Part shown: one piece after another, positions 1-64,000 of the stretch
Position numbering within the stretch: the first letter of the stretch is position 1
How the letters are laid out: the number at the start of each line of letters is the position of its first letter
Assembly (NCBI GenBank): GCA_934393265.1
Contig: CAKRQL010000005.1
Span: 1,897 to 65,896, forward strand
DNA: 64,000 bases
Reading direction: 5' to 3'
Source: an uncultured Eubacteriales bacterium
GTDB taxonomy: Bacteria > Bacillota > Clostridia > Oscillospirales > CAG-272
The notes under the pieces: model-generated
Seen by the model: only the letters and a program-made list of their open reading frames with translations
What the model was told of the DNA's origin: nothing
Databases searched by the model: none
Made by a program: the position numbers and the translations under genes

Positions 1-957
1 CGTCTTTGCGCCCGGCTCATGGTCCTTTATGTACTTACATATCGCGCCCATAGGCGAGAGGTTATGCGACACGAGCGGCTTAAGCGCCGGGAAGTTCTTC
101 TCTATGAACGAGACGAACGCCGGGCAACAGGAGGAGGTCAGAAATCCCTTTTCGGCGAGCTCGCGCGCCTCCGACTGTGCGACCATGTCGGCACCGAGCG
201 CAGCCTCTACCACCGTATGGAACCCGAGCTTTTTAAGTCCGGTTACCACCTGTCCGAGCTTCGCATAATTGAACTGGCTGGAAATCGACGGGGCTACTAT
301 TGCATAGACCTTCGTTCCCTTTTCCCCGCTCTCTTTGAGGTATTTTATGACGTCAAGTATAAACGATTTGTCGGTTATCGCACCGAACGGACACTGATAA
401 ACGCAGGCACCGCAGGATATGCACTTGTCGTTATCGATACACGCCTGCTTATCTTCGCCCATGTAGATAGCCTTAACCTTACACGCCGACTCGCAGGGGC
501 GGCGGTAATTTCTTATCGCAGTGTACGGGCAGACCTTGGAGCACGCGCCGCACTCCTTGCACTTCGATTTATCGATATGAGCGACGTGCTGCTCGTCAAA
601 GGTTATTGCGCCGAAGCGACAGACGTCCTCGCACCTGTGGGCAAGACAGCCGCGACAGGAGGAGGTCACCTCATAGCCGCCCATAGGACACTCGTCGCAG
701 GCTATATCGATAACCTCTATGACATTCGGGTTATCCCTCATGCCGCCCATGGCAATCTTCACGCGCTCTGCCAGTATTGCGCGCTCCTTATAGACACAGC
801 AGCGCATTGTCGGGACCTTGCCGGGGACTATCATCTTCGGGATGTCTATCGCCGTCTCGGCAAGCCTGCCCGCCCACGCCTCGCGCGCGACCTCGCGGAG
901 CACCTTATATTTAAGATGCTGTACCTTTGTGTCGAATTTTCTGAGCTTTGCGTCCAT
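1..957 (-). CDS. [FeFe]-hydrogenase catalytic subunit, group-B-like (partial; C-terminus lies beyond window start)
   Basis: Not in the ORF track because it runs off the window. Hand reverse-translation from ATG (complement 955-957) gives MDAKLRKFDTKVQHLKYKVLREVAREAWAGRL...PTMRCCVYKERA..., several CxxCxxCxxxCP motifs and ...GFLTSSCCPAFV (H-cluster TSCCP motif). The + ORF 19..987 is its antisense shadow. Confidence 0.8.
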   Translation of the reverse strand, partial: MDAKLRKFDTKVQHLKYKVLREVAREAWAGRLAETAIDIPKMIVPGKVPTMRCCVYKERAILAERVKIAMGGMRDNPNVIEVIDIACDECPMGGYEVTSSCRGCLAHRCEDVCRFGAITFDEQHVAHIDKSKCKECGACSKVCPYTAIRNYRRPCESACKVKAIYMGEDKQACIDNDKCISCGACVYQCPFGAITDKSFILDVIKYLKESGEKGTKVYAIVAPSISSQFNYAKLGQVVTGLKKLGFHTVVEAALGADMVAQSEARELAEKGFLTSSCCPAFVSFIEKNFPALKPLVSHNLSPMGAICKYIKDHEPGAKT

Positions 958-977
958 TTTCTTTTTTCTATCCTCCG

Positions 978-2150
978 TCAGAAATAACTGACCTTAATTT
1001 TTTTACCCATCTGCCGAAGGCATGCTGAAAGCTCCTCGACAAGATTCATTTTTATATTGAAGTTTATAGGCAGATCCGGGTTCTGGTGCGCGGGGTTTAT
1101 CGCCCGCCCGACATAGAAGTTTATATCCGTCGCCTCTTCAAAGAGCATGCGGCATATAAGAGACGCGCCGTCTCTGCCGAAGCTCCATTTTTCGTAGAAT
1201 TTGTTCTCGCCGAGCGCGTCGTGCGCGTACTCGACCACCTTATTAACGGTTATAACACCCTCCGTCACAAGGTCGACGCCCTCTATCTCGGCTATCGGCG
1301 GAACATCCGAGCGCACGAAATTCAGCGATGCGCGAAGCGGCTTGCCGAGGTATTTTGCCGCTATGGACGAGGTTGTACCGCCGCATATTATGTGCTTACC
1401 CTCCTTTGAGAAGAAGAGGGACATCATGCGGTCGCAGTCGTCGGGGTTTCTCGGCGGACCGAAGAGCAGGTTCATGGGGACCCGGCGCCGTATCTTCACG
1501 ACGCAGGCGGTGGCATCGTCTCCCGGCTTTCCGCCGTAGAGCCTGTTCACCTCGTCTATCAATATGGTTGAGAGCGTCTTTGCGGTGTAGCCTCCGGCGC
1601 AGTTTGCCTCCATGAAGGCTATTATATCCTCACGCTTCCACCCGAAGTTATAGGCAAGACCTATGCCGGCATGGGGGCAGCCGTCGCTCATGGAGATGAA
1701 AACATCGTCCTCGCACAGCTTTATAACCGACTGGTATATCTTTTTGCCGCAGATATTCATCTCGGTTTTCGGGTAGTCGTAATTCTTCCCGTCGCGGATA
1801 AGCACGGTCATCGGGTTATCGTACTGGATAAGCTCCATTTCCCGGTTGTCGACAAGGTGCATTATCGTAAAGGTCGAATATGCGACGCCGCGCACCGAGC
1901 ATATCGGCAGGGTCTGCGCTATCGTCTCAACGCAGTCGGAGAGGGTCAGCCCCTCTGACATCATAGTGGATATTATCTTGCTCGTCAGGGTTGAGAGAAT
2001 ACTCGCCTTTACCCCGCTGCCGAGCCCGTCGGCAAGCACGATAACCGTGGAATTTTCTCCCCTGTCGACGACGTCGACATGGTCCCCGCAGAGCTGCTCT
2101 CCGTCGTGATTTATACTCCTGTAGCCTATATCTGCGCAAAGGTCATTCAT
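978..2150 (-). CDS. PP2C/SpoIIE-family protein phosphatase (hydrogenase-regulatory, HfsC-like)
   Basis: 390-aa ORF. PP2C-type metal-binding motifs are visible (CGDHVDV, VLADGLGSGVKAS, SMSDGCPHAG). It overlaps the HydS stop by 8 nt and sits between the sensory and catalytic hydrogenase genes. Confidence 0.8.
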   Translation of the reverse strand: MNDLCADIGYRSINHDGEQLCGDHVDVVDRGENSTVIVLADGLGSGVKASILSTLTSKIISTMMSEGLTLSDCVETIAQTLPICSVRGVAYSTFTIMHLVDNREMELIQYDNPMTVLIRDGKNYDYPKTEMNICGKKIYQSVIKLCEDDVFISMSDGCPHAGIGLAYNFGWKREDIIAFMEANCAGGYTAKTLSTILIDEVNRLYGGKPGDDATACVVKIRRRVPMNLLFGPPRNPDDCDRMMSLFFSKEGKHIICGGTTSSIAAKYLGKPLRASLNFVRSDVPPIAEIEGVDLVTEGVITVNKVVEYAHDALGENKFYEKWSFGRDGASLICRMLFEEATDINFYVGRAINPAHQNPDLPINFNIKMNLVEELSACLRQMGKKIKVSYF

Positions 2151-3819
2151 CGGATATGCTCTCCTTAAGCTTTGTGAGGGCTATCTTTGTCTCCGCCGCG
2201 GTCTCTCCGAGCAGGGAGGCTATCTCCTGAACTATGCGCATCTGCTTATCGACGACCTTATCGGCTATCTCGACGGTCTGACGGCTGATATTCTCCTTCT
2301 TTTCCCTCTCCGACTCCTCGTCTGTGACATCGCGCATTATACAGACAAGCATCTGATATACGGTATCGTAAACTATCGTCTGCTCGACATACTTTCCGTA
2401 CTCGGCAAGGTATGTGCGCTTGTCGCGAAGGCTCCGCTTGGTTTCAAGGACCTTTATGAACGGCTGCGGGTCAAGGATACGGACAACCTGCTCGCCGAGG
2501 ACATCCGACTGATAGCGGATGTTCATTATCTTTCTCGCCGCGGCGTTTATCTGCTGTACCTCAAGAGCGTCGTTTACGACTATCAGCCCGTTCGGGGTAT
2601 TGTTGACTATGCAATCGGAGAAGCTCTCCGCCTTTTCCTTAAGGTACGGCAGACACATTGAAATCTCCGCCTTGCCGTGATAGATCGCTATCGCCTTTTC
2701 ACGGCAGGTATCGTATCCGCAGGAGCCGCAGTTCAGCTCATCCTCCGGTCGGGTCTTACCCATTTTTTTGAGTATCTCACGTATCTCGTCCTCTCCGGGA
2801 GGGGTGTTGCGGAGCTCTATCGGGTCAAACGACTTGTGTATCTCGACCTCCTCCGGCTGTTTCACCGGGAAATCTTTGTTTCCGACGTAGGAGGCAACGG
2901 CACTGTAATCCGCAACCGGCGAGCGATGGTATTTCTCCATTACCGGACCGCCGACGCAGCTGCCGACGCAGGCGGACATCTCGATAAAGCACCTGTGCAC
3001 GTTTCCGCTCTCGATATCGCGGAGCGCGGCAATGCAGTTATCCACACCGTCTATCGCCATATAGGTATATCCCGGCGCGTCCTGTGCCATCGTTTTGAGT
3101 ATTCCCCCGGTGGTCGGGAAAAAGCGCGCGCGGCTCTCCTCGGTCGTATCCATATCCGGCACGAGGGCGACGCCCTCCTTTTTCAGCCACTCGGTCAGCT
3201 CCTCGAATGTGAGGACGCCGTCGACAATTCCGGCGTAATGCTCCGCCTCGTCCTTCTTTGCGACGCAGGGACCGATAAAGACGGTCTTTGCGCCCGGGTA
3301 ACGTCTCTTTATATCCGTACAATGCGCCTGCATTGGTGACATGACGTCGGCAAGGCACGGGAGGACGTCGGGAAAATATTTCTGTATAAGGAGGTTCACG
3401 GAGTGACAGCAGGAGGATATGAGAATATCCCGCCGCCCCTCATTGAGTATCTTCTGGTATTCGTTCTTTACTATCGTCGCGCCTATCGCGGTCTCCTCCG
3501 CATCGGCAAAGCCGAGCGCCTTAAGAGCCGCCCTCATACCGTTTATCCCGATACCGCGGTAGTTCGCGGCAAAGGAGGGCGCGAGGCTGACGTAAACCGG
3601 GGCGCCCGACTGGATAAGCACGCGCACCTTTTCGGTCTCGTCGACGATTTCCTTTGCGTTCTGCGGGCAGACGACAAAGCACTGACCGCACAGAATACAT
3701 TCGTTGCCTATTATATGCGCCTGATTTCCCGAAAAGCGTATCGACTTCACCGGGCAGTGGCGTATACATTTGTAGCAGTTCTTGCAATTTGATTTTTTGA
3801 GAGTAAGACAGTTAGCCAT
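2143..3819 (-). CDS. hydS: Sensory [FeFe]-hydrogenase, group C (HydS-like) with C-terminal PAS domain
   Basis: ORF 2143..3843, with the start moved to ATG 3819 (GGGAGGGG RBS; the upstream gene's TAA lies in the spacer). It has 2x CxxCxxCxxxCP, H-cluster motifs SSCCHS / GPCVAKKDE / EMSACVGSCVGGP, then CGSCGYDTC-x16-C and a PAS-like tail. Confidence 0.85.
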   Translation of the reverse strand: MANCLTLKKSNCKNCYKCIRHCPVKSIRFSGNQAHIIGNECILCGQCFVVCPQNAKEIVDETEKVRVLIQSGAPVYVSLAPSFAANYRGIGINGMRAALKALGFADAEETAIGATIVKNEYQKILNEGRRDILISSCCHSVNLLIQKYFPDVLPCLADVMSPMQAHCTDIKRRYPGAKTVFIGPCVAKKDEAEHYAGIVDGVLTFEELTEWLKKEGVALVPDMDTTEESRARFFPTTGGILKTMAQDAPGYTYMAIDGVDNCIAALRDIESGNVHRCFIEMSACVGSCVGGPVMEKYHRSPVADYSAVASYVGNKDFPVKQPEEVEIHKSFDPIELRNTPPGEDEIREILKKMGKTRPEDELNCGSCGYDTCREKAIAIYHGKAEISMCLPYLKEKAESFSDCIVNNTPNGLIVVNDALEVQQINAAARKIMNIRYQSDVLGEQVVRILDPQPFIKVLETKRSLRDKRTYLAEYGKYVEQTIVYDTVYQMLVCIMRDVTDEESEREKKENISRQTVEIADKVVDKQMRIVQEIASLLGETAAETKIALTKLKESISDE

Positions 3820-3820
3820 T

Positions 3821-4087
3821 TTACCCCTCCCTGCTCTTTTCAAGTGCCGGAAGAACCGTCCCGGTCCAGAAGTCGCCGAAAGTCTCCGGGGTTATCCCGG
3901 TGTAGACCTCGTCCCCAACCTTTATCGTGACGCCGACGCGGTTGCACCTGCCGGTACAGAAGCTGCCCATGAGGATTATATCGTCCCCGAGCCCTCCGTC
4001 CTCTATCTTTTTCCGGAGCATTTCGACTATCTGCGGTGAGCCCTTGATATGGCAGGAGGAGCCGACGCAGACCTCAACGTAAATCAT
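3821..4087 (-). CDS. Thioredoxin-like [2Fe-2S] ferredoxin domain protein
   Basis: 88 aa. Four Cys pattern VCVGSSCHIKG...FCTGRCNRVG is typical of NuoE/HydC-like 2Fe-2S domains. One-nt gap to the next gene. Confidence 0.7.
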   Translation of the reverse strand: MIYVEVCVGSSCHIKGSPQIVEMLRKKIEDGGLGDDIILMGSFCTGRCNRVGVTIKVGDEVYTGITPETFGDFWTGTVLPALEKSREG

Positions 4088-4088
4088 A

Positions 4089-4334
4089 TCAGAGCTTCGC
4101 CTTTATCTCGTCGTTGAAGAACTCCTCGACGGTCTCGGGCGAAACGGAGTGGAACACTCCGTCAACAGTGACGGACACGCCGTCCTTACATCTGCCCATG
4201 CAGAATGTGCCGCCGAGCTCTACCCGGTCTCCGAGCCCGTTCTTCGCTATGAGTTCCTGGAGCGACTCGACAACCTGGCGCGAGCCCTTGATGTGGCAGG
4301 ACGAACCGATACAGACAGTTACTTTCATTTTCAA
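4089..4334 (-). CDS. Thioredoxin-like [2Fe-2S] ferredoxin domain protein (paralog)
   Basis: 81 aa with VCIGSSCHIKG...FCMGRCKDGV. Paralog of the adjacent gene. AAAGGAG RBS upstream of the ATG. Confidence 0.7.
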   Translation of the reverse strand: MKMKVTVCIGSSCHIKGSRQVVESLQELIAKNGLGDRVELGGTFCMGRCKDGVSVTVDGVFHSVSPETVEEFFNDEIKAKL

Positions 4335-4418
4335 AATCTCCTTTTTGAGGGCGGCATTGCCTGCCCTTTTATTTGTGTGATTGCTTTGATTGTTTTCGGA
4401 AAGCTTCTCGCGCCGGGG

Positions 4419-5171
4419 TCAGCGGAGCGCGGAGCTTATCAGCGACAGGAGCGCAGGTCGCTCCTCTGCCATAGCGTGGGTATATCTCGAAGCCGCGACA
4501 ACCGGAAGCCACAGCGTAACGCGGCGCCGCTCCTCACTGTCACGGCATGCCGCATCGGCGTATTCCTCCGAAAGATCCGGGTGAGCCGTCACCGAAAAAT
4601 GCAGGCAGGTGGCGGCTATGTCCGCGGCGGGGTCTCCCTCCGTCGCATGCGACCAGTCAAGAATATACGGCACGCCGCCCGGGGTTATAAGTATATTTGC
4701 CGGGACGGTGTCCCCGTGGCAGAGGCTGTCTCCGTCCGGGAGCGAGGCAAGGGTTGAAAGAAGCGCGCGGCAGACGGAAGCCGGAAAGCCCGCCGACTCT
4801 ATTTTTCTCTCCGCCTTTTCTGAAAAACGCATGAGCGGCGGGAGCTTTTTCGTATGTATTTCGTTCGCGATTTTCGCGAGCATCATGACGGCGTCATGCC
4901 GGGTCATCTCCCCTGTCTCGATTTTCCGCGAGAGGCTCTCTCCCTTTATGTAATCGGTCACTATGACCGGGCGCCCGTCAAGCCTCCCGACCGAGCGGAC
5001 GGGCGGGACCCGGAGCCCGCACTCAAGCGCGCGCTCCTGCCTGAGAGCCTCGGCAAGGACACCGGAGAACGGAGTGCGGGGCGAGAACACCTTCAGGCAG
5101 GCGTCGCCGTCCCGGTAAATCGTCTTTTCGTTTCTGACGGCTATTATTCTGTCAAGATTCATGCTCTTCAC
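4419..5171 (-). CDS. Aminoglycoside/choline-kinase-like phosphotransferase (APH family)
   Basis: 250 aa. Catalytic-loop-like LCHGDTVPANILI and YILDWSHA (Brenner/APH motifs). 4-nt overlap with the upstream LysR gene. Confidence 0.65.
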   Translation of the reverse strand: MKSMNLDRIIAVRNEKTIYRDGDACLKVFSPRTPFSGVLAEALRQERALECGLRVPPVRSVGRLDGRPVIVTDYIKGESLSRKIETGEMTRHDAVMMLAKIANEIHTKKLPPLMRFSEKAERKIESAGFPASVCRALLSTLASLPDGDSLCHGDTVPANILITPGGVPYILDWSHATEGDPAADIAATCLHFSVTAHPDLSEEYADAACRDSEERRRVTLWLPVVAASRYTHAMAEERPALLSLISSALR

Positions 5172-6091
5172 CGTCCCGGAATGGTCTCGCGCCGGACGCG
5201 GCAGAGCTCGGATATAAACGCCTTGTCAAGCGCCGACAGCTGATAGTCCTTGCGGTATATCATGACGTCGCGGTACACGCGCTCCTTTGGGTCCGGGCGG
5301 GATATAAGACCGTACCTTGCGAGGATATCGGCGGGAACCGGAGAGACGCGCATATACATATCGGGGTGAGCTGCGAGGAGCTCAAACTGCGTCGCCCGCT
5401 CGTAAATGAAGATGCGGCGCGGTGCCTCCGGCAGCTCCTCCCGCCGGACCTCGTCAAACGGGAGGGTCGGCACGTAGGGGTCGGCATGGGCGACCTCGAT
5501 AAGCGAGGCGAGCGCAGCTTCGCTTATATCCCCCGTCGCGACGGGGGAGTCGGCGCGCATTATAAGCACCGGAGAGAACTCCGCGACGAGCTCGCACACA
5601 AGCCCGCGCTCCCCGCACATCTCCTTGTAGTATCTGTCGTATCCGTCGGCATATCTTATAATACCGAGCTTTGACTCCCCCTGCAGGACGTTCTTCACCG
5701 TGCGCATGGAGTTTGTCTCCCTGTACACCGCCTCCACCTCGGAGGCGGAGGAAAAGCGCGCGGAAAAGTCCGCAAAGGCGCGGCAGATGTAGGAGGCGCG
5801 GGGCGAGGAAAGGGAGAAGTACTGCTTTTTCCCGCTTCCCTTTTTGAACATCTTCTCCGCGGCGTCTACCTCGCGGAGTATCGACTTTGCCGCCACTATA
5901 AATTTCTCGCCCTCCGGCGTCAGCTTCATTCCCTTCGGCGAGCGGGAGAAAACGGAGACGCCGAGAGATGATTCAAGCTCCCGTATTGCGCGGGAGAGGT
6001 TCGGCTGGTCGACACACAGCTTCTCTGCCGCGCGGTTTATCGACCCGGCAGACGCGACCTCTACGGCGTATCTGAGATATATCAGGTTCAT
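5168..6091 (-). CDS. LysR-family transcriptional regulator
   Basis: 307 aa. N-terminal wHTH: LRYAVEVASAGSINRAAEKLCVDQPNLSRAIRELESSLGVSVFSR. Confidence 0.9.
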   Translation of the reverse strand: MNLIYLRYAVEVASAGSINRAAEKLCVDQPNLSRAIRELESSLGVSVFSRSPKGMKLTPEGEKFIVAAKSILREVDAAEKMFKKGSGKKQYFSLSSPRASYICRAFADFSARFSSASEVEAVYRETNSMRTVKNVLQGESKLGIIRYADGYDRYYKEMCGERGLVCELVAEFSPVLIMRADSPVATGDISEAALASLIEVAHADPYVPTLPFDEVRREELPEAPRRIFIYERATQFELLAAHPDMYMRVSPVPADILARYGLISRPDPKERVYRDVMIYRKDYQLSALDKAFISELCRVRRETIPGR

Positions 6092-6279
6092 GCCGTTCCT
6101 CCTAATGATAAATATTTAACGAATTATCCGTATTAGTATAACATAATGCGACAGTATTTGCAAGGGATTTTGCGGGATTTTGTAATATGTAAATATTTCT
6201 TGACATTTTGTTTGGGTTTTCACGTGCTCTGGGCGGTGTGAAAGTGCATCGGCGATGCGCGACAGTGAGTGTAAAAACG

Positions 6280-6291
6280 ATACACGGGTAT
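6280..6291 (+). repeat. Intergenic motif ATACACGGGTAT, copy 1 (12/12)
   Basis: atacacgggtat, between the divergent LysR and MutS-like genes. Confidence 0.7.
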
Positions 6292-6364
6292 GTACTTATG
6301 GTCGTGCCTCCCGCCTCTTTTTGCCCGTCGGCGGAAAGAAACACGGCTTTTTTCGTTTTTGCCC

Positions 6365-6393
6365 TTGCGCACGGCGCGCCCGTGTGATATAAT
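6365..6393 (+). promoter_or_regulatory. Sigma-A-type promoter (TTGCGC-17-TGaTATAAT) for the MutS-like gene
   Basis: -35 at 6365-6370, -10 TATAAT at 6388-6393 with an extended TG, 17-nt spacer, about 35 nt upstream of the start. Confidence 0.55.
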
Positions 6394-6426
6394 GGTTCTG
6401 TAATACTGTATACGGGAGTACTGCTT

Positions 6427-8088
6427 TTGGAAAACCGATTTTTAAGTCTTTTGTACCCGGACGAGGAGTCTCTCGTCCGTCATTCATCGCGCGGCAATCT
6501 GCCGAATATCACGCCGGAGGTCTGCGACGAGCTCGGTCTCAGCGAGCTTTTCGACCTGCGGACATCCGACCTCTCCGATTTTTTCACCTCCGACACGCGC
6601 GTCATAGAATACCGCCAATCGACCATTGCCGACATGCTCTCGGTGCCAGGAATACGGGATACGCTCTGCCGTGTTCAGCCGGTGCTTAACGACATTGAGG
6701 AATTACGCCGTCTCGACAGCGAGCAGACGGGGACAGCCGACTCTTACCTTTACAGCATAACCGAAATAGAGCTGTACGTCAGCTGCATCGACGCGATAGC
6801 CGAGGGGCTCACCCCGGTGCGCGACAGAATAAAGAGCCCGGCGATTGCGGAGCTGTACTCTCTCGTCTCCGAGCTTGTCGACTCGGAATATTACCGCGAG
6901 CTAAACAAGAAGCTGAACGCGCTCTCCTCCCGTGTCCGCGAGGTGAAAAGCGTAACCATCGGGGTAAATCTCGACAATCAGCTCCGCCCGACGGACGCCG
7001 GGGTCATCTCGGTGAATTCCGAGACATTCAAGTCCGGGCGGGTGCTCGACAAGATACTCCGCCTCTCCTTCCGCAACGACGCCTTTACCTGCATAGCTCC
7101 GCTCTCCCCTGTCGGAAAGGGGCAGAGCGACAACCGGCGCGAGGCACTCAGCGCGGCGTTCAACTCCGCGCTCGAGGATGTGTTCCGCTCATCTGTCAAG
7201 GGGTGGCGGGAGATTGCCGGGGAGTATGTGCTTGACAGCACCAACTTTCTTCTCCGGCTCCTGCCCGAGATAGAATTTGTGACGCGGGCTGTCGCGCTCG
7301 TCGAAAGGATACGGGCAAAGGGCTGCGGGATGGTATTCCCCGCCCTGCGACCGATGAGCGAGAAGGCATTTTCGGCAAAGGGGCTTTACAACCCGCGCGT
7401 CGCCCTCATGATTGACGACGGAATAGTGAAAAACGACCTCTCGTTCGACGATAACGCAGGTATATACGTTCTGACCGGACCGAACCGGGGCGGAAAATCG
7501 GTTATCACCGTCGCGCTCGGTGCGGCGCAGGCACTCGCCCAGCTGGGGCTCCCCGTCCCGGCAGACGAGCTCACCCTCTCCCCCGTCGACGGAATATTCA
7601 CCCACTTCCCGGAGGGGGCGGACGACACGATAGACAAGGGTCGGCTCGGCGAGGAGTGCGCAAGGCTCCGCGAAATTTTCGACAACGTGACCGAATACAG
7701 CCTTATTCTTCTTGACGAATCGCTCTCCTCAACCGGAGCGTACGAGGCGTCGTACATTGCGGCGGAGGTGCTGTCCGGATTTGCGGCTGTCGGCTGTCGG
7801 GGGATATTCTCAACCCACCTGCACGAGCTCGCCGCCCGGGTGCCGGAGATAAACCGCCGCTCCTCTGAGTGCGGGGGTGTACCCGTAGACACGCTCGTCG
7901 CGGGGATAGAGGGCGAGGGCAAGCGCTCATTCGTCATCACCCGCGCAAAGCCGGACGGAAAATCCTATGCCCGTGATATTGCAGACAGATACGGTCTCTC
8001 GTTTGATGGCATAATGAACGGAATAAAATCAAGAAAAGGCGGGCAGGACCCGCAGAAGGTAAACAATGAGCATTGTTATCGGAATTGA
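6427..8088 (+). CDS. MutS-related ATPase (MutS domain V only; no mismatch-binding or Smr domain seen)
   Basis: 553 aa with a TTG start 8 nt after GGGAG. Walker A is GPNRGGKSV, Walker B region LILLDESLSSTG, followed by STHLHEL. Confidence 0.8.
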   Translation: MENRFLSLLYPDEESLVRHSSRGNLPNITPEVCDELGLSELFDLRTSDLSDFFTSDTRVIEYRQSTIADMLSVPGIRDTLCRVQPVLNDIEELRRLDSEQTGTADSYLYSITEIELYVSCIDAIAEGLTPVRDRIKSPAIAELYSLVSELVDSEYYRELNKKLNALSSRVREVKSVTIGVNLDNQLRPTDAGVISVNSETFKSGRVLDKILRLSFRNDAFTCIAPLSPVGKGQSDNRREALSAAFNSALEDVFRSSVKGWREIAGEYVLDSTNFLLRLLPEIEFVTRAVALVERIRAKGCGMVFPALRPMSEKAFSAKGLYNPRVALMIDDGIVKNDLSFDDNAGIYVLTGPNRGGKSVITVALGAAQALAQLGLPVPADELTLSPVDGIFTHFPEGADDTIDKGRLGEECARLREIFDNVTEYSLILLDESLSSTGAYEASYIAAEVLSGFAAVGCRGIFSTHLHELAARVPEINRRSSECGGVPVDTLVAGIEGEGKRSFVITRAKPDGKSYARDIADRYGLSFDGIMNGIKSRKGGQDPQKVNNEHCYRN

Positions 8089-8905
8089 CGTCGGCGGCAG
8101 CACGACAAAGATCGTCGGCTTCCGGGACACCGAAGGAAAGCGGGAGCTCATCGACCCGCTGTTCGTAACCTCCGACGACCCCCTGACCTCGGTCTACGGT
8201 GCGTTCGGAAAATTCACATCGCAGAACTCGCTGTCACTCTCTGACATTGACCGGGTTATGATGACCGGGGTAGGCTCCGGATATGTTGAAAAAGGAATAT
8301 ACGGGCTCCGGTGTCTGCGCGTTCCGGAGTTTGAAAGCATAGGTCGCGGGGGGCTCTACCTCTCCGGGATGCGGGAGGCTGTGATAGTCAGCCTCGGCAC
8401 CGGGACGGCGATAGTCCGGGCGACCGAGAGCGACACCGAATACCTCGGCGGAACCGGGGTCGGAGGCGGGACGCTCATCGGTCTGTCGCGTCTGCTCCTC
8501 GGAGCGGAGAGCGTCAGCCACATCTCCGACATGGCGCGCGAGGGAGACCTCGGAAAAATTGACCTGCGTATCGGGGACATCTCCGCCGCCGGCTCGTCCG
8601 GCGGGCTCGCGGATGATGTGACGGCGGCAAACTTCGGAAACGTCTCCGAGCTTGCCGACAAGCCCGATATAGCAAAGGGCATACTCAATCTCGTATTTGA
8701 GACGGTCGGTATGGTTTCCGTATTTGCCGCCCGCTCAAAGAACGTCGGCGATATTGTTCTGACCGGAAATCTCACACAGATAGACGCCTGCCGCACGAAG
8801 TTTGACGACTTCAACAGAATGGGCTACGGCGTGCGCTTTCTGATACCGCCGATGGCACAGTTCTCCACCGTTATAGGCACCGCCCTCGCAGGACTCACGG
8901 TGTAA
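8066..8905 (+). CDS. coaW: Type II pantothenate kinase
   Basis: 279 aa. IGIDVGGSTTKIV, SLGTGTAIV, GGTGVGGGTLIGL and TAANFG match my recollection of the Staphylococcus-type CoaW layout. Confidence 0.75.
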   Translation: MSIVIGIDVGGSTTKIVGFRDTEGKRELIDPLFVTSDDPLTSVYGAFGKFTSQNSLSLSDIDRVMMTGVGSGYVEKGIYGLRCLRVPEFESIGRGGLYLSGMREAVIVSLGTGTAIVRATESDTEYLGGTGVGGGTLIGLSRLLLGAESVSHISDMAREGDLGKIDLRIGDISAAGSSGGLADDVTAANFGNVSELADKPDIAKGILNLVFETVGMVSVFAARSKNVGDIVLTGNLTQIDACRTKFDDFNRMGYGVRFLIPPMAQFSTVIGTALAGLTV

Positions 8906-8978
8906 CGCAAGCGGCAAAGGCACCTGCCGGAGCCGGAAGCGGACGACCGGCAAACAAAAAGAAAAAAGGGAGACCCTT

Positions 8979-9416
8979 ATGAATGTTATGAAGTTCCTGA
9001 TTCCGAAAAGTCAGGTCGTGTTCATAGGCGAGGACAGCACGGTACGCCAGGCTTACGAGAAGATGCGCTACCACAGGTACACCGCGGTGCCGGTCATTGA
9101 CGGGGAGGGCAAATATGTCGGTACGCTCCGTAACGACGACCTCTTTGCATACTTTATGGAGGGCGGCACCTCCGACACGCGGGAGGCGGAGAACACTCCC
9201 TTGACATACATACTTGACAGAGCCTATTCCAAGCCGCTCTACCACAACGCGACGATGGCGGAGCTGATAGACGCCGTGCGCGAGCACAACTTTGTCGCGA
9301 TAGTAGATGACAGAGGCTGCTTTGTCGGAATAGTACTGCGCCGGGACGTTCTGAATTTTCTTTTCGGCTGCTACGAAAAGAGCATGACACGGGCTCAGGC
9401 AAAAAAACAGCAATAA
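8979..9416 (+). CDS. CBS-domain pair protein
   Basis: 145 aa. Two CBS-like repeats (YTAVPVIDGEGKYVGTL; FVAIVDDRGCFVGIV). GGGAG RBS. Confidence 0.8.
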   Translation: MNVMKFLIPKSQVVFIGEDSTVRQAYEKMRYHRYTAVPVIDGEGKYVGTLRNDDLFAYFMEGGTSDTREAENTPLTYILDRAYSKPLYHNATMAELIDAVREHNFVAIVDDRGCFVGIVLRRDVLNFLFGCYEKSMTRAQAKKQQ

Positions 9417-9473
9417 AAGCTCCGCCGCATGGCGGGTCTGACATATTTTCATTTCGCCGAAAGGAGACAGAAA

Positions 9474-12400
9474 ATGACCGATATAAAAGCAGACGGAATG
9501 ACAGCGGAGGTAAAGTCGGAGGAGACGGAGGAATACTCTGCCGTCACAACGCCGCAGACTGGCTCCGCGGGTGCGGAAAAGGCTGACGCGGCGGGTGCCG
9601 CCGGCGGCACCGGACTTGATGAAATTCACGAGAAGCTCGGCATAGCAAAGGCAAATATAGCGAGGGCGAACGCAACCGCAAATCAGCGCCGCGCGGAGGA
9701 AAAGCGCGCAGAGCGGGAAGCCGAGCGCGAAGCCGCAGAGCGCGCGGCAAAAGCCGCAAAGGAGAAAGCGGAAACCGAGCGCGCCGTCGCAAGGGTTGCC
9801 GAGGAGCGCCGCGCACAGCTTACTTACACCGAAAATTACAGAAAGCGCCTTGAAGAGGAGCGTGCGCGTGCACGCGCCGCGGCGAAAGAGCGCGCGCTCC
9901 GGCGGCAGGCGGCAGCAGACGAAAAGGCGAGAGAGGCAGAGCGTGCCGCGGAAGCGGAAAGGCTCCGCGCCGAGGCAGAGGAGCTCGCCGCGCGGGAGCG
10001 CGAAAACGAGCGACTGCTCTCCGATATAAAAGAGCAGGTCGCCGAAGGTGCGGAGGACGCAGCCGGAGGAGCCGCGGAATACTCCGCAGGCAGCCACGTG
10101 CCGGAGGCTCCGGCAAATGCGGACACCGCGGACAAGGCGGACGGCGACGACGGCGGACGGATAGTTATAGGTGAGGAGCCGGAGGACGGGCGGATAGTTA
10201 TCGGCGACGGCAAGGCAGACGGAAGAATAGTCGTCGGCGAGGACGCAGTCTACATGTCCGGGAGCAACGACACAGCGTATCAGGTCCCGCTCATGGGATT
10301 TGTGCCCGCGTTTGTCCCCGGGGGCGGACCGCTCCCCGGAAATGCACAGGCCGGCTATGCGAGCGCGTCGCCGGGTACTCCGGCACAGCGGGCGGCGGAG
10401 CCGACCGGGACGGCGGCGCGTCCTGCCGTGTCGGATACCGCCAGGAGTGCAACGAAGCCCGCCGCGGCGGAGACAGCCGCAATCATGGCAGGCACTGTTA
10501 AGAGCACGGCGGAAAAGCCTGCGGAGCCCACGGTGCGGGAAATACCCGTTCCCTACCCCGCCGCGCCCCGGGCGAGCCTCGTTATGGAGCCGGAGGGCAT
10601 AGGCGCCGAGGACGTGGCAAAGAGCAAAAATCAGGCGGCAGAAAGGTGTGCGACAGAGCCCGCCGCATACGATCTCCCCTCCGGGAGAGCCGATTATCCT
10701 GACTTTGAGACCGTCGGCTACGCAGAGGCGGCGAACGAGGCGATAACGTCGGCACCCGTGTATGAAAACCGCCGGGAAGATGGGCCCGAGCGCGACATTG
10801 CGTCGGGCGGGGATGAGGTCACGGAAAAGGAGATCTCAGGCACCGTGACCGCACGGTTTATAGACTATGGTGCAGAGGACGGCGCAGAGGCGTCCGAGCC
10901 GCTCGGAGCGAACGCCGTGGCGAGCGCACCGGTCTATTCAAAGCGGGAGCTTCGGGAGTACATACGGAACAATGAATATGACGAGAAGCGGTTGATACGC
11001 GAGCGCGACGCGCTGACTGCAAGGATTACGGACGGGACGCGCGAGGACAGGATCAAGACCCAGGTCGAGCGTCTGACCCTGCAGAGAGACATAATCGAGG
11101 GTCGCATCTCCGTGCTCCGCACGATATGCCGCGCGGGGGACGCCGGTAAAAAGGAGCTGAAAAGCGGAAAATCACGTCTCACGGACGCGCTCTTACAGTA
11201 CAATTCGTTTGCCGACGAGTATACCGGTTTCACAGGCAAGCCGCTCACACACGCGGACGCCGGGATCCCGGACGCAATATGCGAGGGGCGCGCATTCTCC
11301 ATGCTCCCGCTCCTGATATATCACCCTGCGAGGGAGCGCGGAAATCAGACCGCCGCGACGGTAGCGGTCGGCAAAAGTATAACGGGAAATCAATACACGC
11401 CTGCCGCCGTACCCGGTGCAGACACCGTCCCGGACTTCGAGGGCACGGACAGCGAGCATGACAAGGACGAGGAGATAAGCCGGGAGGCAGAGCGCGTCGA
11501 ATACAGTGACGCGAGAAGCATCTACGACCTTGACGCCCTCAAAAAGCTGATAGAGAAAACCGACAAAAGCTACTTAAAGACCGAAAAAGAAGCGAAGCGC
11601 ACGGAGAAAAAGCTCGCGAAAGCGGTCGGCAACCCCGCCATTCTTCTCGCTGTCAGCGTCGTGGGGCTCCGCAAGGAGCAGGTGGACGCGCGGGCAGAGG
11701 TTGTCTGCGCCTGTGCGCAGGTCGGAAAAAAGGCGATAACAAAGCAGGAGAAGAAAAAGCTCGGTGCCGCGATAGTCGGCTACAACGCGGCGGCGAGCAA
11801 CTACTCTTCCCTCACCTCTCATGAAATAGAGCAGCTCCCGCTCTGGCTCCCGGAGGAGCTTGCCGGCGGTGCGGACTACACGAAAATCCCGGCGCTCGTG
11901 CTCCCGAAGGACACGGACATACCCGTCGGGACAAGGATGTCCGAAGCGGACAAAAGGGAGCAGCGGCGCGAGCAGCTGCGCCTCGTTGCAGAGGAGAAAA
12001 AGCAACAGAAGCTCCAGGACGCGAACCGCGCGGGCGCAAAGCTCACGCCGGAGGATAAAAAAGAGCTCGCAGCCCGGGATAAACTCGCGCGCGAGCAGTC
12101 GGAGCGCGACTGTGAAATGCTCCGCCGCCGCTACCGCAGCTCGGCTGAAAATGCCGAATACGACACGCAGATAAACCATTATCACTACTCAAAGGGCGAC
12201 GGCGCGCCCGTCGCGAACGGCAAAAAGGCACTCCGCAAAGCGGAAAAAGCGGCACTGAAATGCGAGAGCGAGGACAACGCGCGTTATTATGCGATAGTCC
12301 GCTCCCACTCCGCGACGACGCCGGCAAAGCGCAGGGTCGACCGCGCGGAGCTTGAGCGCATACGGCAGAAAATGGAGACGCTCCTCGCAGAGCGTGACAG

Positions 12401-12911
12401 GATAAACCGTCAGCTCTCGGATATTTACGTTCTCCGGGAGGACAAGAACGCACAGTCAAAGACCGTATCGAAGAGGCAGAGCGCGAGGCTCCGCGCCGCA
12501 AAGCGCTCCTGCCGCGATATGCGGGACGACGCCGCGCTGGTGCGCAGAACGCACATCACGATTGATAAAAAGCAGGCGATATTCGAGCTCATGGACGACA
12601 TCACCGACTGTCGCGCGGACATCGCGGAAATCGATTACACTCTGAAAAAGACGCATCCGTCGCGGGGCGTGGCAAGAGAGCTGAAAATGCAGAGAAAAAT
12701 GAAGCTCGGCATAATAAAGCGCAACCGCGAGACCCTCGCACAGAGGATAAAGGCGGTGCGAAAGAGCGCGCGGCGCGAGGTGTCGCCGAAGAGTCAGCTT
12801 CTCTGGCTCCTGCTGCTTCTCGTCCTGGTCGGGCTCGTCACCGTTTGCGTAGTATTCCGCGCCGAGATATGGGGCTTTATAACCGGGCTCATCCCAGGCG
12901 GATCGGTCTGA
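9474..12911 (+). CDS. Large low-complexity, coiled-coil-rich, C-terminally membrane-anchored protein (unknown function)
   Basis: ORF 9429..12911, with the start moved to ATG 9474 (AAAGGAGA RBS). It has an Ala/Glu/Arg-rich N-terminal part and a single C-terminal hydrophobic helix LLWLLLLLVLVGLVTVCVVF. I recognise no family. Confidence 0.6.
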   Translation: MTDIKADGMTAEVKSEETEEYSAVTTPQTGSAGAEKADAAGAAGGTGLDEIHEKLGIAKANIARANATANQRRAEEKRAEREAEREAAERAAKAAKEKAETERAVARVAEERRAQLTYTENYRKRLEEERARARAAAKERALRRQAAADEKAREAERAAEAERLRAEAEELAARERENERLLSDIKEQVAEGAEDAAGGAAEYSAGSHVPEAPANADTADKADGDDGGRIVIGEEPEDGRIVIGDGKADGRIVVGEDAVYMSGSNDTAYQVPLMGFVPAFVPGGGPLPGNAQAGYASASPGTPAQRAAEPTGTAARPAVSDTARSATKPAAAETAAIMAGTVKSTAEKPAEPTVREIPVPYPAAPRASLVMEPEGIGAEDVAKSKNQAAERCATEPAAYDLPSGRADYPDFETVGYAEAANEAITSAPVYENRREDGPERDIASGGDEVTEKEISGTVTARFIDYGAEDGAEASEPLGANAVASAPVYSKRELREYIRNNEYDEKRLIRERDALTARITDGTREDRIKTQVERLTLQRDIIEGRISVLRTICRAGDAGKKELKSGKSRLTDALLQYNSFADEYTGFTGKPLTHADAGIPDAICEGRAFSMLPLLIYHPARERGNQTAATVAVGKSITGNQYTPAAVPGADTVPDFEGTDSEHDKDEEISREAERVEYSDARSIYDLDALKKLIEKTDKSYLKTEKEAKRTEKKLAKAVGNPAILLAVSVVGLRKEQVDARAEVVCACAQVGKKAITKQEKKKLGAAIVGYNAAASNYSSLTSHEIEQLPLWLPEELAGGADYTKIPALVLPKDTDIPVGTRMSEADKREQRREQLRLVAEEKKQQKLQDANRAGAKLTPEDKKELAARDKLAREQSERDCEMLRRRYRSSAENAEYDTQINHYHYSKGDGAPVANGKKALRKAEKAALKCESEDNARYYAIVRSHSATTPAKRRVDRAELERIRQKMETLLAERDRINRQLSDIYVLREDKNAQSKTVSKRQSARLRAAKRSCRDMRDDAALVRRTHITIDKKQAIFELMDDITDCRADIAEIDYTLKKTHPSRGVARELKMQRKMKLGIIKRNRETLAQRIKAVRKSARREVSPKSQLLWLLLLLVLVGLVTVCVVFRAEIWGFITGLIPGGSV
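10150..10245 (+). repeat. Coding triple repeat DGRIV(I/V)G
   Basis: Translation reads DGGRIVIGEEPEDGRIVIGDGKADGRIVVGEDA inside the 1145-aa ORF. Confidence 0.8.
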
Positions 12912-12927
12912 AAAGGAGGAAAATAAT

Positions 12928-13152
12928 ATGGGACTTTTCGGAAAGAGAAAAAACATTGAGGACAGCTTCTCCGTCGGAGGCGGGAGCACCGGAGCTACCG
13001 GGCGCGAGGCACTCGAGCGCAGGAGACTCCAGATAACCGCGGAGCTCGAGTCGCTCACCCGCTCGTACGCCCGCGAATCCGGCAACAGAAAGCTCGGAAA
13101 GCGGAGATTCCCCGTCGGAATGTCGCCGAACGACTACGGTTACAGAAAATAA
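12928..13152 (+). CDS. Small hypothetical protein (74 aa)
   Basis: AAAGGAGGA RBS 7 nt upstream of the ATG. Starts 16 nt after the preceding stop. No recognisable family. Confidence 0.45.
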   Translation: MGLFGKRKNIEDSFSVGGGSTGATGREALERRRLQITAELESLTRSYARESGNRKLGKRRFPVGMSPNDYGYRK

Positions 13153-13175
13153 TCGAAGTTTTTTCTCAAAAGCTA

Positions 13176-13203
13176 TTGCATTTATTAAAATGTATGCTAT
13201 AAT
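13176..13203 (+). promoter_or_regulatory. Sigma-A-type promoter (TTGCAT-16-TGcTATAAT) of the rimP-nusA-infB operon
   Basis: -35 at 13176-13181 and -10 at 13198-13203 with an extended TG. Confidence 0.65.
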
Positions 13204-13224
13204 TAATTCAGAATTTGATAAAAG

Positions 13225-13259
13225 GAGAGTGACTTTAACGGGTCACTCTCAATTTATTG
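13225..13259 (+). promoter_or_regulatory. 5'-leader stem-loop of the rimP-nusA operon (possible attenuator)
   Basis: Perfect 9-bp stem gagagtgac/gtcactctc (13225-13233 / 13242-13250), followed by aatttatt. Confidence 0.4.
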
Positions 13260-13271
13260 TAAGGAGACGGA

Positions 13272-13742
13272 ATGAAAAAAAGCGTCAGAGAAACCGTAAG
13301 AGAGGCTATTGAGCCGACCGTCACCGGCATGGGCTATGACATCTGGGACATCCAGTATTCAAAGGTCGGAGCCGACTATACGCTCGAGATAACTATTGAC
13401 AAGGCGGGCGGAATAACCATAGACGACTGTGAGGCGGTGCACCGCGCGATAGACCCGATAATCGACGAGTGTGACCCTGTTGAGGGCTTCTATTACCTGC
13501 AGGTATCCTCCCCCGGGATAGAGCGCGAACTCAGAACGGACGACCACCTCGCGCGCTCGGTAGGCGAGCGTGTGGAGGCAAAGCTGTTCTCCCCTGTTGA
13601 CGGAAGAAAATCCGTGACCGGGCGGCTCTCATCCTTTGACGCAGACAGCATAACGATAGACGAGGATGGCGGGAGCGTTACTCTGCCCCGTCAGGCCGTG
13701 TCGAAGCTGTCCACCGTATACTTTGATGACGAAGAAAAATAA
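13272..13742 (+). CDS. rimP: Ribosome maturation factor RimP
   Basis: 156 aa. The YYLQVSSPGIEREL motif, plus its position upstream of nusA. Confidence 0.9.
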   Translation: MKKSVRETVREAIEPTVTGMGYDIWDIQYSKVGADYTLEITIDKAGGITIDDCEAVHRAIDPIIDECDPVEGFYYLQVSSPGIERELRTDDHLARSVGERVEAKLFSPVDGRKSVTGRLSSFDADSITIDEDGGSVTLPRQAVSKLSTVYFDDEEK

Positions 13743-13796
13743 AAAAACATACAATCACCTATGAAAGGACCGTTAAAAACGGGGTAAAAAGAAAAA

Positions 13797-14828
13797 ATGA
13801 ACGCAGAGCTTTTCACAGCCCTTGACCTTCTCGAAAAGGAAAAAGGGATACAAAAGGAATACATGATAGGCGAGATAGAGACCGCCCTCGCCAACGCCTG
13901 CCGCAAGGAGGTCGGACAGACGGCACTCATCCGCGTGTCGCTCGACCCTGTAAAGCAGGATATGAAGGTCTATCAGCAGAGAGAGGTTGTGCCGGACGGC
14001 GAGGTCCTCGACCCGAACTGCCAGATATCCCTCTCCGACGCAAAGGCACTCTCGAGGCGGAATAAGCTCGGCGGATTTGTCGAGACGGAGCTCAAAACGA
14101 AGAACTTCCGCCGTCTCTCCGCACAGGCGGGAAAGTCTATAATCATTCAAGCCATAAGAGTTGCCGAAAGAGAGAGGCAGACAAGAGAATACGAGGACAA
14201 GAAGGAGGAGATAATCACGGCGACGGTCGACAAGGTGGACACTCTCAACGGAAACCTTATCCTCGACACCGGAACCGGATATGCAACGCTCCTCAAGTCC
14301 GAGCAGATACCCGGCGAGAGCTACGATGTCGGCGACAGACTCAAGGTCTATGTCTGCGAAGTCAGAGCCGGGGAGACGAGAGGTCCCATCGTTACCCTCT
14401 CCCGCGTACATCCGAACTTTGTGAAGCGTCTCTTTGAGCTTGAAATCCCCGAGATACAGGACGGCACGGTAGTGATAAAGGGCATTTCCCGCGAGGCGGG
14501 GAGCCGCACGAAGATTGCCGTAGAGTCCACGGACGAGAACGTTGACGCGGTCGGCTCCTGCATAGGTCGCAACGGTATGCGTATCGATGCGATACTCTCA
14601 GAGCTCGGCGGCGAGAAGGTCGACGTAATCAAGTACTCGGAGGATCCGGCGGAATACGTAGCCGCCGCGCTCTCCCCTGCGAGAGTGCTCGACGTCTATA
14701 TGGAGGATGAGCGCACCTGTCGCGTCACGGTACCGAAGGAGCACCTCTCGCTCGCGATAGGCAAGGAGGGTCAGAACGCGAAGCTCGCGGCAAGGCTCAC
14801 CGGCTGTAAGATAGACATAAAGGCATAA
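13797..14828 (+). CDS. nusA: Transcription termination/antitermination factor NusA
   Basis: 343 aa with S1 and two KH regions (AVGSCIGRNGMRI; LAIGKEGQNAKLAARLTG). Confidence 0.95.
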   Translation: MNAELFTALDLLEKEKGIQKEYMIGEIETALANACRKEVGQTALIRVSLDPVKQDMKVYQQREVVPDGEVLDPNCQISLSDAKALSRRNKLGGFVETELKTKNFRRLSAQAGKSIIIQAIRVAERERQTREYEDKKEEIITATVDKVDTLNGNLILDTGTGYATLLKSEQIPGESYDVGDRLKVYVCEVRAGETRGPIVTLSRVHPNFVKRLFELEIPEIQDGTVVIKGISREAGSRTKIAVESTDENVDAVGSCIGRNGMRIDAILSELGGEKVDVIKYSEDPAEYVAAALSPARVLDVYMEDERTCRVTVPKEHLSLAIGKEGQNAKLAARLTGCKIDIKA

Positions 14829-14859
14829 TATAAAAATCAGGTCAAGGGAGGAAACAGAG

Positions 14860-15132
14860 ATGAGCGCTACGGTACGGAAAATTCCGGAGAGACGCTGCGC
14901 CGGGTGCGGCGGGCACTTTCCGAAAAGCGAGCTCGTCAGGGTGCTCCGCACCCCGGAGGGCGGGATAGTCCTCGACCTCACGGGCAAAAAGCCCGGCAGG
15001 GGAGCCTATATATGCAAGAGCGCAGAGTGCCTCAGAAAGGCAAGGCGCGCCCGCCGGCTCGAGTCCTCTCTCGGCTCGCAGATATCAGACGATATATACA
15101 CACGGTTGGAGGGCGAGATTGCGAATGGCTGA
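14860..15132 (+). CDS. ylxR: YlxR/RnpM-family RNA-binding protein (DUF448)
   Basis: 90 aa. RRCAGCGGHFPKSELVRV and GRGAYIC motifs. Conserved nusA-infB position. Confidence 0.85.
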   Translation: MSATVRKIPERRCAGCGGHFPKSELVRVLRTPEGGIVLDLTGKKPGRGAYICKSAECLRKARRARRLESSLGSQISDDIYTRLEGEIANG

Positions 15133-15457
15133 CGGCATACAGCGCGTGCGCGGGATGCTCGGGTTTGCGACGAAGGCGGGAAAGCTCCGCTTCGGGGCGG
15201 ACACCGTGCTCGGTAATCTTCGCGGCAGAGACGCGCCATGTCTCGTGCTCACGACCGCGGACGCATCGGAAAACACGAAAAAACGGGTACATGACAAATG
15301 CGGGAGCGCGGGAGTGCGCTTCTCCGCCCTTCCCCTTACATCGGAGGAGGCGGGACACATCACCGGGCGGGCGGCGCCGGTCGCGGTGATAGGAGTTTAC
15401 GACGAGGGCTTTGCAAGCCTTATATCGCCTGAACAAAACGAATTGAAAGGAATGTGA
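15125..15457 (+). CDS. ylxQ: L7Ae-family ribosomal-protein-like YlxQ
   Basis: ORF 15119..15457; ATG at 15125. [12 protein letters not shown] motif. Conserved operon position. Confidence 0.8.
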
Positions 15458-15459
15458 AT

Positions 15460-18444
15460 ATGGCTCAGGGAACGACGAAGATAACACAGATTTCAAAGGA
15501 CTTTGAGATGAAGTCAAAGGATGTCCTTGACGCTCTGCGCGAGATGGGTATAGATAAGAAGAGCGGCGGCTCGCTCGAGGCGGGTGAGCTCGAGATCTTC
15601 ATAAACAGGCTCACGACGTCAAAGCAGATAGGCGATCTTGACGGCTATCGCTCAGGAAAGGTCACGATAAAGGTAAAGCGCGAGAAGAAGGCTGCTCCCG
15701 CGGAGGCAAAGGCTCCCGAAAAGGAGGCTGCAAAGGCACCTGTGGAGACAAAGCCCCCCGTGGCTGAAAAGGTCGCAGAACAGGCGGCTGTGCCATCCCC
15801 TGCCCCCGCAAAGGCAGCGGAGACGAAAGCTCCGGCGGCAAATGCACCGACGGCAAACGCAGGCAGAAGCGACGCGCAGAGAGAGGGGGCAAGACCCTCG
15901 GCAGGACAGACTCAGAGACCCGCGCCGCAGGGACAGCCCGCGCGCGACGGCAGACGCGACCAGAACGGCAGACCCGCCGACAACAGGCAAGCAGACCGCA
16001 GACCGCAGGGCGGCTACGGGCAGCAGAACGGCGGAAGCAGGCAGGACGGCAGACCGCGCTTTGACCGCGACAGATATACCGGACGCCCGCAGGAGAACCC
16101 GTTTGCAAAGCGGGCGGAGGGCTACAAAAATCCGAACGCCCCGAAGCCCAAGCCCTGGCAGCTGCAGACGCCGAAGCCGGCGGCAAAGCCCGAGGCACAG
16201 AAGCCCGCGACCCCGGCACAGCCCGCAAAGCCGCAGGCACAGCAGGAGCTCCCGGCACAGCGCGCGGCACTCGAGCGCGCAAAAGCGGCGGCGGAAAAGG
16301 CGGCGGCAATGCAGAAGCGGCTCGCCGACGCGCAGGCGGCACAGAAGCCCGCTGAAAAGAAGGAAGAAAAGAAAGCACAGCGTCAGAGCATGCGCACTAT
16401 TACCCCGTCGGTCAACCCGACGGCAAAGGGCGGAGTCAACATAGGCGGAGAGTCCACCGAGGTAAAGGCGAAAACCCGTGTCGTGGACATGAGAACCTCG
16501 GACGTCAACCTCTCTAAATACGATGACCGCTTTAACGAGCAGTACCTCGCGATAGCGCGCGGCACCGACGGCAAGGCGGCAAAGCAGAAGCTGAAAAAGC
16601 AGGACAACAAGGGACAGTTCCAGAAGAGCGCAAAGGACAAGGAGCGCGCGGCGCAGGAGAAGATAAAGCGACTTGAAGCCGAGAAAGCGAGAAAGAAGCA
16701 GCTCGAGATAACCGTGCCGGACGAGATAACCGTCACGGAGCTTGCGTCAAGGCTCAAAAAGACCTCAGCCGAGGTTATAAAGAAGCTCATGCTTATGGGC
16801 GAGATGAAGGGCGTCAACGACGTTGTCGATTATGCTACGGCAGAGCTTGTTGCCGATGCGTTCGGCGCGAAGGTGACAAAGGAGGTCGTCGTCACAATTG
16901 AGGAAAAGCTCTTCACCGAGGCGGAGGACAACGAGGAGGACCTTGTCGAGCGCGCACCCGTCGTATGCGTCATGGGACACGTCGACCACGGTAAGACCTC
17001 GATACTTGACGCTATACGGCACACGAACGTGACGCGCGGCGAGGCGGGCGGAATTACGCAGGCTATCGGCGCGTACCGCGTCAAGGTCAACGGCAAGGAT
17101 ATAACCTTCCTCGACACCCCGGGACACGAGGCATTCACAGCCATGCGTATGAGAGGCGCGAAGTCCACGGATATAGCAATTCTCGTCGTAGCCGCAGACG
17201 ACGGCGTCATGCCCCAGACGATAGAGGCGATAAACCACGCAAAGGCGGCGGGAATAGACATAATAGTCGCCATCAACAAGATGGATAAGCCGCACGCGAA
17301 CCCCGATAACGTAATGAATCAGCTCACCCAGTACGATATAGTCCCCGAGGCATGGGGAGGCGACGCGATATGCGTCCCCGTCTCTGCCATAACCGGTCAG
17401 GGCATTAAAGAGCTGCTCGAGAGCGTGCTTCTTGTCGCAGAGGTCAAGGAGCTCCGCGCCAATCCGAAAAAGCGCGCGAAGGGCATTGTCATTGAGTCGA
17501 AGCTCGATCGCGGAAGAGGTCCGGTCGCTACCGTGCTTGTACAGAACGGTACCCTGCACCAGGGCGACTATGTGATAGTCGGAAACGCTGTCGGTCGTGT
17601 GCGCGCCATGGTTGACGACAACGGAAGAACCATAAAGAGCGCGGGTCCGTCCGTTCCCGTTGAGATAATCGGTCTTGACGATGTCCCGCAGGCGGGCGAC
17701 GAGATGAACGCCGTCGAGGATGAGAGAATGGCAAAGAGCCTCGCCGATCAGCGCCGCGAAAAGCAGCGCGCGGATATTCTCGCCGCGAATGCGAGAGTCA
17801 ATCTCGACGAGCTGTTCAGCCAGATAAGCGAGGGTGTAAAGACGCTCAATATAATTGTCAAGGCTGATGTCGCGGGCTCTGCCGAGGCGGTCAAGGCGTC
17901 GCTCCTCAAGCTCTCCGGAGACGAGGTCAAGATCAACGTGATACACTCCGCCGTCGGCGGAATAACCGAGTCGGACGTTATGCTTGCCACCGCTTCAAAC
18001 GCGGTTATAGTCGGCTTCAACGTCCGCCCGGACAAGAACGCCCTCGACTCTGCGGAGCGCAACGGCGTCGACATAAGAACCCACAGAATAATCTATGAAA
18101 TAATAGACGAGATTTCCGCCGCAATGAAGGGCATGCTCGATCCCACCTATCGCGAGGTGCTCCTCGGACATGCGGATGTCCGCCAGACAATCCATGTACC
18201 GAACGTCGGCACGATTGCCGGATGCTATATCCAGGACGGCAAGATAACCCGCCAGTCGCTGATACGCATAATCCGCGACGGTGTCGTTATCTCCGAGGAT
18301 AAGGTCTCCTCGCTCAAGCGCTTCAAGGACGACGCGCGCGAGGTCGCTACCGGATTTGAGTGCGGCGTCGGGCTCGAGAAGTTCAACGACATAAAGGTAG
18401 GCGATATTCTCGAGGCTTATATCATGGAGGAGGTCGCCCGCTGA
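15460..18444 (+). CDS. infB: Translation initiation factor IF-2
   Basis: ORF 15454..18444; ATG at 15460 after AAAGGA. GTPase motifs [17 protein letters not shown] and NKMD. Low-complexity Ala/Pro/Lys/Gln N-terminal region. Confidence 0.95.
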
Positions 18445-18512
18445 TGCAGAGGCGACGCACGGCGGAGCATGGGGCGCCCCTTGCTCCGCCAAACGGAAAA
18501 GCTATAAATCAA

Positions 18513-18556
18513 CCCCGGATATGCAAATATTTGTTTGCATATCCGGGGTATTTTTC
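18513..18556. terminator. Bidirectional rho-independent terminator between infB and ogg
   Basis: 15-bp perfect stem ccccggatatgcaaa/tttgcatatccgggg followed by a T-run. Confidence 0.8.
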
Positions 18557-18570
18557 GTTGTTTTGAGGTT

Positions 18571-19566
18571 TCAGGTTTTTTCCCTTTCGAGGTTTCTGAT
18601 ATAGTGGAATATGTACTGCTGGGCGACGCCGGCGTACGGTCCGAGGGTGTGCGGGTCGAGGTGACCGCCGAAGTATTCGTCTATCGCGCGCTTCATCCAT
18701 ACATCTATCGGAAATGCGTCATAGTTCCCCATTCCGAAAAGAGCGACACAGGAGGCGACCTTATCGCCGACGCCCTTTATCCTTTTGAGCTCGGTCAGGG
18801 TGGTCTCATACGACCCGGCGGCGGCTATCCCTGCGAGGTTGCACTCTCCGGACGCGACCCTTTTCGCCGCGTCAAGAAGATAGGCATAGCGAAAGCCGGT
18901 GTGCGCGGGCTCCATAAGCTCCGGCGACGCGACAATCTGCTCTGCCGTCGGGAATGTATAGCATATTCCGCAGGCACGGCAGGCGGTGTCCCCCTGCTCT
19001 GCCCCGCATTTTACAGGGTCGTTTTCCGTACACGGGGTGGCACATTGTGCCGCGCAGTCCCTGCCGAGAGGACATGAGCCGCCGGGGATGGCGACGCGCC
19101 GCCCATATGTGGCGGAGAGCATACGGATTATTTTCCTTATCCTCGGTATATTGTTGTTCTGGGAGATTATGAATGAGAAGAGTGCCTCCCACGGCTCCTG
19201 CCGGAGGATGGCTATCCCCCGCGCCTCATCCGCCGCGCGGCGGAGCCACGCGGAGTCGGTATGCTCTATGACATTTTTGCGTATCGCCTCAAAGTCAACG
19301 TCAAGGGCGAAATAATCGGTCAGTGCCGCCCTTATTTCCGGCGTGTCCTCCATGAAGAACAGAAGCTCGCCCCTCTCGCGCTGTCCAACGTCGAAGATTT
19401 TCCCGCGCACGACGGTCACGTATTCGCAGAGCCCCTCCGTGCCCGGCAGCCGCTCATACCGGAAGCACTGCCCGCACTCCATTGTGTCTCTGAGGTCGTA
19501 CTCCCCTATCCCGCGGGCGGCGAGGGCGCGGCGACCCGAGAAATTTATATTTTCAAAAGTCAACAT
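18571..19566 (-). CDS. 8-oxoguanine DNA glycosylase (OGG-type HhH-GPD) with Cys-rich insertion
   Basis: 331 aa. LRQEPWEALFSFIISQNNNIPRI, and the HhH-GPD region LKRIKGVGDKVASCVALFG...FPIDVW. Confidence 0.75.
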   Translation of the reverse strand: MLTFENINFSGRRALAARGIGEYDLRDTMECGQCFRYERLPGTEGLCEYVTVVRGKIFDVGQRERGELLFFMEDTPEIRAALTDYFALDVDFEAIRKNVIEHTDSAWLRRAADEARGIAILRQEPWEALFSFIISQNNNIPRIRKIIRMLSATYGRRVAIPGGSCPLGRDCAAQCATPCTENDPVKCGAEQGDTACRACGICYTFPTAEQIVASPELMEPAHTGFRYAYLLDAAKRVASGECNLAGIAAAGSYETTLTELKRIKGVGDKVASCVALFGMGNYDAFPIDVWMKRAIDEYFGGHLDPHTLGPYAGVAQQYIFHYIRNLEREKT

Positions 19567-19580
19567 TTTCCCGATACCCC

Positions 19581-19609
19581 TTGAAAAAAGAAAGATTGTG
19601 TTGTATAAT
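19581..19609 (+). promoter_or_regulatory. Sigma-A-type promoter (TTGAAA-17-TGtTATAAT)
   Basis: -35 at 19581-19586 and -10 at 19604-19609, about 95-nt leader before ATG 19707. Confidence 0.6.
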
Positions 19610-19706
19610 GTAGTTTGTTAACTATACTCTGAAATCGCGCATATTTATTTTAGCACACTTCGACACATTTTGCAAGCAAAACAGAAAATTACGATGCGGA
19701 GAACAC

Positions 19707-20429
19707 ATGGAGCAGATTTACACAATTCCCGTCAACGAGGCGTTTGACAGGTCGGCGGAAAATCCCGCCGCGGGCTGTCCCTTCTGCGCGCTCTACCGGA
19801 AGCTCGAGGAGGACGAGGTCGACATAATACTCGGCGCGTCTATGATGGAGCCGGACATAAGAATTAAGACGAACGAGCAGGGCTTCTGCCGGACGCACTA
19901 CTCGCTCATGCTGCGAAAAAAGCGCAAGCTCGGCATGGCTCTGATACTCGAGAGCCATCTCGCACTCGTGCGGCGGTCGCTGAACGGCGACGGCGCGCTC
20001 CCCGGCGGGAGGGCGTCAAAGGCACTCACGTCGCTTGATACGCTTGAAAATTCATGCTACATATGCTCGCGGATAGACAAAAATTTTGAAGCCATGATGC
20101 GCACGGCGGTCTATCTCTGGGAGAGCGACCCGGATTTTCCGAAAAAATTCGCGGCACAGCCCTTTTTCTGCCTCCCCCACTACCGGAGGATGACGGCTTA
20201 TGCGCAGAAAAAGATGAGCAAAAAGCTGTTCCGCGATTTCTACGATGCGGCGCACGGTATCGAAGAAAAATATATCGACACACTGACAAACGACGTTTCA
20301 TGGTTCGCGAAAAAATTCGATTACAGATATGACGAGGAGCCGTGGTACAATTCAAAGGATTCGGTCGAACGGACGGTGAAATTCCTTACATCCGACCCCG
20401 TCGGCGATGAGACAGGAGGGACAAAATGA
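19707..20429 (+). CDS. Conserved Cys-motif protein (DUF6062-like, name from memory)
   Basis: 240 aa. Two CxxC...C..H modules (CPFCALY...FCRTH; CYICSRI...FCLPH). GGAG RBS. Its stop overlaps the next start (ATGA). Confidence 0.6.
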   Translation: MEQIYTIPVNEAFDRSAENPAAGCPFCALYRKLEEDEVDIILGASMMEPDIRIKTNEQGFCRTHYSLMLRKKRKLGMALILESHLALVRRSLNGDGALPGGRASKALTSLDTLENSCYICSRIDKNFEAMMRTAVYLWESDPDFPKKFAAQPFFCLPHYRRMTAYAQKKMSKKLFRDFYDAAHGIEEKYIDTLTNDVSWFAKKFDYRYDEEPWYNSKDSVERTVKFLTSDPVGDETGGTK

Positions 20430-22756
20430 TAATCGAGAAAATAATCATCAACAGCTTCGGACAGCTCCGCGATACGACGCTTGAGTTCGCGGACGGTATC
20501 AATGTCATCGAGGGACAGAACGAGGCGGGAAAAAGCACGATAGCCGCCTTTATAAAGTACATGCTCTACGGCTTCGATGTCGCGGACGGAACGGACGGAG
20601 TAAGCGAGAGGCATAAGCGCATAAACTGGACGACGGGGACGGCGCAGGGCGCGATGTACGTAAAGGTGCGCGGCAAGAGGTATCTCATCAACCGCTCCAC
20701 CGTCATGTCCGAGGGAAACGGACGCCCGACCTATAAAGAGGACTCCTCGATAATCGACCTCGAAACGGGCACCCCTGCCTTCGGAAAGCTCCCGGCAGGA
20801 GAAGTATTCTTCGAGATAGACCGCGAGCTCTTCGAGAACACCGCGTTCGTCGGTCAGATAGGCGAGGTGGGAATTGACGAGGGCTCTGTCCGTCAGTCGA
20901 TTGAAAATATACTCTTCTCCGGAAACGAGAAGCTGAACACCGAGCGCGCCATGAACAAGATAGGCGAAAAGCTGCACATTCTCCTCCACGAGAACGGCGC
21001 GGGCGGAACGATATACGACCTCATGACCCGCCTCGGCGAGGCGGAGGAGCAGCTGAAGCGCTCGAGCGAGGACAACAGCCAGATACTCGCCAAGGAAGCG
21101 GAGCTCTACGAGATAAAGAAGCGCAAGGCAACGGCAGAGGAAACGATGGAGCGCCTCATAAGCTTCGACGAGTGCTACAAGAACATAATGGTTATTCAGA
21201 CCTTCGACAAGCTCCATGAGCTCGAGCACGAGTGCGAGCTGAAAACCGAAGCCTACAACAAATTCATCGAGGCAAACACCGTCGACGGCTTTGTCCCGAC
21301 GAACCAGTATCTTACCGATCTCGCCGTCGCGAGGGCGAGGGTGAACGACGCCTACCGCGCTGTCTCCGACGCACAGGAGAATTACGCAAACGAAAAAAAC
21401 GCGATAGGAATTACCCGGGAGATAGAAGGCTCAATCGAGCTCGCCGACTCGCTCGGCGGCGAGGAGGAAATCCTCAAGGAGGCGTCGGCGCATCAGAAAA
21501 ACCGCATACGCTCTGTCGCCGGGGGAGTCTGCTCCGCGCTCGTCGCGCTCGCTGTCATAGTCTATGAAATAGTCGCGAAGGGAGCACTTGCCGCCCCGCT
21601 GCCGCGTATTGCCTTTGCCCTGCTCGGCACTGCGGGCGGCGTCGGCGCAGTGATACTCTCTCTCCTCTTCGTCAGCAGCTCAAAGCGCCTGACACAGCTC
21701 GCCGACAGGTTTGACACGCAGACCCTGCGCGACCTGCGCGGAAAGATCGCCGTCATAGCCGAGGCGAGAGCCAAGAGAGACACCATGATAGCCTCCACCC
21801 ACTCTGCGCTCGTTGCAGTCGAAAATGCGAAGAGCAGCTATGAGAGTGCGAAAAAGGAGCTCGCCGACACCGTCCTCAAATGGGCGGACGAGAAGCCGGC
21901 AAGCGGGCTCTCCGAGTTTCTCGACCAGCTCGACGAGAGAGTGCGCGCGTTTCTCAAAAAGCGCGACGAGCTGCTCGACGAGAAGAGCAGCCTTGAGATA
22001 ACCGTCAAGGAGATACGCAGAACACTCGCCGACAAGAGCGAGGTCGATGTGCGCGCCCTTGTCTCCCCGATGAGAAGAAAGTCTCTCACCGGTGTAAATC
22101 ACGATGAAATAATCAGCGGTATCGCAGATTGCAGAGAGAAGATAGCCGAGCAGGACAGACTTGCATTCAATGTCGAGAACGACCTCGCCGCGCTTAAGCT
22201 CCGCGCGCGCGACCCCGCAGAGATACACGCGAAGATAGGCGCGCTCAAGGCGCAGATCGAGGAGCTGAAGCTCCGTCACAAGTCCTACTACATCGCGCTG
22301 CGCGCGCTGCAGAGCGCATCCGAGAACCTGCGCGCGGAGATCTCCCCGCGCCTCGGCGATTTTGCAACGCGGCTTATGGAGATAATGACCGATAAGAAGT
22401 ACTCCGACTTCGGCGTCAGCGCGGGCATGAAGATTTCCTTCACCGCGACGGACGGAGAGCGTCGCCCCGTCGACTTTCTCTCCGGAGGAACGCAGGACAT
22501 GGCATATATCGCCGTGCGCATGGCACTCATCGACATGCTCTGCACGGAGAAGCCGCCGGTCTGCTTTGACGAGAGCTTCGCATACCAGGACAACGTGCGC
22601 GCCGCGGCAATGATGCGTGCGATGAAAAAGCTCGCGGACGACGAGGGTATGCAGAGCTTCATATTCACCTGCCGTCAGCGCGAGGCAAACCTCGCACGGG
22701 AGGCAGACAAGTCGGCAGCCGTGTTCAAGCTCTCAGCCGCAAAGAAGAAAGCCTGA
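20426..22756 (+). CDS. Rad50/SbcC/YhaN-like AAA ATPase with central transmembrane hairpin
   Basis: 776 aa. Walker A is GQNEAGKST. Long coiled-coil segments, two hydrophobic helices (VCSALVALAVIVYEIV; FALLGTAGGVGAVILSLLFV), signature-like LSGGTQD and Walker B PPVCFDESF. Confidence 0.75.
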   Translation: MIIEKIIINSFGQLRDTTLEFADGINVIEGQNEAGKSTIAAFIKYMLYGFDVADGTDGVSERHKRINWTTGTAQGAMYVKVRGKRYLINRSTVMSEGNGRPTYKEDSSIIDLETGTPAFGKLPAGEVFFEIDRELFENTAFVGQIGEVGIDEGSVRQSIENILFSGNEKLNTERAMNKIGEKLHILLHENGAGGTIYDLMTRLGEAEEQLKRSSEDNSQILAKEAELYEIKKRKATAEETMERLISFDECYKNIMVIQTFDKLHELEHECELKTEAYNKFIEANTVDGFVPTNQYLTDLAVARARVNDAYRAVSDAQENYANEKNAIGITREIEGSIELADSLGGEEEILKEASAHQKNRIRSVAGGVCSALVALAVIVYEIVAKGALAAPLPRIAFALLGTAGGVGAVILSLLFVSSSKRLTQLADRFDTQTLRDLRGKIAVIAEARAKRDTMIASTHSALVAVENAKSSYESAKKELADTVLKWADEKPASGLSEFLDQLDERVRAFLKKRDELLDEKSSLEITVKEIRRTLADKSEVDVRALVSPMRRKSLTGVNHDEIISGIADCREKIAEQDRLAFNVENDLAALKLRARDPAEIHAKIGALKAQIEELKLRHKSYYIALRALQSASENLRAEISPRLGDFATRLMEIMTDKKYSDFGVSAGMKISFTATDGERRPVDFLSGGTQDMAYIAVRMALIDMLCTEKPPVCFDESFAYQDNVRAAAMMRAMKKLADDEGMQSFIFTCRQREANLAREADKSAAVFKLSAAKKKA

Positions 22757-22791
22757 GCAGCCCCGACCGATAACAAGGAGAAACAGCATCA

Positions 22792-23724
22792 ATGGAAAAA
22801 GCAAAACGGATACTCATTGCCGGCTCCTCCGACATGGACATAACCATGTGCATGGACAAAATGCCCGCCCCCGGCGAGACATCGGTCGGCGGCGAGGGGA
22901 TATATTATACGCCCGGCGGGTTCGGCGCGGGGGCGGCGATAGCCTTCTCCCGCCTCGGAGCGGAGAGCATATTCTGCACGAAGCTCGGCGCGGACGCGCA
23001 CGGACACAAGCTCTATGAATACTACCGCGAATGCGGGCTGAACACAAGTCAGATCTACGCGGACAAGGAGGCAAAGACCGGGGTCAGAGCGATAATGCGC
23101 GAGGCGGACGGGAGCACCCGGCGGGTCATCTTCCGCGGTGCGAACGCAAACTTCCGCCCGGAGAACCTCTCCCCCGCGATTGCCACACAGCCGGACGCTC
23201 TCTACACCTGTCTTGAAATTCCCTTTGAGACCGTGCGCGCCGCGGCAGCGGAGGCGAGCGGGCGCGGAATCCCCGTCGTAATCGACGCGGCACCGGCTAC
23301 AAAGGAGATGGACCTCTCCACCCTCTCGGGAGTCGAGATATTCTCCCCGAACGAGACCGAGGCGGAGATACTCACCGGAATACGCCCTGCGGGGGCTGAG
23401 TCCTGCCTGCGGGCGGCACTCGCACTCTCGAGAATAGTAAAATGCAGATATGTCGTCATAAAGCTCGGTGCGCGCGGCTCGTACATCTACGACCGCAAGC
23501 ACTATATGCTGATAGCCCCGGCAAGACCGGATAAGACCGTCGACACAGACGGTGTCGGTGACGCCTTTACCGCGGCACTCACCCTCGAATATCTGCGCAC
23601 GGGTGACATAAAAACCGCGGCTGTCTATGCCTCTGCCGCCGCCGCTGTCACAATTTCCCGCGCGGGTGCCATTGAGAGCCTGCCGACCGACGACGAGGTG
23701 CGCGCATATCTTGCAAAGCACTGA
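22792..23724 (+). CDS. PfkB-family carbohydrate kinase (ribokinase-like)
   Basis: 310 aa with a GGFGAGAA region and the C-terminal PfkB signature DTDGVGDAFTAAL. Confidence 0.8.
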   Translation: MEKAKRILIAGSSDMDITMCMDKMPAPGETSVGGEGIYYTPGGFGAGAAIAFSRLGAESIFCTKLGADAHGHKLYEYYRECGLNTSQIYADKEAKTGVRAIMREADGSTRRVIFRGANANFRPENLSPAIATQPDALYTCLEIPFETVRAAAAEASGRGIPVVIDAAPATKEMDLSTLSGVEIFSPNETEAEILTGIRPAGAESCLRAALALSRIVKCRYVVIKLGARGSYIYDRKHYMLIAPARPDKTVDTDGVGDAFTAALTLEYLRTGDIKTAAVYASAAAAVTISRAGAIESLPTDDEVRAYLAKH

Positions 23725-23771
23725 CACGCACATTTTTGAAAGGTGCCGACACGCATATCTTTGCAAAGCAC

Positions 23772-23783
23772 TGACACGGGTAT
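23772..23783 (+). repeat. Intergenic motif, copy 2 (tgACACGGGTAT)
   Basis: Between the PfkB kinase and hydrolase genes. Confidence 0.7.
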
Positions 23784-23834
23784 ATACATAGCCCGGTAAA
23801 AACGACACAAACCAAAAACCGAAAGGAGCCGCAA

Positions 23835-24797
23835 ATGAGCTACCGCAAGGAGGACTTCTTTTTCCCGTCGAGCGACGGAAAGCACAATATACATGCGGAG
23901 GAATACATTCCCGAGGGGGAGATACGCGCCGTCGTACAGCTCTCACACGGAATGATAGACTACGTCTCAAGATATGAGGGTATAGCCGAAAGACTTACGA
24001 AATACGGCTATGTATTCGCCGGAAACGACCACCTCGGACACGGGGGGAGCGCGGGAGGGCGCGACGAGCTCGGATTCTTTGCCGATGGGGGCGGCGCGGA
24101 CTTTGTAATCCGCGACGTAAAGCGGATGAACGAAATTCTCCGCGAGAAGTACCCGGGACTCCCGCTCTTTGTGATAGGACACAGCATGGGCTCATTTATC
24201 GCGCGCTGCTTTATCGCGAGGTACCCCGACGCGGCAGACGCGCTCATTATCCACGGGACAGGCGGCACAAACCCGCTCCTCCCGTTCGGAAAATTCATAA
24301 CCGCCGTGACCGAGCTCTTCCGCGGCGGACACCATCGCTCAAAGCTTCTGAACTCGCTTGCATTCGGCGCATACAACAAGCGCTTTGACCCCGAGGAGGG
24401 CGAGAACGCATGGCTGACGCGGGACGGCGCAAGAGTAGCCGGAAGAGGCGACGACCCGTATACGAGCTACTGCTTTACGGTGTCCGCATACCGTGACCTG
24501 TTCCGCTTTGTCGGCATGTCAAACTGCAAAAGGTGGTACAGGGACTATCCGAAGTCGCTCCCGACGCTGATTATCAGCGGCGACATGGACCCGGTCGGAA
24601 ACTACGGCAAGGGTCCGGAGGAGGTCTATAACAGGCTCCTGAAAGCCGGTTGCACCGACGTTTCATTAAAGCTCTACCCCGGCGCGCGGCACGAGCTCTT
24701 CAACGAGACGAACCGTGAGGAGGTCTTTGACGACATTCAGTCCTTTCTTGACAGAGTGTATGACGAGATAAGACCCGCGGAGAACGGAAACGGCTGA
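23835..24797 (+). CDS. Alpha/beta hydrolase (lysophospholipase/monoacylglycerol-lipase-like)
   Basis: 320 aa with nucleophile elbow GHSMGS and HG oxyanion region LSHGM. AAAGGAG RBS. Confidence 0.8.
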   Translation: MSYRKEDFFFPSSDGKHNIHAEEYIPEGEIRAVVQLSHGMIDYVSRYEGIAERLTKYGYVFAGNDHLGHGGSAGGRDELGFFADGGGADFVIRDVKRMNEILREKYPGLPLFVIGHSMGSFIARCFIARYPDAADALIIHGTGGTNPLLPFGKFITAVTELFRGGHHRSKLLNSLAFGAYNKRFDPEEGENAWLTRDGARVAGRGDDPYTSYCFTVSAYRDLFRFVGMSNCKRWYRDYPKSLPTLIISGDMDPVGNYGKGPEEVYNRLLKAGCTDVSLKLYPGARHELFNETNREEVFDDIQSFLDRVYDEIRPAENGNG

Positions 24798-24799
24798 AA

Positions 24800-25765
24800 G
24801 TGATACACGCAATAGCCCTCACGGGTCCTACGGCGTCCGGCAAGACGGCGCTCTCGCTCCGGCTCGCATCCCTCTGTGGCTGTGAGATAATCTGCCTCGA
24901 CTCGATGCAGATATATAAGTACATGGACATCGGTACGGCGAAGCCGACAAAGGAGGAGCGCGCCGTGGTGCCGCATCACCTCTTCGGTTTTCTCGACCCG
25001 GATGTCCCCTGCTCTGCCGTCGCGTATAAGGAGGCGGCACTCCGCTGTGCGGAGGAAATCTCCTGCCGAAAAAAAATTCCGCTGTTCGTCGGCGGGACGG
25101 GGCTCTACCTCGACACGCTCATGTACAGCTACTCCGAGCGCGTGCCGGAGAGCCGCACCGGAAAGTGCGCGCTTACAAATGTCGCGGTGTGCGACCCGCA
25201 GGCGATGTGGGATGAACTCATGAGAGTTGACCCCGTCTCTGCCGCGAAAATACATAAAAACAACGCGCGGAGGGTGCTCCGCGCGCTCGAAATATACCGG
25301 GAGACCGGAAAGACAAAAAGCGAGTGGGACGCGGAGAACCGCGCGCCCGACCCGCGGATAGATATTGCCGTTCTGACGCTCGATTTCCACAGCCGCGATA
25401 CGCTCTATAAAAGAGTTGACGAGCGCGTAGACGAAATGCTCCGCGCGGGGCTCGTCGATGAGGCGAAGTGGCTTCTCGCGCACGGGTATCTTTCGCCGGA
25501 GAGCACGGCGGCACAGGCGATAGGATATAAAGAGCTGCTGCCCGTTCTTCGCGGCGAGGAGGAGCTGTCCTACGCCGTGGCACTCATAAAGCAGTCAAGC
25601 CGCAGATATGCAAAAAGACAGCTCACCTGGTTTCGCCATGTGGAGCGCGCACACAGAATATATGCCGACCGCGAGGACGGCACACTCCGCGCACCGGATG
25701 AGCTTTTCCGGGATATTGACGCGGCACTCCGCACCGAGGGCTTTTCCCCGGCGGAGAAAATATGA
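24800..25765 (+). CDS. miaA: tRNA dimethylallyltransferase
   Basis: 321 aa, GTG start. P-loop GPTASGKT and DSMQIYKYMDIGTAKP. Confidence 0.9.
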   Translation: MIHAIALTGPTASGKTALSLRLASLCGCEIICLDSMQIYKYMDIGTAKPTKEERAVVPHHLFGFLDPDVPCSAVAYKEAALRCAEEISCRKKIPLFVGGTGLYLDTLMYSYSERVPESRTGKCALTNVAVCDPQAMWDELMRVDPVSAAKIHKNNARRVLRALEIYRETGKTKSEWDAENRAPDPRIDIAVLTLDFHSRDTLYKRVDERVDEMLRAGLVDEAKWLLAHGYLSPESTAAQAIGYKELLPVLRGEEELSYAVALIKQSSRRYAKRQLTWFRHVERAHRIYADREDGTLRAPDELFRDIDAALRTEGFSPAEKI

Positions 25766-25819
25766 ACCGCGGCACATCGGTGACCGACGGAAATATACAA
25801 AACTTGAAAAGGTGACATA

Positions 25820-27094
25820 ATGAAGACACACGAGATAAAAAAGCTGCTCACGGGCGGGGAGGCAGAGGGTCTCTCCGGGCTTTACGGAGACACAGCCGCG
25901 GCGATGAAGCGCATACTTTCAGCCGTAGAGGAGTATGAAAAAACATACGGTGCGGGACGGGAGGTCACCGTCATATCCGTCCCGGGGCGGAGCGAGATAT
26001 GCGGAAATCACACCGACCACAATCACGGCGAGGTCATCGCCGCGGGGGTCGACCGTGACATAATAGCCGTCGCGGGAATAAGAGACGACGGACTTATAAA
26101 GACCTCCTCACAGGGCTACCGCGAGAGCGTCATAAGGCTCGCCGATATAAAATCCGGCGAAAAGTTCCGCAAATTCACCTCCGACGCACTGATAGCCGGA
26201 ATGGTGAACGGCTTTACGCTCCGCGGCTACCCCGTATGCGCGTTTGACGCGGTTATTATTTCGGATGTACCGAAGGGCAGCGGGCTCTCCTCCTCGGCGG
26301 CATACGAGGTCACTGTCGGCAGTATTCTCTCACACCTTGCCGGGGACGGTAAGATTCCGCGGGAGGAGATAGCGAAGATAGCACAGTATGCCGAGAATGT
26401 CTATTTCGGAAAGCCCAGCGGACTCATGGACCAGATGGCATGTGCGCTCGGCGGCTTTGTATGGATGGATTTTCGCGACCCGGAGCACCCGGAGGTGGAG
26501 CCCACCGGCTTTGCCCCCACTGACGACGGGCTGACGCTCTGCATAGTGAACACCGGCGGCTCACACGCCGACCTTAACGACGACTACGCCGCCGTGCCCG
26601 CGGAAATGAAGCGGGTGGCGCAAGACCTCGGCGCCGTGGTGCTGCGCGGAATTGACGAGAAAACGGTGACAGCCCACCTCCCCGCCCTGCGGAGCGGTAT
26701 GGGCGGCGACCGCGCGGTGCTCCGTGCCCTGCATTTCATTCACGAGAACGAGCGGGTGGAGCGTATGCGTGCCTGCCTGAAGGCTCATGACACCGACGGA
26801 TTTCTCACAGTGGTTACGGAGTCCGGCAATTCGTCCTTCAAGTATCTTCAGAACCTCTATTCACCGAAAAATCCCGACGAGCAGGGGCTCCCCCTCGCTC
26901 TCGCGCTGACCGAGAGCTTCCTCTCCGGGCGGCGCGGTGCCTGCCGCGTCCACGGCGGGGGCTTTGCCGGGACGATACAGGCATATATACCCGACGAGGA
27001 CGCTACGGAGTACGCGCGCCTTATGGACGCGGTGTTCGGCGAGGAGGCTACGCTCCGCCTGCGCGTTCGCGACGGGGCAAGGCGGCTGTTCTGA
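25820..27094 (+). CDS. galK: Galactokinase (GHMP kinase family)
   Basis: 424 aa. Galactokinase signature GRSEICGNHTDHNHG and GHMP motif PKGSGLSSSAA. Confidence 0.8.
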   Translation: MKTHEIKKLLTGGEAEGLSGLYGDTAAAMKRILSAVEEYEKTYGAGREVTVISVPGRSEICGNHTDHNHGEVIAAGVDRDIIAVAGIRDDGLIKTSSQGYRESVIRLADIKSGEKFRKFTSDALIAGMVNGFTLRGYPVCAFDAVIISDVPKGSGLSSSAAYEVTVGSILSHLAGDGKIPREEIAKIAQYAENVYFGKPSGLMDQMACALGGFVWMDFRDPEHPEVEPTGFAPTDDGLTLCIVNTGGSHADLNDDYAAVPAEMKRVAQDLGAVVLRGIDEKTVTAHLPALRSGMGGDRAVLRALHFIHENERVERMRACLKAHDTDGFLTVVTESGNSSFKYLQNLYSPKNPDEQGLPLALALTESFLSGRRGACRVHGGGFAGTIQAYIPDEDATEYARLMDAVFGEEATLRLRVRDGARRLF

Positions 27095-27251
27095 TTATGA
27101 GCATGGCGGCTCTCTGACGTAAGGCAAGTCTGACGAACCGATACGAAAAGACAAATAAAAAACGCGCCGGGGTGAGCCCGCGGGCAAAGCGACAAAGCGA
27201 AAGACCACGACGGCACAAAACAAGGTAATAAAAATTTCGGAGGATATATAA

Positions 27252-28346
27252 ATGGCAACAAAGAAAGCGGCACAGGCGGCGGAGAAGGCACCGGTCGCAG
27301 ACAAGAAGGCTGCCCTGCAGTCTGTAATATCCCGCATAGAGCGCGAATGCGGCAAGGGCTCTATCATGCGGCTCGGAGAAAACGCGGACATGAATGTCTC
27401 TGCGGTCTCCACCGGCTCTCTGACACTCGACATGGCGCTCGGCATAGGAGGCATACCGAGAGGAAGAATAACCGAAATATACGGTCCGGAGTCCTCAGGT
27501 AAGACCACGATAGCCCTGTCTGTCATCGCGGAGGTGCAAAGACAGGGGGGCGAGGCAGCGTTTATCGACGCGGAGCACGCGCTCGACCCGGTTTACGCAA
27601 AGAAAATAGGCGTTGATATAAACGAGCTCCTCGTATCGCAGCCCGACTGCGGCGAGCAGGCACTCGAAATCGCGGAGACGCTCGTCAATTCCGGGGCTAT
27701 CGATATAGTTGTCATTGACTCGGTCGCCGCGCTCGTACCGAGACAGGAGATAGAGGGCGACATGGGCTCCTCTCACGTCGGGGCACAGGCACGCCTCATG
27801 TCACAGGCGATGAGAAAGCTCTCCGGAGCCATCGCAAAGTCCAACGCGATAGTTATATTCACAAACCAGCTGCGCGAGAAGGTCGGCGTCATGTACGGTA
27901 ACCCGGAGGTCACAACCGGAGGACGCGCGCTGAAATTCTACGCATCCGTAAGAATTGACGTGCGCAGGGTCGAGACGCTGAAAAACGGCGACGAGGTCTA
28001 CGGCTCACGCACGAAGTGCAAGGTAGTGAAGAACAAGGTTGCCCCTCCTTTTAAGGTTGCGGAGTTTGACATACTCTATGGCTCCGGAATATCGAAGTCA
28101 ACCGAGATAATCGACCTCGGAATACAGCTCGGCGTCCTCGAAAAGAGCGGCGCGTGGTTCTCCTTTGACGGTCAGCGTCTCGGTCAGGGCAAGGACAACG
28201 TAAGAAAGTTCGTCGAGTCCGACAAGGAGCTGATGGCGAAAATCGAAGGGCTCGTCCGCGAGAAAATGGCAAACCGCGACCCGGACGACGAGGATATGTT
28301 CGACGACGAATTTGATATAAAGGATTTTGACGACGAGGAGACCTGA
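27252..28346 (+). CDS. recA: Recombinase RecA
   Basis: 364 aa. [19 protein letters not shown] and IVIDSVAAL. Confidence 0.97.
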
Positions 28347-28358
28347 TCTCCATGACAC

Positions 28359-28405
28359 GGGACTGCCGGAGTAAAAGCAGCGGCAGTCCCGGCTTTTTGA
28401 TTTTT
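28359..28405 (+). terminator. recA rho-independent terminator
   Basis: 10-bp stem gggactgccg/cggcagtccc followed by ggctttttgattttt. Confidence 0.8.
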
Positions 28406-28415
28406 CGTGTAACAG

Positions 28416-29019
28416 GTGAATATGTCAACAATAGTTAGCATTAAGAAAGAAAACGGCGGTATGCTCGTAATAACGACGCGCGACGGGGACGGAAAAAGAG
28501 AACGCTACCGGATAAGCGAGCGGGCGTATCGCGAGGGGTGTGACCTCCCGGCCGGGGCGGAGGCGGACGACGATGTCATATCGCTCCTCTCCCGGGAGAA
28601 CGGTCACTGTGAGGCACTGCGCGCGGCACTCCGCATAATCGGCTACTCCGACAACAGCGAGAGCCGGCTATGCACAAAGCTCATATCAAAGGGCTACAGC
28701 CGCGAGGCTGTCGCCTACGCCGTGCGCGAGGTTGTCGGGCGCGGGTACCTTGACGAGGGGCGGCAGATAGAAATCGCCGTACTCAACCTCGCGAACCGAA
28801 AGCTCCTCGGGAAATATAAAATAATACCGCGCCTCGCGGCGAAGGGTTACCGCGCGGCGGATGTCTCGCGTGTTTACTCTGCCCTTGTGAACAAAGGGGA
28901 GATAGACGAGCGGGGGAATGCCCGCGAGCTCATCTCGCGGCATCTGCCGGACGGGGGCGGGCGTGACGAGGTCTGTGCCCTGCTCCGCAAATACGGCTAC
29001 AGGGAGAATTATTCCGACT

Positions 29020-29027
<8 letters not shown>
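28416..29027 (+). CDS. recX: Regulatory protein RecX
   Basis: 203 aa. Helical-repeat protein directly downstream of recA (ALRIIGYSDNSESRLCTKLISKGYSREAVAYAV). Confidence 0.8.
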
Positions 29028-30750
<1,723 letters not shown>

Positions 30751-30768
30751 AACGGAAGGGGGGCGTGT

Positions 30769-33700
30769 ATGAAAAAACAGCTTACGGACAGGACAGCCTC
30801 CTGTATCGTCATTGCGGCATTTCTGATTCTTTCGGTCCTGTCGTTCTTTCTTATGCGCGGAGTCGGGATAAACTACGATAACGCCGACTACCTCGACCGG
30901 AAGAGTGAGACGCGCATAGCAATAGACAAAATCGAAGAGGAGTTCGGAATGAGCGGAAGCCTCTCGATAATGATAGAGGACATAAGCGCGGAGGAGGCAA
31001 AGGCTGTAAAGGGGGAGATAATGGGCATCCCCGGCGTCCTCAACGTCTCCTTTGACAAGGACAGCGAGCGTTATTATAAAAACGGTGACGCACTTCTCGT
31101 AATAATGACAGACGGCGACGACTACTCTGACACGGCGCGCGCCGTGATGGACAGGACGCGCGGGCTCCTCTCGGAGCGGTATGCCGGGCGGATATACTTC
31201 GGCGGTACGGCAAATGAAAAGCGCGACATGCAGGAGTCGATAACCCGGGAGATGGCACTCATACTCGCAATATCTCTCTCACTCGTCGTCGTGATACTCC
31301 TCATCACCTCGCGCTCATGGCTCGAGCCGCTTATACTCCTCGCCGCCTCCGGCGTCGCGGTGCTGATAAACCGGGGAACGAATATAATCTTCGGCGAAAT
31401 CTCCTATATCACAAATTCGATAGCGGCTATCCTGCAGCTCGCGCTGTCGATAGATTACAGCATAATTCTCCTCCACACCTTCAGAAAAAAGCGTGAGGAC
31501 GGGTGCGGGCGACCGATGGCGTCGGCTATCCTCGAGTGTATAAAGCCGGTGTCGGCGAGCGGGCTCACCACCATTGCGGGGCTCGCGGCTCTGCTGTTCA
31601 TGAGCTTCAGAATAGGCTTTGACATCGGCGTCGTGCTTATCAAGGGAATTGTCATATCGGCTGTCTGCTCGATGACCCTGTTTCCTGCTCTTATACTGCT
31701 CCTCGAGCGGGCGCTTGAAAAGACGAAAAAGCACGAGTTTGTACCGAGGGGCGCGGCGTTTGTCAGAATAGCGACAAGGGCGGGGCGGATAATCGTCCCG
31801 GTGATGCTTATAGTCATTATCGCCGCGGGGTGTCTGCAGCCGCTGATAAGTTACAGCTTCACAGACAACAAGGGCTCCGGCACCGTTATCCGCAAGACCT
31901 TCGGCGAGACGAACCCGGTAATAATCCTCTACCCGACGCGGGACGGGAACACGGAGCGCGAGCGCAGGCTCACGGCGATTGCCTCGGCTCTCGTAAGGTC
32001 AGACGGCTCCCCCGCCCTCGCCGACTCGACCTCCTATGCCGGAACGGTGCTCGAGGAATACGACACCGAAACGGCGGTACGAAAGCTCGGCATATCGGAG
32101 AGCGAGGCAGACCTCCTCTATGCGATGTATCACCTCTACGAAAACCCGGATTTTCTTAAAATGACGCACTCCGACTTCATAAATTCCGCCTGCTACCTCG
32201 TGACGGAGGACGAGGACGGCAAAAAGATTGCCGACGCGGAGACCGTGCGGACGCTCTCTCTCCTCCTCTCGGTCGCAAGCCTTATGGCGCGGGAGAACAC
32301 AGCGGAGGAATTTTACAATGCCGTGTCGGAGATAACCGACGGGGAGGGCGGAATATCTCTTTTCTCCGTACAGCAGATGTACGGCTATCTCCTCTACTAT
32401 ACGCTGGGTGACGATAAAATCCCGGCGCGCACGGCACTCAACCTCATGCTCTCGCTCGGCGGGACGGATGGCGAGGGGCTCATAAGCGCGGAAAACCTCG
32501 CCGCGCTCCGGAAAATAAAGGCGGCGACAGACGCCTTTGACAGTGGGACGGCGGGCACAGTTCTCACGGAAGAGGAGCGGACGGCACTTACCGCCGCGCT
32601 CGACGGCTCGTATGCCTACGGCAGGGTAATGACGGCACTCACAGCTGCCGCAGAGAAAATAAGCGGCGAGGCTGTCACAGCCGACATATCCTCCGAGACG
32701 GTCCAACAGGTATACATCATGTATTTCAGGGGACAGGGCGAGCTCAAGGGAAGGCTCACCGGTCGCGCCTTTGTGGGCAGCCTCCTGCTCCTCTCCAAGG
32801 TGAGCGACACAATCGCCTCGCAGCTGACGGAGGCAACGAAAGCAAGGCTCCGTGACATGAAGTCGGTCGACGGCTTTATGACCGACGACGCGGAGCGCAC
32901 GTATAAGGAGACCGCGGAGGACATCGCGGCACTCACCTCGTCTCTCGTAACTTTCAGCCGCGGCACGGCGACCGACGCCGACACGGTGTCCGGAGTTTAT
33001 ATAAAATCCATGGTAGGCGCCGACTGCTACTCCCCCGCCCCGATAACGGCGGAGGACCTGCTGAATTTCATGCTCGGCAACATGGACGAGAACTCACTTC
33101 TCAAAAAGCGCATGACCGACGAGCGGCGGGAGAAGGTGCGCGACGGGCAGGAGGACGTCGAGCGTGCAAAGAGGCTCCTTATCGGCGATAAGTACTCCCG
33201 TATGCTCCTAACCGTCGACCTCCCGGCTGACGGCGACGACACGGAAAAATTCCTGACCGAGCTGAAAGCCGCCGTCCGTGAGATATTTGGCGACGACGCC
33301 TGCACTGCCGGGGAAATCTGCACGGTCTCCGACATGCGCTCATCCTTCGGTCATGACCTGCGGCTCATTAACGTCTTTACGATAATCTCGGTATTCCTCA
33401 TTGTTGCGCTGGTATTCCGCTCGCTCTCCCTGCCCCTCGTCCTTGTCGCGATGATACAGGGGGCTATCTGGGTATCGGTGGCAAGCGGGCTTTTCACCGG
33501 GTCGCCGATATTCTTCATGAGCTACATTGTCGCGACCTGCATACTGATGGGCGCGACGATAGACTACGGTATTCTGATGTCGTCAAGCTATGTTGCAAAT
33601 CGACAGAGCATGGGACGGAGCGAGGCACTCACCTGCTCGCTCGCCGCGGCCATGCCGACGGTGTTCTCATCAGGTCTTATACTCACCGTCTGCGGCTTTG

Positions 33701-33912
33701 TAATAGCCGCCATATCCTCACAGGGCTCTATCTCCACCGTCGGGCTCCTTATCGGCAAGGGGGCGCTCGTCTCGGTGCTTATGATAACCCTCGTTCTGCC
33801 CTCGGTGCTCTTTGTGCTCGACAAATTCATTCTCGCCCTCTCGCTCGGAAAATCCGGCAAGGGCGGGGACGGTACGGAGAAAAAGGAAGAGCCGAAAGAG
33901 GCGGAAAGCTGA
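30769..33912 (+). CDS. MMPL/RND-superfamily membrane transporter with enlarged soluble middle region
   Basis: 1047 aa. Two hydrophobic bundles (about aa 165-365 and 868-1030) separated by about 500 mostly soluble residues. N-terminal signal-anchor helix. 18 nt after the ABC gene. Confidence 0.75.
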   Translation: MKKQLTDRTASCIVIAAFLILSVLSFFLMRGVGINYDNADYLDRKSETRIAIDKIEEEFGMSGSLSIMIEDISAEEAKAVKGEIMGIPGVLNVSFDKDSERYYKNGDALLVIMTDGDDYSDTARAVMDRTRGLLSERYAGRIYFGGTANEKRDMQESITREMALILAISLSLVVVILLITSRSWLEPLILLAASGVAVLINRGTNIIFGEISYITNSIAAILQLALSIDYSIILLHTFRKKREDGCGRPMASAILECIKPVSASGLTTIAGLAALLFMSFRIGFDIGVVLIKGIVISAVCSMTLFPALILLLERALEKTKKHEFVPRGAAFVRIATRAGRIIVPVMLIVIIAAGCLQPLISYSFTDNKGSGTVIRKTFGETNPVIILYPTRDGNTERERRLTAIASALVRSDGSPALADSTSYAGTVLEEYDTETAVRKLGISESEADLLYAMYHLYENPDFLKMTHSDFINSACYLVTEDEDGKKIADAETVRTLSLLLSVASLMARENTAEEFYNAVSEITDGEGGISLFSVQQMYGYLLYYTLGDDKIPARTALNLMLSLGGTDGEGLISAENLAALRKIKAATDAFDSGTAGTVLTEEERTALTAALDGSYAYGRVMTALTAAAEKISGEAVTADISSETVQQVYIMYFRGQGELKGRLTGRAFVGSLLLLSKVSDTIASQLTEATKARLRDMKSVDGFMTDDAERTYKETAEDIAALTSSLVTFSRGTATDADTVSGVYIKSMVGADCYSPAPITAEDLLNFMLGNMDENSLLKKRMTDERREKVRDGQEDVERAKRLLIGDKYSRMLLTVDLPADGDDTEKFLTELKAAVREIFGDDACTAGEICTVSDMRSSFGHDLRLINVFTIISVFLIVALVFRSLSLPLVLVAMIQGAIWVSVASGLFTGSPIFFMSYIVATCILMGATIDYGILMSSSYVANRQSMGRSEALTCSLAAAMPTVFSSGLILTVCGFVIAAISSQGSISTVGLLIGKGALVSVLMITLVLPSVLFVLDKFILALSLGKSGKGGDGTEKKEEPKEAES

Positions 33913-33922
33913 ACACGGGTAT
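33911..33922 (+). repeat. Intergenic motif, copy 3 (gaACACGGGTAT)
   Basis: Overlaps the last 2 nt of the MMPL stop codon and precedes the bidirectional terminator. Confidence 0.7.
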
Positions 33923-33940
33923 ACGGTAAATAAGCTTAAA

Positions 33941-33990
33941 GCCCCGCCGCGGATATTTCACCGCGGCGGGGCACCTCTTTACTTTTTGAG
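33941..33990. terminator. Bidirectional terminator between the convergent MMPL and P-type ATPase genes
   Basis: 12-bp perfect GC-rich stem gccccgccgcgg/ccgcggcggggc with T-rich flanks. Confidence 0.8.
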
Positions 33991-33992
33991 TA

Positions 33993-36410
33993 TTATTTTG
34001 CCGTCTTTTTTGCCTTTCTCTTATTTCCGAGCTCCGTGAGCCATGAGAAGAAACGGTCTATCACATGCTCTAGCGGTCGGCGGAAGAACTGAATGAAAAG
34101 ACACACGGCAGAGCCGGCAAGGAGCGTCACGGTGAGTATCAGCGGACGCTCAAACGCCGCTGTGAGCTCAAGACCGATGGCGTTCCAGCAGCAGAAGAGG
34201 AAGCAGGAGACGCCGACCACCATAAGTGCGGTGAGCCCCACTACCGCGGCGCGCCACCTTGTATACGGGCGGCAGAGGAAGGTGAGATTTATAAATCCTG
34301 TGAGCGTTATGGATATTGTCGCGACGGCAGAGCACTCCGTAGCGGATATTACCCCGAGCTTTGCAAGTATCAGAAGAACAAGCACCGGGACAAACAGCGC
34401 AATCGCATTAGGAATAGCCTTACACATGACGCTCGAGAGGAACGACCCCTCGATACGCTTGTTATTCGGCTCGAGGGCGAGGAGAAACGCGGCTATGCCT
34501 ATTATAAAGGTTTCAAGCAGGAACAGACTCTTTGGCTGGAGAGGATAAAGCGAGAGGGTCGCCGCCGTGAAGAGCGAGAGGAATATTGTGAAGAACGTTT
34601 TCATAAGGAACAGCGACGCCGACTGTCGCACGTTGTTTATGCACCTGCGCCCCTCGTTCACTATATCCGGCAGGGTTGAGAAGTCGGAGTTCTGGAGGAC
34701 TATCTGCGATATTTTTCTCGCGACGTCCGAGCCGTCCGCCATCGCTATCGAGCAGTTGCTCTCTTTAAGGGCGAGGGTGTCGTTTACTCCGTCTCCCGTC
34801 ATGGCGACGGTATGTCCCCGCTCCTTTAAGGTCTTTACAAGGAGCACCTTCTGCTCCGGGGTGACGCGCCCGAATACGGTATACTCCTCCGCCATTCCCG
34901 CAAGGGTCCCGTCGTCGACACCGTCACAGGAGACATATTTTTCATATCCTATAACGCCGACGCGCCCGGCAATGGTCGAGACGGTCTCGGCATTATCTCC
35001 GGAGATTATCTTTATGCGCACATCCTGCGACTGGAACGCGGCTATCGTATCGGCGGCATTAGGTCTTATCCTGTCGCTTATCGCTATGAGCCCGACGGAG
35101 GTGCCCTCCGTATCAAGGGTGTCATGCCTTGCGAGGACGAGGACGCGCTTTCCGTCCCTTGCGAGGGCGGAGATCTCCGCCTCCTGCTCCTCCGTAAGGG
35201 TGCAGGGCACGAAGTGCGGCGCGCCGACGGTAAATGAGCCGAGCCCCTCTATCTCTGCGGCGGAGTATTTTCTTTCGGAGGAGAACGGGATGCGGGAGAG
35301 GATATTACAGCTCCTGTCCGCGCCGAATTTTTCTATCAGGGCGCGGGACGTATTATTGAGGCTCTCCTCCGCGCCCTCGAGAGCCGCCATAACGGTAGCT
35401 ATATATTCTTCGTCAAAGCCCTCTGCCGGTATCACACCGTCAACGCACATTGTGCCGTCGGTTATCGTTCCGGTCTTATCAAGGCAGAGCACGTCCGCGC
35501 GGGCGAGCATTTCTATCGAATACATGTCCTGCACAAGCGTTCTCTTCCTCGCGAGCTTCAGCACGCTCAGCGTCAGGGTCAGGGTGACGAGGAGATATAT
35601 ACCTGCGGGGATCATGCCGATTACCGAGCCGCTGGTGTTTTCAACGGTGTTTTTAAGAATATCCCCGGCGGGGACGCCCGCCCGTATCAGTGCCTGCCGG
35701 TTACAGAAGAAGAGGAGCACCGTCATCGGCACCATGAATATTCCTATATATTTGAGGAGGCTCCCGAGATCACGGAAAAGGTCTGACTGCGGCTTTTTGA
35801 AATTCTTCGCCGCATGCTCGAGCTTATGTATATAGTTATCGTTTCCGACGGCGAGAACGCGGACGAATACCGCGCCGCTCACAATAAAGCTCCCGGCGAG
35901 GACGCGCGCGCCCTCTCCTTTCTTCACGGCGTCCGACTCTCCTGTCAGCATACTCTCGTTTGCCTCCGCGTATCCGGAGATAACCACCGCGTCTGCGAGC
36001 ACCTGATTCCCGGTCTCGAGCCGCATGACGTCGCCGAGGACGACATCGGAGGACGGGATTGTCACAAGGGCACCGTCGCGCACGACCCTCGCATGCGGGT
36101 CGGTCGTCATCGAGAGCTTCCCCACCGTATATTTTGCCCGCATCTCAAGAAAGGTAGAGATAAGGACATTCGGAATTATTATGAAAAGAAAGGTCAGGTT
36201 TCCGAAGCTCTTGAATATGACGAGGAGCACCGCCACAATAGCCCAGACCATATTGAAAAATGTAAACAGATTATCGGTTATGATGCGAAGATAGCTCTTC
36301 CCGTTTCTGTCCTTGGATATATTTCGCTTTCCCTCTGCGGCGAGGCGCACCGCCTCATCTGTCGTCAGACCCCCGGGCAGCGCGGTATTTACGGTTTCTT
36401 CTGTTGTCAC
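33993..36410 (-). CDS. Cation-translocating P-type ATPase (HAD-IC family), substrate unknown
   Basis: ORF 33993..36491; likely GTG start at 36410 after GGGAGAGGGAGAG. Motifs TGESDAV, DKTGTITDG and MTGDGVNDTLAL. The TM4 motif reads IPAGIY. Confidence 0.88.
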   Translation of the reverse strand: MTTEETVNTALPGGLTTDEAVRLAAEGKRNISKDRNGKSYLRIITDNLFTFFNMVWAIVAVLLVIFKSFGNLTFLFIIIPNVLISTFLEMRAKYTVGKLSMTTDPHARVVRDGALVTIPSSDVVLGDVMRLETGNQVLADAVVISGYAEANESMLTGESDAVKKGEGARVLAGSFIVSGAVFVRVLAVGNDNYIHKLEHAAKNFKKPQSDLFRDLGSLLKYIGIFMVPMTVLLFFCNRQALIRAGVPAGDILKNTVENTSGSVIGMIPAGIYLLVTLTLTLSVLKLARKRTLVQDMYSIEMLARADVLCLDKTGTITDGTMCVDGVIPAEGFDEEYIATVMAALEGAEESLNNTSRALIEKFGADRSCNILSRIPFSSERKYSAAEIEGLGSFTVGAPHFVPCTLTEEQEAEISALARDGKRVLVLARHDTLDTEGTSVGLIAISDRIRPNAADTIAAFQSQDVRIKIISGDNAETVSTIAGRVGVIGYEKYVSCDGVDDGTLAGMAEEYTVFGRVTPEQKVLLVKTLKERGHTVAMTGDGVNDTLALKESNCSIAMADGSDVARKISQIVLQNSDFSTLPDIVNEGRRCINNVRQSASLFLMKTFFTIFLSLFTAATLSLYPLQPKSLFLLETFIIGIAAFLLALEPNNKRIEGSFLSSVMCKAIPNAIALFVPVLVLLILAKLGVISATECSAVATISITLTGFINLTFLCRPYTRWRAAVVGLTALMVVGVSCFLFCCWNAIGLELTAAFERPLILTVTLLAGSAVCLFIQFFRRPLEHVIDRFFSWLTELGNKRKAKKTAK

Positions 36411-36481
36411 AAAGCTCTCCCTCTCCCGCGCGGTAGCATGAGTTGCCGTGCAGGTGAAACAATAAAAATAATTCACCCAAT

Positions 36482-36510
36482 ATAATAGCATATATTTTCT
36501 CTTTTTGCAA
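36482..36510 (-). promoter_or_regulatory. Sigma-A-type promoter (TTGCAA-17-TGcTATTAT) for the P-type ATPase
   Basis: Read on the minus strand: -35 at 36505-36510, -10 at 36482-36487. Confidence 0.55.
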
Positions 36511-36596
36511 GCCCCGGAATGGATAAGCTACGGCTTTTTTCGCGCCTGTTATTTTACATTATTCTCCATATTCCGAGCCGCCGGACGGGTGAAAGG

Positions 36597-36625
36597 TTGA
36601 CAAAAGGGAGCATTTGTGCTATAAT
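36597..36625 (+). promoter_or_regulatory. Sigma-A-type promoter (TTGACA-17-TGcTATAAT) for the acyltransferase/GT8 cluster
   Basis: Consensus -35 at 36597-36602 and consensus extended -10 at 36620-36625. Confidence 0.7.
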
Positions 36626-36689
36626 TTTTGGATGTTGCCGCACCTGCGGCAGCAAATTCTGCGGCGGATGCCGGGAGGAGAGGCGGAAA

Positions 36690-37490
36690 ATGAAGTCCCG
36701 AGGGACCCCGATAAAGACGGTTTACTATCGTGATGAGCTCTCCGACGAGTTCTCCGAGGCGGTGATAACTCCAAAGAAAATAGACGGGAGCTACCGGTAT
36801 CTGCGGCGCGGATTTTTCGCCCGGCTCGCGCACATATTCTTCTACCGCGTCATAGCAATTCCGCTTGCCCTCTGCTACCTGAAGCTGAAATTTTGGCACC
36901 GGATAGAAGGAAAAGAAAAGCTCCGCCCCTATAAAAAGACGGCGCGCTTTATCTACGGAAATCACACACAGCCGACGGCGGACGCGCTTATTCCCACATT
37001 TATAACCCACCCCGAAAACGCCTACGTAATAGTCCACCCCGCGAATGTCTCGATGCCTGTGCTCGGTCGGGTGACGCCCTATATCGGCGCGCTCCCTCTT
37101 CCGGACGGGCTCGCCGCGGTGAAAAATTTCAACTCTGCGCTTGACACACTTGTTTCCTCCGGCTCTCCGGTCTATATCTATCCGGAGGCACATATATGGC
37201 CCTACTATACCGGCATACGCCCGTTCGCCGACAGGTCATTCATGTACCCGGTAAAATACGGTGCGCCGGTATTCTGCTTCACTAACGTCTACAAAAAAAG
37301 GAAGCACGGAAAATCCCCGACGATAGTCACATATATTGACGGTCCGTTTTTCCCGGACAAGGCACTCCCGCGTGACAAGGCGCGGGAGGCTCTCCGGTGC
37401 CGTGTGCTCTCCGCCATGAGAGAGCGCGCCGCGCTCTCCGACTGCGAATACATCCGTTACCTACCCGTAGCGGACGAAAGGAAAATTTAA
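36690..37490 (+). CDS. Lysophospholipid acyltransferase (PlsC/LPLAT-family) protein
   Basis: ORF 36519..37490, trimmed to ATG 36690 (GGGAGGAGAGG RBS). Acyltransferase-like motifs YGNHTQPTAD and IYPEAHIW. Confidence 0.7.
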   Translation: MKSRGTPIKTVYYRDELSDEFSEAVITPKKIDGSYRYLRRGFFARLAHIFFYRVIAIPLALCYLKLKFWHRIEGKEKLRPYKKTARFIYGNHTQPTADALIPTFITHPENAYVIVHPANVSMPVLGRVTPYIGALPLPDGLAAVKNFNSALDTLVSSGSPVYIYPEAHIWPYYTGIRPFADRSFMYPVKYGAPVFCFTNVYKKRKHGKSPTIVTYIDGPFFPDKALPRDKAREALRCRVLSAMRERAALSDCEYIRYLPVADERKI

Positions 37491-37492
37491 GA

Positions 37493-38335
37493 ATGATGAA
37501 TGTCATGTTCGCGGGAAACAGCCGCGTTTTTGACGGAATACTCACCTGCGCGCTGTCGATATTCCGCCGCTCCGAGCAGAGGTGCGGCATACATTTCTAT
37601 GTTCTCACAATGGATGTAAGCCACATAAAGCCGGAGTATACGGCGATAGACGACTCTGCCATTGCCTTTCTCGACAGGGTGGCAAAGGAATATCACCCCG
37701 ACAACTGCTTTACGAAAATCGACGTAACCGACCTCTACCGCGAGGAGTTTGCCGCGTGCCCGAACGAGGACGCCTACTGCTCCCCCTATACTCTCATACG
37801 CCTGTTTGCGGACAGGCTCCCGCTCCCCGATAAGATACTCTACCTCGACGCCGATATAATGTTCAACCGCGACATTGATTTGCTCTATTCCGTCGACGTA
37901 TCGGCTGTCGAATACGCCGCGGCGAGAGACCACTACGGAAAATATCTCGTCAACCCGAATTACATAAACGCGGGCGTCATACTCATGAATCTTCAGAAAA
38001 TGCGCGAAACCGGAATACTCACGAGGGCGCGCGCGCTGCTGCGCGAAAAGAAGCTGCCCTTTGCCGACCAGTCCGCGCTCATACGCTCCACTACCTCAAG
38101 GCTGCTGCTTCCGCAGAAATTCAACGATCAGAAGTTTCTTCATAAGCATACGGTGGTGCGCCACTTTTCAAAGCGTCTCTTCTGGCTCCCCTACCCCCAC
38201 ACGGACAACATAAAGCAGTGGGACGTCAGCAGAGTTCACCGTGTGTTCGGCTACTATTGCTTCGACGATATTCTCTACGAATACATATATCTTCGCAAGA
38301 CCTATAACAAGGAGATAAAACAGGATGAACGCTAA
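37493..38335 (+). CDS. Glycosyltransferase family 8 protein
   Basis: ORF 37397..38335, trimmed to ATG 37493 (2 nt after the previous stop). DxD motif YLDADIMF and NAGVILMNL are typical of GT8. Confidence 0.78.
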   Translation: MMNVMFAGNSRVFDGILTCALSIFRRSEQRCGIHFYVLTMDVSHIKPEYTAIDDSAIAFLDRVAKEYHPDNCFTKIDVTDLYREEFAACPNEDAYCSPYTLIRLFADRLPLPDKILYLDADIMFNRDIDLLYSVDVSAVEYAAARDHYGKYLVNPNYINAGVILMNLQKMRETGILTRARALLREKKLPFADQSALIRSTTSRLLLPQKFNDQKFLHKHTVVRHFSKRLFWLPYPHTDNIKQWDVSRVHRVFGYYCFDDILYEYIYLRKTYNKEIKQDER

Positions 38336-40112
38336 ACCGATAATTCCGGTATTCTATGCCTGTGACGATAATTTTGTGAAATTCACGATGGTGTCGATAG
38401 CCTCGATGCTCGAAAATGCGTCCGACGAATACCGTTACGAGATACACATACTCCATACCGATATACAGCCCGAGACAATGAACGCGGTCTACCGCATGCA
38501 GCGCCCCGGCGTGGAAATAAGATTTGACAATGTGAGCGCATATCTGCGCTCGATATCCGATATACTCCCGATACGCGACTACTACACGAAAACAACCTAT
38601 TTCCGTCTCTTTATCGCCGAGATGTTTCCCGGGATAAAGAAGGCTGTATATATCGACAGCGACACTGTCGTTATCGGCGACATATCAAAGATGTACGAGA
38701 CCGAGCTTACAGAGAACGACTGGCTCGGTGCCTGCCACGAACAGGCAATGGTGCAGGAGGATGTCTACGGCACATACGTCGAGCGCTGTCTCGGAATAGA
38801 CAGAAACAGCTACTTCAACGCCGGGGTGCTCCTCATAAACTGCGAGCAGTTCAGGAGGCAGAACATACTCGGAAAATTTGCCGCCATGCTCCGTGTCTAC
38901 AACTTCGTCGTGACGCAGGACGAGGATTATCTGAATGTTATATGTCACGGGCACGTGAAATTCCTGCACCAGGGCTTCAACACCGAGGTGTTCGGCGTTA
39001 TTCCCATTCCGGAGGATGAAATATGCGTGCTCCACTATATCATGGTGTCGAAGCCGTGGCACTTCCCGGACTGCAGGTATGGAGAGTACTTCTGGGAATA
39101 TGCCGCAAAGACCGAGGTCTACCGCGATATACTGAAAATTGCGGAGGATTACACCGACGAGCAGAGAAAATCCGACTTCGACTCCTGCGACCGCCTCGCC
39201 GCGCTCGCCCGGAGCGAGACCCTGCGCGAGGACAACTATCTGAACACGCAAAAAAAGAATAACTGTTCGCCGGACAGACAGAAAATCCTCGACAAGATAG
39301 ACCGCTTTGAGCTCGAGGGACGGTTTGACGAGGATGTGGAGGACGACCCTCCCGGAAGAACCATAATGCCCTCCGAGGTGGACTACACACAGGAGAAAAT
39401 CCGTACACGGGTCATGGCTAAGCTCTCTCACTTCGTTGCGAAGCGGTATCTTAACCACATAGTAAAAAACGGGGATCTCGTTGTAAAGGAGATTATAGGC
39501 TCCGAGCACCTCGACTCCGTGCGCTCCGGCGCCGTCCTGACCTGCAACCACTTCAATGCGATGGACAGCTTTGCCATGCAAATGGCCTACATGAGCGCGC
39601 CGACACAGCGCCGCAGAAAGCTCTTCCGCGTTATACGCGAGGGAAACTATACCTCTTTCCCCGGTTTTTTCGGATTTCTCATGCGGCATTTCTACACTCT
39701 CCCTCTCTCCTCGAATATCGGGACGCAGAAGGAGTTTATCCACGCGGTTGACACCCTGCTGCGCCGCGGGGATTTCGTCCTCGTGTACCCGGAGCAGAGC
39801 ATGTGGTGGAATTACAGAAAGCCGAAGCCCCTGAAGAGCGGTGCCTACTACTTCGCGGCGCGCAACGGGCTCCCGGTCGTGCCCTGCTTTATAACCATGA
39901 GCGACAGCGACAGGACGGACTCCTCCGGCTTTCCTGTCCAGGAATACACGATACACATAAGCAAGCCGATATACCCAGACCCCGAGCAGAATGTGCGCGA
40001 GAACACGCGCCGGATGCTCGATGAAAACTTCGGGGTCTGGAAGAATATATACGAAACGGTTTACGGTATACCCCTTGAATACAAGACCGTAAAGGAGGCG
40101 GCAGACCTATGA
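38325..40112 (+). CDS. Fusion protein: N-terminal GT8 glycosyltransferase + C-terminal LPLAT acyltransferase
   Basis: 595 aa. GT8 part: YIDSDTVV (DxD) and NAGVLLINC. C-terminal part: HX4D motif CNHFNAMD and VYPEQSMW. 11-nt overlap with the upstream GT8 gene. Confidence 0.8.
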   Translation: MNAKPIIPVFYACDDNFVKFTMVSIASMLENASDEYRYEIHILHTDIQPETMNAVYRMQRPGVEIRFDNVSAYLRSISDILPIRDYYTKTTYFRLFIAEMFPGIKKAVYIDSDTVVIGDISKMYETELTENDWLGACHEQAMVQEDVYGTYVERCLGIDRNSYFNAGVLLINCEQFRRQNILGKFAAMLRVYNFVVTQDEDYLNVICHGHVKFLHQGFNTEVFGVIPIPEDEICVLHYIMVSKPWHFPDCRYGEYFWEYAAKTEVYRDILKIAEDYTDEQRKSDFDSCDRLAALARSETLREDNYLNTQKKNNCSPDRQKILDKIDRFELEGRFDEDVEDDPPGRTIMPSEVDYTQEKIRTRVMAKLSHFVAKRYLNHIVKNGDLVVKEIIGSEHLDSVRSGAVLTCNHFNAMDSFAMQMAYMSAPTQRRRKLFRVIREGNYTSFPGFFGFLMRHFYTLPLSSNIGTQKEFIHAVDTLLRRGDFVLVYPEQSMWWNYRKPKPLKSGAYYFAARNGLPVVPCFITMSDSDRTDSSGFPVQEYTIHISKPIYPDPEQNVRENTRRMLDENFGVWKNIYETVYGIPLEYKTVKEAADL

Positions 40113-41305
40113 AATCGCTAAGAGAGCTTTACCGCGTCGGCAGAGGTCCGTCAAGTTCTCACACGATAGCACCCGGAAGAATAGCCGCCTATGCCCTCGC
40201 AAAATACGGGCATGTGCCATACCGTGTACGGTTATTCGGCTCTCTCGCCCTCACGGGACAGGGGCACGGAACCGACAGAGTGATCCGCGAGGTGCTCGGC
40301 GACAGGACGGAGATAATCTTCGACACGGAGCGGCAGGACCTCCCGCATCCGAACTACATGGAGATATACGAGGTGACGGGGGACGGAGAGAGACTTCTCT
40401 TCACCGCCGTCTCCCCCGGAGGAGGGGCAATTCTTATCGACGGGCAGGACCCGGACATATCGGGCGGTGAGGTGTACCCGGAGCAGAATTTCTCTGAAGT
40501 GCGCAAAAGCCTTATTGACCTCGGAATAACCCTCCCGGAATACGTAAGGCTCCGCGAGCCGGGAATATGCTCCTATCTTCTTGATATATGGAACGCTATG
40601 CGTGAGTCGGTCGAGCGGGGGCTCACCCGTGACGGGGTGCTCCCCGGGGGGCTGTCCCTTGAACGAAAGGCGCACTCGCTGATATCCGAAAATTCAAAAT
40701 ATGAGCCCTCGCTCATGCATGAGAGCCGTCGGCTCTCTGCCTACGCCCTTGCCGTCGCGGAGGAGAACGCCGACAACGGCATTGTTGTCACGGCGCCTAC
40801 CTGCGGCTCTGCGGGGATACTCCCTGCCGTCCTCTACTATATGTACCGCGACTACGGAGTACGGGAGGGGGAGATACTCGACGCCCTCGCCGTCGCTGGG
40901 GTTATCGGAAACACGGTGAAGCAGAACGCCTCAATAAGCGGGGCTGAATGCGGATGTCAGGCGGAGGTCGGCGTCGCGTGCTCTATGGCTGCGGCTGCGC
41001 TCGCGCAGATTTACGGGCTCGGCACCGAGGTTATTGAATGTGCGGCGGAGATAGCGCTCGAGCACAATCTCGGACTCACCTGCGACCCTGTCTGCGGGCT
41101 CGTGCAGATACCCTGTATCGAAAGAAACGCGATGGCGAGCATAAAGGCTATGAGCGCGGTCATGCTCGCGCGCTCGCTCGCAAAGAAGCAGAAGGTATCC
41201 TTCGACAGTATAGTCGAGGTAATGTACCGTACAGGGCTCGACATGAGCTCGGATTACCGGGAGACGAGTGCCGGCGGGCTCGCAAAATTCTACACCGCGA
41301 AGTAA
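40109..41305 (+). CDS. L-serine ammonia-lyase, iron-sulfur-dependent, single-chain form
   Basis: 398 aa. N-terminus LYRVGRGPSSSHTIAP. Cys ligand region APTCGSAGILPA. 4-nt overlap with the upstream gene. Confidence 0.8.
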   Translation: MKSLRELYRVGRGPSSSHTIAPGRIAAYALAKYGHVPYRVRLFGSLALTGQGHGTDRVIREVLGDRTEIIFDTERQDLPHPNYMEIYEVTGDGERLLFTAVSPGGGAILIDGQDPDISGGEVYPEQNFSEVRKSLIDLGITLPEYVRLREPGICSYLLDIWNAMRESVERGLTRDGVLPGGLSLERKAHSLISENSKYEPSLMHESRRLSAYALAVAEENADNGIVVTAPTCGSAGILPAVLYYMYRDYGVREGEILDALAVAGVIGNTVKQNASISGAECGCQAEVGVACSMAAAALAQIYGLGTEVIECAAEIALEHNLGLTCDPVCGLVQIPCIERNAMASIKAMSAVMLARSLAKKQKVSFDSIVEVMYRTGLDMSSDYRETSAGGLAKFYTAK

Positions 41306-41321
41306 AACCGTTTCAAAACCA

Positions 41322-41350
41322 TTGACTTTATACTTTTCGGGTGTTATACT
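41322..41350 (+). promoter_or_regulatory. Sigma-A-type promoter (TTGACT-17-TGtTATACT)
   Basis: -35 at 41322-41327 and -10 at 41345-41350, upstream of the exonuclease gene. Confidence 0.55.
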
Positions 41351-41388
41351 GTTTAAGTACAATATTAAATTTCAGCAAAGGAAACCTG

Positions 41389-42369
41389 ATGTACTATATA
41401 ACACTGGATCTTGAATGGAATCAGGCGTATGCGCAGAAAGCGATAGCCGTCCAGAAGCAGCTGTGCTGTCGGCTGCGCGGCGAGGTGATACAAATAGGGG
41501 CGGTAAAGCTCGACGAGGAGCTCAACCCCTGCGGCTCATATCAGATAATCGTCCGCCCGAAATACTTTAAGAAAATGCACCGTCACGTCTCGGTGCTCAC
41601 CGGGATTACGCAGGAGCAGATGGACCTCGGTGTCTCGCTGCCCGAGGCGGCAGAGTCATTCCGCAAATGGTGCGGCGAGGATTTCGCGTTTCTCACATGG
41701 GGTCCGGACGATATTCCCATGCTTGAGGACAATTTCAGAATACATAAGCTGCCGTATGAGTGGCTGCGCCGCACATACGACCTCCAGCACATATTCGGCA
41801 TGGAATGTGGCGAGCCGAAAAAGCAGCGTTCGCTCGAATATGCTATGGAGTACTACGGAATACCGCAGACGCTCCCCGCGCACGACGCGCTGAACGACGC
41901 ATATTTCACGGCTCTCGTCGCCGCGAGGATAAACGTGAAGGAGGGAATTAAAAAGCTCTCCGACCCGTCGGCGCAAAACCTCTCCGAATGGGTTATAGGC
42001 GACGCGGACGCGGGAGACGACGGATATGTCACGACGGCGGAGCTGCTCGCCGACGAGGCGGTGCGCATGCCGCCCTGCCCTATATGCCGCGAGAAGATGC
42101 AGCAGCTCACACGCGCACGGCACACAAAGGGACAGAAGTACACAAGCCTCGTCAGCTGTAAGCAGGACGGGACGATGTTCTTAACGCTCAGGCTCCACAA
42201 GAATTTCAACGAGACGTGGCGCGCCCGCGCGGCACTCTCCCCCGCGACGGAGGAGGAAATAGCCGAATACAAAGCCGCCGTACAGCAGGACCTGAAGAAC
42301 CGCAAGGCATATCGCCGTCCGCGGCGCAGGCAGTACAAAAACGGCTCCGGCGACGGCGGGACGGATTGA
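41389..42369 (+). CDS. DEDDh-type 3'-5' exonuclease with C-terminal Cys-containing domain
   Basis: ORF 41341..42369, trimmed to ATG 41389 (AAAGGAAA RBS). ExoI-like ITLDLEWN, and ExoIII-like PAHDALNDAYF. Confidence 0.7.
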   Translation: MYYITLDLEWNQAYAQKAIAVQKQLCCRLRGEVIQIGAVKLDEELNPCGSYQIIVRPKYFKKMHRHVSVLTGITQEQMDLGVSLPEAAESFRKWCGEDFAFLTWGPDDIPMLEDNFRIHKLPYEWLRRTYDLQHIFGMECGEPKKQRSLEYAMEYYGIPQTLPAHDALNDAYFTALVAARINVKEGIKKLSDPSAQNLSEWVIGDADAGDDGYVTTAELLADEAVRMPPCPICREKMQQLTRARHTKGQKYTSLVSCKQDGTMFLTLRLHKNFNETWRARAALSPATEEEIAEYKAAVQQDLKNRKAYRRPRRRQYKNGSGDGGTD

Positions 42370-42414
42370 TTTTCTCATATTTTCGCAAAAATCAAAAAAA
42401 ATTCGTCAAAGCTA

Positions 42415-42443
42415 TTGCAATCCGTAAACAGTTATGCTATAAT
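42415..42443 (+). promoter_or_regulatory. Strong sigma-A-type promoter (TTGCAA-17-TGcTATAAT) for the 39-aa ORF
   Basis: -35 at 42415-42420 and -10 at 42438-42443. Shares the CAAAGCTATTGCA...TATGCTATAAT skeleton with the rimP promoter. Confidence 0.65.
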
Positions 42444-42491
42444 CAAGCTACAATCAATTATGCTTCTCCCGTTTCACATGGGAGGAATATT

Positions 42492-42611
42492 ATGACATAC
42501 GAAGTTCCTGTATGCGAAGTCATAAAGCTCGACAATGTAGATGTACTTACGGCAAGTTTCGGTGATATGAGTATCATCGATATGCCGAATAGTGATCCTA
42601 CTAACTACTGA
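42492..42611 (+). CDS. Small acidic peptide, 39 aa (MTYEVPVCEVIKLDNVDVLTASFGDMSIIDMPNSDPTNY)
   Basis: Internal ATG of ORF 42216..42611. GGGAGGAA RBS 7 nt upstream, dedicated promoter and dedicated terminator. No family recognised. Confidence 0.5.
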   Translation: MTYEVPVCEVIKLDNVDVLTASFGDMSIIDMPNSDPTNY

Positions 42612-42637
42612 TTCGGGTAAGACTTTGACCGGGCGAA

Positions 42638-42680
42638 ATGAGGGCGGCTATCCAATCGGCTTGCCCTCATTTTTCTTCTT
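42638..42680 (+). terminator. Rho-independent terminator after the 39-aa ORF
   Basis: 8-bp stem atgagggc/gccctcat followed by ttttcttctt. Confidence 0.7.
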
Positions 42681-42735
42681 GACTGACACATTCGGGGCAG
42701 ACCGAAAGAACACAAAAGAACTTGTGTTCTTTCTT

Positions 42736-42756
42736 CCGCCGTTTTCGTTCTCTGCC
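42736..42756 (+). repeat. 21-nt direct repeat A, copy 1 (ccgccgttttcgttctctgcc)
   Basis: Identical copy at 42946-42966 (210 nt apart). Preceded by an 11-bp hairpin aaagaacacaa/ttgtgttcttt (42705-42732). Confidence 0.85.
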
Positions 42757-42896
42757 GTATGAAATACGGCTACGAGACCGAAGAACGACGACTCTGCCTC
42801 CGACTGTGCCAGCCAATCGCTCCGCACTCTGCCGTATGTAAATACGGCGACGAGACCGAAGAACGACGACTCTGCATCTGTCTATGTCAGCCAACC
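42751..42896 (+). repeat. Tandem pair of ~68-nt repeat B (42751-42818 and 42828-42896)
   Basis: About 88% identical by hand alignment with a 1-nt indel. Each copy starts with the hairpin gccgta-loop-tacggc and contains acgagaccgaagaacgacgactctgc. Confidence 0.8.
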
Positions 42897-42945
42897 ATTC
42901 TTTTTGGTTCAGCGCAGAACGGGAAAGTTGAAAATACTTTCCCTG

Positions 42946-42966
42946 CCGCCGTTTTCGTTCTCTGCC
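42946..42966 (+). repeat. 21-nt direct repeat A, copy 2
   Basis: Identical to 42736-42756. Preceded by the 8-bp hairpin gggaaagt/actttccc (42921-42943). Confidence 0.85.
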
Positions 42967-42988
42967 TCATTTGCTTTTAATAATTGAG

Positions 42989-43040
42989 CCGCACGGCGCA
43001 TTGCGCCGTGCGGTTCTCTTTTCGGTTTCGGTTTTTTGCC
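42989..43040 (+). terminator. Strong hairpin plus T-tract (terminator of the repeat region, plus orientation)
   Basis: 12-bp perfect palindrome ccgcacggcgca/tgcgccgtgcgg followed by ttctcttttcggtttcggtttttt. Confidence 0.7.
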
Positions 43041-43047
43041 GTGTTGA

Positions 43048-45468
43048 TTACTGTTCCTTTATATAGGGAATATTCTTTATTGCATTGCAGCTTGAATTTG
43101 TAAGCGAGACGGTGCCGCCCGTCACGTTCCTCACCGTGACGCTCGTCGGGAGGGTGTACGGGTTCACCGTATCCGTGCTCGGGTCATAGGTGCTCGCGGC
43201 GCCGCGCACGACGGGCGAGAGAACATATATCTTCGGAGATGATGAGGTAGAGACAACCGTGAAGCCGTCTACGCTTATGCTCTTTGCAAGCGTGCACTTA
43301 TATCCGAACCAGTGCCCTGTGCCGTTACTCAGAACATAATTTGCCTGTATCACATAGGCGGTCGAGCCTGCGCCCTCAAGCCGGCAGTCCTTTATGTTGA
43401 TGTCGCCGTCCCACGTCGCGCCGTAATCCTCGCGCAGGGTCAGGAAAACCGAGCCGTAACGGGTCACATTTTCTATCACAAGGTCTCCGCCGCCGATAAT
43501 CGTTATGCCTATTCCGATAGTGCTGTCCTTTATCGTCGCGTTCCAGCAGCCCTTATGCGCGTCAAAGCGGGAGAGGGTGCAGCCCGTCATCGAGAGGTTT
43601 TTACTGTAATTCGAGGCATGGACACCCCATGCGACGCGCTGATTTCTGAACGCCTGCGAAGCCGTGCTCTGCGACTGAACACAGTCGACCCAACGGACGT
43701 CGTTTGAAAGCGAGGAATATGTATCGTATGTTCCCGAGCTGTACACCTTATGTCCTGTCATGACGCAGGAATTAATCTCGACATTCGTCGAGTTGTATAC
43801 TCCGAAGAAGCCCATATAAGGCGCGCCGGTATTCCCCTCGTCGGTTATATAATGCTTTACGCCGGTTATCACCGTGTTACTGCGGTAAACCGCTATTCCG
43901 CGGCGGTAATAGTAGGCGACATCAGCGGCATTTGCCCTCGTTGTGACCGTGCCGCCGGTGAGAGTTATGCCCTTTACGTCCGCACGGTATGCCACCGCCT
44001 GGGTTATCTCGTCGTAATCCCAGAGTATCGGGGTCGAGGGGTCTACGTTTCCGTCCGCGTCGACAAGTATTATCTCCTGCGTATCCTGCCCGTTATCCTG
44101 ATTTGCGCCGTATCTTATATACTTTTTCGCCCCGCTCCAACGGAGGTAGACGAGTGCCGGGTAACCGAGGCTGACGCCTATATTCGTCTGTCCGGCACGC
44201 AGAGAGCCGATGTCGCTTATCGTAGCGGGGGCGTAATCCGACTCTATCATAAAGACCTCATAGCTTCTCGAGCTGTTTGCAGAGTCTATGCCCCTGTCGT
44301 CGAATATGAACGAAGCACCGGTCCAGACAGTGTCGGTCTTTACGCTTATCGAATCGGGGTGCGCGCCTATATAGTAGGTTGCGCCCGGGGTGGCATATAC
44401 GCGCTGTCCCGTTTGATTTGCCCTTGCATGTGCCGCCTTTATAGCGAGGAAATCGTCGGTCACGCCGTCTCCGACAGCACCGAAGTCCGAATAATACAAT
44501 TTCGTCACATCACGGCTCCAGCTGTAGCCGTCCGGGAGCGAAACGCTCTCCGCGCCGGAGAGAAAGACCTCATTCATAAATTCGGAATAGGTCTCGGCGA
44601 AAAGCGAGGGAACGGAGCAGCCTATCGTTATTTTCTTCCCCGATATACTGACGAGGAAGCCGTATCCTCCGGTCTCCTCCTCTGTCGCAGCAGTGAAAGA
44701 TATAACATAGTCTCCCGGCTTATCGGCAAATTCAAGCCACGCGCCGGCGGATTTATAGAGAGTGTCGCGGAAGGCGGTCGCAAGTGCGCGCACATCATTA
44801 TCCGACGGGGCGGCATACAGAGACCAGAGAGAAATATCATAGCCGGAGAGAGCTATGCTTTTCAGCTCATACTCCGTATGCACTGTCTCGGAAAGCGAAC
44901 GCGGGACACGGACGGTCTTTCCGTCGTCGCGCACCTCAAGTGCGGAGAGAAGCTTATTAACCGCAGTCGCGGCAATATCCGGCGAGCCGGGGACTATCAC
45001 CACGCGGTCTCCAACCGTTTTTATGACATATCCGAGGTCGCCGACGGTGTGAACATCGACGGCACAGTCCTCGCGGAACATGAGATTATCGCCGAGGAGA
45101 ATCTCACAGTCGGAGACGCTGCCGCTCTTGTAATCCTCCGCGCGGGTCGTCTCTATCCCGAGCTCCGAGAAGTACTCTTTCATCGTAGTAAATGCGGAAT
45201 ACACGAGCGGGTCAAGGTTTCCGCCGGTTATGAACTGAAATTCCGCCGTGCCGTCCTTTACAAGATATATGTAGTTTTCGGTATCCGGCGGCTCGGTACT
45301 CCCGCCATTATTTCCGCCGCCACCGTTTCCGCCGTTGTTGCCGCCGTTGTTGCCGCCGTTATTACCGCCGTTATTTCCGCCGCCGATCTTCAGAATACAC
45401 GAAGCCGCGGAAAGAGCCACGGCGATTACAAGGGCGAGCGTGAGCAGTGCCGATATGAGTTTTTTCAT
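43048..45468 (-). CDS. Secreted lipoprotein with right-handed beta-helix (pectate-lyase-superfamily-like) domain
   Basis: ORF 43048..45489, trimmed to ATG 45468 (GGAGGTG RBS). Signal peptide plus lipobox LSAASC, a (GGNN)n linker, and FGAVGDGVTDDFLAIKAAHARAN typical of Pectate_lyase_3-like beta-helices. Confidence 0.78.
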   Translation of the reverse strand: MKKLISALLTLALVIAVALSAASCILKIGGGNNGGNNGGNNGGNNGGNGGGGNNGGSTEPPDTENYIYLVKDGTAEFQFITGGNLDPLVYSAFTTMKEYFSELGIETTRAEDYKSGSVSDCEILLGDNLMFREDCAVDVHTVGDLGYVIKTVGDRVVIVPGSPDIAATAVNKLLSALEVRDDGKTVRVPRSLSETVHTEYELKSIALSGYDISLWSLYAAPSDNDVRALATAFRDTLYKSAGAWLEFADKPGDYVISFTAATEEETGGYGFLVSISGKKITIGCSVPSLFAETYSEFMNEVFLSGAESVSLPDGYSWSRDVTKLYYSDFGAVGDGVTDDFLAIKAAHARANQTGQRVYATPGATYYIGAHPDSISVKTDTVWTGASFIFDDRGIDSANSSRSYEVFMIESDYAPATISDIGSLRAGQTNIGVSLGYPALVYLRWSGAKKYIRYGANQDNGQDTQEIILVDADGNVDPSTPILWDYDEITQAVAYRADVKGITLTGGTVTTRANAADVAYYYRRGIAVYRSNTVITGVKHYITDEGNTGAPYMGFFGVYNSTNVEINSCVMTGHKVYSSGTYDTYSSLSNDVRWVDCVQSQSTASQAFRNQRVAWGVHASNYSKNLSMTGCTLSRFDAHKGCWNATIKDSTIGIGITIIGGGDLVIENVTRYGSVFLTLREDYGATWDGDINIKDCRLEGAGSTAYVIQANYVLSNGTGHWFGYKCTLAKSISVDGFTVVSTSSSPKIYVLSPVVRGAASTYDPSTDTVNPYTLPTSVTVRNVTGGTVSLTNSSCNAIKNIPYIKEQ
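45301..45387 (-). repeat. Coding 12-nt tandem repeat encoding (GGNN)n linker
   Basis: Translation reads GGGNNGGNNGGNNGGNNGGNGGGGNNGGS immediately after the lipobox Cys. Confidence 0.85.
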
Positions 45469-45518
45469 ATTCACCTCCGGAAAAATCATGCGTTGACCGA
45501 TTTTATCTTCTTTATTAC

Positions 45519-45547
45519 ATTATACTCCCGCGCGCATAAAAAATCAA
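45519..45547 (-). promoter_or_regulatory. Sigma-A-type promoter (TTGATT-17-TATAAT) for the lipoprotein gene
   Basis: Minus-strand reading: -35 at 45542-45547, -10 at 45519-45524. Confidence 0.5.
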
Positions 45548-45585
45548 GTATTGTCGACATAACTTTGATTAACGGAAAGTAAATT

Positions 45586-45631
45586 TGCAGAAAAGAAAGA
45601 TAAAACGCTCCTCAAGCATGAAGAGCGTTTT
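45586..45631 (-). terminator. thiT terminator
   Basis: 9-bp stem aaaacgctc/gagcgtttt, followed on the minus strand by ttatctttcttttct. Confidence 0.65.
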
Positions 45632-45658
45632 CATTATCCGCGTTTTCAGGGGGGGATT

Positions 45659-46303
45659 TCAGTTGTCCTCGTCGTCGCTGTCACGCTGTGCGTCGCTTGC
45701 GGGCTGTTCTACCGCCATTGTGCCTCTCGGCGGGAGACCGACGAGCTTTCTCATCTGCGGGACGTTCAGAAGCACTATCGCCGCGGCAAGGCAGATCGCA
45801 AAGTCGGGGAGGAGGAAGCTGCCGTTATAGGAAATAGAATATACCCAAACATTATTGAAGCCCTCGGGCATATAGTCCTGCCACGCCGTCCATATGGTAG
45901 CGCCGGAAACAAGGTGGCAAAGGAGGCGCGCAGCCGCCGAGAAAAACATACCGACATAGGGCATTATTCCCTTCTTGCCGAAAACTCCGGCAAGACCTAT
46001 TATTGTAAACGGAAGTATGTAGTCAAAGAGTATGCACATGACAACCGCCTGCCATGTATAGAGATACGGAAAGACGTTACCCGCGGCGAGCCCCTGAAGA
46101 AGCTGTGTAATCGAGTATACAAAACCCGTTCCCAATCCGATTACGGGACCGTATTTTATGCCTATCAGCATTATCGGGAGCATACTGCAGATTGTTACCG
46201 AGCCGCCGAGCGGCATCTCGAAAATCTTCGCATAGCTCAGTGCAAACGCGAGCGCGACCATCATTGCACACTCACAGAGTGTGCGGACCTTTGTGTTTCT
46301 CAT
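45659..46303 (-). CDS. thiT: ECF-transporter S component for thiamine (ThiT)
   Basis: ORF 45659..46369, trimmed to ATG 46303. Multi-pass membrane protein directly downstream of a TPP riboswitch. Confidence 0.8.
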   Translation of the reverse strand: MRNTKVRTLCECAMMVALAFALSYAKIFEMPLGGSVTICSMLPIMLIGIKYGPVIGLGTGFVYSITQLLQGLAAGNVFPYLYTWQAVVMCILFDYILPFTIIGLAGVFGKKGIMPYVGMFFSAAARLLCHLVSGATIWTAWQDYMPEGFNNVWVYSISYNGSFLLPDFAICLAAAIVLLNVPQMRKLVGLPPRGTMAVEQPASDAQRDSDDEDN

Positions 46304-46399
46304 ATAGTACACTTTCCCCGGGATATGTCCCGGAACAAAAAAATTACCGCCAAGACAAAATCGTCTCACCGGTAAGATAATAACTATATCGAAATCGAA

Positions 46400-46488
46400 C
46401 TATCTTCCTACGACGGCATTATCCGTATCAGGTTAAAGGGTTCGGGTCTCCCCGTCTCAGCCTCAAAAGAAGCACCCCTGACTATTCT
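46400..46488 (-). promoter_or_regulatory. TPP (THI-box) riboswitch
   Basis: The minus strand reads ...caggggtgcttcttttgaggctgagacggggagacccgaaccctttaacctgatacggataatgccgtcgtaggaag..., which contains the conserved GGGGUGC, CUGAGA, ACCCUU.AACCUGAU..GGAUAAUGCC elements. Confidence 0.85.
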
Positions 46489-46502
46489 GTTTGGCAAGGA
46501 GA

Positions 46503-46531
46503 ATTGTAGCACAAAGTGCCCGCTTTGTCAA
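46503..46531 (-). promoter_or_regulatory. Sigma-A-type promoter (TTGACA-17-TACAAT) driving the riboswitch-thiT unit
   Basis: Minus-strand -35 at 46526-46531 and -10 at 46503-46508. Preceded by the hairpin tctgccgaaaattcggcaga. Confidence 0.65.
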
Positions 46532-46570
46532 GCGGTCTGCCGAATTTTCGGCAGAAACCCTACAAAAACC

Positions 46571-46582
46571 GTACACGGGTAT
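46571..46582 (+). repeat. Intergenic motif, copy 4 (gTACACGGGTAT)
   Basis: Between the thiN stop and the thiT promoter. Confidence 0.7.
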
Positions 46583-46585
46583 ACA

Positions 46586-47200
46586 CTAATCAAAGAGCCG
46601 CTGTATTATCAGGAGTGCCCCGTCGGAAACGGAGACGGTCATGTCAGAGTTTTTCATTACATTTGAGACGCCGAGGGGGTAATCCGGGGTCATGTCGATA
46701 TTCTCCGCCCCGTACTCAGCGCCGCGGACGGTCACCCCGTGTGCCGCACCGCCGAAGGCAAAGACCGAGATATGCGTCCCCGCTCTGCCGCGGAAGGTGT
46801 GCTCCTCGTTCAGAAGAACATAGGTATGCGACTTGTCCGAGACGAGGACGCCTCTGTCCCCCGCGCGGCGCATCGTAAGGAGGAGTGCGTAGTTTGCAAA
46901 GGTATGGTCCTCTCGTCCTCCCGTGCCGCCGTGGAGCTCAAAGTCACGGTAGCCGCGCGCCCTGCCCTCCCTGTAGGCTATGAACATATCGGTCTCGTCT
47001 TTTCTCACCGGGAAGCGGTGAGTTTCAACCCCATGCGGCACCCCGTGTATCGAATCGAGGTCGCCGATAAGGACATCCGGGGTTATGCCGCGGGATATGA
47101 GACTGTCGTATCCGCCGTCGGCGGCTATTACAATATCGCCATCCCCCGGGTGTATCACGCCGCCGAAGTCCCCGGCGCCGACAATATAGCATTTCCCCAT
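46586..47200 (-). CDS. thiN: Thiamine diphosphokinase
   Basis: ORF 46586..47224, trimmed to ATG 47200. Motifs IVIAADGG, LIGDLDS and DETDM. Confidence 0.82.
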   Translation of the reverse strand: MGKCYIVGAGDFGGVIHPGDGDIVIAADGGYDSLISRGITPDVLIGDLDSIHGVPHGVETHRFPVRKDETDMFIAYREGRARGYRDFELHGGTGGREDHTFANYALLLTMRRAGDRGVLVSDKSHTYVLLNEEHTFRGRAGTHISVFAFGGAAHGVTVRGAEYGAENIDMTPDYPLGVSNVMKNSDMTVSVSDGALLIIQRLFD

Positions 47201-47201
47201 A

Positions 47202-48458
47202 TCAGCAGCCCGCCATCTCGTCAATAGCCCGCATTACGCCGAGCTTCCCGTATTCATACGTGAGACCGCCCTGAAGGTAGGCGGTATACGGCTCTGTCAG
47301 CGGTCCGTCACAGGAGAGCTCGTTTGTCGCACCGGTGACAAAGGTGCCGGCAGAGGAAATCTCCGGGTGCGGGTAGCCGGGCATGTCCGACGGGACCGGC
47401 GTGCAGTACGCCTCTACCGGCGAGCCCTTCTGAACCCCTATACAGAATTTTATGAGCTTCTCCGCCGAGTGCAGATCTACCGTCTGGACTATATCGGTTC
47501 GTTTCTCGTCGTAGCTCGGCGAGACGTCGGTATACCCCGAGAGAGCAAGCATACGGGCGGCGAACGCCATTGATTTGAGCGTCGCAGCGACGGCAGAGGG
47601 CGCCATGAACAGTCCCTTGTAGAACGAGGCAAGCTGATTGAAGTTTGCGCCGAGGCTCTTTCCAACGCATGGGGCTGTCAGCCGCTCGGCTATATCCTCT
47701 ATAACATCCCTGCGACCGACACAATACGCCCCGCTGACGGCGTGTCCGGCGCCGAGATTCTTCATCATCGAGCCGACAAAGACGTCCGCGCCGACATCGG
47801 TCGGCTCCCTGTCCTCGGTAAACTCGCCGTAGCAGTTATCGACCATGATAATAGTATCCGGCGACGCCTCGCGGCAGACCTTTATAGCCTCGGCTATTTT
47901 ATCTATCGTGAGACTTCTTCTGTGGGCGTAGCCGCGGCTGCGCTGTATGGCGGCGACGCGGACATCCCCGCGGGAGAGCCGCTCTCTTATCGCGTCAAGG
48001 TCAAAATCGTCGCCGCGGAGGGCTACCTCGTCATATTTTACTCCCCATTTTATAAGGGAATTACGGCTGTCCCCCGATGTTCCTATTACGCTCTGGAGGG
48101 TGTCATACGGTGTGCCGGATATATAGACCAGCGTCTCGCCCGCGCGGAGCAGCGCGCTCATCGTGACGTAGAGGGCATGGGTGCCGGACATCAGCTGCGG
48201 GCGAACAAGCGCGTCCTCCGCATTAAAGATTTTCGCGTATATTTCCTCAAGTTTTTCTCTTCCCGCGTCGGTATACCCATATCCCGTAACCTCTATAAAA
48301 TCCGAGCTCGAGAGCTTACATTCCTGAAAGGCACGGAGCACCTTTGCCGAGCAGATAAGGGCGTTCTCGTCTATTTTCTTAAATATCCCGGTAAGGTCAG
48401 CCTCTGCCATCCCGGCGAGCTTTACCGTTTTGTCGCTTATATCGTATCCGTAATACAT
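47202..48458 (-). CDS. Methionine gamma-lyase-family PLP protein (YnbB / aluminium-resistance-protein family)
   Basis: 418 aa. N-terminal ...VLRAFQECKLSSSDF..TGYGYTDAGREKLEEIYAKIF is characteristic of this family as I recall it. Confidence 0.75.
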   Translation of the reverse strand: MYYGYDISDKTVKLAGMAEADLTGIFKKIDENALICSAKVLRAFQECKLSSSDFIEVTGYGYTDAGREKLEEIYAKIFNAEDALVRPQLMSGTHALYVTMSALLRAGETLVYISGTPYDTLQSVIGTSGDSRNSLIKWGVKYDEVALRGDDFDLDAIRERLSRGDVRVAAIQRSRGYAHRRSLTIDKIAEAIKVCREASPDTIIMVDNCYGEFTEDREPTDVGADVFVGSMMKNLGAGHAVSGAYCVGRRDVIEDIAERLTAPCVGKSLGANFNQLASFYKGLFMAPSAVAATLKSMAFAARMLALSGYTDVSPSYDEKRTDIVQTVDLHSAEKLIKFCIGVQKGSPVEAYCTPVPSDMPGYPHPEISSAGTFVTGATNELSCDGPLTEPYTAYLQGGLTYEYGKLGVMRAIDEMAGC

Positions 48459-48506
48459 TTACCTTTTTTCAAACCTCAAAATCAAGTATTTTTCTTCAAA
48501 ACTGCC

Positions 48507-48518
48507 GTACCCGTGTAT
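48507..48518 (-). repeat. Intergenic motif, copy 5 (ATACACGGGTAc on the minus strand)
   Basis: Between the HAD hydrolase stop and the ynbB-like start. Confidence 0.65.
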
Positions 48519-48523
48519 GATTT

Positions 48524-49213
48524 TCACGGTATTCTTGCTATCAGCTCCGGGAGCGTGCCGAGCTCCTTTATCTCGTAGTCCGGGGTAATATCCGGGGGAG
48601 CGGCAGCTCCCGACGGGTTATACCACACGGTGCGCACACCGGCGTTCATCCCGCCCTTTATATCCGACGTCAGGCTGTCGCCTATCACCAGAGCCTCCTC
48701 GCGGTGAAAATCCGGAACCGTGCGAAACGCCGCGGCGAAAAACTGTGCGCCCGGCTTCTCGTATCCTATCTCCTGCGAGATGAATATCCCGTCGAAAAGA
48801 CTGCGTATTCCTGCAGAGTCGATTCTCCTGTCCTGTATCGATTTTGTGCCGTTGGAGATTATATAGAGGTGATACCTGCCGAACAGTGAGCGGATAAGCT
48901 CCTCCGCGCCGTCGATATAGTAATGCCTGTCTCCGAGACGGCGGGCGTAGCCGTCCTCTGCCGCGAGCTCCGAGGCGGCGGGAGAGTACTTATCAAACAG
49001 CTCGCGGAAGCGGTGGTACATCACGTACTCCCGCGTCACCTCCCCGCGTTCAAGCGCGCGCCAATGCTCACCGTTTATCCTCACATAGTCGGCAACCATT
49101 TCCTCTGTCGGAGTGACGCCGACATCGCGGAGCGCGCCGTCGAGAGCTATCCGCTCCGCAGCCGAAAAATCAAACAGCGTGTTGTCAAGGTCAAAAAACA
49201 AATGCTTTATCAT
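48524..49213 (-). CDS. HAD-superfamily hydrolase (YjjG-like nucleotidase subfamily IA)
   Basis: 229 aa. Motif I FFDLDNTLFDF and motif IV VIGDSLTSDI. Confidence 0.82.
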   Translation of the reverse strand: MIKHLFFDLDNTLFDFSAAERIALDGALRDVGVTPTEEMVADYVRINGEHWRALERGEVTREYVMYHRFRELFDKYSPAASELAAEDGYARRLGDRHYYIDGAEELIRSLFGRYHLYIISNGTKSIQDRRIDSAGIRSLFDGIFISQEIGYEKPGAQFFAAAFRTVPDFHREEALVIGDSLTSDIKGGMNAGVRTVWYNPSGAAAPPDITPDYEIKELGTLPELIARIP

Positions 49214-49220
49214 ATTAACC

Positions 49221-51449
49221 TCAGGTTGTGTAGATATATTCGCCGCCGGTGACGTTCACCGGGGGCTTGCCGGGTATCTCGACCCGCGCGCACATGCCGT
49301 CCGGAATACTTATTTCATATCTCACCGACTCGTCGGTATACTGCCATGAAACTCCTATTTTACCGTGCGGGGTGTCAAGAGAGCCGGACGCGGAGCCGAG
49401 ACGCCTGTCCGGGCGCGGAGCTATCACCGGCTGTGAATACCCGGCGCTGTCCTCCGTCTGCCGTATTCCGAGCGTCGTCTCAAAGAGCCATGCGGCGACG
49501 GCACCGTAGGCATAGTGGTTAAAGGAATTCATATCGTCAGACCAGAATGTACCGTCCGCGCGGAGGCTGTCCCAGTGCTCCCACATCGTAGTAGCTCCGT
49601 GGCGGACGGGATAGAGCCATGAAGGAGCCTTTGTCTGCAGGAGGAGATTATATGCCTCCGTAACATAGCCCTCCGAGGACAGGACCGGGAGGAGAAGCGG
49701 AGTACCGATAAATCCGGTGCTCATTTTTCCGCCGTTATCCTTTATGAGTGCGACGAGCTTCTTTGCTATCGCCCCGCGCTCGCCGGGGTCGGCAAGGTCG
49801 AAGGCAAGGAGAATTGCGAGGCTCGTCTGCGTTACGGCTTTTGCGCGGCGCGCTCTGCCCGCGCCGTCGCCTTTTTTGTATACTGCCGGCATACCGGAGG
49901 ACATAAAGGTCTCGCGGAAGGCGCGGCGCACGGAGGTACAGAGCTTTTCATACTCAGTCGTATCCTCGCCTATCACCTGCCCCATTTTCACAAAGAGGGA
50001 AAGCGAGTAGGAATAGTACGCCGAGGCTATAAAATCGGTCTGTGTTGCGCCGACGAAGGCACCCTCTCCGGCGTCGGTAGCCAGCCAGTCGCCGAAATGC
50101 TTCCCGCCTGTCCAGAGATACTCCTCATCTCCGGCGGAGCGCATATATTCTATCCAGCCGCGCATAAGCGGGAAATTTCTGCGTATCACCTCCGGGTCGC
50201 CGTACGCGCGGTAGAGCTCCCACGGGCAGATCACCGCAGCGTCTCCCCACCCGGCGGAGGTTCCCTCCTCGTCCATACCCGGTACCATAGGGCAGAACCT
50301 CGGTACGGAGCCGTCGGCCCTCTGCTCTGCCGCGAGGTCGGCGAGCCACTTATCAAAGAAGCGCGAGGTGTCGTATATCATTGACGCCGTGCGGCAGAAA
50401 ATCTGCGCGTCTCCCGTCCAGCCGAGGCGCTCGTCCCTCTGCGGGCAGTCGGTCGGTATATCCACAAAATTACTGCGCTCGCCCCACACGACGTTCTGAA
50501 AGAGCCTGTCAACATCCTGATTTGCCGATGTGAAGTACCCCGTTCTCTTCATATCGCTGTAAAGCGCAACGGCGGTGAACGCCGACGGGTCGGGCTCACC
50601 GGGGAATTCGTCTATTCTTATGTAACGGAAGCCGTGGTAGGTATACGACGGCTTTAAGATATCGCGCCCGCCCGAGAGGACGTATGTGTCTCTCTGCTTT
50701 GCCTCGCGGAGGTTTCCCGTATAGAAATTGCCGTCTTTATCAAGCACCTCGGCGTGCGATATTGATACACGCTCCCCGGCTTTCCCGGTAATTTTTATTT
50801 CAACATACCCGGCGAGGTTCTGCCCGAAGTCGATGATTCTCTCACCGCTTGGCGAAATGACAAGCCGGCGCGCGGCTACCCTCTCGTGCTCGGTAACGAG
50901 CCCGGAATACTGCGGTGCCAGGCGCACATCTATCCCCTTATCCGGCAGTGCCGTACCTATCAGACGCGGTGTCACCGTTAAGTCGACCGTCTCGCCGTCG
51001 TATATCTCGGAATCTGTAACCGGGGTGGTCAGAACCTCCCATTTTCCGTCGCTGAACACCTCCTTTGTCTTTCCGCCCTCGTATTCGAGCTTCAGATAGA
51101 AGATTGCCGACGGGTGGTCTGCGTAGAGCCTGCCCTCACGCATAAGCGAAAGCGGGCTCCGCGCCCAGCCCTTTCCGACGCTAACCGACAGGGTGTTCTT
51201 CCCCTCGCTCAGCATATCGGTTATATCGTATCTCTGATAGAGCACGCGGTTTTTATATGAGGTCCAGCCGGGGGCGAGGACAGCGGAGGATACCTCCCTG
51301 CCGTTCACGCGGAATTTATACACGCCCATGGCACTGACGCAGGCGGAAGCCCTTTTAAGCCCTCCCGCAACGTCCGCACTTCCGCGGAATTCAACAGCGG
51401 CGGAGCCGGTGTCCTCAGGCGGCATTATCCATTTTGATTTTCTGTTCAT
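49221..51449 (-). CDS. Alpha-L-rhamnosidase (GH78)
   Basis: 742 aa with no signal peptide. GVYKFRVNGREV, PGWTSY and DCPQRDERLGWTGD are typical GH78 motifs. Confidence 0.85.
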   Translation of the reverse strand: MNRKSKWIMPPEDTGSAAVEFRGSADVAGGLKRASACVSAMGVYKFRVNGREVSSAVLAPGWTSYKNRVLYQRYDITDMLSEGKNTLSVSVGKGWARSPLSLMREGRLYADHPSAIFYLKLEYEGGKTKEVFSDGKWEVLTTPVTDSEIYDGETVDLTVTPRLIGTALPDKGIDVRLAPQYSGLVTEHERVAARRLVISPSGERIIDFGQNLAGYVEIKITGKAGERVSISHAEVLDKDGNFYTGNLREAKQRDTYVLSGGRDILKPSYTYHGFRYIRIDEFPGEPDPSAFTAVALYSDMKRTGYFTSANQDVDRLFQNVVWGERSNFVDIPTDCPQRDERLGWTGDAQIFCRTASMIYDTSRFFDKWLADLAAEQRADGSVPRFCPMVPGMDEEGTSAGWGDAAVICPWELYRAYGDPEVIRRNFPLMRGWIEYMRSAGDEEYLWTGGKHFGDWLATDAGEGAFVGATQTDFIASAYYSYSLSLFVKMGQVIGEDTTEYEKLCTSVRRAFRETFMSSGMPAVYKKGDGAGRARRAKAVTQTSLAILLAFDLADPGERGAIAKKLVALIKDNGGKMSTGFIGTPLLLPVLSSEGYVTEAYNLLLQTKAPSWLYPVRHGATTMWEHWDSLRADGTFWSDDMNSFNHYAYGAVAAWLFETTLGIRQTEDSAGYSQPVIAPRPDRRLGSASGSLDTPHGKIGVSWQYTDESVRYEISIPDGMCARVEIPGKPPVNVTGGEYIYTT

Positions 51450-51472
51450 ACTCTCCTCCAGATACCTCCGGC

Positions 51473-52150
51473 TCAGCCGAATATGCGGTATTTTCCCGAC
51501 TTCACTATCCGCCGGTAGTCGGCGACGGAGAGAATCGGCTCATCAGTCACTATCCCCGCAAGGCTCGCCACGGGGAATTTACTGCCGTTGTGGTTATCCG
51601 AGCCCGCGACGCCGGGGAGCCCGTAATGCTCTGCATACAGTGCGGTCAGGTCATACGTCTCTTTTCCGTTCATGCCGTTAAGAACCTCGACGGCGTCAAC
51701 GCTCCGGGGGAAGAGGCGGATATGGTCTATATAACTTGCCTCCCGGTACGGATGCGCCTGAACGACGAACGCCCCGCTTTTGCGCAGAAAATCAAGCTTT
51801 TCTCTGTACGGCATGTCCATTATACCGGGGTGCGAGAGGTACCAGAGCTTAGAGAGCCCGTAGACAAGAAAGTCGGTGCCGCGGTCCGACATTTCTACCC
51901 CGGTAAAGACCTTAAGCCCTATCTGCTTTCCTATTCTCTCGCCCTCCTCGGCGTCCGAAAAATAGAATTCTATCTTATCGCGGTAGGGGCGGCTCTTATC
52001 GAAATTTATGTTTCCGTCAAGGAAATGGTTTGTTATAAAGACCCCGTCGTAGCCGGAGCTCTTATAAAACCGGAGCGAGTCTGCCACCGTCGCCGTGGCG
52101 CATCGGCTCACAGGGCTCGTATGAAGATGTGTCTCATATCTGTATTCCAT
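51473..52150 (-). CDS. PHP-domain metal-dependent phosphoesterase
   Basis: ORF 51473..52186, trimmed to ATG 52150 (GGGAGGAAAAT RBS). ETHLHTSPVS motif. Confidence 0.78.
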   Translation of the reverse strand: MEYRYETHLHTSPVSRCATATVADSLRFYKSSGYDGVFITNHFLDGNINFDKSRPYRDKIEFYFSDAEEGERIGKQIGLKVFTGVEMSDRGTDFLVYGLSKLWYLSHPGIMDMPYREKLDFLRKSGAFVVQAHPYREASYIDHIRLFPRSVDAVEVLNGMNGKETYDLTALYAEHYGLPGVAGSDNHNGSKFPVASLAGIVTDEPILSVADYRRIVKSGKYRIFG

Positions 52151-52287
52151 ATTTTCCTCCCGGGCAAGGGTCATGCGGGAAAGCATTCCCGTAAAAATTC
52201 ACTACATTAAAAGTCTATCATATCCCGCGCGTAATTTCAAGGCGTGCGCGCAAAATAAAGCGGAAAATACATTTTTCCGGAATTTCC

Positions 52288-52316
52288 TTGAAAATTTCTC
52301 CCGGATGTAGTAGAAT
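52288..52316 (+). promoter_or_regulatory. Sigma-A-type promoter (TTGAAA-17-TAGAAT)
   Basis: -35 at 52288-52293 and -10 at 52311-52316, upstream of the PAP2 gene. Confidence 0.5.
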
Positions 52317-52365
52317 GTAAGAAAAGGACGCCGATACGGCGCAAAAAGTACGAAAGGAACGTGAC

Positions 52366-52869
52366 ATGGAAGAAAAGCTCAATGCACTGCGCCGCGCGGC
52401 ATATAACGACCGTCGCCTCTCCGACGCGCTGCACACAGGCTCGGTATTCTCCGCCTGTGTCGCGGCTTATGCTGTCGTGTGGCTGCTGCTTACCGAGCTT
52501 TCGGTCAGCGCAGTATATGCGGCGGCGCTCGCGGCGGTTATGGCTGTGCCGTTCGTTATCGTGACGGTGGTTCGCGCGCTTATCAACGCTCCGCGCCCGT
52601 ACGAAATCCTTGACTTCTATGAGGTCAAGCCGAAAAGCAAAAAAGGTCATTCCTTCCCCTCCCGTCATGCGGCGTCCGCATTCGTTATCGCGGCGGTCGT
52701 CATATTCCATTCGGTGTGGTTCGGAGCTCTTCTCTTCGCGCTCGGAATACTTCTCTGCGTCTGCCGCGTCATACTCGGTATTCACTTTGTGCGCGACGTT
52801 CTGGCGGGGGCTCTGATAGGGCTCATCTCCGGGATAGCCGGTATGCTGATACTCCGCGGGATATTCTGA
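52366..52869 (+). CDS. PAP2-family membrane phosphatase
   Basis: 167 aa. PAP2 motifs SFPSRHAA and HFVRDVLAG. Confidence 0.85.
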   Translation: MEEKLNALRRAAYNDRRLSDALHTGSVFSACVAAYAVVWLLLTELSVSAVYAAALAAVMAVPFVIVTVVRALINAPRPYEILDFYEVKPKSKKGHSFPSRHAASAFVIAAVVIFHSVWFGALLFALGILLCVCRVILGIHFVRDVLAGALIGLISGIAGMLILRGIF

Positions 52870-52876
52870 AAAGCCC

Positions 52877-52888
52877 ATACCCGTGTAT
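52877..52888 (-). repeat. Intergenic motif, copy 6 (ATACACGGGTAT on the minus strand, 12/12)
   Basis: 8 nt after the PAP2 stop codon. Confidence 0.7.
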
Positions 52889-52976
52889 GCTTTTTCGCCG
52901 CTGTCGGGCGGTGCGTATGCCGAAAAACTATATATTAAAGGTCGAAAGGAGCCCCGCCGGGGCGGTCAGGCTTTTT

Positions 52977-53804
52977 ATGGAAAAGCTCTATTACTGTTTA
53001 TGGTATTTCTTTATTTTTGCCTTTCTCGGGTGGTGCATGGAGGTCGCCTACGCCGCGGTTAAGAGCGGGCGGTTTGTAAACCGCGGCTTCGACAACGGTC
53101 CGGTCTGCCCTATATACGGCTACGGCGTCGTGCTCGTTTATCTCGTCGTCGGTCCCCTGCGCGACAAATGGCTGACGCTGTTTTTAGCCTCCGCCGCGCT
53201 GACAACCGGAATTGAGCTTGTGACCGGGTTTGTGCTTGATAAGGTTTTCCATAACAAATGGTGGGACTATTCAAAGCAAAAATTCAACATAGGCGGGTAT
53301 GTCTGTCTCCTGTTTTCACTGATATGGGGCGTGCTCTGCACCGCGGTTGTAAAGCTCACATTCAACCCGATAGATAATCTGATAGCGAAGCTGCCGCGCC
53401 CTGTCGGATATACCGTGCTCGGCATATTTCTCGCCATTCACCTTGTCGACACGGTTGTGTCGGTCTCTGCCGCGTTCGGATTTTCAAAGCGGCTCGACGC
53501 TATACAGAAGCTCGGCGACGGGCTCCACCGCGGGAGCGATGCCATAGGCGAAAAGATCTCCTCCGGCACACTCACGATGTACGACGGTCTCGAAAATCTC
53601 TCAAAGCGGAGCAGACGCGCGATGCGCCGACTGCTCGATGCGTTCCCTACCATGAACTCAAAGCGGCACGGTGAGGCGCTTATTGCCGCAAGGCAGAGGC
53701 TCGCACAGCTCCGGGCACATGCCGCAGAAAAGGCGGCGGAGAGAAAAGCCGAGCGCAGGAAAGAAAAGCAGGAAAAGAAAGAACAGCGGAAAACAGAAAA
53801 TTGA
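52977..53804 (+). CDS. Multi-pass membrane protein (putative ABC-transporter type IV / CmpB-like family) with basic C-terminal tail
   Basis: ORF 52716..53804. ATG 52977 is preferred (MEKLYYCLWYFFIFAFLGWCMEV...PVCPIYGYG). Start uncertain (weak RBS; ATG 52917 is an alternative). Confidence 0.6.
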   Translation: MEKLYYCLWYFFIFAFLGWCMEVAYAAVKSGRFVNRGFDNGPVCPIYGYGVVLVYLVVGPLRDKWLTLFLASAALTTGIELVTGFVLDKVFHNKWWDYSKQKFNIGGYVCLLFSLIWGVLCTAVVKLTFNPIDNLIAKLPRPVGYTVLGIFLAIHLVDTVVSVSAAFGFSKRLDAIQKLGDGLHRGSDAIGEKISSGTLTMYDGLENLSKRSRRAMRRLLDAFPTMNSKRHGEALIAARQRLAQLRAHAAEKAAERKAERRKEKQEKKEQRKTEN

Positions 53805-53863
53805 AGCAGCTTCTGTATATCGCAATTTTGTAAATAAAGCTTTACAAAAAAGGAGAATTAATT

Positions 53864-54658
53864 ATGTCACTTGCAATAATCACCGGTGCGTCCAGCGGGA
53901 TAGGACGCGAATTTGCAAAGCAGCTCCATGAAACTCTCGGAATAGATGAATTCTGGTTCATTGCCCGGCGGGCAGAGCGCATGGAGGAGCTCGCACGTGA
54001 CCTATCCGTAAAGGCTAAAATAATATCAGCGGATCTCACGACAGACGCGGGGATAGAAAAGGTACGCGCCACGCTCGAGAGCGAAAAGCCGGTTGTAAGC
54101 TACCTTATAAACGCCGCAGGGTTCGGCAAATTCGGCTCATTCGAGGTTCTCGACGAGAGCGAGGTGCGCAAGATGATAGACCTCAACGTCAAGGCTCTTG
54201 TCTTAATAACCCACATGTGTATCCCCTATATGGCGAGGGGCGGCAGGATAATAGAGATGGGCAGCGGCTCCTGCTTTACCCCGCTCCCGAGCTTCAATAT
54301 TTATGCCTCGTCCAAGGCGTTCGTGCTCCATTATACCAAGGCACTGAACTATGAAATAAAGCCCTACGGACTGCGGGCTACCTGCTTCTGCCCCGGGTGG
54401 GTGGAGACCGAGTTTCTCCCGCTCGCGACGGCGGTCCCCGGCGCATACGTGCCGAAGAAAACCGAGCCGCTGCTTAAGGTCAGCGATGTCGTCCGCCGAT
54501 GCATAAAGGCGAGCGTCAAGGGCAAAACAATGTGCGTCACGAACTGGTATACGAAGCTTCAGCACGTGCTCTTCAAGCTCCTGCCGGATAAGGTGCTTAC
54601 GAACGCTTGGATGAAAATGTTAAAGAAGAACCCCGATAAGGAGAGCGACCGCGGCTGA
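53864..54658 (+). CDS. SDR-family oxidoreductase
   Basis: 264 aa. TGASSGIG cofactor motif and YASSKAF catalytic motif. AAGGAG RBS. Confidence 0.9.
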   Translation: MSLAIITGASSGIGREFAKQLHETLGIDEFWFIARRAERMEELARDLSVKAKIISADLTTDAGIEKVRATLESEKPVVSYLINAAGFGKFGSFEVLDESEVRKMIDLNVKALVLITHMCIPYMARGGRIIEMGSGSCFTPLPSFNIYASSKAFVLHYTKALNYEIKPYGLRATCFCPGWVETEFLPLATAVPGAYVPKKTEPLLKVSDVVRRCIKASVKGKTMCVTNWYTKLQHVLFKLLPDKVLTNAWMKMLKKNPDKESDRG

Positions 54659-54744
54659 CGGATAAAACAGCCGGCAAAAAGCGGTAAAGCAAGCCCAAAA
54701 GCAACCAAAGCAAGCGAAATAAAGACAAAAGCGCAGAAAAAGAC

Positions 54745-55455
54745 ATGGAAAGACAGAATTTCAAGCCCGGAGCCATGACGGCGCCCCTCCCCGCAGTGCT
54801 CGTAACGGTCGGAGAGCCGGGGAAAGCCAACATAATAACCGTCGCATGGACGGGTATTCTCAATACGAACCCGCCGAAAACCTATGTTTCGGTGCGCCCT
54901 ACCCGCCATTCGCACGATATTCTCGCGGCGGGGCGTGAATTTGTAATAAATCTCCCGACATCTCGTATGGTGCGCGAAGTGGATTATTGCGGGATTTTCA
55001 CGGGTAAAAAGGTCAATAAGTTTGAAAAGTGCCATTTTACCGAGCAAAAGAGCGCAATCGTCGCACCGCCGACGATTGCCGAGTGTCCCCTCTCGCTCGA
55101 ATGTCGGGTGACGGATATTATCCCCCTCGGCACGCACGACATGTTCGTCGCGGACATTGTCAATATCTCGGTCTCCCCGGAAATACTGGACGCGGACGGC
55201 AGAATCTGTCTTGACCGCGCAGGGCTCATGGCATACTGCCACGGCGAATACTTTGAGCTCGGAAAAAAGATAGGCAAATTCGGCTTCTCGGCGACGAAAA
55301 AGAAGCCGGGCGGCAAGGCGCAGAACGGTGGTAAAGCACAGAATGGCGGTAAAGCGCAGAATGGCGGCAAGGCGCAGAATGGCGGCAGTGACGGCAAGAT
55401 TACCGGAGCCGCAAGGAGCCGTGAAAATACAAGCGAAAGGAAGAAACGGAAGTGA
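54745..55455 (+). CDS. Flavin reductase-like FMN-binding protein with repetitive C-terminal tail
   Basis: 236 aa. Flavin_Reduct-like core (PAVLVTVG...NIITVAWTG...DMFVADIV) followed by 4x GGKAQN. Confidence 0.8.
   Translation: MERQNFKPGAMTAPLPAVLVTVGEPGKANIITVAWTGILNTNPPKTYVSVRPTRHSHDILAAGREFVINLPTSRMVREVDYCGIFTGKKVNKFEKCHFTEQKSAIVAPPTIAECPLSLECRVTDIIPLGTHDMFVADIVNISVSPEILDADGRICLDRAGLMAYCHGEYFELGKKIGKFGFSATKKKPGGKAQNGGKAQNGGKAQNGGKAQNGGSDGKITGAARSRENTSERKKRK
55308..55386 (+). repeat. Coding 18-nt tandem repeat (GGKAQN x4)
   Basis: ggcggcaaggcgcagaac-type units repeated four times in frame. Confidence 0.85.
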
Positions 55456-55847
55456 GTGACGCATGTACGGAGGCTGTGCGGGAGAAGGTTCTCGCGCTTA
55501 TCGCCTCGACGTATGACAGTGACGCGGCGTTTGAGCGCGCCGCAAAGATACCGGATAAAACGGTAAATAACTGGCGGCGCGGTCGTTCTGCTTCCTTTAT
55601 GCGTATGCTCCCGGAGCTGTCGCACCTGTTCGGCACGGGAATAAGTGAGCTGCTCTCGATGCCCGTCGGCAGAGACTCCTCCGAGCTCTCGGAGGACGAA
55701 ATGCACCTCGTCCACCTATACCGCAAGTCAAGAACTATCCCGAAGCCACTGCGCGCGGCGCTCCGCGAGACTCTCGAGAGCACGATAAACCTCTATACCG
55801 AGTCGGCAAAGGTGCTCGCCCAAAAGCCCGCAAAGCCGCAGAAGTAA
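55452..55847 (+). CDS. Putative HTH (XRE-like) DNA-binding protein
   Basis: 131 aa, GTG start overlapping the previous stop. HTH-like segment FERAAKIPDKTVNNWRRGRS. Assignment is weak. Confidence 0.5.
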   Translation: MSDACTEAVREKVLALIASTYDSDAAFERAAKIPDKTVNNWRRGRSASFMRMLPELSHLFGTGISELLSMPVGRDSSELSEDEMHLVHLYRKSRTIPKPLRAALRETLESTINLYTESAKVLAQKPAKPQK

Positions 55848-55923
55848 AAAGCAAGCAAATAATTGCACCATAAAGCAAAGCAGCCCCGCGCCGCTTGCTT
55901 ATGCGAACACAAATCAATACAGA

Positions 55924-55966
55924 AAGAGCCCCGGCGCGCTGAACGGCGCACCAGGGGCTCTTTTTC
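55924..55966 (+). terminator. Rho-independent terminator at the end of the high-GC core block
   Basis: Stem gagcccc.../...ggggctc followed by tttttcg. Composition changes immediately downstream. Confidence 0.65.
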
Positions 55967-56083
55967 GCTTTCCGGGAATTATCAAAGATAAAACCCGCAA
56001 AAATAGCGGTTTTTCGGTATTCTCGAGAGAAAAATTATTGCGTTTTTATCAAAATGCCGTTTTTTTCGTTTTTGCAATGTAAA

Positions 56084-56473
56084 TCAAATCCCAAAGAACC
56101 GCTCAAAGAAGCCCTTTAGTTTTTCTATGATTCCGCGCTTTTTCTCCGCGCGGTTCCCGCCGCCGAAGCGGGATGTGGGCGGCATCAGTTTGTCAATATC
56201 GGTGCCGGTCGTCTTAATCTCCCCGTCGCGGAAGGCGTTATCGATAAATTTACGTGTCTCGCTCTCGTTAAGCTTTTCGTCGGCAATGATGGCGGACAGC
56301 TCTTTTTCCTTTTCCTCTGCCACATAGCCGTGCCATTCGGTCAGCACGTCTTCCACGTCGTTGATGCCGGAAATGAAGGTCTCAATCAATGCCTTTTTAC
56401 TGCGCAGCTCGGGGCTGGCATCAACGGCTTTCTGAATCGTGATCAGAACCTCTTTGTCTGTCCCGTGCGTATA
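56084..56473 (-). pseudogene. hsdR: 3' remnant of a type I restriction enzyme R subunit (HsdR, EcoR124-like C-terminal domain)
   Basis: The frame is open from the TGA at about 56474-56476 to the stop at 56084. It reads PYYTHGTDKEVLITIQKAVDASPELRSKKALIETFI...FRDGEIKTTGTDIDKLMPPTSRFGGGNRAEKKRGIIEKLKGFFERFFGI. No helicase part and no ATG. Confidence 0.6.
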
Positions 56474-56663
56474 ATAGGGTGTTTTTCAAGTTTTTGTGCC
56501 CTCTTTTCGGATAAATTGCGTTTCTTTTGGGTTTTATGCGAAATTTCGCGTGAGCACCTGCGGCGGAGCGGTATCACCACCCGACAAAACGCCGAAAATC
56601 CACCTTATGTGCATACTAAATCAAATGTGTGCCATTTTTGTGTCCTTTTTCTGAAAAAAGCCC

Positions 56664-56692
56664 TTGACTTTTTTCTACCGCGGTGATATAAT
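56664..56692 (+). promoter_or_regulatory. Sigma-A-type promoter (TTGACT-17-TGaTATAAT) for tRNA-Pro
   Basis: -35 at 56664-56669 and -10 at 56687-56692, about 80 nt upstream of the tRNA. Confidence 0.65.
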
Positions 56693-56773
56693 TATGCAGT
56701 GAGTTGAGAGCGGGGTTATTTTTTCGCTTCAACATGTTCAACTGACTTCCTGTAGCTTCCCGAAATGTTGTAT

Positions 56774-56849
56774 CTGGGTGTGGCGCAGTTGGTAGCGCGC
56801 TACCTTGGGGTGGTAGAGGCCGCAAGTTCAAGTCTTGTCACTCAGACCA
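56774..56849 (+). tRNA. tRNA-Pro (anticodon GGG), CCA encoded
   Basis: Hand-folded cloverleaf. Acceptor CTGGGTG/CACTCAG, D arm GCGC-AGTTGGTA-GCGC, anticodon stem CTACC/GGTAG with loop TTGGGGT, T loop TTCAAGT, 3' ACCA. Confidence 0.88.
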
Positions 56850-56857
56850 AAATTGAG

Positions 56858-56903
56858 AAATCCGAACTTATTCTCCATAGGAGATGGGTTCGGATTTTTT
56901 GTA
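56858..56903 (+). terminator. tRNA-Pro terminator
   Basis: 10-bp stem aaatccgaac/gttcggattt followed by a T-run. Confidence 0.75.
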
Positions 56904-57128
56904 TTCTTCGACAGCACGGAGCGTTATGTTCGGAATAAGCGGGGTGAGAGTGCAAATGAGCACTCCGACAAAGAATATACTGAACCGATGTCCGGCGAAA
57001 GCATACTACCCGATGATATAAAGACGGGCGGTGGCGAGGTGTGAAGATAATTCTGCGTCGGCATTGCTCCCGCGCCCCACCGTTGATCCTTTTTCAGTTG
57101 TCACACAAAAACAAGAGAACGAAAGGAT

Positions 57129-57488
57129 ATGAATATGAAAAATGCTATCACATACAAAAACAGGAACGGTTACCTTTATCCCCTGCTGGCACTTTCCGAA
57201 ACAGAAGAAGCGCCGATCGGCAAATACGGGTGGATGTATCTTGACTATCTAAAGAAATATCGGCGAGGTACATATACTTCTCTGCTGACAAGTGGCAATC
57301 TTGGTGAAGAACTCTCCAAATTTGACGCAGAAGTGCGAAATGAAGTTGACCTCATACTTGCCCGGCTTATAGATGAACGAGGCATCACAGAAACTCTGAA
57401 AGCCGCGAACCCGCTTCGTTGGGCGCAGGAAATGAATACCGCAAAGCATGATGCAGAAGAAACTGTATTGCATGATTACCTGAAATAA
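57129..57488 (+). CDS. tnpV: TnpV-family protein (Tn4451-type transposon accessory protein)
   Basis: 119 aa. PIGKYGWMYLDYLKKYRRGTYTSLLTSGNLGEEL...ERGITETLKAANPLRWAQEMN matches the TnpV pattern as I recall it. Confidence 0.78.
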   Translation: MNMKNAITYKNRNGYLYPLLALSETEEAPIGKYGWMYLDYLKKYRRGTYTSLLTSGNLGEELSKFDAEVRNEVDLILARLIDERGITETLKAANPLRWAQEMNTAKHDAEETVLHDYLK

Positions 57489-57496
57489 TGACAAAA

Positions 57497-57530
57497 GCAG
57501 AGGGCGGATATTCTGCCCTCTGCTCTTTTA
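57497..57530. terminator. Bidirectional terminator between tnpV and the convergent HEPN-like gene
   Basis: 9-bp stem gcagagggc/gccctctgc with T-rich flanks. Confidence 0.7.
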
Positions 57531-57738
57531 TTAGGTATTTGCTCCTTTATGATATGAAACGAAATTGAACTCTGAATCAAAAACGACACTATATGCAGAC
57601 TTTTCGCTCAAGAAGGTGCCCATATCGGCTCTGTGCGAAGCCTTGAAAATCATTTTCCACTACCGGGACTTTTTCTTTGCCTACGGCGATGGAGATATTT
57701 GGGAATGAAAACCAGATACAATACGACATCTTTAAGCA

Positions 57739-59433
57739 TTAGATTTCCGGATCATACCCTTGACAATAAACAAGTAATATCAGAAAAAATGCTTCTGCTT
57801 CTTGAATGCTGAATTGTGTGGTTGACGAAAGGCCGCTATGAAAACTACGATTTCGAAAATTCCCGCCTAATTTTCTGCATAAACGGTATTCCAATTGTTG
57901 CACCAAAGAGGGATCCAACACTTCAAGAAGTGCATTTCGAAAATAGTTTTGACGATTCCCTTTCTGCACTAACATGTTATTTATGTTTATAGTGTTGCCG
58001 TTGTGGATTGGATAAATATGTTTTCGATCTTTTATGTAAGATAAGAAACCGTTTTCAAGCTGAGGAATCAGATAGTATAATGCATCGCTAATATTTTTTC
58101 GGAGTCCAGAAAGAATCTTCTCGAATACTACTGCATATCTGTCTTTGGGAACAAACAAATTGTGAGATAGCAGATCACTAATAAAATCAGTAAAGTCTTG
58201 ATCAATTTTCAGATTATCAATAAATGGTCCCAAAGTCAGCTGACAGGAGACGACGGTGTGAAAATTATAAATGTCGGATATAATCCGTTCTTTGGTATCT
58301 TCATCTGTCGCAACAGCAGATTCGTAGTCAATCGTTCCGTTATTATTAAAACTGATATTATTCATCTCGTATCGAGGAGAGCCTTTTCGTTTCTGGTACT
58401 CTTTTTCGGCGTTAGCAACTTCATATGGCTTGAAGTATTCCAAAAAAGCCAGAAATTGCATTGTCCCATCAGGCAGAGCTTGCATGGTTTCAATCATCTT
58501 TTTCTGGTAAGATTCTGCCTTATTTGACAGATCATCATCCAACTCAAAGGTCATTGACTTCATGTCCAAAGAACTATATAATTTCTTCTGTTCCTCCTCG
58601 CTCATAAACTTCAGGTCTGAAAATTGGGGTGATGATTCGCTAAAGTAAGAAGCTGCCCGTTCAAGATAACGATAGCCATGAGGAGAAGTTCGGTTTGCAA
58701 CTTTTTTCGCTATATCAGCATAACGCAATTTCCATTTTTCTTTTTCGTTCGAATCCTTTATATGATGGAACAAGTTATCAATAATATCAAGAGAAATTGG
58801 CTCATCAAGGTGTTTATCAATAGTCATGTTTGCCGCCGAAATTCCTTTTTGTATCAAGGAAGGCGCGAATTTGGGAATGAACTTAGACAAATAAAACACC
58901 AACGAAAACTCAACCTCATCGGAATAGTCTTTTTGCTCAAGCAAATCTATGACAATACTTTTCATATTTTGCTTTTTCCCGTTTTGGTTAAGCAAATACA
59001 AACACCGTTGTAGTGGCGGAATGAATTCATGCGTTTTTCCGCAATCGACAAGTTCACTGAAATTCTTGTAATATTCCTCGGCTGCCTGAAGCTTTAATTC
59101 CTTATCTTCTTTCAAAAATCCGACAACATCAAGTATTTTGGCTCTTAATGCATGAGATTCTGTTAAGTCCAATAAAGACAAAGCAGTAGCTAAGTCTTCT
59201 TCGGAAAGATCAGAAGGTTGAATACTTCTTTTTTCTTTCAACACCATCATCGGTGAAAAGGGACATGGCTGATATAAATTCGGCTGATATATAAAACTAA
59301 AGCGACCTTTGAGAAAATTTATGGCATCTTCTATGTTCCGAGGCATTGATACTGCCTTTGTGCGATATTTCATCAAGCCCATTGTCAAAATAGCTTTGTT
59401 TTCATCGAAATATTGTTCTATTTTATCCATCAA
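57739..59433 (-). CDS. Large hypothetical protein with C-terminal Rx4H HEPN-like motif (DUF4209-like, from memory)
   Basis: 564 aa, about 28-42% GC on sampled lines. The C-terminus reads CRKLGGNFRNRSFHSGLSS (R-x4-H). GAGG RBS. No TM segment or signal peptide. Confidence 0.8.
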   Translation of the reverse strand: MMDKIEQYFDENKAILTMGLMKYRTKAVSMPRNIEDAINFLKGRFSFIYQPNLYQPCPFSPMMVLKEKRSIQPSDLSEEDLATALSLLDLTESHALRAKILDVVGFLKEDKELKLQAAEEYYKNFSELVDCGKTHEFIPPLQRCLYLLNQNGKKQNMKSIVIDLLEQKDYSDEVEFSLVFYLSKFIPKFAPSLIQKGISAANMTIDKHLDEPISLDIIDNLFHHIKDSNEKEKWKLRYADIAKKVANRTSPHGYRYLERAASYFSESSPQFSDLKFMSEEEQKKLYSSLDMKSMTFELDDDLSNKAESYQKKMIETMQALPDGTMQFLAFLEYFKPYEVANAEKEYQKRKGSPRYEMNNISFNNNGTIDYESAVATDEDTKERIISDIYNFHTVVSCQLTLGPFIDNLKIDQDFTDFISDLLSHNLFVPKDRYAVVFEKILSGLRKNISDALYYLIPQLENGFLSYIKDRKHIYPIHNGNTININNMLVQKGNRQNYFRNALLEVLDPSLVQQLEYRLCRKLGGNFRNRSFHSGLSSTTQFSIQEAEAFFLILLVYCQGYDPEI

Positions 59434-59549
59434 TGTACCTCATTTTTATACAACATACTAAAACGAGAAATCTTTTAGTCAACTTGATCTATTTTGCACC
59501 TATTTTTATGAGAATATCTTGCGAAAAAGCTCGTCCCAGCGGACTAAAA

Positions 59550-62500
59550 TTACCCTTTTATCGCCTCCAGCACCCGATCCACGGTCTTGCCGTCCCAGCC
59601 GGTGCAGAGCATTTGCTTGGTGATGATGGTTTTATAGAGCGGGTTTTGCTCGATGACGCTCCAGAGATGGCGTAGGATGTGGATATAGTCATCAAAGCTA
59701 TCCTGCACTTTGGCAGCCACGGTTTTGCGCCACTCCTCGGCGGGTTCTTTGCCGGCGTAAATGTCGTTGAGCTGCTTGCAGAGATAATTGATGGCACCGC
59801 CGATACCGGGAAATTCGCTTTCGTTGGCGTCCGGATTTCTCGGTTCTTCCGCAATCTTTACATGGAGCAACAGATGTTCGAGCAGATTGCAATAGACAAG
59901 CCGATTCTTTTTCTGATACTCAAACGGATTCCGCGCGGCATACTCGTCATTGCTGAGCATGATTGCCTTATCTTCATCGATATGATGGCAGAAGAGGCCT
60001 TCGGCGGTACGGGAAACCAATTTGTTCTTGATAGTGCATTCTCTGTCGGTGAAATAATCGTGCTTTGCGGCACCGTATTTTTTTAGAAGAAGATCAACAA
60101 GCATTTCATATCCATAGCTCAACATTTCTTCTATATGAGATTGACCAACCATTGGACGCATGGTATGCTCTATTAGATCAATTTCCTGCGAATCTAAGCC
60201 ATATTTTTTGTATAAATCCTCGTCACAGTGAATCGCCGCATAATCCTCTATTGGCACAAACATGAAGTTTTTTTGTGAAATGTTCATTGACGATAGCGTT
60301 TGCCGAAGCAAAAACCGCGGAAACTTTAGAGAAATATATCGTACAAAATCATTCGCTTCATTCTCGGTGTTGAAAACTCCCAAAATCATATAAGTAAAGT
60401 TACAAATCTGATTTGGTCTTAAAATACGAGGTTTTGTTATCGCATTATAACCTTTTGCAGGGTCGATTCCCACTTCGCCATTAGATGGAACTACACGAGC
60501 AATATATACTTTCCACAAACCAACAATATCCTTGTTTTTTACGATGGCATCTTTGCTTACATATCCAATTCCCTTACTGTGAATCAGTTCTATGCAACGA
60601 TGTTCCGTCTTAACATCAAATCCCTTATCTTTTGTCGAAAATCCAAATGGGTCTAACGGATACACCACATCTGATAACATTCTAATGGACATAGTTTTTA
60701 CCTTATGGATAATGCTAATTGCGGCATTCGACCTTACAAATATGTTATCAAATTCATTCAGAGTTCTCGACATTCTTGTAACAGTACCACCTATTCTATT
60801 TACGACTTCGCAAGAAGCGTTACTGTTAGGAGTTCGCAAAAAATAACATACACCCCCGGCTATATCCACTGTTGGAAAACACTCTCTAGAGTTTGGATAA
60901 TCAACGAGTTTTTTTATCTTTTCGTCGTTAAGCATTGTAAATCTGAAATCATCTAATCCGATTCCCCCTGAAAACCATCGCGACGGAATTATCATAGAAA
61001 TGTATTGCACATTTACTTTCTTTGCCACATCTACAAAAAGATTAAAAATTGGTTTTGCTTGTGCTGCTGCCTTGTTTGAACTTGAATTATTAGCCGTGAT
61101 TTCTTGATACGGCGGATTCCCGACGATTGCATCGAACTTCATTTCTTTCACCTCTTTTCCCCAATAGCTGCCTTTGAGGATCTTCTTTTTGAACTGCTCC
61201 GGTTTGCTTTTCAGCATATTGACAAGGTCGTCAAAATAGTGGGCATTGACGACCTTATCGTGATAACCGGTCAGCGTGCGTTTTGTGATATATTTTGCCA
61301 TCGGGGTTTTGCAGATGACATAAATATTGTCGCGGAGAACTTCTTCCCACATGGCTTGCAGTTCGGCGGGTTCCCAGTCGTCATCGGTGGTGTCCTCCAG
61401 CTTCTGACGGTAAACACTGTAGGCGACATAGAGCGGATACAAGCCGGTCTTGGAGTTGATCTCCAGAATATGCGTATCCTCGCGGAACACTTCTTTTGTC
61501 ACATCCCCCTGATCCACAAAGCGTGGCTCGTCCAGACGGCGTTTTTCTTCCTGCGTGTCGTCCTCAAACTGTTCATTGAAGAAGCACCAACCGCCCAGCG
61601 TATCGCTCATATGCATATTGACTACACGCCACGGTGTCAGGACAGTTTCCTTATCGGGATTTTTGAAATGGCGGAAGATCTCGGCAATCAGTTTCACGCG
61701 TCTTGTAGGCGTTTCTTTGTCCGCCGCTGCCGCCAGTTTACGAATGCGCTTGCCTGCCGCAATAAACACATCGCGGTCGTAATATTTTGTGAAATCCGCA
61801 AACAGCTGCTTGGTCACGTCTTTGGGCATAAATTCCGCCCATGATGTATCGTCCACCAGTTCCACAAAGCGGTCAATGTCGATATCTTCATCAATCGGCA
61901 CATTGGCACCGTAAATCATCAGCGGCATACGGATAGAAATGCCTCGGAGAATATCAATGGCCTTTTTGCGCGCTTCCTTTGCCTGTTTCTTTTTCAGGCG
62001 ATCCGCGATTTCTTCCGGTGTCAGCGGTGTTGGAGGTGTGACGGGCTCATCATCACCGTCGTCAATATGGGCGATCTGCTCGTCGGTAAGTCCCTGACCG
62101 TTGACAACGACGCTGTCTTTTTTCTTCTGCGCTTTGGAGGCGCCGATAATATCTTTCAACGCATTGAATTTGGAGGCATCGATATCGTCAAGCTTCAGAA
62201 GCTCATCGTTATAAATGGATTCGTCTTCAAATCCGCTGTTGACGGCTCTCTCGGCGTAAATCTGCTTGACCTGCTCCATCATGGAATTGACGCTGTATTT
62301 GGTCATTCTCGATCCGGCAATCGCAATCACAGGGCAATAGTTCAGGAATTCTGTCATTACCTCACGGCGCTTTTTCTGATTCTTGCCGGGTTTACGGGAG
62401 AGATGTACGGTCTCAGTCAGCACTTTCAGGGTTCTGTCGGGTGCAAAGTCGAAAACATAGCAATCGGTTTTCTGCTTGCCGTCAATACATCCGGCAGACT

Positions 62501-63992
62501 GCACACGGAAAATGGTCTGCATATACTGAGAAGCAGCTGTGGAATAGGAGCCGGAAAGCATCAGTACCGCCGTCCACTCCGGAACGGTCACGCCCGTGGT
62601 CAGTTTCCCACAGGAAAGCGTGATGGAATACTTATTTTCACGGATGGTTTTGCGGACAAGCTCCAGCGCGTCCTTTGCGTGGTCTTCCTCGTAAGTATCG
62701 CCCTCTCCGGCGACATTGGCAATGCCGAAATGCATAAACACCGGGTGATGGCGGAGCATTTCGCTGAGTGCCTTTGCCTCTTTGACACCGGGCACCATCC
62801 ACAGCGTATGGCGGAACATATTGCGGTAGGCATCGGTAGAGAAGGGATAGATGCTGTTCTTGTCCTCTTTTGCCATCAGATCCAGGAAAGAACGGACATC
62901 CGCCTCGTGTACGAAATTGCCCTCAACAGCACCTTGCGGAATCTCACGCTTGCCATGCGGTCCTCTTGACCATACACGGAAGAATTCGCGGAAGTTGAAT
63001 GCTTTTGTATCGTATTCGTCCGAGACATATTTTTTCAGTTTTTCGCCGAGATCGTAGGTATAAATATGCATCTGCGGTAGATCGGCATAAGGGTTGTGGT
63101 CACCGTAATGCTCCGCGTCCCACTCTGCCTTTTTCTTCTGCTCCATGACATAGTCCCAGGTATAGACATTGTCTTCGCCGAACTTATCAAGCAGATTGAA
63201 CGGCGTGCCGGACAAAGCCAGCACTTTGGTGTCCGCTTTGCGCAGTTGTTTTATGACATGATCGCCCAGTTCGGTCTGTGTGCCTTCGTGGGCTTCGTCA
63301 ACGATGATAAGATCCCAGTTCAGGTCAAATACCGCGTTGTTTTTATTGAATTTTCCGCCGACACGTTTGGAGCCGCGCAGATCCTGAATCGATGCAAAAT
63401 AGAGGAAATAGGCGCCGTCTTTATCAAGCCGTTTGATTTTCAGATCATTTTCAAGGTCGATCTTCTCATCGTAGGTATAGGCGGAGTCGTTGGTTTTCAG
63501 TTCAAAGGAATAATCATGCTCGGACGAGCCCGGATAAAAGATTTTTGCAAAGTCCGTGCTCCATCCGTCGCTGACGACCGGACGATGCGTGACAATGATC
63601 ACGCGGCGATACTGCGAACGGCGCACGACTTCAAGGGCTGTCAGCGTTTTGCCAAAACGCATTTTGGCATACCACAGCATTTCGTTCTCTTTTTTGAACG
63701 CTTTGATGGTCTGTTCGATTGCCGCCTTCTGCTCATCACGGAAATCTATTCTTGCAACCGTCTGCCCGTCAGAGGTTTTCTCGGTTGCGGAAAGCGCGGA
63801 CTTGCCCTGCTTTACGGCAAGGATCGCGCGAATTGCCACATCTACCGTCGTAGCAAACCATTCCTCGCCCGTTGCACCGTTTGGCTGTACCTTATTGATG
63901 CCGGAATTCATCAGAACCTTGTGGACATCCTTGTCCTTGAAAGTGAATAAATATCCGTCCTTTTTCAGGACAGCCAGCTCGGTATATTCCAA
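59550..63992 (-). CDS. Giant fusion protein: DEAH helicase + Eco57I-like NPPY N6-adenine methyltransferase/TRD + extra HNH-like C-terminal module (5' end probably beyond window)
   Basis: At least 1480 aa. The listed start is a TTG and the frame stays open to nt 64000. Motifs: AKMRFGKT, IIVDEAHEG (63288-63299), LALSGTPF, QTIFRVQS, VGNPPYQ (61107-61118), CHHIDED...NRLVYCNLLEHLLLH (59862-59990). Confidence 0.85.
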   Translation of the reverse strand: MEYTELAVLKKDGYLFTFKDKDVHKVLMNSGINKVQPNGATGEEWFATTVDVAIRAILAVKQGKSALSATEKTSDGQTVARIDFRDEQKAAIEQTIKAFKKENEMLWYAKMRFGKTLTALEVVRRSQYRRVIIVTHRPVVSDGWSTDFAKIFYPGSSEHDYSFELKTNDSAYTYDEKIDLENDLKIKRLDKDGAYFLYFASIQDLRGSKRVGGKFNKNNAVFDLNWDLIIVDEAHEGTQTELGDHVIKQLRKADTKVLALSGTPFNLLDKFGEDNVYTWDYVMEQKKKAEWDAEHYGDHNPYADLPQMHIYTYDLGEKLKKYVSDEYDTKAFNFREFFRVWSRGPHGKREIPQGAVEGNFVHEADVRSFLDLMAKEDKNSIYPFSTDAYRNMFRHTLWMVPGVKEAKALSEMLRHHPVFMHFGIANVAGEGDTYEEDHAKDALELVRKTIRENKYSITLSCGKLTTGVTVPEWTAVLMLSGSYSTAASQYMQTIFRVQSAGCIDGKQKTDCYVFDFAPDRTLKVLTETVHLSRKPGKNQKKRREVMTEFLNYCPVIAIAGSRMTKYSVNSMMEQVKQIYAERAVNSGFEDESIYNDELLKLDDIDASKFNALKDIIGASKAQKKKDSVVVNGQGLTDEQIAHIDDGDDEPVTPPTPLTPEEIADRLKKKQAKEARKKAIDILRGISIRMPLMIYGANVPIDEDIDIDRFVELVDDTSWAEFMPKDVTKQLFADFTKYYDRDVFIAAGKRIRKLAAAADKETPTRRVKLIAEIFRHFKNPDKETVLTPWRVVNMHMSDTLGGWCFFNEQFEDDTQEEKRRLDEPRFVDQGDVTKEVFREDTHILEINSKTGLYPLYVAYSVYRQKLEDTTDDDWEPAELQAMWEEVLRDNIYVICKTPMAKYITKRTLTGYHDKVVNAHYFDDLVNMLKSKPEQFKKKILKGSYWGKEVKEMKFDAIVGNPPYQEITANNSSSNKAAAQAKPIFNLFVDVAKKVNVQYISMIIPSRWFSGGIGLDDFRFTMLNDEKIKKLVDYPNSRECFPTVDIAGGVCYFLRTPNSNASCEVVNRIGGTVTRMSRTLNEFDNIFVRSNAAISIIHKVKTMSIRMLSDVVYPLDPFGFSTKDKGFDVKTEHRCIELIHSKGIGYVSKDAIVKNKDIVGLWKVYIARVVPSNGEVGIDPAKGYNAITKPRILRPNQICNFTYMILGVFNTENEANDFVRYISLKFPRFLLRQTLSSMNISQKNFMFVPIEDYAAIHCDEDLYKKYGLDSQEIDLIEHTMRPMVGQSHIEEMLSYGYEMLVDLLLKKYGAAKHDYFTDRECTIKNKLVSRTAEGLFCHHIDEDKAIMLSNDEYAARNPFEYQKKNRLVYCNLLEHLLLHVKIAEEPRNPDANESEFPGIGGAINYLCKQLNDIYAGKEPAEEWRKTVAAKVQDSFDDYIHILRHLWSVIEQNPLYKTIITKQMLCTGWDGKTVDRVLEAIKG

Positions 63993-64000
63993 CTTAAAGT

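Follow-up and report, generated by a model that had tools for sequence, protein, structure and literature searches.

Does a gene for a HEPN-like protein that lies directly downstream of a giant helicase-methyltransferase gene form a dedicated two-gene defence system with it, or does it act in its own right? The question is raised by the locus studied here, part of a 64,000-nucleotide stretch (the window) of contig CAKRQL010000005.1 from an uncultured Eubacteriales bacterium. An initial annotation had proposed that the helicase-methyltransferase restricts incoming DNA first, with the HEPN-like protein serving second as an RNase backstop. We therefore followed the HEPN-like gene through its gene call, family, predicted active site and genomic contexts.

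Gene call and expression signals

The open reading frame is confirmed as a genuine gene, being under purifying selection (dN/dS of 0.21-0.23 against two variants of approximately 90% identity) and having 338 homologous clusters in an exhaustive HMMER search. Nearly all of these clusters are 550-620 aa in length and share the same architecture. Word-indexed homologue searches, whether with the single protein or with a 126-sequence profile, returned only 8-9 matches, and an exhaustive search of representatives was needed. The ORF had originally been placed at 57739-59433 with 564 aa. It is indeed present, on the minus strand with its stop codon at 57739-57741, but the 564-aa version begins at an in-frame TTG (59433) that is immediately followed by an ATG (59430). 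As the database homologues are all 563 aa long, the ATG is the likely start. The low GC content described for the ORF is borne out (36.6%, compared with 56.4% in positions 1-55000 of the window), as is the lack of a transmembrane segment (maximum Kyte-Doolittle 19-residue mean of 1.2).

The stop codon of the giant gene (59550) is separated from the HEPN-like ORF by 116 nt, with both genes on the same strand as originally reported, and no terminator-like site was seen in this gap. The proposed GAGG ribosome-binding site could likewise be located, and falls within the segment that blastn identifies as common to the window and related copies of the gene (P0002-type copies, discussed below). The candidate promoter TTGACT-16-TAGTAT is present in the sequence; however, it matches at 9/12 positions, and sites of this grade are frequent (12 in 2.4 kb versus 6.5 ± 2.5 in shuffles), so that it does not stand above chance and is no evidence by itself. 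It is approximately 90% conserved in the sibling islands L106-L113; the P0002-type copies lack it, their homology beginning at 59440. The HEPN-like gene would be transcribed either from a weak promoter of its own or via read-through.

Table 1. Positions of the HEPN-like gene, its predicted domains and motifs, and the surrounding features in the window.
Feature	Position	Strand	Basis or remark
tRNA-Pro(GGG), likely island attachment site or hot-spot	56774..56849	+	ARAGORN
TnpV gene, conserved and marking the right-hand end of the variable cargo slot	57129..57488	+	ORF, sibling islands
GC-rich hairpin with A-run and T-run flanks	57493..57527		terminator of TnpV; may also serve the HEPN-like gene as a bidirectional terminator
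Mobile unit, 91% nt identity to P0002-type copies	57576..59440	-	RBS, ORF and 163 nt of 3' flank; blastn
HEPN-like gene, DUF7380 / TPR-like / DUF4209, PADLOC PDC-S39	57739..59430	-	563 aa from ATG; ORF, Pfam, PADLOC HMM, homologues, dN/dS
C-terminal DUF4209 / HEPN-like domain (residues 408-563)	57742..58209	-	Pfam, AF2, topology comparison, dN/dS
Codons of R526-N-R-S-F-H531, R-[N]-x3-H putative catalytic motif	57838..57855	-	sequence, conservation
Codon of E459, invariant E of Ex3[K/R], acidic residue within predicted helix 2	58054..58056	-	conservation, AF2
Middle all-alpha TPR-like helical-repeat region (residues 157-407)	58210..58962	-	AF2 helices, weak profile matches, Foldseek, dN/dS
DUF7380 match (residues about 36-157), nearly invariant D101, A116 and R142	58963..59325	-	Pfam PF24098
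GAGG ribosome-binding site	59438..59441	-	7 nt before ATG 59430, 4 nt before TTG 59433; read from sequence
Weak sigma-70-like promoter candidate TTGACT-16-TAGTAT	59455..59482	-	9/12 positions match
Helicase (ResIII), Eco57I-type methyltransferase and SAV1803-like C-terminal domain	59550..64000	-	upstream neighbour; runs past the window end

Family membership and domain architecture

The N-terminal region of the protein matches DUF7380 (PF24098) with 43.5 bits (E 4e-11), above the 27-bit gathering cut-off, and all close homologues carry a precomputed PF24098 assignment. Profile matches in the middle region are weak and fall on alpha-SNAP, the TPR of kinesin light chain and designed helical repeats. 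The initial annotation had noted a resemblance of the C-terminal motif to DUF4209 (PF13910), and this proved right, even if the window protein alone scores 20.0 bits (E 7e-4, residues 501-550), slightly below the 22.3-bit gathering cut-off, and its isolated C-terminal domain 16.8 bits. When 40 C-terminal domains from across the family were compared with DUF4209, 38 matched at E<=0.01 and all 40 at E<=10, the best reaching 1e-21. A profile of the window subclade finds proteins of approximately 600 aa (E 1e-17 to 1e-6) whose C-terminal domains match DUF4209, and the sequence comparisons thus link the window protein transitively to bona fide DUF4209 proteins as a homologue.

Two PADLOC models of the PDC-S39 family match the protein over almost its full length (PDLC05011, E 2e-21; PDLC05012, E 2.4e-20; residues 47-547, profile length 595), and PDC-S39 is also matched by 28/28 close relatives. 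On the basis of these profile matches, the gene is a member of this already catalogued candidate family. The window protein sits in a divergent and rare Clostridia/gut subclade, with only 15-20% identity to most of the family. No match was found in NCBIfam, and neither Pfam nor NCBIfam revealed an ATPase domain; PHROGs gave only a weak match to a family of unknown function. Using tblastn, no homologue was detected in phage records, and plasmids yielded one weak match, a Bacillus thuringiensis hypothetical protein. A search with conserved stretches found one MAG locus among genome contigs and none among viral contigs. In the full-text literature, DUF4209 appears only in a computational paper from 2013 (PMC3710099) and DUF7380 in none. 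PDC-S39 occurs in three papers; the two listed name it once each, and judged by title or abstract neither is a functional study.

A putative HEPN active site and its predicted fold

HEPN domains are described as four helices in an up-down bundle (two alpha-hairpins); an insert separates helices 2 and 3, helix 2 carries a motif of the Ex3[K/R] type, and helix 3 ends in one of the Rx4-6H type (PMC3710099). The same study places DUF4209/C6orf70 among the catalytically active HEPN families, and notes its fusion to TPR and its occurrence in operons related to R-M. An Rx4H motif had been reported 41 residues from the C-terminus of the window protein; the motif (RNRSFH, residues 526-531) is there, although R526 is the 38th residue from the end. 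By itself such a motif is weak evidence, as 8% of composition-preserving shuffles contain an Rx4H in the last 120 aa. It becomes significant because R526 and H531 are invariant in 126/126 homologues, and the upstream glutamate E459 is equally so, in keeping with the HEPN signature first read from the motif. Position 527 is an asparagine in 115 of the 126 sequences, a histidine in 5 and an aspartate in 4, so that one of these three polar residues is present in 124/126. The fourth position after E459 is R or K in 116/126 homologues, and is occupied by L463 in the window protein.

AlphaFold provides a confident all-alpha model, with a pLDDT of 89.5-95 for the C-terminal domain. Four helices are predicted in this domain, corresponding to residues 429-443 (H1), 447-468 (H2), 507-531 (H3, kinked into 507-518 and 525-531) and 542-557 (H4), with a beta-hairpin and two short helices forming the insert between H2 and H3. 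The model places E459 in helix 2 and the Rx4H at the end of helix 3 (pLDDT 95), and the predicted helix order fits the HEPN topology. Unfortunately, Foldseek returned no HEPN structure, neither for the full-length model against the PDB (solenoids only, best E 6e-3) nor for the C-terminal model against the PDB and BFVD (best E about 1). With no significant match in the PDB, the HEPN fold remains a prediction that fits in helix topology and motifs only. Nor did the C-terminal domain have any relative in the PDB by sequence or profile search, and none of the 40 family C-terminal domains cross-matched another HEPN-clan family in Pfam at E up to 10.

It is conceivable that the protein is not a defence nuclease, and is instead a helical scaffold or regulator, for instance with a HEPN-like domain lacking catalysis or some other helical domain, the conserved E, R and H binding a ligand or nucleic acid in RNA processing, stress response or the biology of the mobile element. 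The Foldseek result would suit such a role, as would the TPR-like repeats that make up most of the protein, and the RNase activity of the eukaryotic relative C6orf70/ERMARD is itself a prediction (Anantharaman et al. 2013, PMC3710099). Furthermore, homologues on a conjugative element (L016) and on a Bacillus thuringiensis megaplasmid (L114) have no obvious defence neighbour. We nevertheless consider this explanation unlikely. The E...R-N-x3-H set is invariant across sequences only 15-30% identical and falls in the helices typical of HEPN, and the C-terminal domain is under very strong purifying selection, with a dN/dS of 0.05-0.09 for residues 408-563, the slowest part of the protein. In addition, the patchy distribution, the low GC content and the variable slots beside Kiwa, Hachiman, GmrSD and R-M systems are characteristic of defence cargo rather than housekeeping genes. 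Residues 171-407 are the fastest part, with a dN/dS of 0.31-0.39. This contrast between a fast middle region and a slow HEPN-like end makes the sensor role that had been suggested for the N-terminal part plausible, with the middle TPR-like region as the putative sensor or regulatory scaffold.

Linkage to the helicase-methyltransferase

The gene pair recurs in 13 identical contigs, in which the helicase-methyltransferase is 1550 aa long, and in a sibling variant of the island found on at least 24 contigs via P0159, another member of the 90% cluster. In both paired variants the two genes share a strand, the HEPN-like gene following the helicase-methyltransferase with no terminator in between, and approximately 100 nt upstream of the HEPN-like ORF are conserved between the two. 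This arrangement, together with the 116-nt gap in the window, speaks for a dedicated two-gene system. The same can be said of the description of the family as R-M-associated (PMC3710099), of the way in which PDC families were defined, from genes lying inside BREX, DISARM or type I R-M systems (bioRxiv 10.1101/2024.01.29.577857), and of the presence of an R-M system or methyltransferase within 10 kb in 4/9 distinct contexts of the HEPN-like gene.

However, the pairing does not hold when examined more widely. In the sibling variant an unrelated gene of 417-446 aa separates the pair, inserted exactly at the stop codon of the giant enzyme. A copy of the HEPN-like gene with 91% nucleotide identity occurs without the giant enzyme, and six more distant homologues, at 58%, 47% and approximately 30% identity, likewise have no giant-enzyme homologue beside them according to tblastn. 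The neighbours in these contexts are Fic with a type I R-M system, DUF6788 with PcfJ/K, an AAA_21 pair, FRG, DUF2971 with a radical SAM protein, and an MspI R-M system with Hachiman. A giant-enzyme homologue is absent at 19 loci of 7 other variants of the HEPN-like gene. In the reverse direction, we surveyed relatives of the giant enzyme at 48-96% identity with an HMM of the HEPN-like family (positive control 9/9): the gene was found at 0/80 loci, 62 of which are informative in that they include at least 1.8 kb of downstream sequence. The proposed co-occurrence of homologues of the two genes is therefore not conserved (0/62 informative loci on one side, 19 loci without the giant enzyme on the other), and in close relatives of the island the position next to the giant gene holds other defence cargo or nothing.

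A mechanistically explicit version of the two-gene reading would resemble PrrC, with the R-M enzyme holding the RNase inactive until a phage anti-restriction attack releases it. The R-M neighbours of the HEPN-like gene vary from the helicase-methyltransferase to Dam with N4/N6 methyltransferases, type I and MspI systems, and this diversity of types argues against a specific protein-protein latch. The protein furthermore lacks the ABC-ATPase domain found in PrrC and RloC. With the linkage confined to one island lineage and broken in both directions, we regard the dedicated two-gene system as quite unlikely: the pairing is a lineage-specific linkage and no conserved system. Given the shared strand and the lack of a terminator, there may be local co-transcription or functional synergy in the two paired island variants.

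A variable cargo slot in a defence island

A comparison with sibling islands reveals that the HEPN-like gene is exchangeable cargo in a variable defence-island slot, which spans from the helicase-methyltransferase stop codon to TnpV/tRNA-Pro. In the sibling islands the same slot contains Kiwa with DUF1848 and PDC-S31, a Ppl-like ATPase with DUF2130, an unknown 540-aa gene, or is empty, and homology to these islands stops at 56846 or 56805. A tRNA-Pro(GGG) is also located approximately 210 nt from the 58% homologue (P0006). The 91% identical P0002-type copy belongs to an unrelated integrative mobilisable element, where it adjoins GmrSD and two methyltransferases. A truncated small-ORF remnant is carried along in the 3' flank of the HEPN-like gene. 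The link to defence that was originally drawn for the gene is thus upheld in a broader sense, the gene and its homologues being located in defence islands or mobile elements. The helicase-methyltransferase itself, possibly of Type ISP and accompanied upstream by a 330-aa methyltransferase, has no sequence relative in the PDB.

A more elaborate proposal is that DUF7380/DUF4209 proteins are structurally unrepresented RNase effectors, with HEPN-like catalytic residues set on a fold for which Foldseek sees no solved HEPN counterpart, that guard R-M integrity in a generic way and, separately, that a targeted cassette-exchange site exists 3' of the helicase-methyltransferase stop codon. Phage anti-restriction factors or the DNA-modification status would then be sensed through the DUF7380/TPR part (D101, R142), and a targeted exchange site at the stop codon would explain both the local pairing and the frequent replacement. 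No direct or inverted repeats that point to a site-specific recombination site were found around the cassette, and we hold this proposal to be improbable.

A further reading, which appears very unlikely, is that a toxin-antitoxin or addiction module stabilises the island, with the protein as its toxin and a small neighbouring product neutralising it as in HEPN-MNT. In its favour, the gene always resides on mobile or integrative elements (with TnpV, integrases, relaxases or recombinases), TA toxins include many HEPN proteins (PMC3710099), and the 3' flank retains the small-ORF remnant. Against it, the contexts examined show neither a small gene conserved next to the HEPN-like gene nor a neighbouring nucleotidyltransferase (MNT), the unit common to the contexts is only the ORF with a non-coding or truncated flank, and 563 aa with a 400-residue helical N-terminal part suits autoinhibition in cis better.

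Discussion

On balance, we think it probable that the HEPN-like protein, a member of the PDC-S39 family, acts alone as an autoinhibited candidate RNase for abortive infection, as opposed to being a dedicated partner of the helicase-methyltransferase. DUF7380 and the TPR-like repeats would form a scaffold of approximately 400 residues, whereas the DUF4209 domain carries what appears to be the signature of a metal-independent HEPN-type RNase (E459 within helix 2, and R526-N527-x3-H531 where helix 3 ends). The helical N-terminal part would hold the RNase silent and sense an infection cue. Activation would probably occur in a dimer, where two Rx4H motifs come together in the manner of other HEPN RNases, and the activated enzyme would cleave cellular and/or phage RNA, leading to aborted infection.

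The closest known relative is PDC-S39 itself (Payne et al., bioRxiv 10.1101/2024.01.29.577857), with which the window protein shares the full-length HMM match and the occurrence as a single gene, no neighbour being conserved across its contexts, in or beside R-M and other defence loci. It differs in being divergent, with L463 in the Ex3[K/R] motif and a sub-threshold DUF4209 score, and PDC-S39 is itself a prediction. Similarities with C6orf70/ERMARD (PMC3710099) comprise the DUF4209 homology, the R-N-x3-H motif, the upstream acidic residue, the fusion to TPR-like repeats and the R-M-associated bacterial members; the eukaryotic proteins, however, have a TM helix and are located at the ER, while the window protein is soluble with a bacterial DUF7380 at its N-terminus.

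A functional precedent is offered by HEC-08, a DUF3644 HEPN and zinc-ribbon protein in which mutation of the Rx4-6H histidine abolished defence (bioRxiv 10.1101/2024.01.29.577857). Like the window protein, HEC-08 consists of one polypeptide chain, has a predicted HEPN domain and is encoded within defence loci. The two nevertheless belong to different HEPN families, without detected sequence relation: the HEPN domain of HEC-08 is N-terminal and has structural matches to HEPN toxins in the PDB, that of the window protein is C-terminal. PrrC and RloC, HEPN-type RNases genetically linked to R-M genes, are the concept behind the RNase backstop. PrrC is found almost exclusively within type I R-M systems (bioRxiv 10.1101/2024.01.29.577857), and both proteins possess an N-terminal ABC-ATPase, in contrast to the all-alpha window protein with neither ATPase nor conserved R-M partner. 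[quoted passage not shown]

At present the outcome is an ordinary annotation result, in which the hypothesis of a two-gene system is corrected: PDC-S39, with its combination of DUF7380 and DUF4209, was already catalogued, and the prediction of a HEPN RNase dates from 2013. The locus does, however, constitute a natural experiment in which the gene acts as an independent, swappable defence cassette. A confident predicted model is available for a protein with no solved relative, and the residues to mutate are defined (E459, R526, N527 and H531, in addition to D101 and R142 in the N-terminal part). If true, RNase-dependent abortive infection by this protein would validate a PADLOC candidate family and inform the function of human ERMARD.

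Annotation and expression signals of the HEPN-like gene

The ORF proposed in the initial annotation is present on the minus strand, where the ORF listing of the window gives it a TTG start and 564 aa. Its second codon is an ATG, located 7 nt downstream of the GAGG ribosome-binding site, and as every homologue found in the database search is 563 aa long, the sequence comparison favours the 563-aa version as the best annotation. The 116-nt gap to the giant gene (the upstream helicase-methyltransferase gene) was confirmed, and a terminator scan found no minus-strand terminator-like site within it. Similarly, the low GC content (36.6% for the ORF vs 56.4% across the window's first 55 kb) and the lack of any TM-like stretch in the protein agree with the original description. 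The suggested promoter (TTGACT-16-TAGTAT) does exist, but only 9/12 positions match and similar sites are frequent, with 12 such matches in the 2.4 kb scanned vs 6.5 ± 2.5 in shuffles. In the window, a weak promoter at the gene itself, read-through from the giant gene, or both may drive its transcription. Comparison with two ~90% identical variants yields a dN/dS of 0.21-0.23, and the ORF is a functional gene. A 16-bp GC-rich hairpin with AAAA / TTTT flanks separates TnpV from the HEPN-like gene, which converge on it, and is a candidate bidirectional intrinsic terminator; it can end TnpV transcripts and possibly those of the HEPN-like gene.

Features of the HEPN-like gene, its product and the surrounding slot (window positions)
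Feature	Position	Strand	Residues	Remarks
HEPN-like gene, best annotation	57739..59430	-	1-563	ATG at 59430
HEPN-like ORF as listed	57739..59433	-		TTG start
GAGG	59438-59441
Candidate promoter	59482..59455
RNxxxH motif	57838-57855		526-531	R-N-R-S-F-H
D101/A116/R142 cluster	~59003-59130	-	101-142	within DUF7380
C-terminal domain helix 1			429-443	AlphaFold2
C-terminal domain helix 2			447-468	AlphaFold2; holds E459
C-terminal domain insert			469-506	AlphaFold2; beta-hairpin + two short helices
C-terminal domain helix 3			507-518 and 525-531	AlphaFold2; kinked, RNxxxH at end
C-terminal domain helix 4			542-557	AlphaFold2
Giant gene end	59550	-
Inserted gene in P0159 island	59542/59535			point corresponding to giant's stop codon
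Putative recognition-region swap	60100-61102	-		in giant gene
Variable cargo slot	~59550 to 57700
P0002-type homology	59440..57576			RBS + ORF + 163 nt 3' flank
Apparent small-ORF 3' end	57576-57708	+		~44 codons, TGA end
Hairpin	57493-57527
TnpV	57129-57488
tRNA-Pro(GGG)	56774-56849	+		probable att site
End of sibling-island homology	56846 or 56805			at or within tRNA 3' end
HsdR C-terminal end	56084-56389	-		101 aa, probable remnant

A divergent member of the DUF7380/DUF4209 family

Pfam identifies DUF7380 at residues 37-157 (43.5 bits, cut-off 27) and a marginal DUF4209 match at residues 501-550 (20.0 bits, below the 22.3 cut-off). PADLOC assigns nearly the full length to PDC-S39 (E 2e-21), and a search of NCBIfam gave no match. 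A word-indexed search returned only 8 relatives; an exhaustive HMMER search using a profile of these retrieved 338 clusters at E ≤ 1e-3, nearly all of 550-620 aa and aligning end to end. Typical members score well over threshold for both DUF7380 and DUF4209, PDC-S39 is matched by 28/28 members of the close subfamily, and all 40 sampled C-terminal domains match DUF4209 (best 1e-21). These family-wide matches indicate that the window protein is a divergent but genuine member of this DUF7380 / helical-repeat / DUF4209 family, and the earlier recognition of DUF4209/HEPN holds. DUF4209 corresponds to the C6orf70/ERMARD family, classed as a catalytically active HEPN by Anantharaman et al. (PMC3710099), who describe it as 'fused to TPR' and state that its bacterial representatives 'occur in R-M related operons'. 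PDC systems are candidates picked by 'guilt-by-embedding', with BREX, DISARM and type I R-M loci as hosts (bioRxiv 10.1101/2024.01.29.577857). In one distant homologue, P0039 (1073 aa, L024 8001-11222), an N-terminal DUF4238 is fused to a full DUF7380/DUF4209-type protein, its gene being flanked by an MspI-type R-M on one side and a Hachiman (HamA + DEAD helicase) locus on the other.

Putative catalytic signature and predicted structure

An Rx4H motif occurs by chance in the last 120 residues of 8% of shuffled sequences, and the motif is therefore meaningful only via its conservation. We aligned 126 full-length homologues, most of which share 15-30% identity with the window protein, and found only E459, R526 and H531 to be invariant, which substantiates the Rx4H motif noted initially. 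A further seven positions are at least 90% conserved (D101, A116, R142, G442, L454, Q457 and N527). N, H or D occupies position 527 in 124/126 homologues, and R or K occupies position 463 (E+4) in 116/126; the window protein and its closest relatives carry L there. With this L463 as the local departure, the family alignment contains both HEPN motifs as described, R-[polar]-x3-H and Ex3[K/R] (PMC3710099). D101, A116 and R142 form a second near-invariant cluster (94-95% of the 126 sequences), distant from the HEPN-like motif, that may constitute a ligand-binding or regulatory site. By region, dN/dS reveals the strongest selection on the C-terminal domain (0.05-0.09) and the weakest on residues 171-407 (0.31-0.39), a pattern consistent with a conserved effector fused to a sensor/regulatory part that evolves faster.

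The full-length AlphaFold2 model, based on the 126-homologue alignment, is all-alpha and very confident (pLDDT 95, pTM 0.87); the C-terminal domain modelled in isolation has a pLDDT of 89.5. The predicted order of helices matches the published HEPN layout, in which helix 2 carries an acidic residue, helices 2 and 3 are separated by an insert, and helix 3 has a distorted end bearing the motif (PMC3710099). Foldseek searches of the PDB returned only generic solenoid/TPR proteins for the full-length model (best E 6e-3, TM <0.3) and a best E of ~1 for the C-terminal domain, and there was no match in BFVD. Sequence-profile searches of the PDB returned nothing for the C-terminal domain and only weak TPR-like / helical-repeat matches for the middle region. 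These searches thus lend no independent support to a HEPN fold, in contrast to the HEPN motifs, which the alignment supports.

Gene neighbourhoods and the giant enzyme

It had been proposed that the giant enzyme and the HEPN-like protein form a dedicated two-gene system of restriction plus an RNase backstop. Co-occurrence across genomes does not support this: the pairing is limited to one island lineage, in one variant with an inserted gene. The P0159 island encodes a serine recombinase, S24 repressor, SLFN_AlbA_2/HATPase regulator, 334-aa type II methyltransferase and the giant enzyme, and here an unrelated 417-446-aa gene (L106-L113), inserted precisely at the stop codon of the giant, precedes the HEPN-like gene. 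A tblastn search with the giant protein found no match in 19 loci of the variants lacking it. The P0002-type copies reside on an element that also carries MobL and integrases, and blastn aligns them to the window only over the HEPN-like gene and its immediate flanks. What looks like the 3' end of a small ORF, truncated in the window and 92 aa long in L047 (8601-8879, -), moves with the HEPN-like ORF in these copies, the homology ending exactly at 57576.

Neighbours of the HEPN-like gene in homologous variants
Variant	Identity	Context	Giant enzyme
P0001, 13 contigs	100%	window arrangement	present
P0159, at least 24 contigs	~90%	same island type	present, gene in between
P0002, 7 contigs	90%	divergent Dam-type + N4/N6 methyltransferases, GmrSD	absent
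P0006	58%	18 nt after Fic gene, type I R-M nearby	absent
P0008	47%	DUF6788 + PcfJ/K, conjugative element	absent
P0009	32%	AAA_21 ATPase pair, PemK, integrase, relaxase	absent
P0011	32%	FRG	absent
P0014	31%	DUF2971, radical SAM, NADAR	absent
P0039	distant, DUF4238 fusion (unaligned)	MspI R-M + Hachiman	absent

Conversely, relatives of the giant enzyme number more than 573 in metagenome contigs, and the family HMM, which detected 9/9 positive controls, found no DUF7380/DUF4209 gene in the 80 best loci (48-96% identity; 62 with at least 1.8 kb downstream). The giant gene (59550-64000 on the minus strand) extends beyond the window end (1480 aa within the window listing, 1550 aa in identical contigs, L001 5229-9881) and encodes ResIII helicase, Eco57I-type methyltransferase and SAV1803-like domains; neither a nuclease domain nor a PDB sequence relative was detected. 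Its start is overlapped by a 330-334-aa type II methyltransferase gene (PADLOC MTase_II, 2e-127), itself preceded by a SLFN_AlbA_2/HATPase_c_4 gene. Within the giant gene, ~1 kb is non-homologous to the sibling (related) islands between flanks of 95-96% identity, coincides with a GC fall to ~37%, and looks like a target-recognition region swap.

A variable defence-cargo slot

The stretch between the giant gene stop codon and TnpV with tRNA-Pro(GGG) differs in content among close relatives, which share a 95% identical giant 3' end and the TnpV/tRNA flank. It is empty in L029, and holds a Ppl-like ATPase + DUF2130 in L033, a 540-aa gene of unnamed family in L036, and KwaA/KwaB (Kiwa), a methyltransferase-like gene, DUF1848 and PDC-S31 in L047. 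All insertions begin directly after the giant gene stop codon, and by these comparisons the region is a variable defence-cargo slot. Since sibling-island homology ends at or within the tRNA 3' end, tRNA-Pro(GGG) probably serves as an att site. A copy of this tRNA (98.8% identity over 81 nt) is found ~210 nt from P0006 in another genome (L012, L013, L015), which suggests a recurrent integration hot-spot. The HsdR C-terminal end (EcoR124_C Pfam in identical contigs) is probably a remnant; sibling islands have a complete type I R-M beyond TnpV.

With linkage broken in both directions and the slot variable, the pairing of giant and HEPN-like genes is linkage by descent within one island lineage, not a conserved functional pair. 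The defence context suggested initially is borne out, homologues lying near R-M, GmrSD, Hachiman and mobile elements, and what is conserved is that homologues are loosely associated with R-M loci and defence islands. Judged by gene order, the HEPN-like gene behaves as a single-gene cassette in defence/mobile contexts.

Proposed mode of action

By analogy with HEPN biology and HEC-08, the C-terminal domain would be a metal-independent RNase, probably acting as a dimer and held off by the N-terminal scaffold until an infection cue triggers activation and abortive infection. This proposed working mode resembles that of HEC-08-type and other single-gene HEPN Abi effectors. A PrrC- or RloC-like identity is rejected because the protein lacks both an ATPase and a fixed R-M partner, as is a HEPN-MNT toxin, given the absence of an MNT neighbour.

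The window protein is a new divergent member of an already known candidate family, PDC-S39 / bacterial DUF4209/C6orf70-type HEPN. The analysis yields a corrected annotation of the gene, a list of residues to mutate, and a description of the swappable defence slot downstream of the helicase-methyltransferase gene.

Follow-up and report, generated by a model that had tools for sequence, protein, structure and literature searches.

A probable single-chain restriction-modification enzyme of Type ISP-like build with an added C-terminal SAV1803-related module

Results

The window (the whole stretch of DNA that we analysed, 64,000 nucleotides) ends within a large gene on the minus strand. As the initial annotation had stated, the frame is uninterrupted for at least 1480 codons: 59550..63998 (-) translates over 1482 codons without a stop and is open to the window edge. 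The warning that an N-terminus might be missing from view was well placed, since two metagenomic contigs, L003 and L004, which match the window without a difference over 16,262 nt, extend the protein by 68 residues to a full length of 1550 aa (full ORF, L003:5229-9881). These first 68 codons, together with an overlapping gene for a partner of 330 aa, lie beyond the window edge. The features within the window are as follows; the motif coordinates are computed, except that the assignment of methyltransferase (MTase) motifs X and I is our own reading of the sequence.

59550..64000, minus strand: 3' part (4.45 kb) of the large restriction-modification (RM) gene, from the open frame and the identical contigs
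63819..64000, minus strand: C-terminal half of a T5orf172 (GIY-YIG superfamily) nuclease-like domain, full-length residues 69-128 (Pfam PF10544)
62403..63749, minus strand: SF2 helicase-like ATPase motor (Pfam ResIII, E 5e-14, 52.9 bits)
63645-63662, minus strand: motor motif MRFGKT
63288-63299, minus strand: motor motif DEAH
63201-63212, minus strand: motor motif SGTP
62592-62603, minus strand: motor motif TTG
62499-62519, minus strand: motor motif QTIFRVQ (Q-x3-R; QxxFRV)
61671..62402, minus strand: linker or "coupler" between motor and MTase, defined by position only and partly conserved
60876..61670, minus strand: gamma-class N6-adenine MTase domain (Pfam Eco57I PF07669, E 7e-31)
61611-61640, minus strand: MTase motif X (LTPWRVVNMH)
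61431-61469, minus strand: MTase motif I-like (ILEINSKTGLYPL)
61104-61121, minus strand: MTase motif IV (GNPPYQ), invariant in the family
60150..60875, minus strand: hypervariable target-recognition domain (TRD), delimited by a conservation drop and a GC dip
60150-60170, minus strand: ...EHTMRPM, end of the TRD region
59553..60149, minus strand: added C-terminal module of 199 aa, a SAV1803-related domain (NCBIfam NF053682, E 9e-43)
59970-59993, minus strand: FCHHIDED, in the C-terminal module
59862-59903, minus strand: RLVYCNLLEHLLLH, in the C-terminal module

Pfam domains and motifs predict the order nuclease, motor, MTase and TRD, all on one polypeptide of 1550 aa, which supports the earlier view of a single-chain motor-MTase-TRD protein of the restriction/defence type. 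The 68 recovered residues complete the N-terminal T5orf172 domain. On the full N-terminus the PF10544 match is just over threshold (cut-off 20 bits; score 21.6-21.8), and 14 of 15 family members exceed that cut-off (21.6-25.9 bits). The family has invariant Y14, K28, G30, R57, E114 and W115 and a nearly invariant H94, the catalytic-type residues being conserved across a set of 68 homologues that spans several phyla; the part of the domain inside the window keeps the conserved VH and EEWF, the latter at 63855-63866. No Mrr or PD-(D/E)xK domain was matched by Pfam at the N-terminus, where T5orf172 is found instead in those 14 of 15 members. Extending the contig yielded the true start and an N-terminal nuclease-like domain, but not one of the Mrr type. 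Judged by sequence, the best nuclease candidate of the enzyme is this GIY-YIG-type domain, split by the window edge, and with its conserved Tyr, Arg and Glu in place the nuclease can no longer be sought solely at the opposite end, as had been proposed. The presence of the domain means that the canonical ISP order of nuclease, motor, MTase and TRD is kept, with a different nuclease fold. In ICP1 Odn, T5orf172 has been proven to act as a nuclease domain (PMC8263062).

The helicase motifs recognised earlier are borne out by the ResIII match, with DEAH at exactly the coordinates first given, and each motor motif is at least 95% conserved among 68 homologues from several phyla. The linker has no family match in Pfam. 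The Eco57I-type assignment holds as well: PF07669 scores 108 bits against a gathering score of 25.3, and GNPPYQ contains the motif IV site placed at 61107-61118, while motifs X, I and IV are conserved across the same 68 homologues. The TRD shows almost no conservation among them, with both flanks conserved, and its GC is 0.373 compared to 0.45-0.50 on either side. The region matches C-terminal parts of the PADLOC MTase_II and IIG models, and one relative carries an invertible alternative TRD cassette (shufflon-type switching), which we count, together with the GC dip, in favour of TRD swapping. That methylases of this kind normally end at ...MRPM, which had been suggested, proved right: the alignment of plasmid homologues goes no further than residue 1283, close relatives with lengths of 1345-1376 aa end at this point, and where the C-terminal module exists as a stand-alone protein, the start Met of these homologues aligns to the same M.

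The last 200 residues or so are a genuine addition, as had been thought, and most of the family lacks them. They match NF053682 at 145.2 bits against a curated cut-off of 40 (residues 1289-1414 of the window fragment). The namesake SAV1803 is a border gene of S. aureus vSa-beta. We collected 395 homologues of the module, most of which stand alone as proteins of some 197 aa carried by mobile elements, and the module family comprises 935 clusters at 50% identity. Stand-alone copies are found as the last gene of serine-recombinase elements, and in one case there is a fusion to TnpV; other fusions join the module to the C-terminus of SNF2 helicases or to Sel1 protein-interaction repeats. Among close Firmicutes relatives of the present enzyme roughly three in four have it, and it is absent from most of the enzyme family, including all Bacteroidota and plasmid members. 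SAV1803 and most of its relatives are described as stand-alone hypothetical proteins of uncharacterised function (PMC6805111). This distribution suggests a widespread, uncharacterised and separately evolving domain that was fused after the TRD in this Firmicutes sub-lineage.

In the 199-aa numbering, the near-invariant residues of the module are R47, E50, H55, H56, E59, Q79, Y86, C87, E91, H92 and H96, of which H55, H56, E59, E91, H92 and H96 form an HH..E...EH...H cluster across 150 cluster representatives. The cluster looks like a metal-binding site. In the full-length protein, H55, H56, H92 and H96 are H1406, H1407, H1443 and H1447. An AF2 model of the module (pLDDT 92) is mostly helical, with these histidines on strand 52-56, strand 84-87 and helix 89-101 and a 27-residue helical insertion between the two strands.

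The partner gene (about 330 aa, highly conserved) overlaps the start of the large gene. In nearly all of some 80 loci it sits immediately upstream in the same orientation, and the pairing spans several phyla. The protein matches the PADLOC model MTase_II PDLC03390 over its full length (E 2.5e-126) and lacks an NPPY motif; it has no detectable similarity to the MTase of the large protein or to PDB chains. We regard it as MTase-like, and its role in the enzyme is a guess. In the loci examined, nearby defence genes include Lamassu, Abi_C, KAP NTPase, GmrSD, ThsB-TIR and PDC-S39, and signs of mobility include a serine recombinase, TnpV and tRNA-Pro. The enzyme is encoded on a mobile defence island in a Firmicute of the gut. 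In the family, the gene is often carried by small non-mobilizable plasmids or by defence islands in chromosomes. Decayed copies are present as recognisable pseudogenes, which implies that intact copies are kept under selection.

Discussion

Our analysis suggests that the ORF is probably the large subunit of an ATP-dependent single-chain RM enzyme, Type ISP-like in build, with a C-terminal accessory module. We regard the domain content, the conservation, the partnership, the setting among defence and mobile genes and the modular spread of the C-terminal domain as established, and we infer all enzymatic activities and the mechanism. In such an enzyme the TRD and MTase would recognise a short asymmetric site, where adenine methylation would mark self DNA; unmodified sites would license translocation powered by ATP, and the N-terminal nuclease would then nick or cleave the DNA. 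We found no characterised member of this family in the literature.

What might the C-terminal module do? We tentatively propose, with somewhat less than even confidence, that it acts on DNA as a second effector. We give comparable weight to the possibility that it is a non-nuclease accessory (regulatory, sensing, oligomerisation or other metal-binding) acquired from mobile-element backbones. Its mostly helical fold without a structural relative is consistent with such a role, as are its dispensability, given its absence from most of the family, the position of stand-alone copies at the end of serine-recombinase elements, the TnpV fusion and the fusion to Sel1 repeats. However, the strict His/Glu conservation and the repeated fusion to DNA translocases favour catalysis on DNA over a passive adaptor.

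The narrower reading, put forward in the initial annotation, that the module is a His-Me (HNH-like) nuclease we consider unlikely, and less likely than a general DNA-acting effector. The resemblance survives at the level of the motif: the near-invariant HH ... H-x3-H follows the order of the colicin-type H-N-H motif, and in the model these histidines do sit on a strand-strand-helix. The module is also found C-terminal to two SF2 DNA motors that are unrelated to each other, and Foldseek returned several weak BFVD matches named "homing endonuclease" (E 0.14-1.4). What failed is any sequence, profile or fold link to HNH families. There was no HNH Pfam match in 71 module members at E <= 10, and the module profile matched nothing among PDB sequences at E up to 10. 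Foldseek of the model found nothing in PDB below E = 1, and in neither PDB nor BFVD did anything reach E <= 0.001; a cropped core, poorly modelled (pLDDT 65), also found nothing, and hhalign against colicin DNases (approximate sequences) gave a probability of 0.1. Pfam, the PDB profile search, PHROGs, hhalign and two Foldseek libraries gave no nuclease assignment for the module. The 27-residue insertion between the strands and the poor conservation of the Cys of the would-be HNH zinc site among the 150 representatives also speak against it. If the module were nevertheless an HNH-like nuclease, unrelated nucleases would sit at both ends of the protein, and double-strand breaks without help would be possible. 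As a speculation that we would bet against, the SAV1803-related module could be a new nuclease family, perhaps a divergent His-Me finger, with the NPPY-less partner as an obligatory "pseudo-methylase" controller. The module would then be used in three ways, namely alone, C-terminal on SNF2 motors and, as here, opposite the GIY-YIG domain in an enzyme that also has a motor and an MTase, and this translocating restriction enzyme would have two unrelated nucleases and cut both strands without a partner molecule.

Quite improbable, in our estimate, is a helicase-methylase that only methylates, either as an orphan/epigenetic MTase or as protective anti-restriction cargo. The gene does lie on an integrated element with TnpV and recombinases, homologues occur on plasmids, and in B. 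subtilis the DnmA-YeeB-YeeC cluster acts like an orphan MTase (PMC9973331). However, nuclease-type residues and motor motifs are conserved across phyla, the TRD is hypervariable with shufflon-type switching, many of the carriers are of the small non-mobilizable or chromosomal-island kind, and the pseudogenes imply selection on intact copies. Finally, the fusion might be put down to faulty assembly or annotation, or to a single case of read-through between two adjacent genes, as the junction exactly at the usual MTase end and the usual start Met of the stand-alone protein could hint. This is scarcely credible and contradicted by the evidence, since the identical 1550-aa ORF occurs in independent samples, orthologues with the fusion (62-90% identity) are present in many MAGs as well as in isolates (Ruminococcus sp. 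AF46-10NS and Veillonella caviae DSM 20738), and the fused module keeps every invariant residue and has the GC of the conserved gene body.

Comparison with known systems

Type ISP enzymes such as LlaGI and LlaBIII combine an N-terminal Mrr nuclease, a helicase-like motor, an MTase and a TRD in one chain; they translocate from an asymmetric site driven by ATP, cleave on head-on collision and protect by hemimethylation. The probable RM enzyme described here resembles them in joining nuclease, SF2 ATPase, linker, gamma N6A-MTase (NPPY) and TRD in one polypeptide, and in having homologues borne on plasmids and islands, including lactococcal plasmids. It differs in its nuclease, which is T5orf172/GIY-YIG-like rather than Mrr/PD-(D/E)xK, in its conserved partner gene, whereas Type ISP enzymes act alone without accessory subunits, and in the additional C-terminal domain of the present lineage. 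Neither phmmer nor hmmsearch with the family profile against all PDB sequences gave a match at E <= 1, so that the large protein has no solved structure detectable by sequence and does not belong to the LlaGI/LlaBIII family by this measure.

The same trio of N6A-MTase/TRD, SF2 helicase and T5orf172 nuclease is found in DnmA(YeeA)-YeeB-YeeC, a conserved cluster of MmeI-like MTase, SF2 helicase and T5orf172 protein that occurs in defence islands and has been proposed as an RM-like system (PMC9973331, PMC2731913); the B. subtilis version showed no restriction under the conditions tested (PMC9973331). There the components are separate genes with an MmeI-type MTase, while here they form one chain with an Eco57I-type MTase and a different 330-aa partner is added. 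HmaA, a helicase-nuclease defence effector, joins Snf2 to a C-terminal PD-(D/E)xK nuclease (PMC11232893). Effectors of this kind share with the present enzyme an SF2/SNF2 motor followed by a C-terminal effector domain, the SAV1803-like domain taking this position on SNF2 helicases, but no nuclease fold can be recognised in the C-terminal domain of the present enzyme. The SAV1803-related family (NF053682), matched by the C-terminal 199 aa at 145 bits, consists mostly of stand-alone proteins, whereas here the domain is fused to an RM enzyme.

With Type IIG/IIL enzymes (the Eco57I and MmeI families) the protein shares an Eco57I-family MTase, TRD and nuclease in one chain, but classical Type IIG enzymes lack a helicase motor, and the distance at which they cleave is fixed. 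In PADLOC the large protein is classed as Type IIG RM (REase_MTase_IIG, PDLC03626, E 2e-50) and the partner as MTase_II, assignments to be read with the limits that the IIG match covers mainly the MTase-TRD part and that the partner is without NPPY. PADLOC already places the pair with Type IIG RM, and GIY-YIG/helicase relatives are mentioned as uncharacterised in the literature (PMC2731913, PMC3553950), which does not support the initial view of an undescribed class. Our verdict is that the enzyme is a variant of an ISP-like or Type IIG RM enzyme with an uncharacterised accessory domain.

Results

Our analysis indicates that the gene at 59550..64000 (minus strand) is a candidate restriction/defence enzyme of a widespread, uncharacterised family. 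Translation of the minus-strand frame gave 1482 codons without a stop over 59550..63998, running past the window edge, and recomputing the coordinates placed every motif listed in the initial annotation at or near its original position:

63645-63662, minus strand, MRFGKT, helicase motif
63288-63299, minus strand, DEAH, helicase motif
63201-63212, minus strand, SGTP, helicase motif
62499-62519, minus strand, Q-x3-R (QTIFRVQ), helicase motif
61104-61121, minus strand, GNPPYQ, methyltransferase (MTase) motif IV
60150-60170, minus strand, ...EHTMRPM, junction to the C-terminal module
59970-59993, minus strand, FCHHIDED, C-terminal module
59862-59903, minus strand, RLVYCNLLEHLLLH, C-terminal module

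Pfam searches of the window protein agree, matching ResIII at E 5e-14 and an Eco57I methylase domain at E 7e-31. The same annotation had cautioned that an N-terminal domain might lie out of view, and correctly so. We recovered the full gene by looking up its downstream neighbour (57739-59430, minus strand) in public assemblies; the human-gut metagenome contigs L003, L004 and L005 show full identity with the window across as much as 16,262 nt and encode a complete large protein of 1550 aa, so that the window lacks only 68 of its residues. Added to the window sequence, these 68 residues yield a whole N-terminal domain, about 130 aa long, that scores 21.6 against Pfam T5orf172 (gathering score 20), a domain matched individually in 14 of 15 diverse family members. 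The invariant residues in this domain are Y14, K28, G30, R57, E114 and W115, with H94 almost invariant. T5orf172, a GIY-YIG superfamily domain, functions as a nuclease in phage ICP1 Odn (PMC8263062). With the missing N-terminus restored and T5orf172 completed, the large protein thus bears an N-terminal nuclease candidate. The initial annotation had placed the nuclease candidate at the end opposite to that of Type ISP enzymes; the domain order predicted from sequence is instead that of Type ISP, with a different nuclease fold.

Outside the window, a 330-aa partner gene (L003:4250-5242) overlaps the large gene's start codon by 14 nt. From a species-representative genome scan 80 loci were kept, and of those with upstream DNA nearly all have a partner immediately upstream, on the large gene's strand. 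The Capnocytophaga bilenii contig L088 has its partner gene on the opposite strand. The partner aligns over the full length of the PADLOC 'MTase_II' model PDLC03390 (E 2.5e-126), and a family search returned at least 8,000 members, with 65-70% identity to the partner among the matches listed and with one member named 'restriction endonuclease subunit M'. AEVFTPSW and CGEAPY, which resemble MTase motifs X and I, are invariant in the family, and a Cys/His cluster lies at the partner's C-terminal end. The partner is unexplained and extremely conserved, and databases call it a methyltransferase though the catalytic motif NPPY, which we sought in it, is absent. Comparison of the partner family with the large protein's MTase and target-recognition domain (TRD) by hhalign gave no similarity, and the partner profile matched no chain in the PDB. 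Distant plasmid versions match the N-terminal part of N6_Mtase. At the lactococcal pCV56A locus (L001) the partner has only 230 aa, matching that same region, and the large-protein homologue has about 215 additional N-terminal residues (L001:3356-4000) with a weak DUF4145 match; N-terminal architecture thus varies in the wider family.

The C-terminal fragment, residues 1284-1482 of the window protein (59553-60149), matches NCBIfam NF053682 'SAV1803-related' with 145 bits. SAV1803 is a hypothetical gene bordering the S. aureus vSa-beta island (PMC6805111). Most homologues of this module stand alone as proteins of about 197 aa; they share 50-58% identity with it, and their initiator Met aligns with the M of ...MRPM. 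One is the last gene in a serine-recombinase/Rep_trans element that has many insertion sites. About three-quarters of the 120 closest large-protein relatives (66-97% identity) are about 1545-1579 aa long and carry the module, the remainder being about 1345-1376 aa and ending ...KPM. Since the module is present in so many close relatives, and since fused forms occur in isolates (Ruminococcus sp. AF46-10NS, Veillonella caviae), the fusion is real, old and maintained; it is limited to a Firmicutes subclade. A split state, in which an enzyme without the module precedes a separate SAV1803 gene, was found in none of about 80 loci.

An exhaustive profile search with the module gave at least 935 clusters. 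Five of ten multidomain proteins scanned carry it at the C-terminus of an SNF2 helicase, and Sel1-repeat fusions were also found. SNF2-module fusions on two contigs (L105:7591-13609 and L102) have as flanking neighbours a NUDIX gene, a TIR_2 protein and an HNH protein, and on a third (L106) a Type I HsdR lies near the fusion; such loci may be another uncharacterised defence module. A phage origin of the module was rejected: the match in L107 (MG543995.1, 'Staphylococcus phage UPMK_1') adjoins splA, splB and splC and is S. aureus vSa-beta DNA within a phage record, so that the module has no real phage representative in the collection holding that record.

The initial annotation had read the module as HNH-like. 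Near-invariant over 150 cluster representatives are R47, E50, H55, H56, E59, Q79, Y86, C87, E91, H92 and H96 (numbered within the module). An AlphaFold2 model (pLDDT 92) is mostly helical, with H55/H56 ending a strand at 52-56, then a 27-residue insertion, a strand at 84-87 and a helix at 89-101 that holds E91, H92 and H96. We take this topology, and the order HH...H-x3-H, to resemble colicin-type H-N-H sites. The searches, however, did not bear out the likeness. Foldseek with the full module model returned no match below E = 1 against the PDB and nothing below 0.015 against BFVD, so that neither library gave a match at E <= 0.001; weak 'homing endonuclease' matches in BFVD were not significant. 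When cropped to the His-cluster core (85 aa), the model reached a pLDDT of only 65 and Foldseek gave nothing useful. Pfam on 71 module homologues yielded no informative family, the module profile had no informative match in the PDB or PHROGs, and hhalign, here a weak test, found no similarity to colicin E9/E7 DNase. As the HNH likeness lacks other support, we treat the module as an uncharacterised, probably metal-binding domain; given its recurrent fusion to DNA motors, it may plausibly be an effector that acts on DNA.

A sequence search with the large protein returned at least 8,000 homologues at E <= 1e-10, and one species-representative genome scan gave 281 loci in Firmicutes, Bacteroidota, Spirochaetes and other phyla. 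Carriers include Clostridia, Veillonella, Bacteroidota, Treponema, Verrucomicrobia and Desulfovibrionaceae, and plasmid homologues occur in Lactococcus, Enterococcus, Staphylococcus and Lysinibacillus, many of these plasmids being small and non-mobilizable. We found no characterised member of the family and, in the lactococcal plasmidome literature, no named system matching the plasmid homologues. In one Eubacteriales MAG (L021:4986-9578), in-frame TAA stops fall after the T5orf172 domain and within the C-terminal module, which reads MSY*DIV where relatives read MSYQDIV; this copy is a decaying pseudogene.

Conservation across 68 full-length homologues extends to the nuclease core, to every motor motif and to MTase motifs X, I and IV, but not to the TRD (residues ~1090-1320). 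Several relatives are about 90% identical across 86% of the large protein and diverge beyond. GC is 0.373 in the window's TRD segment (60150-60875) and 0.45-0.50 in its flanks, with 0.447 in the MTase on one side and 0.484 in the C-terminal module on the other; recombination seems to have brought in this TRD. In C. bilenii (L088:7941-11097) a 37-nt inverted repeat, 97% complementary and encoding IDTIIGNPPYQV, lies over the NPPY-coding segment, with one copy in the large gene and the other in an inverted, silent 344-aa half-gene 3 kb downstream that spans motif IV to the TRD; the arrangement resembles an invertible cassette, one whose flipping would change the specificity of the enzyme. PADLOC model PDLC03375 ('MTase_II', 348 positions) aligns with full-length residues 1021-1346, beginning at motif IV and covering the TRD half only, and probably describes silent TRD cassettes or half-genes of this kind, not complete methyltransferases. 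Conserved nuclease, motor and MTase, a variable TRD and an invertible cassette are thus the signature of a restriction-modification (RM) enzyme of diversifying specificity, not of a housekeeping methylase.

The window RM gene sits on an integrated element, with these features downstream of it:

56084-56389, minus strand, 101-aa ORF, only the C-terminal end of a Type I HsdR (EcoR124_C)
56774-56849, plus strand, tRNA-Pro(GGG)
57129-57488, plus strand, TnpV gene
57739-59430, minus strand, 563-aa DUF7380/DUF4209 protein, PADLOC PDC-S39 match, directly downstream of the RM gene

Between about 56 kb and the window end GC is 0.37-0.50, down from about 0.55, and 56084-57488, where the tRNA is placed between the HsdR remnant and TnpV, is probably the edge of the element. 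The RM gene's neighbours are an SLFN/AlbA_2-HATPase regulator-like gene and the PDC-S39 candidate defence gene; the latter has a promoter-like site of its own at 59482-59455 and, since other genes take its position in relatives, is separate cargo. An 83%-identical relative is bordered on one side by a serine recombinase/integrase/TnpV/GmrSD block and on the other by a radical-SAM/HD pair, and one variant of this locus has a ThsB-TIR gene. A related element on two contigs (L098/L099:1-18400) carries GmrSD, two TnpV, a tyrosine integrase, a serine recombinase, an S24 repressor, SLFN/AlbA_2 and the RM pair, then a 297-aa protein, a radical-SAM protein and an HD protein, with a ThsB-type TIR gene in L099 only, absent from L098; the whole forms a compact, mobile island of defence genes whose cargo slots vary. 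A 67%-identical relative without the C-terminal module adjoins Lamassu, Abi_C and KAP-NTPase genes.

Discussion

Two points are of particular interest, the NPPY-less partner and the portable C-terminal domain. The latter, with its conserved metal-type His/Glu cluster, turns up repeatedly on DNA translocases and at mobile-element edges, and an activity assigned to it would carry over as annotation to at least 935 protein clusters. In the gut microbiome these enzymes are likely barriers against phage and plasmid transfer, with rapidly switching specificities.

How does the large protein compare with known systems? MANTIS/Gao_RL and Hma were rejected, as they differ in gene content and PADLOC gave no match to either. 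PADLOC would assign the large protein and partner to Type IIG RM. The functional parts of DnmA-YeeB-YeeC (an MmeI-like MTase, a helicase and T5orf172) equal those of the large protein; that trio has been put forward as an RM-like system and showed no activity in B. subtilis in the conditions tested (PMC2731913, PMC9973331). Uncharacterised large single polypeptides, with GIY-YIG-using relatives, were noted by Morgan et al. 2009 and Smith et al. 2012 (PMC2731913, PMC3553950). Neither the window protein nor a 16-member family profile matched PDB sequences, so relatedness to LlaGI/LlaBIII was not demonstrable. The large protein is ISP-like in its predicted working but departs from Type ISP in nuclease family, in sequence relatedness and in having a partner. 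The family would extend single-chain, motor-driven restriction enzymes from the Mrr-based Type ISP prototypes to a GIY-YIG-type nuclease.
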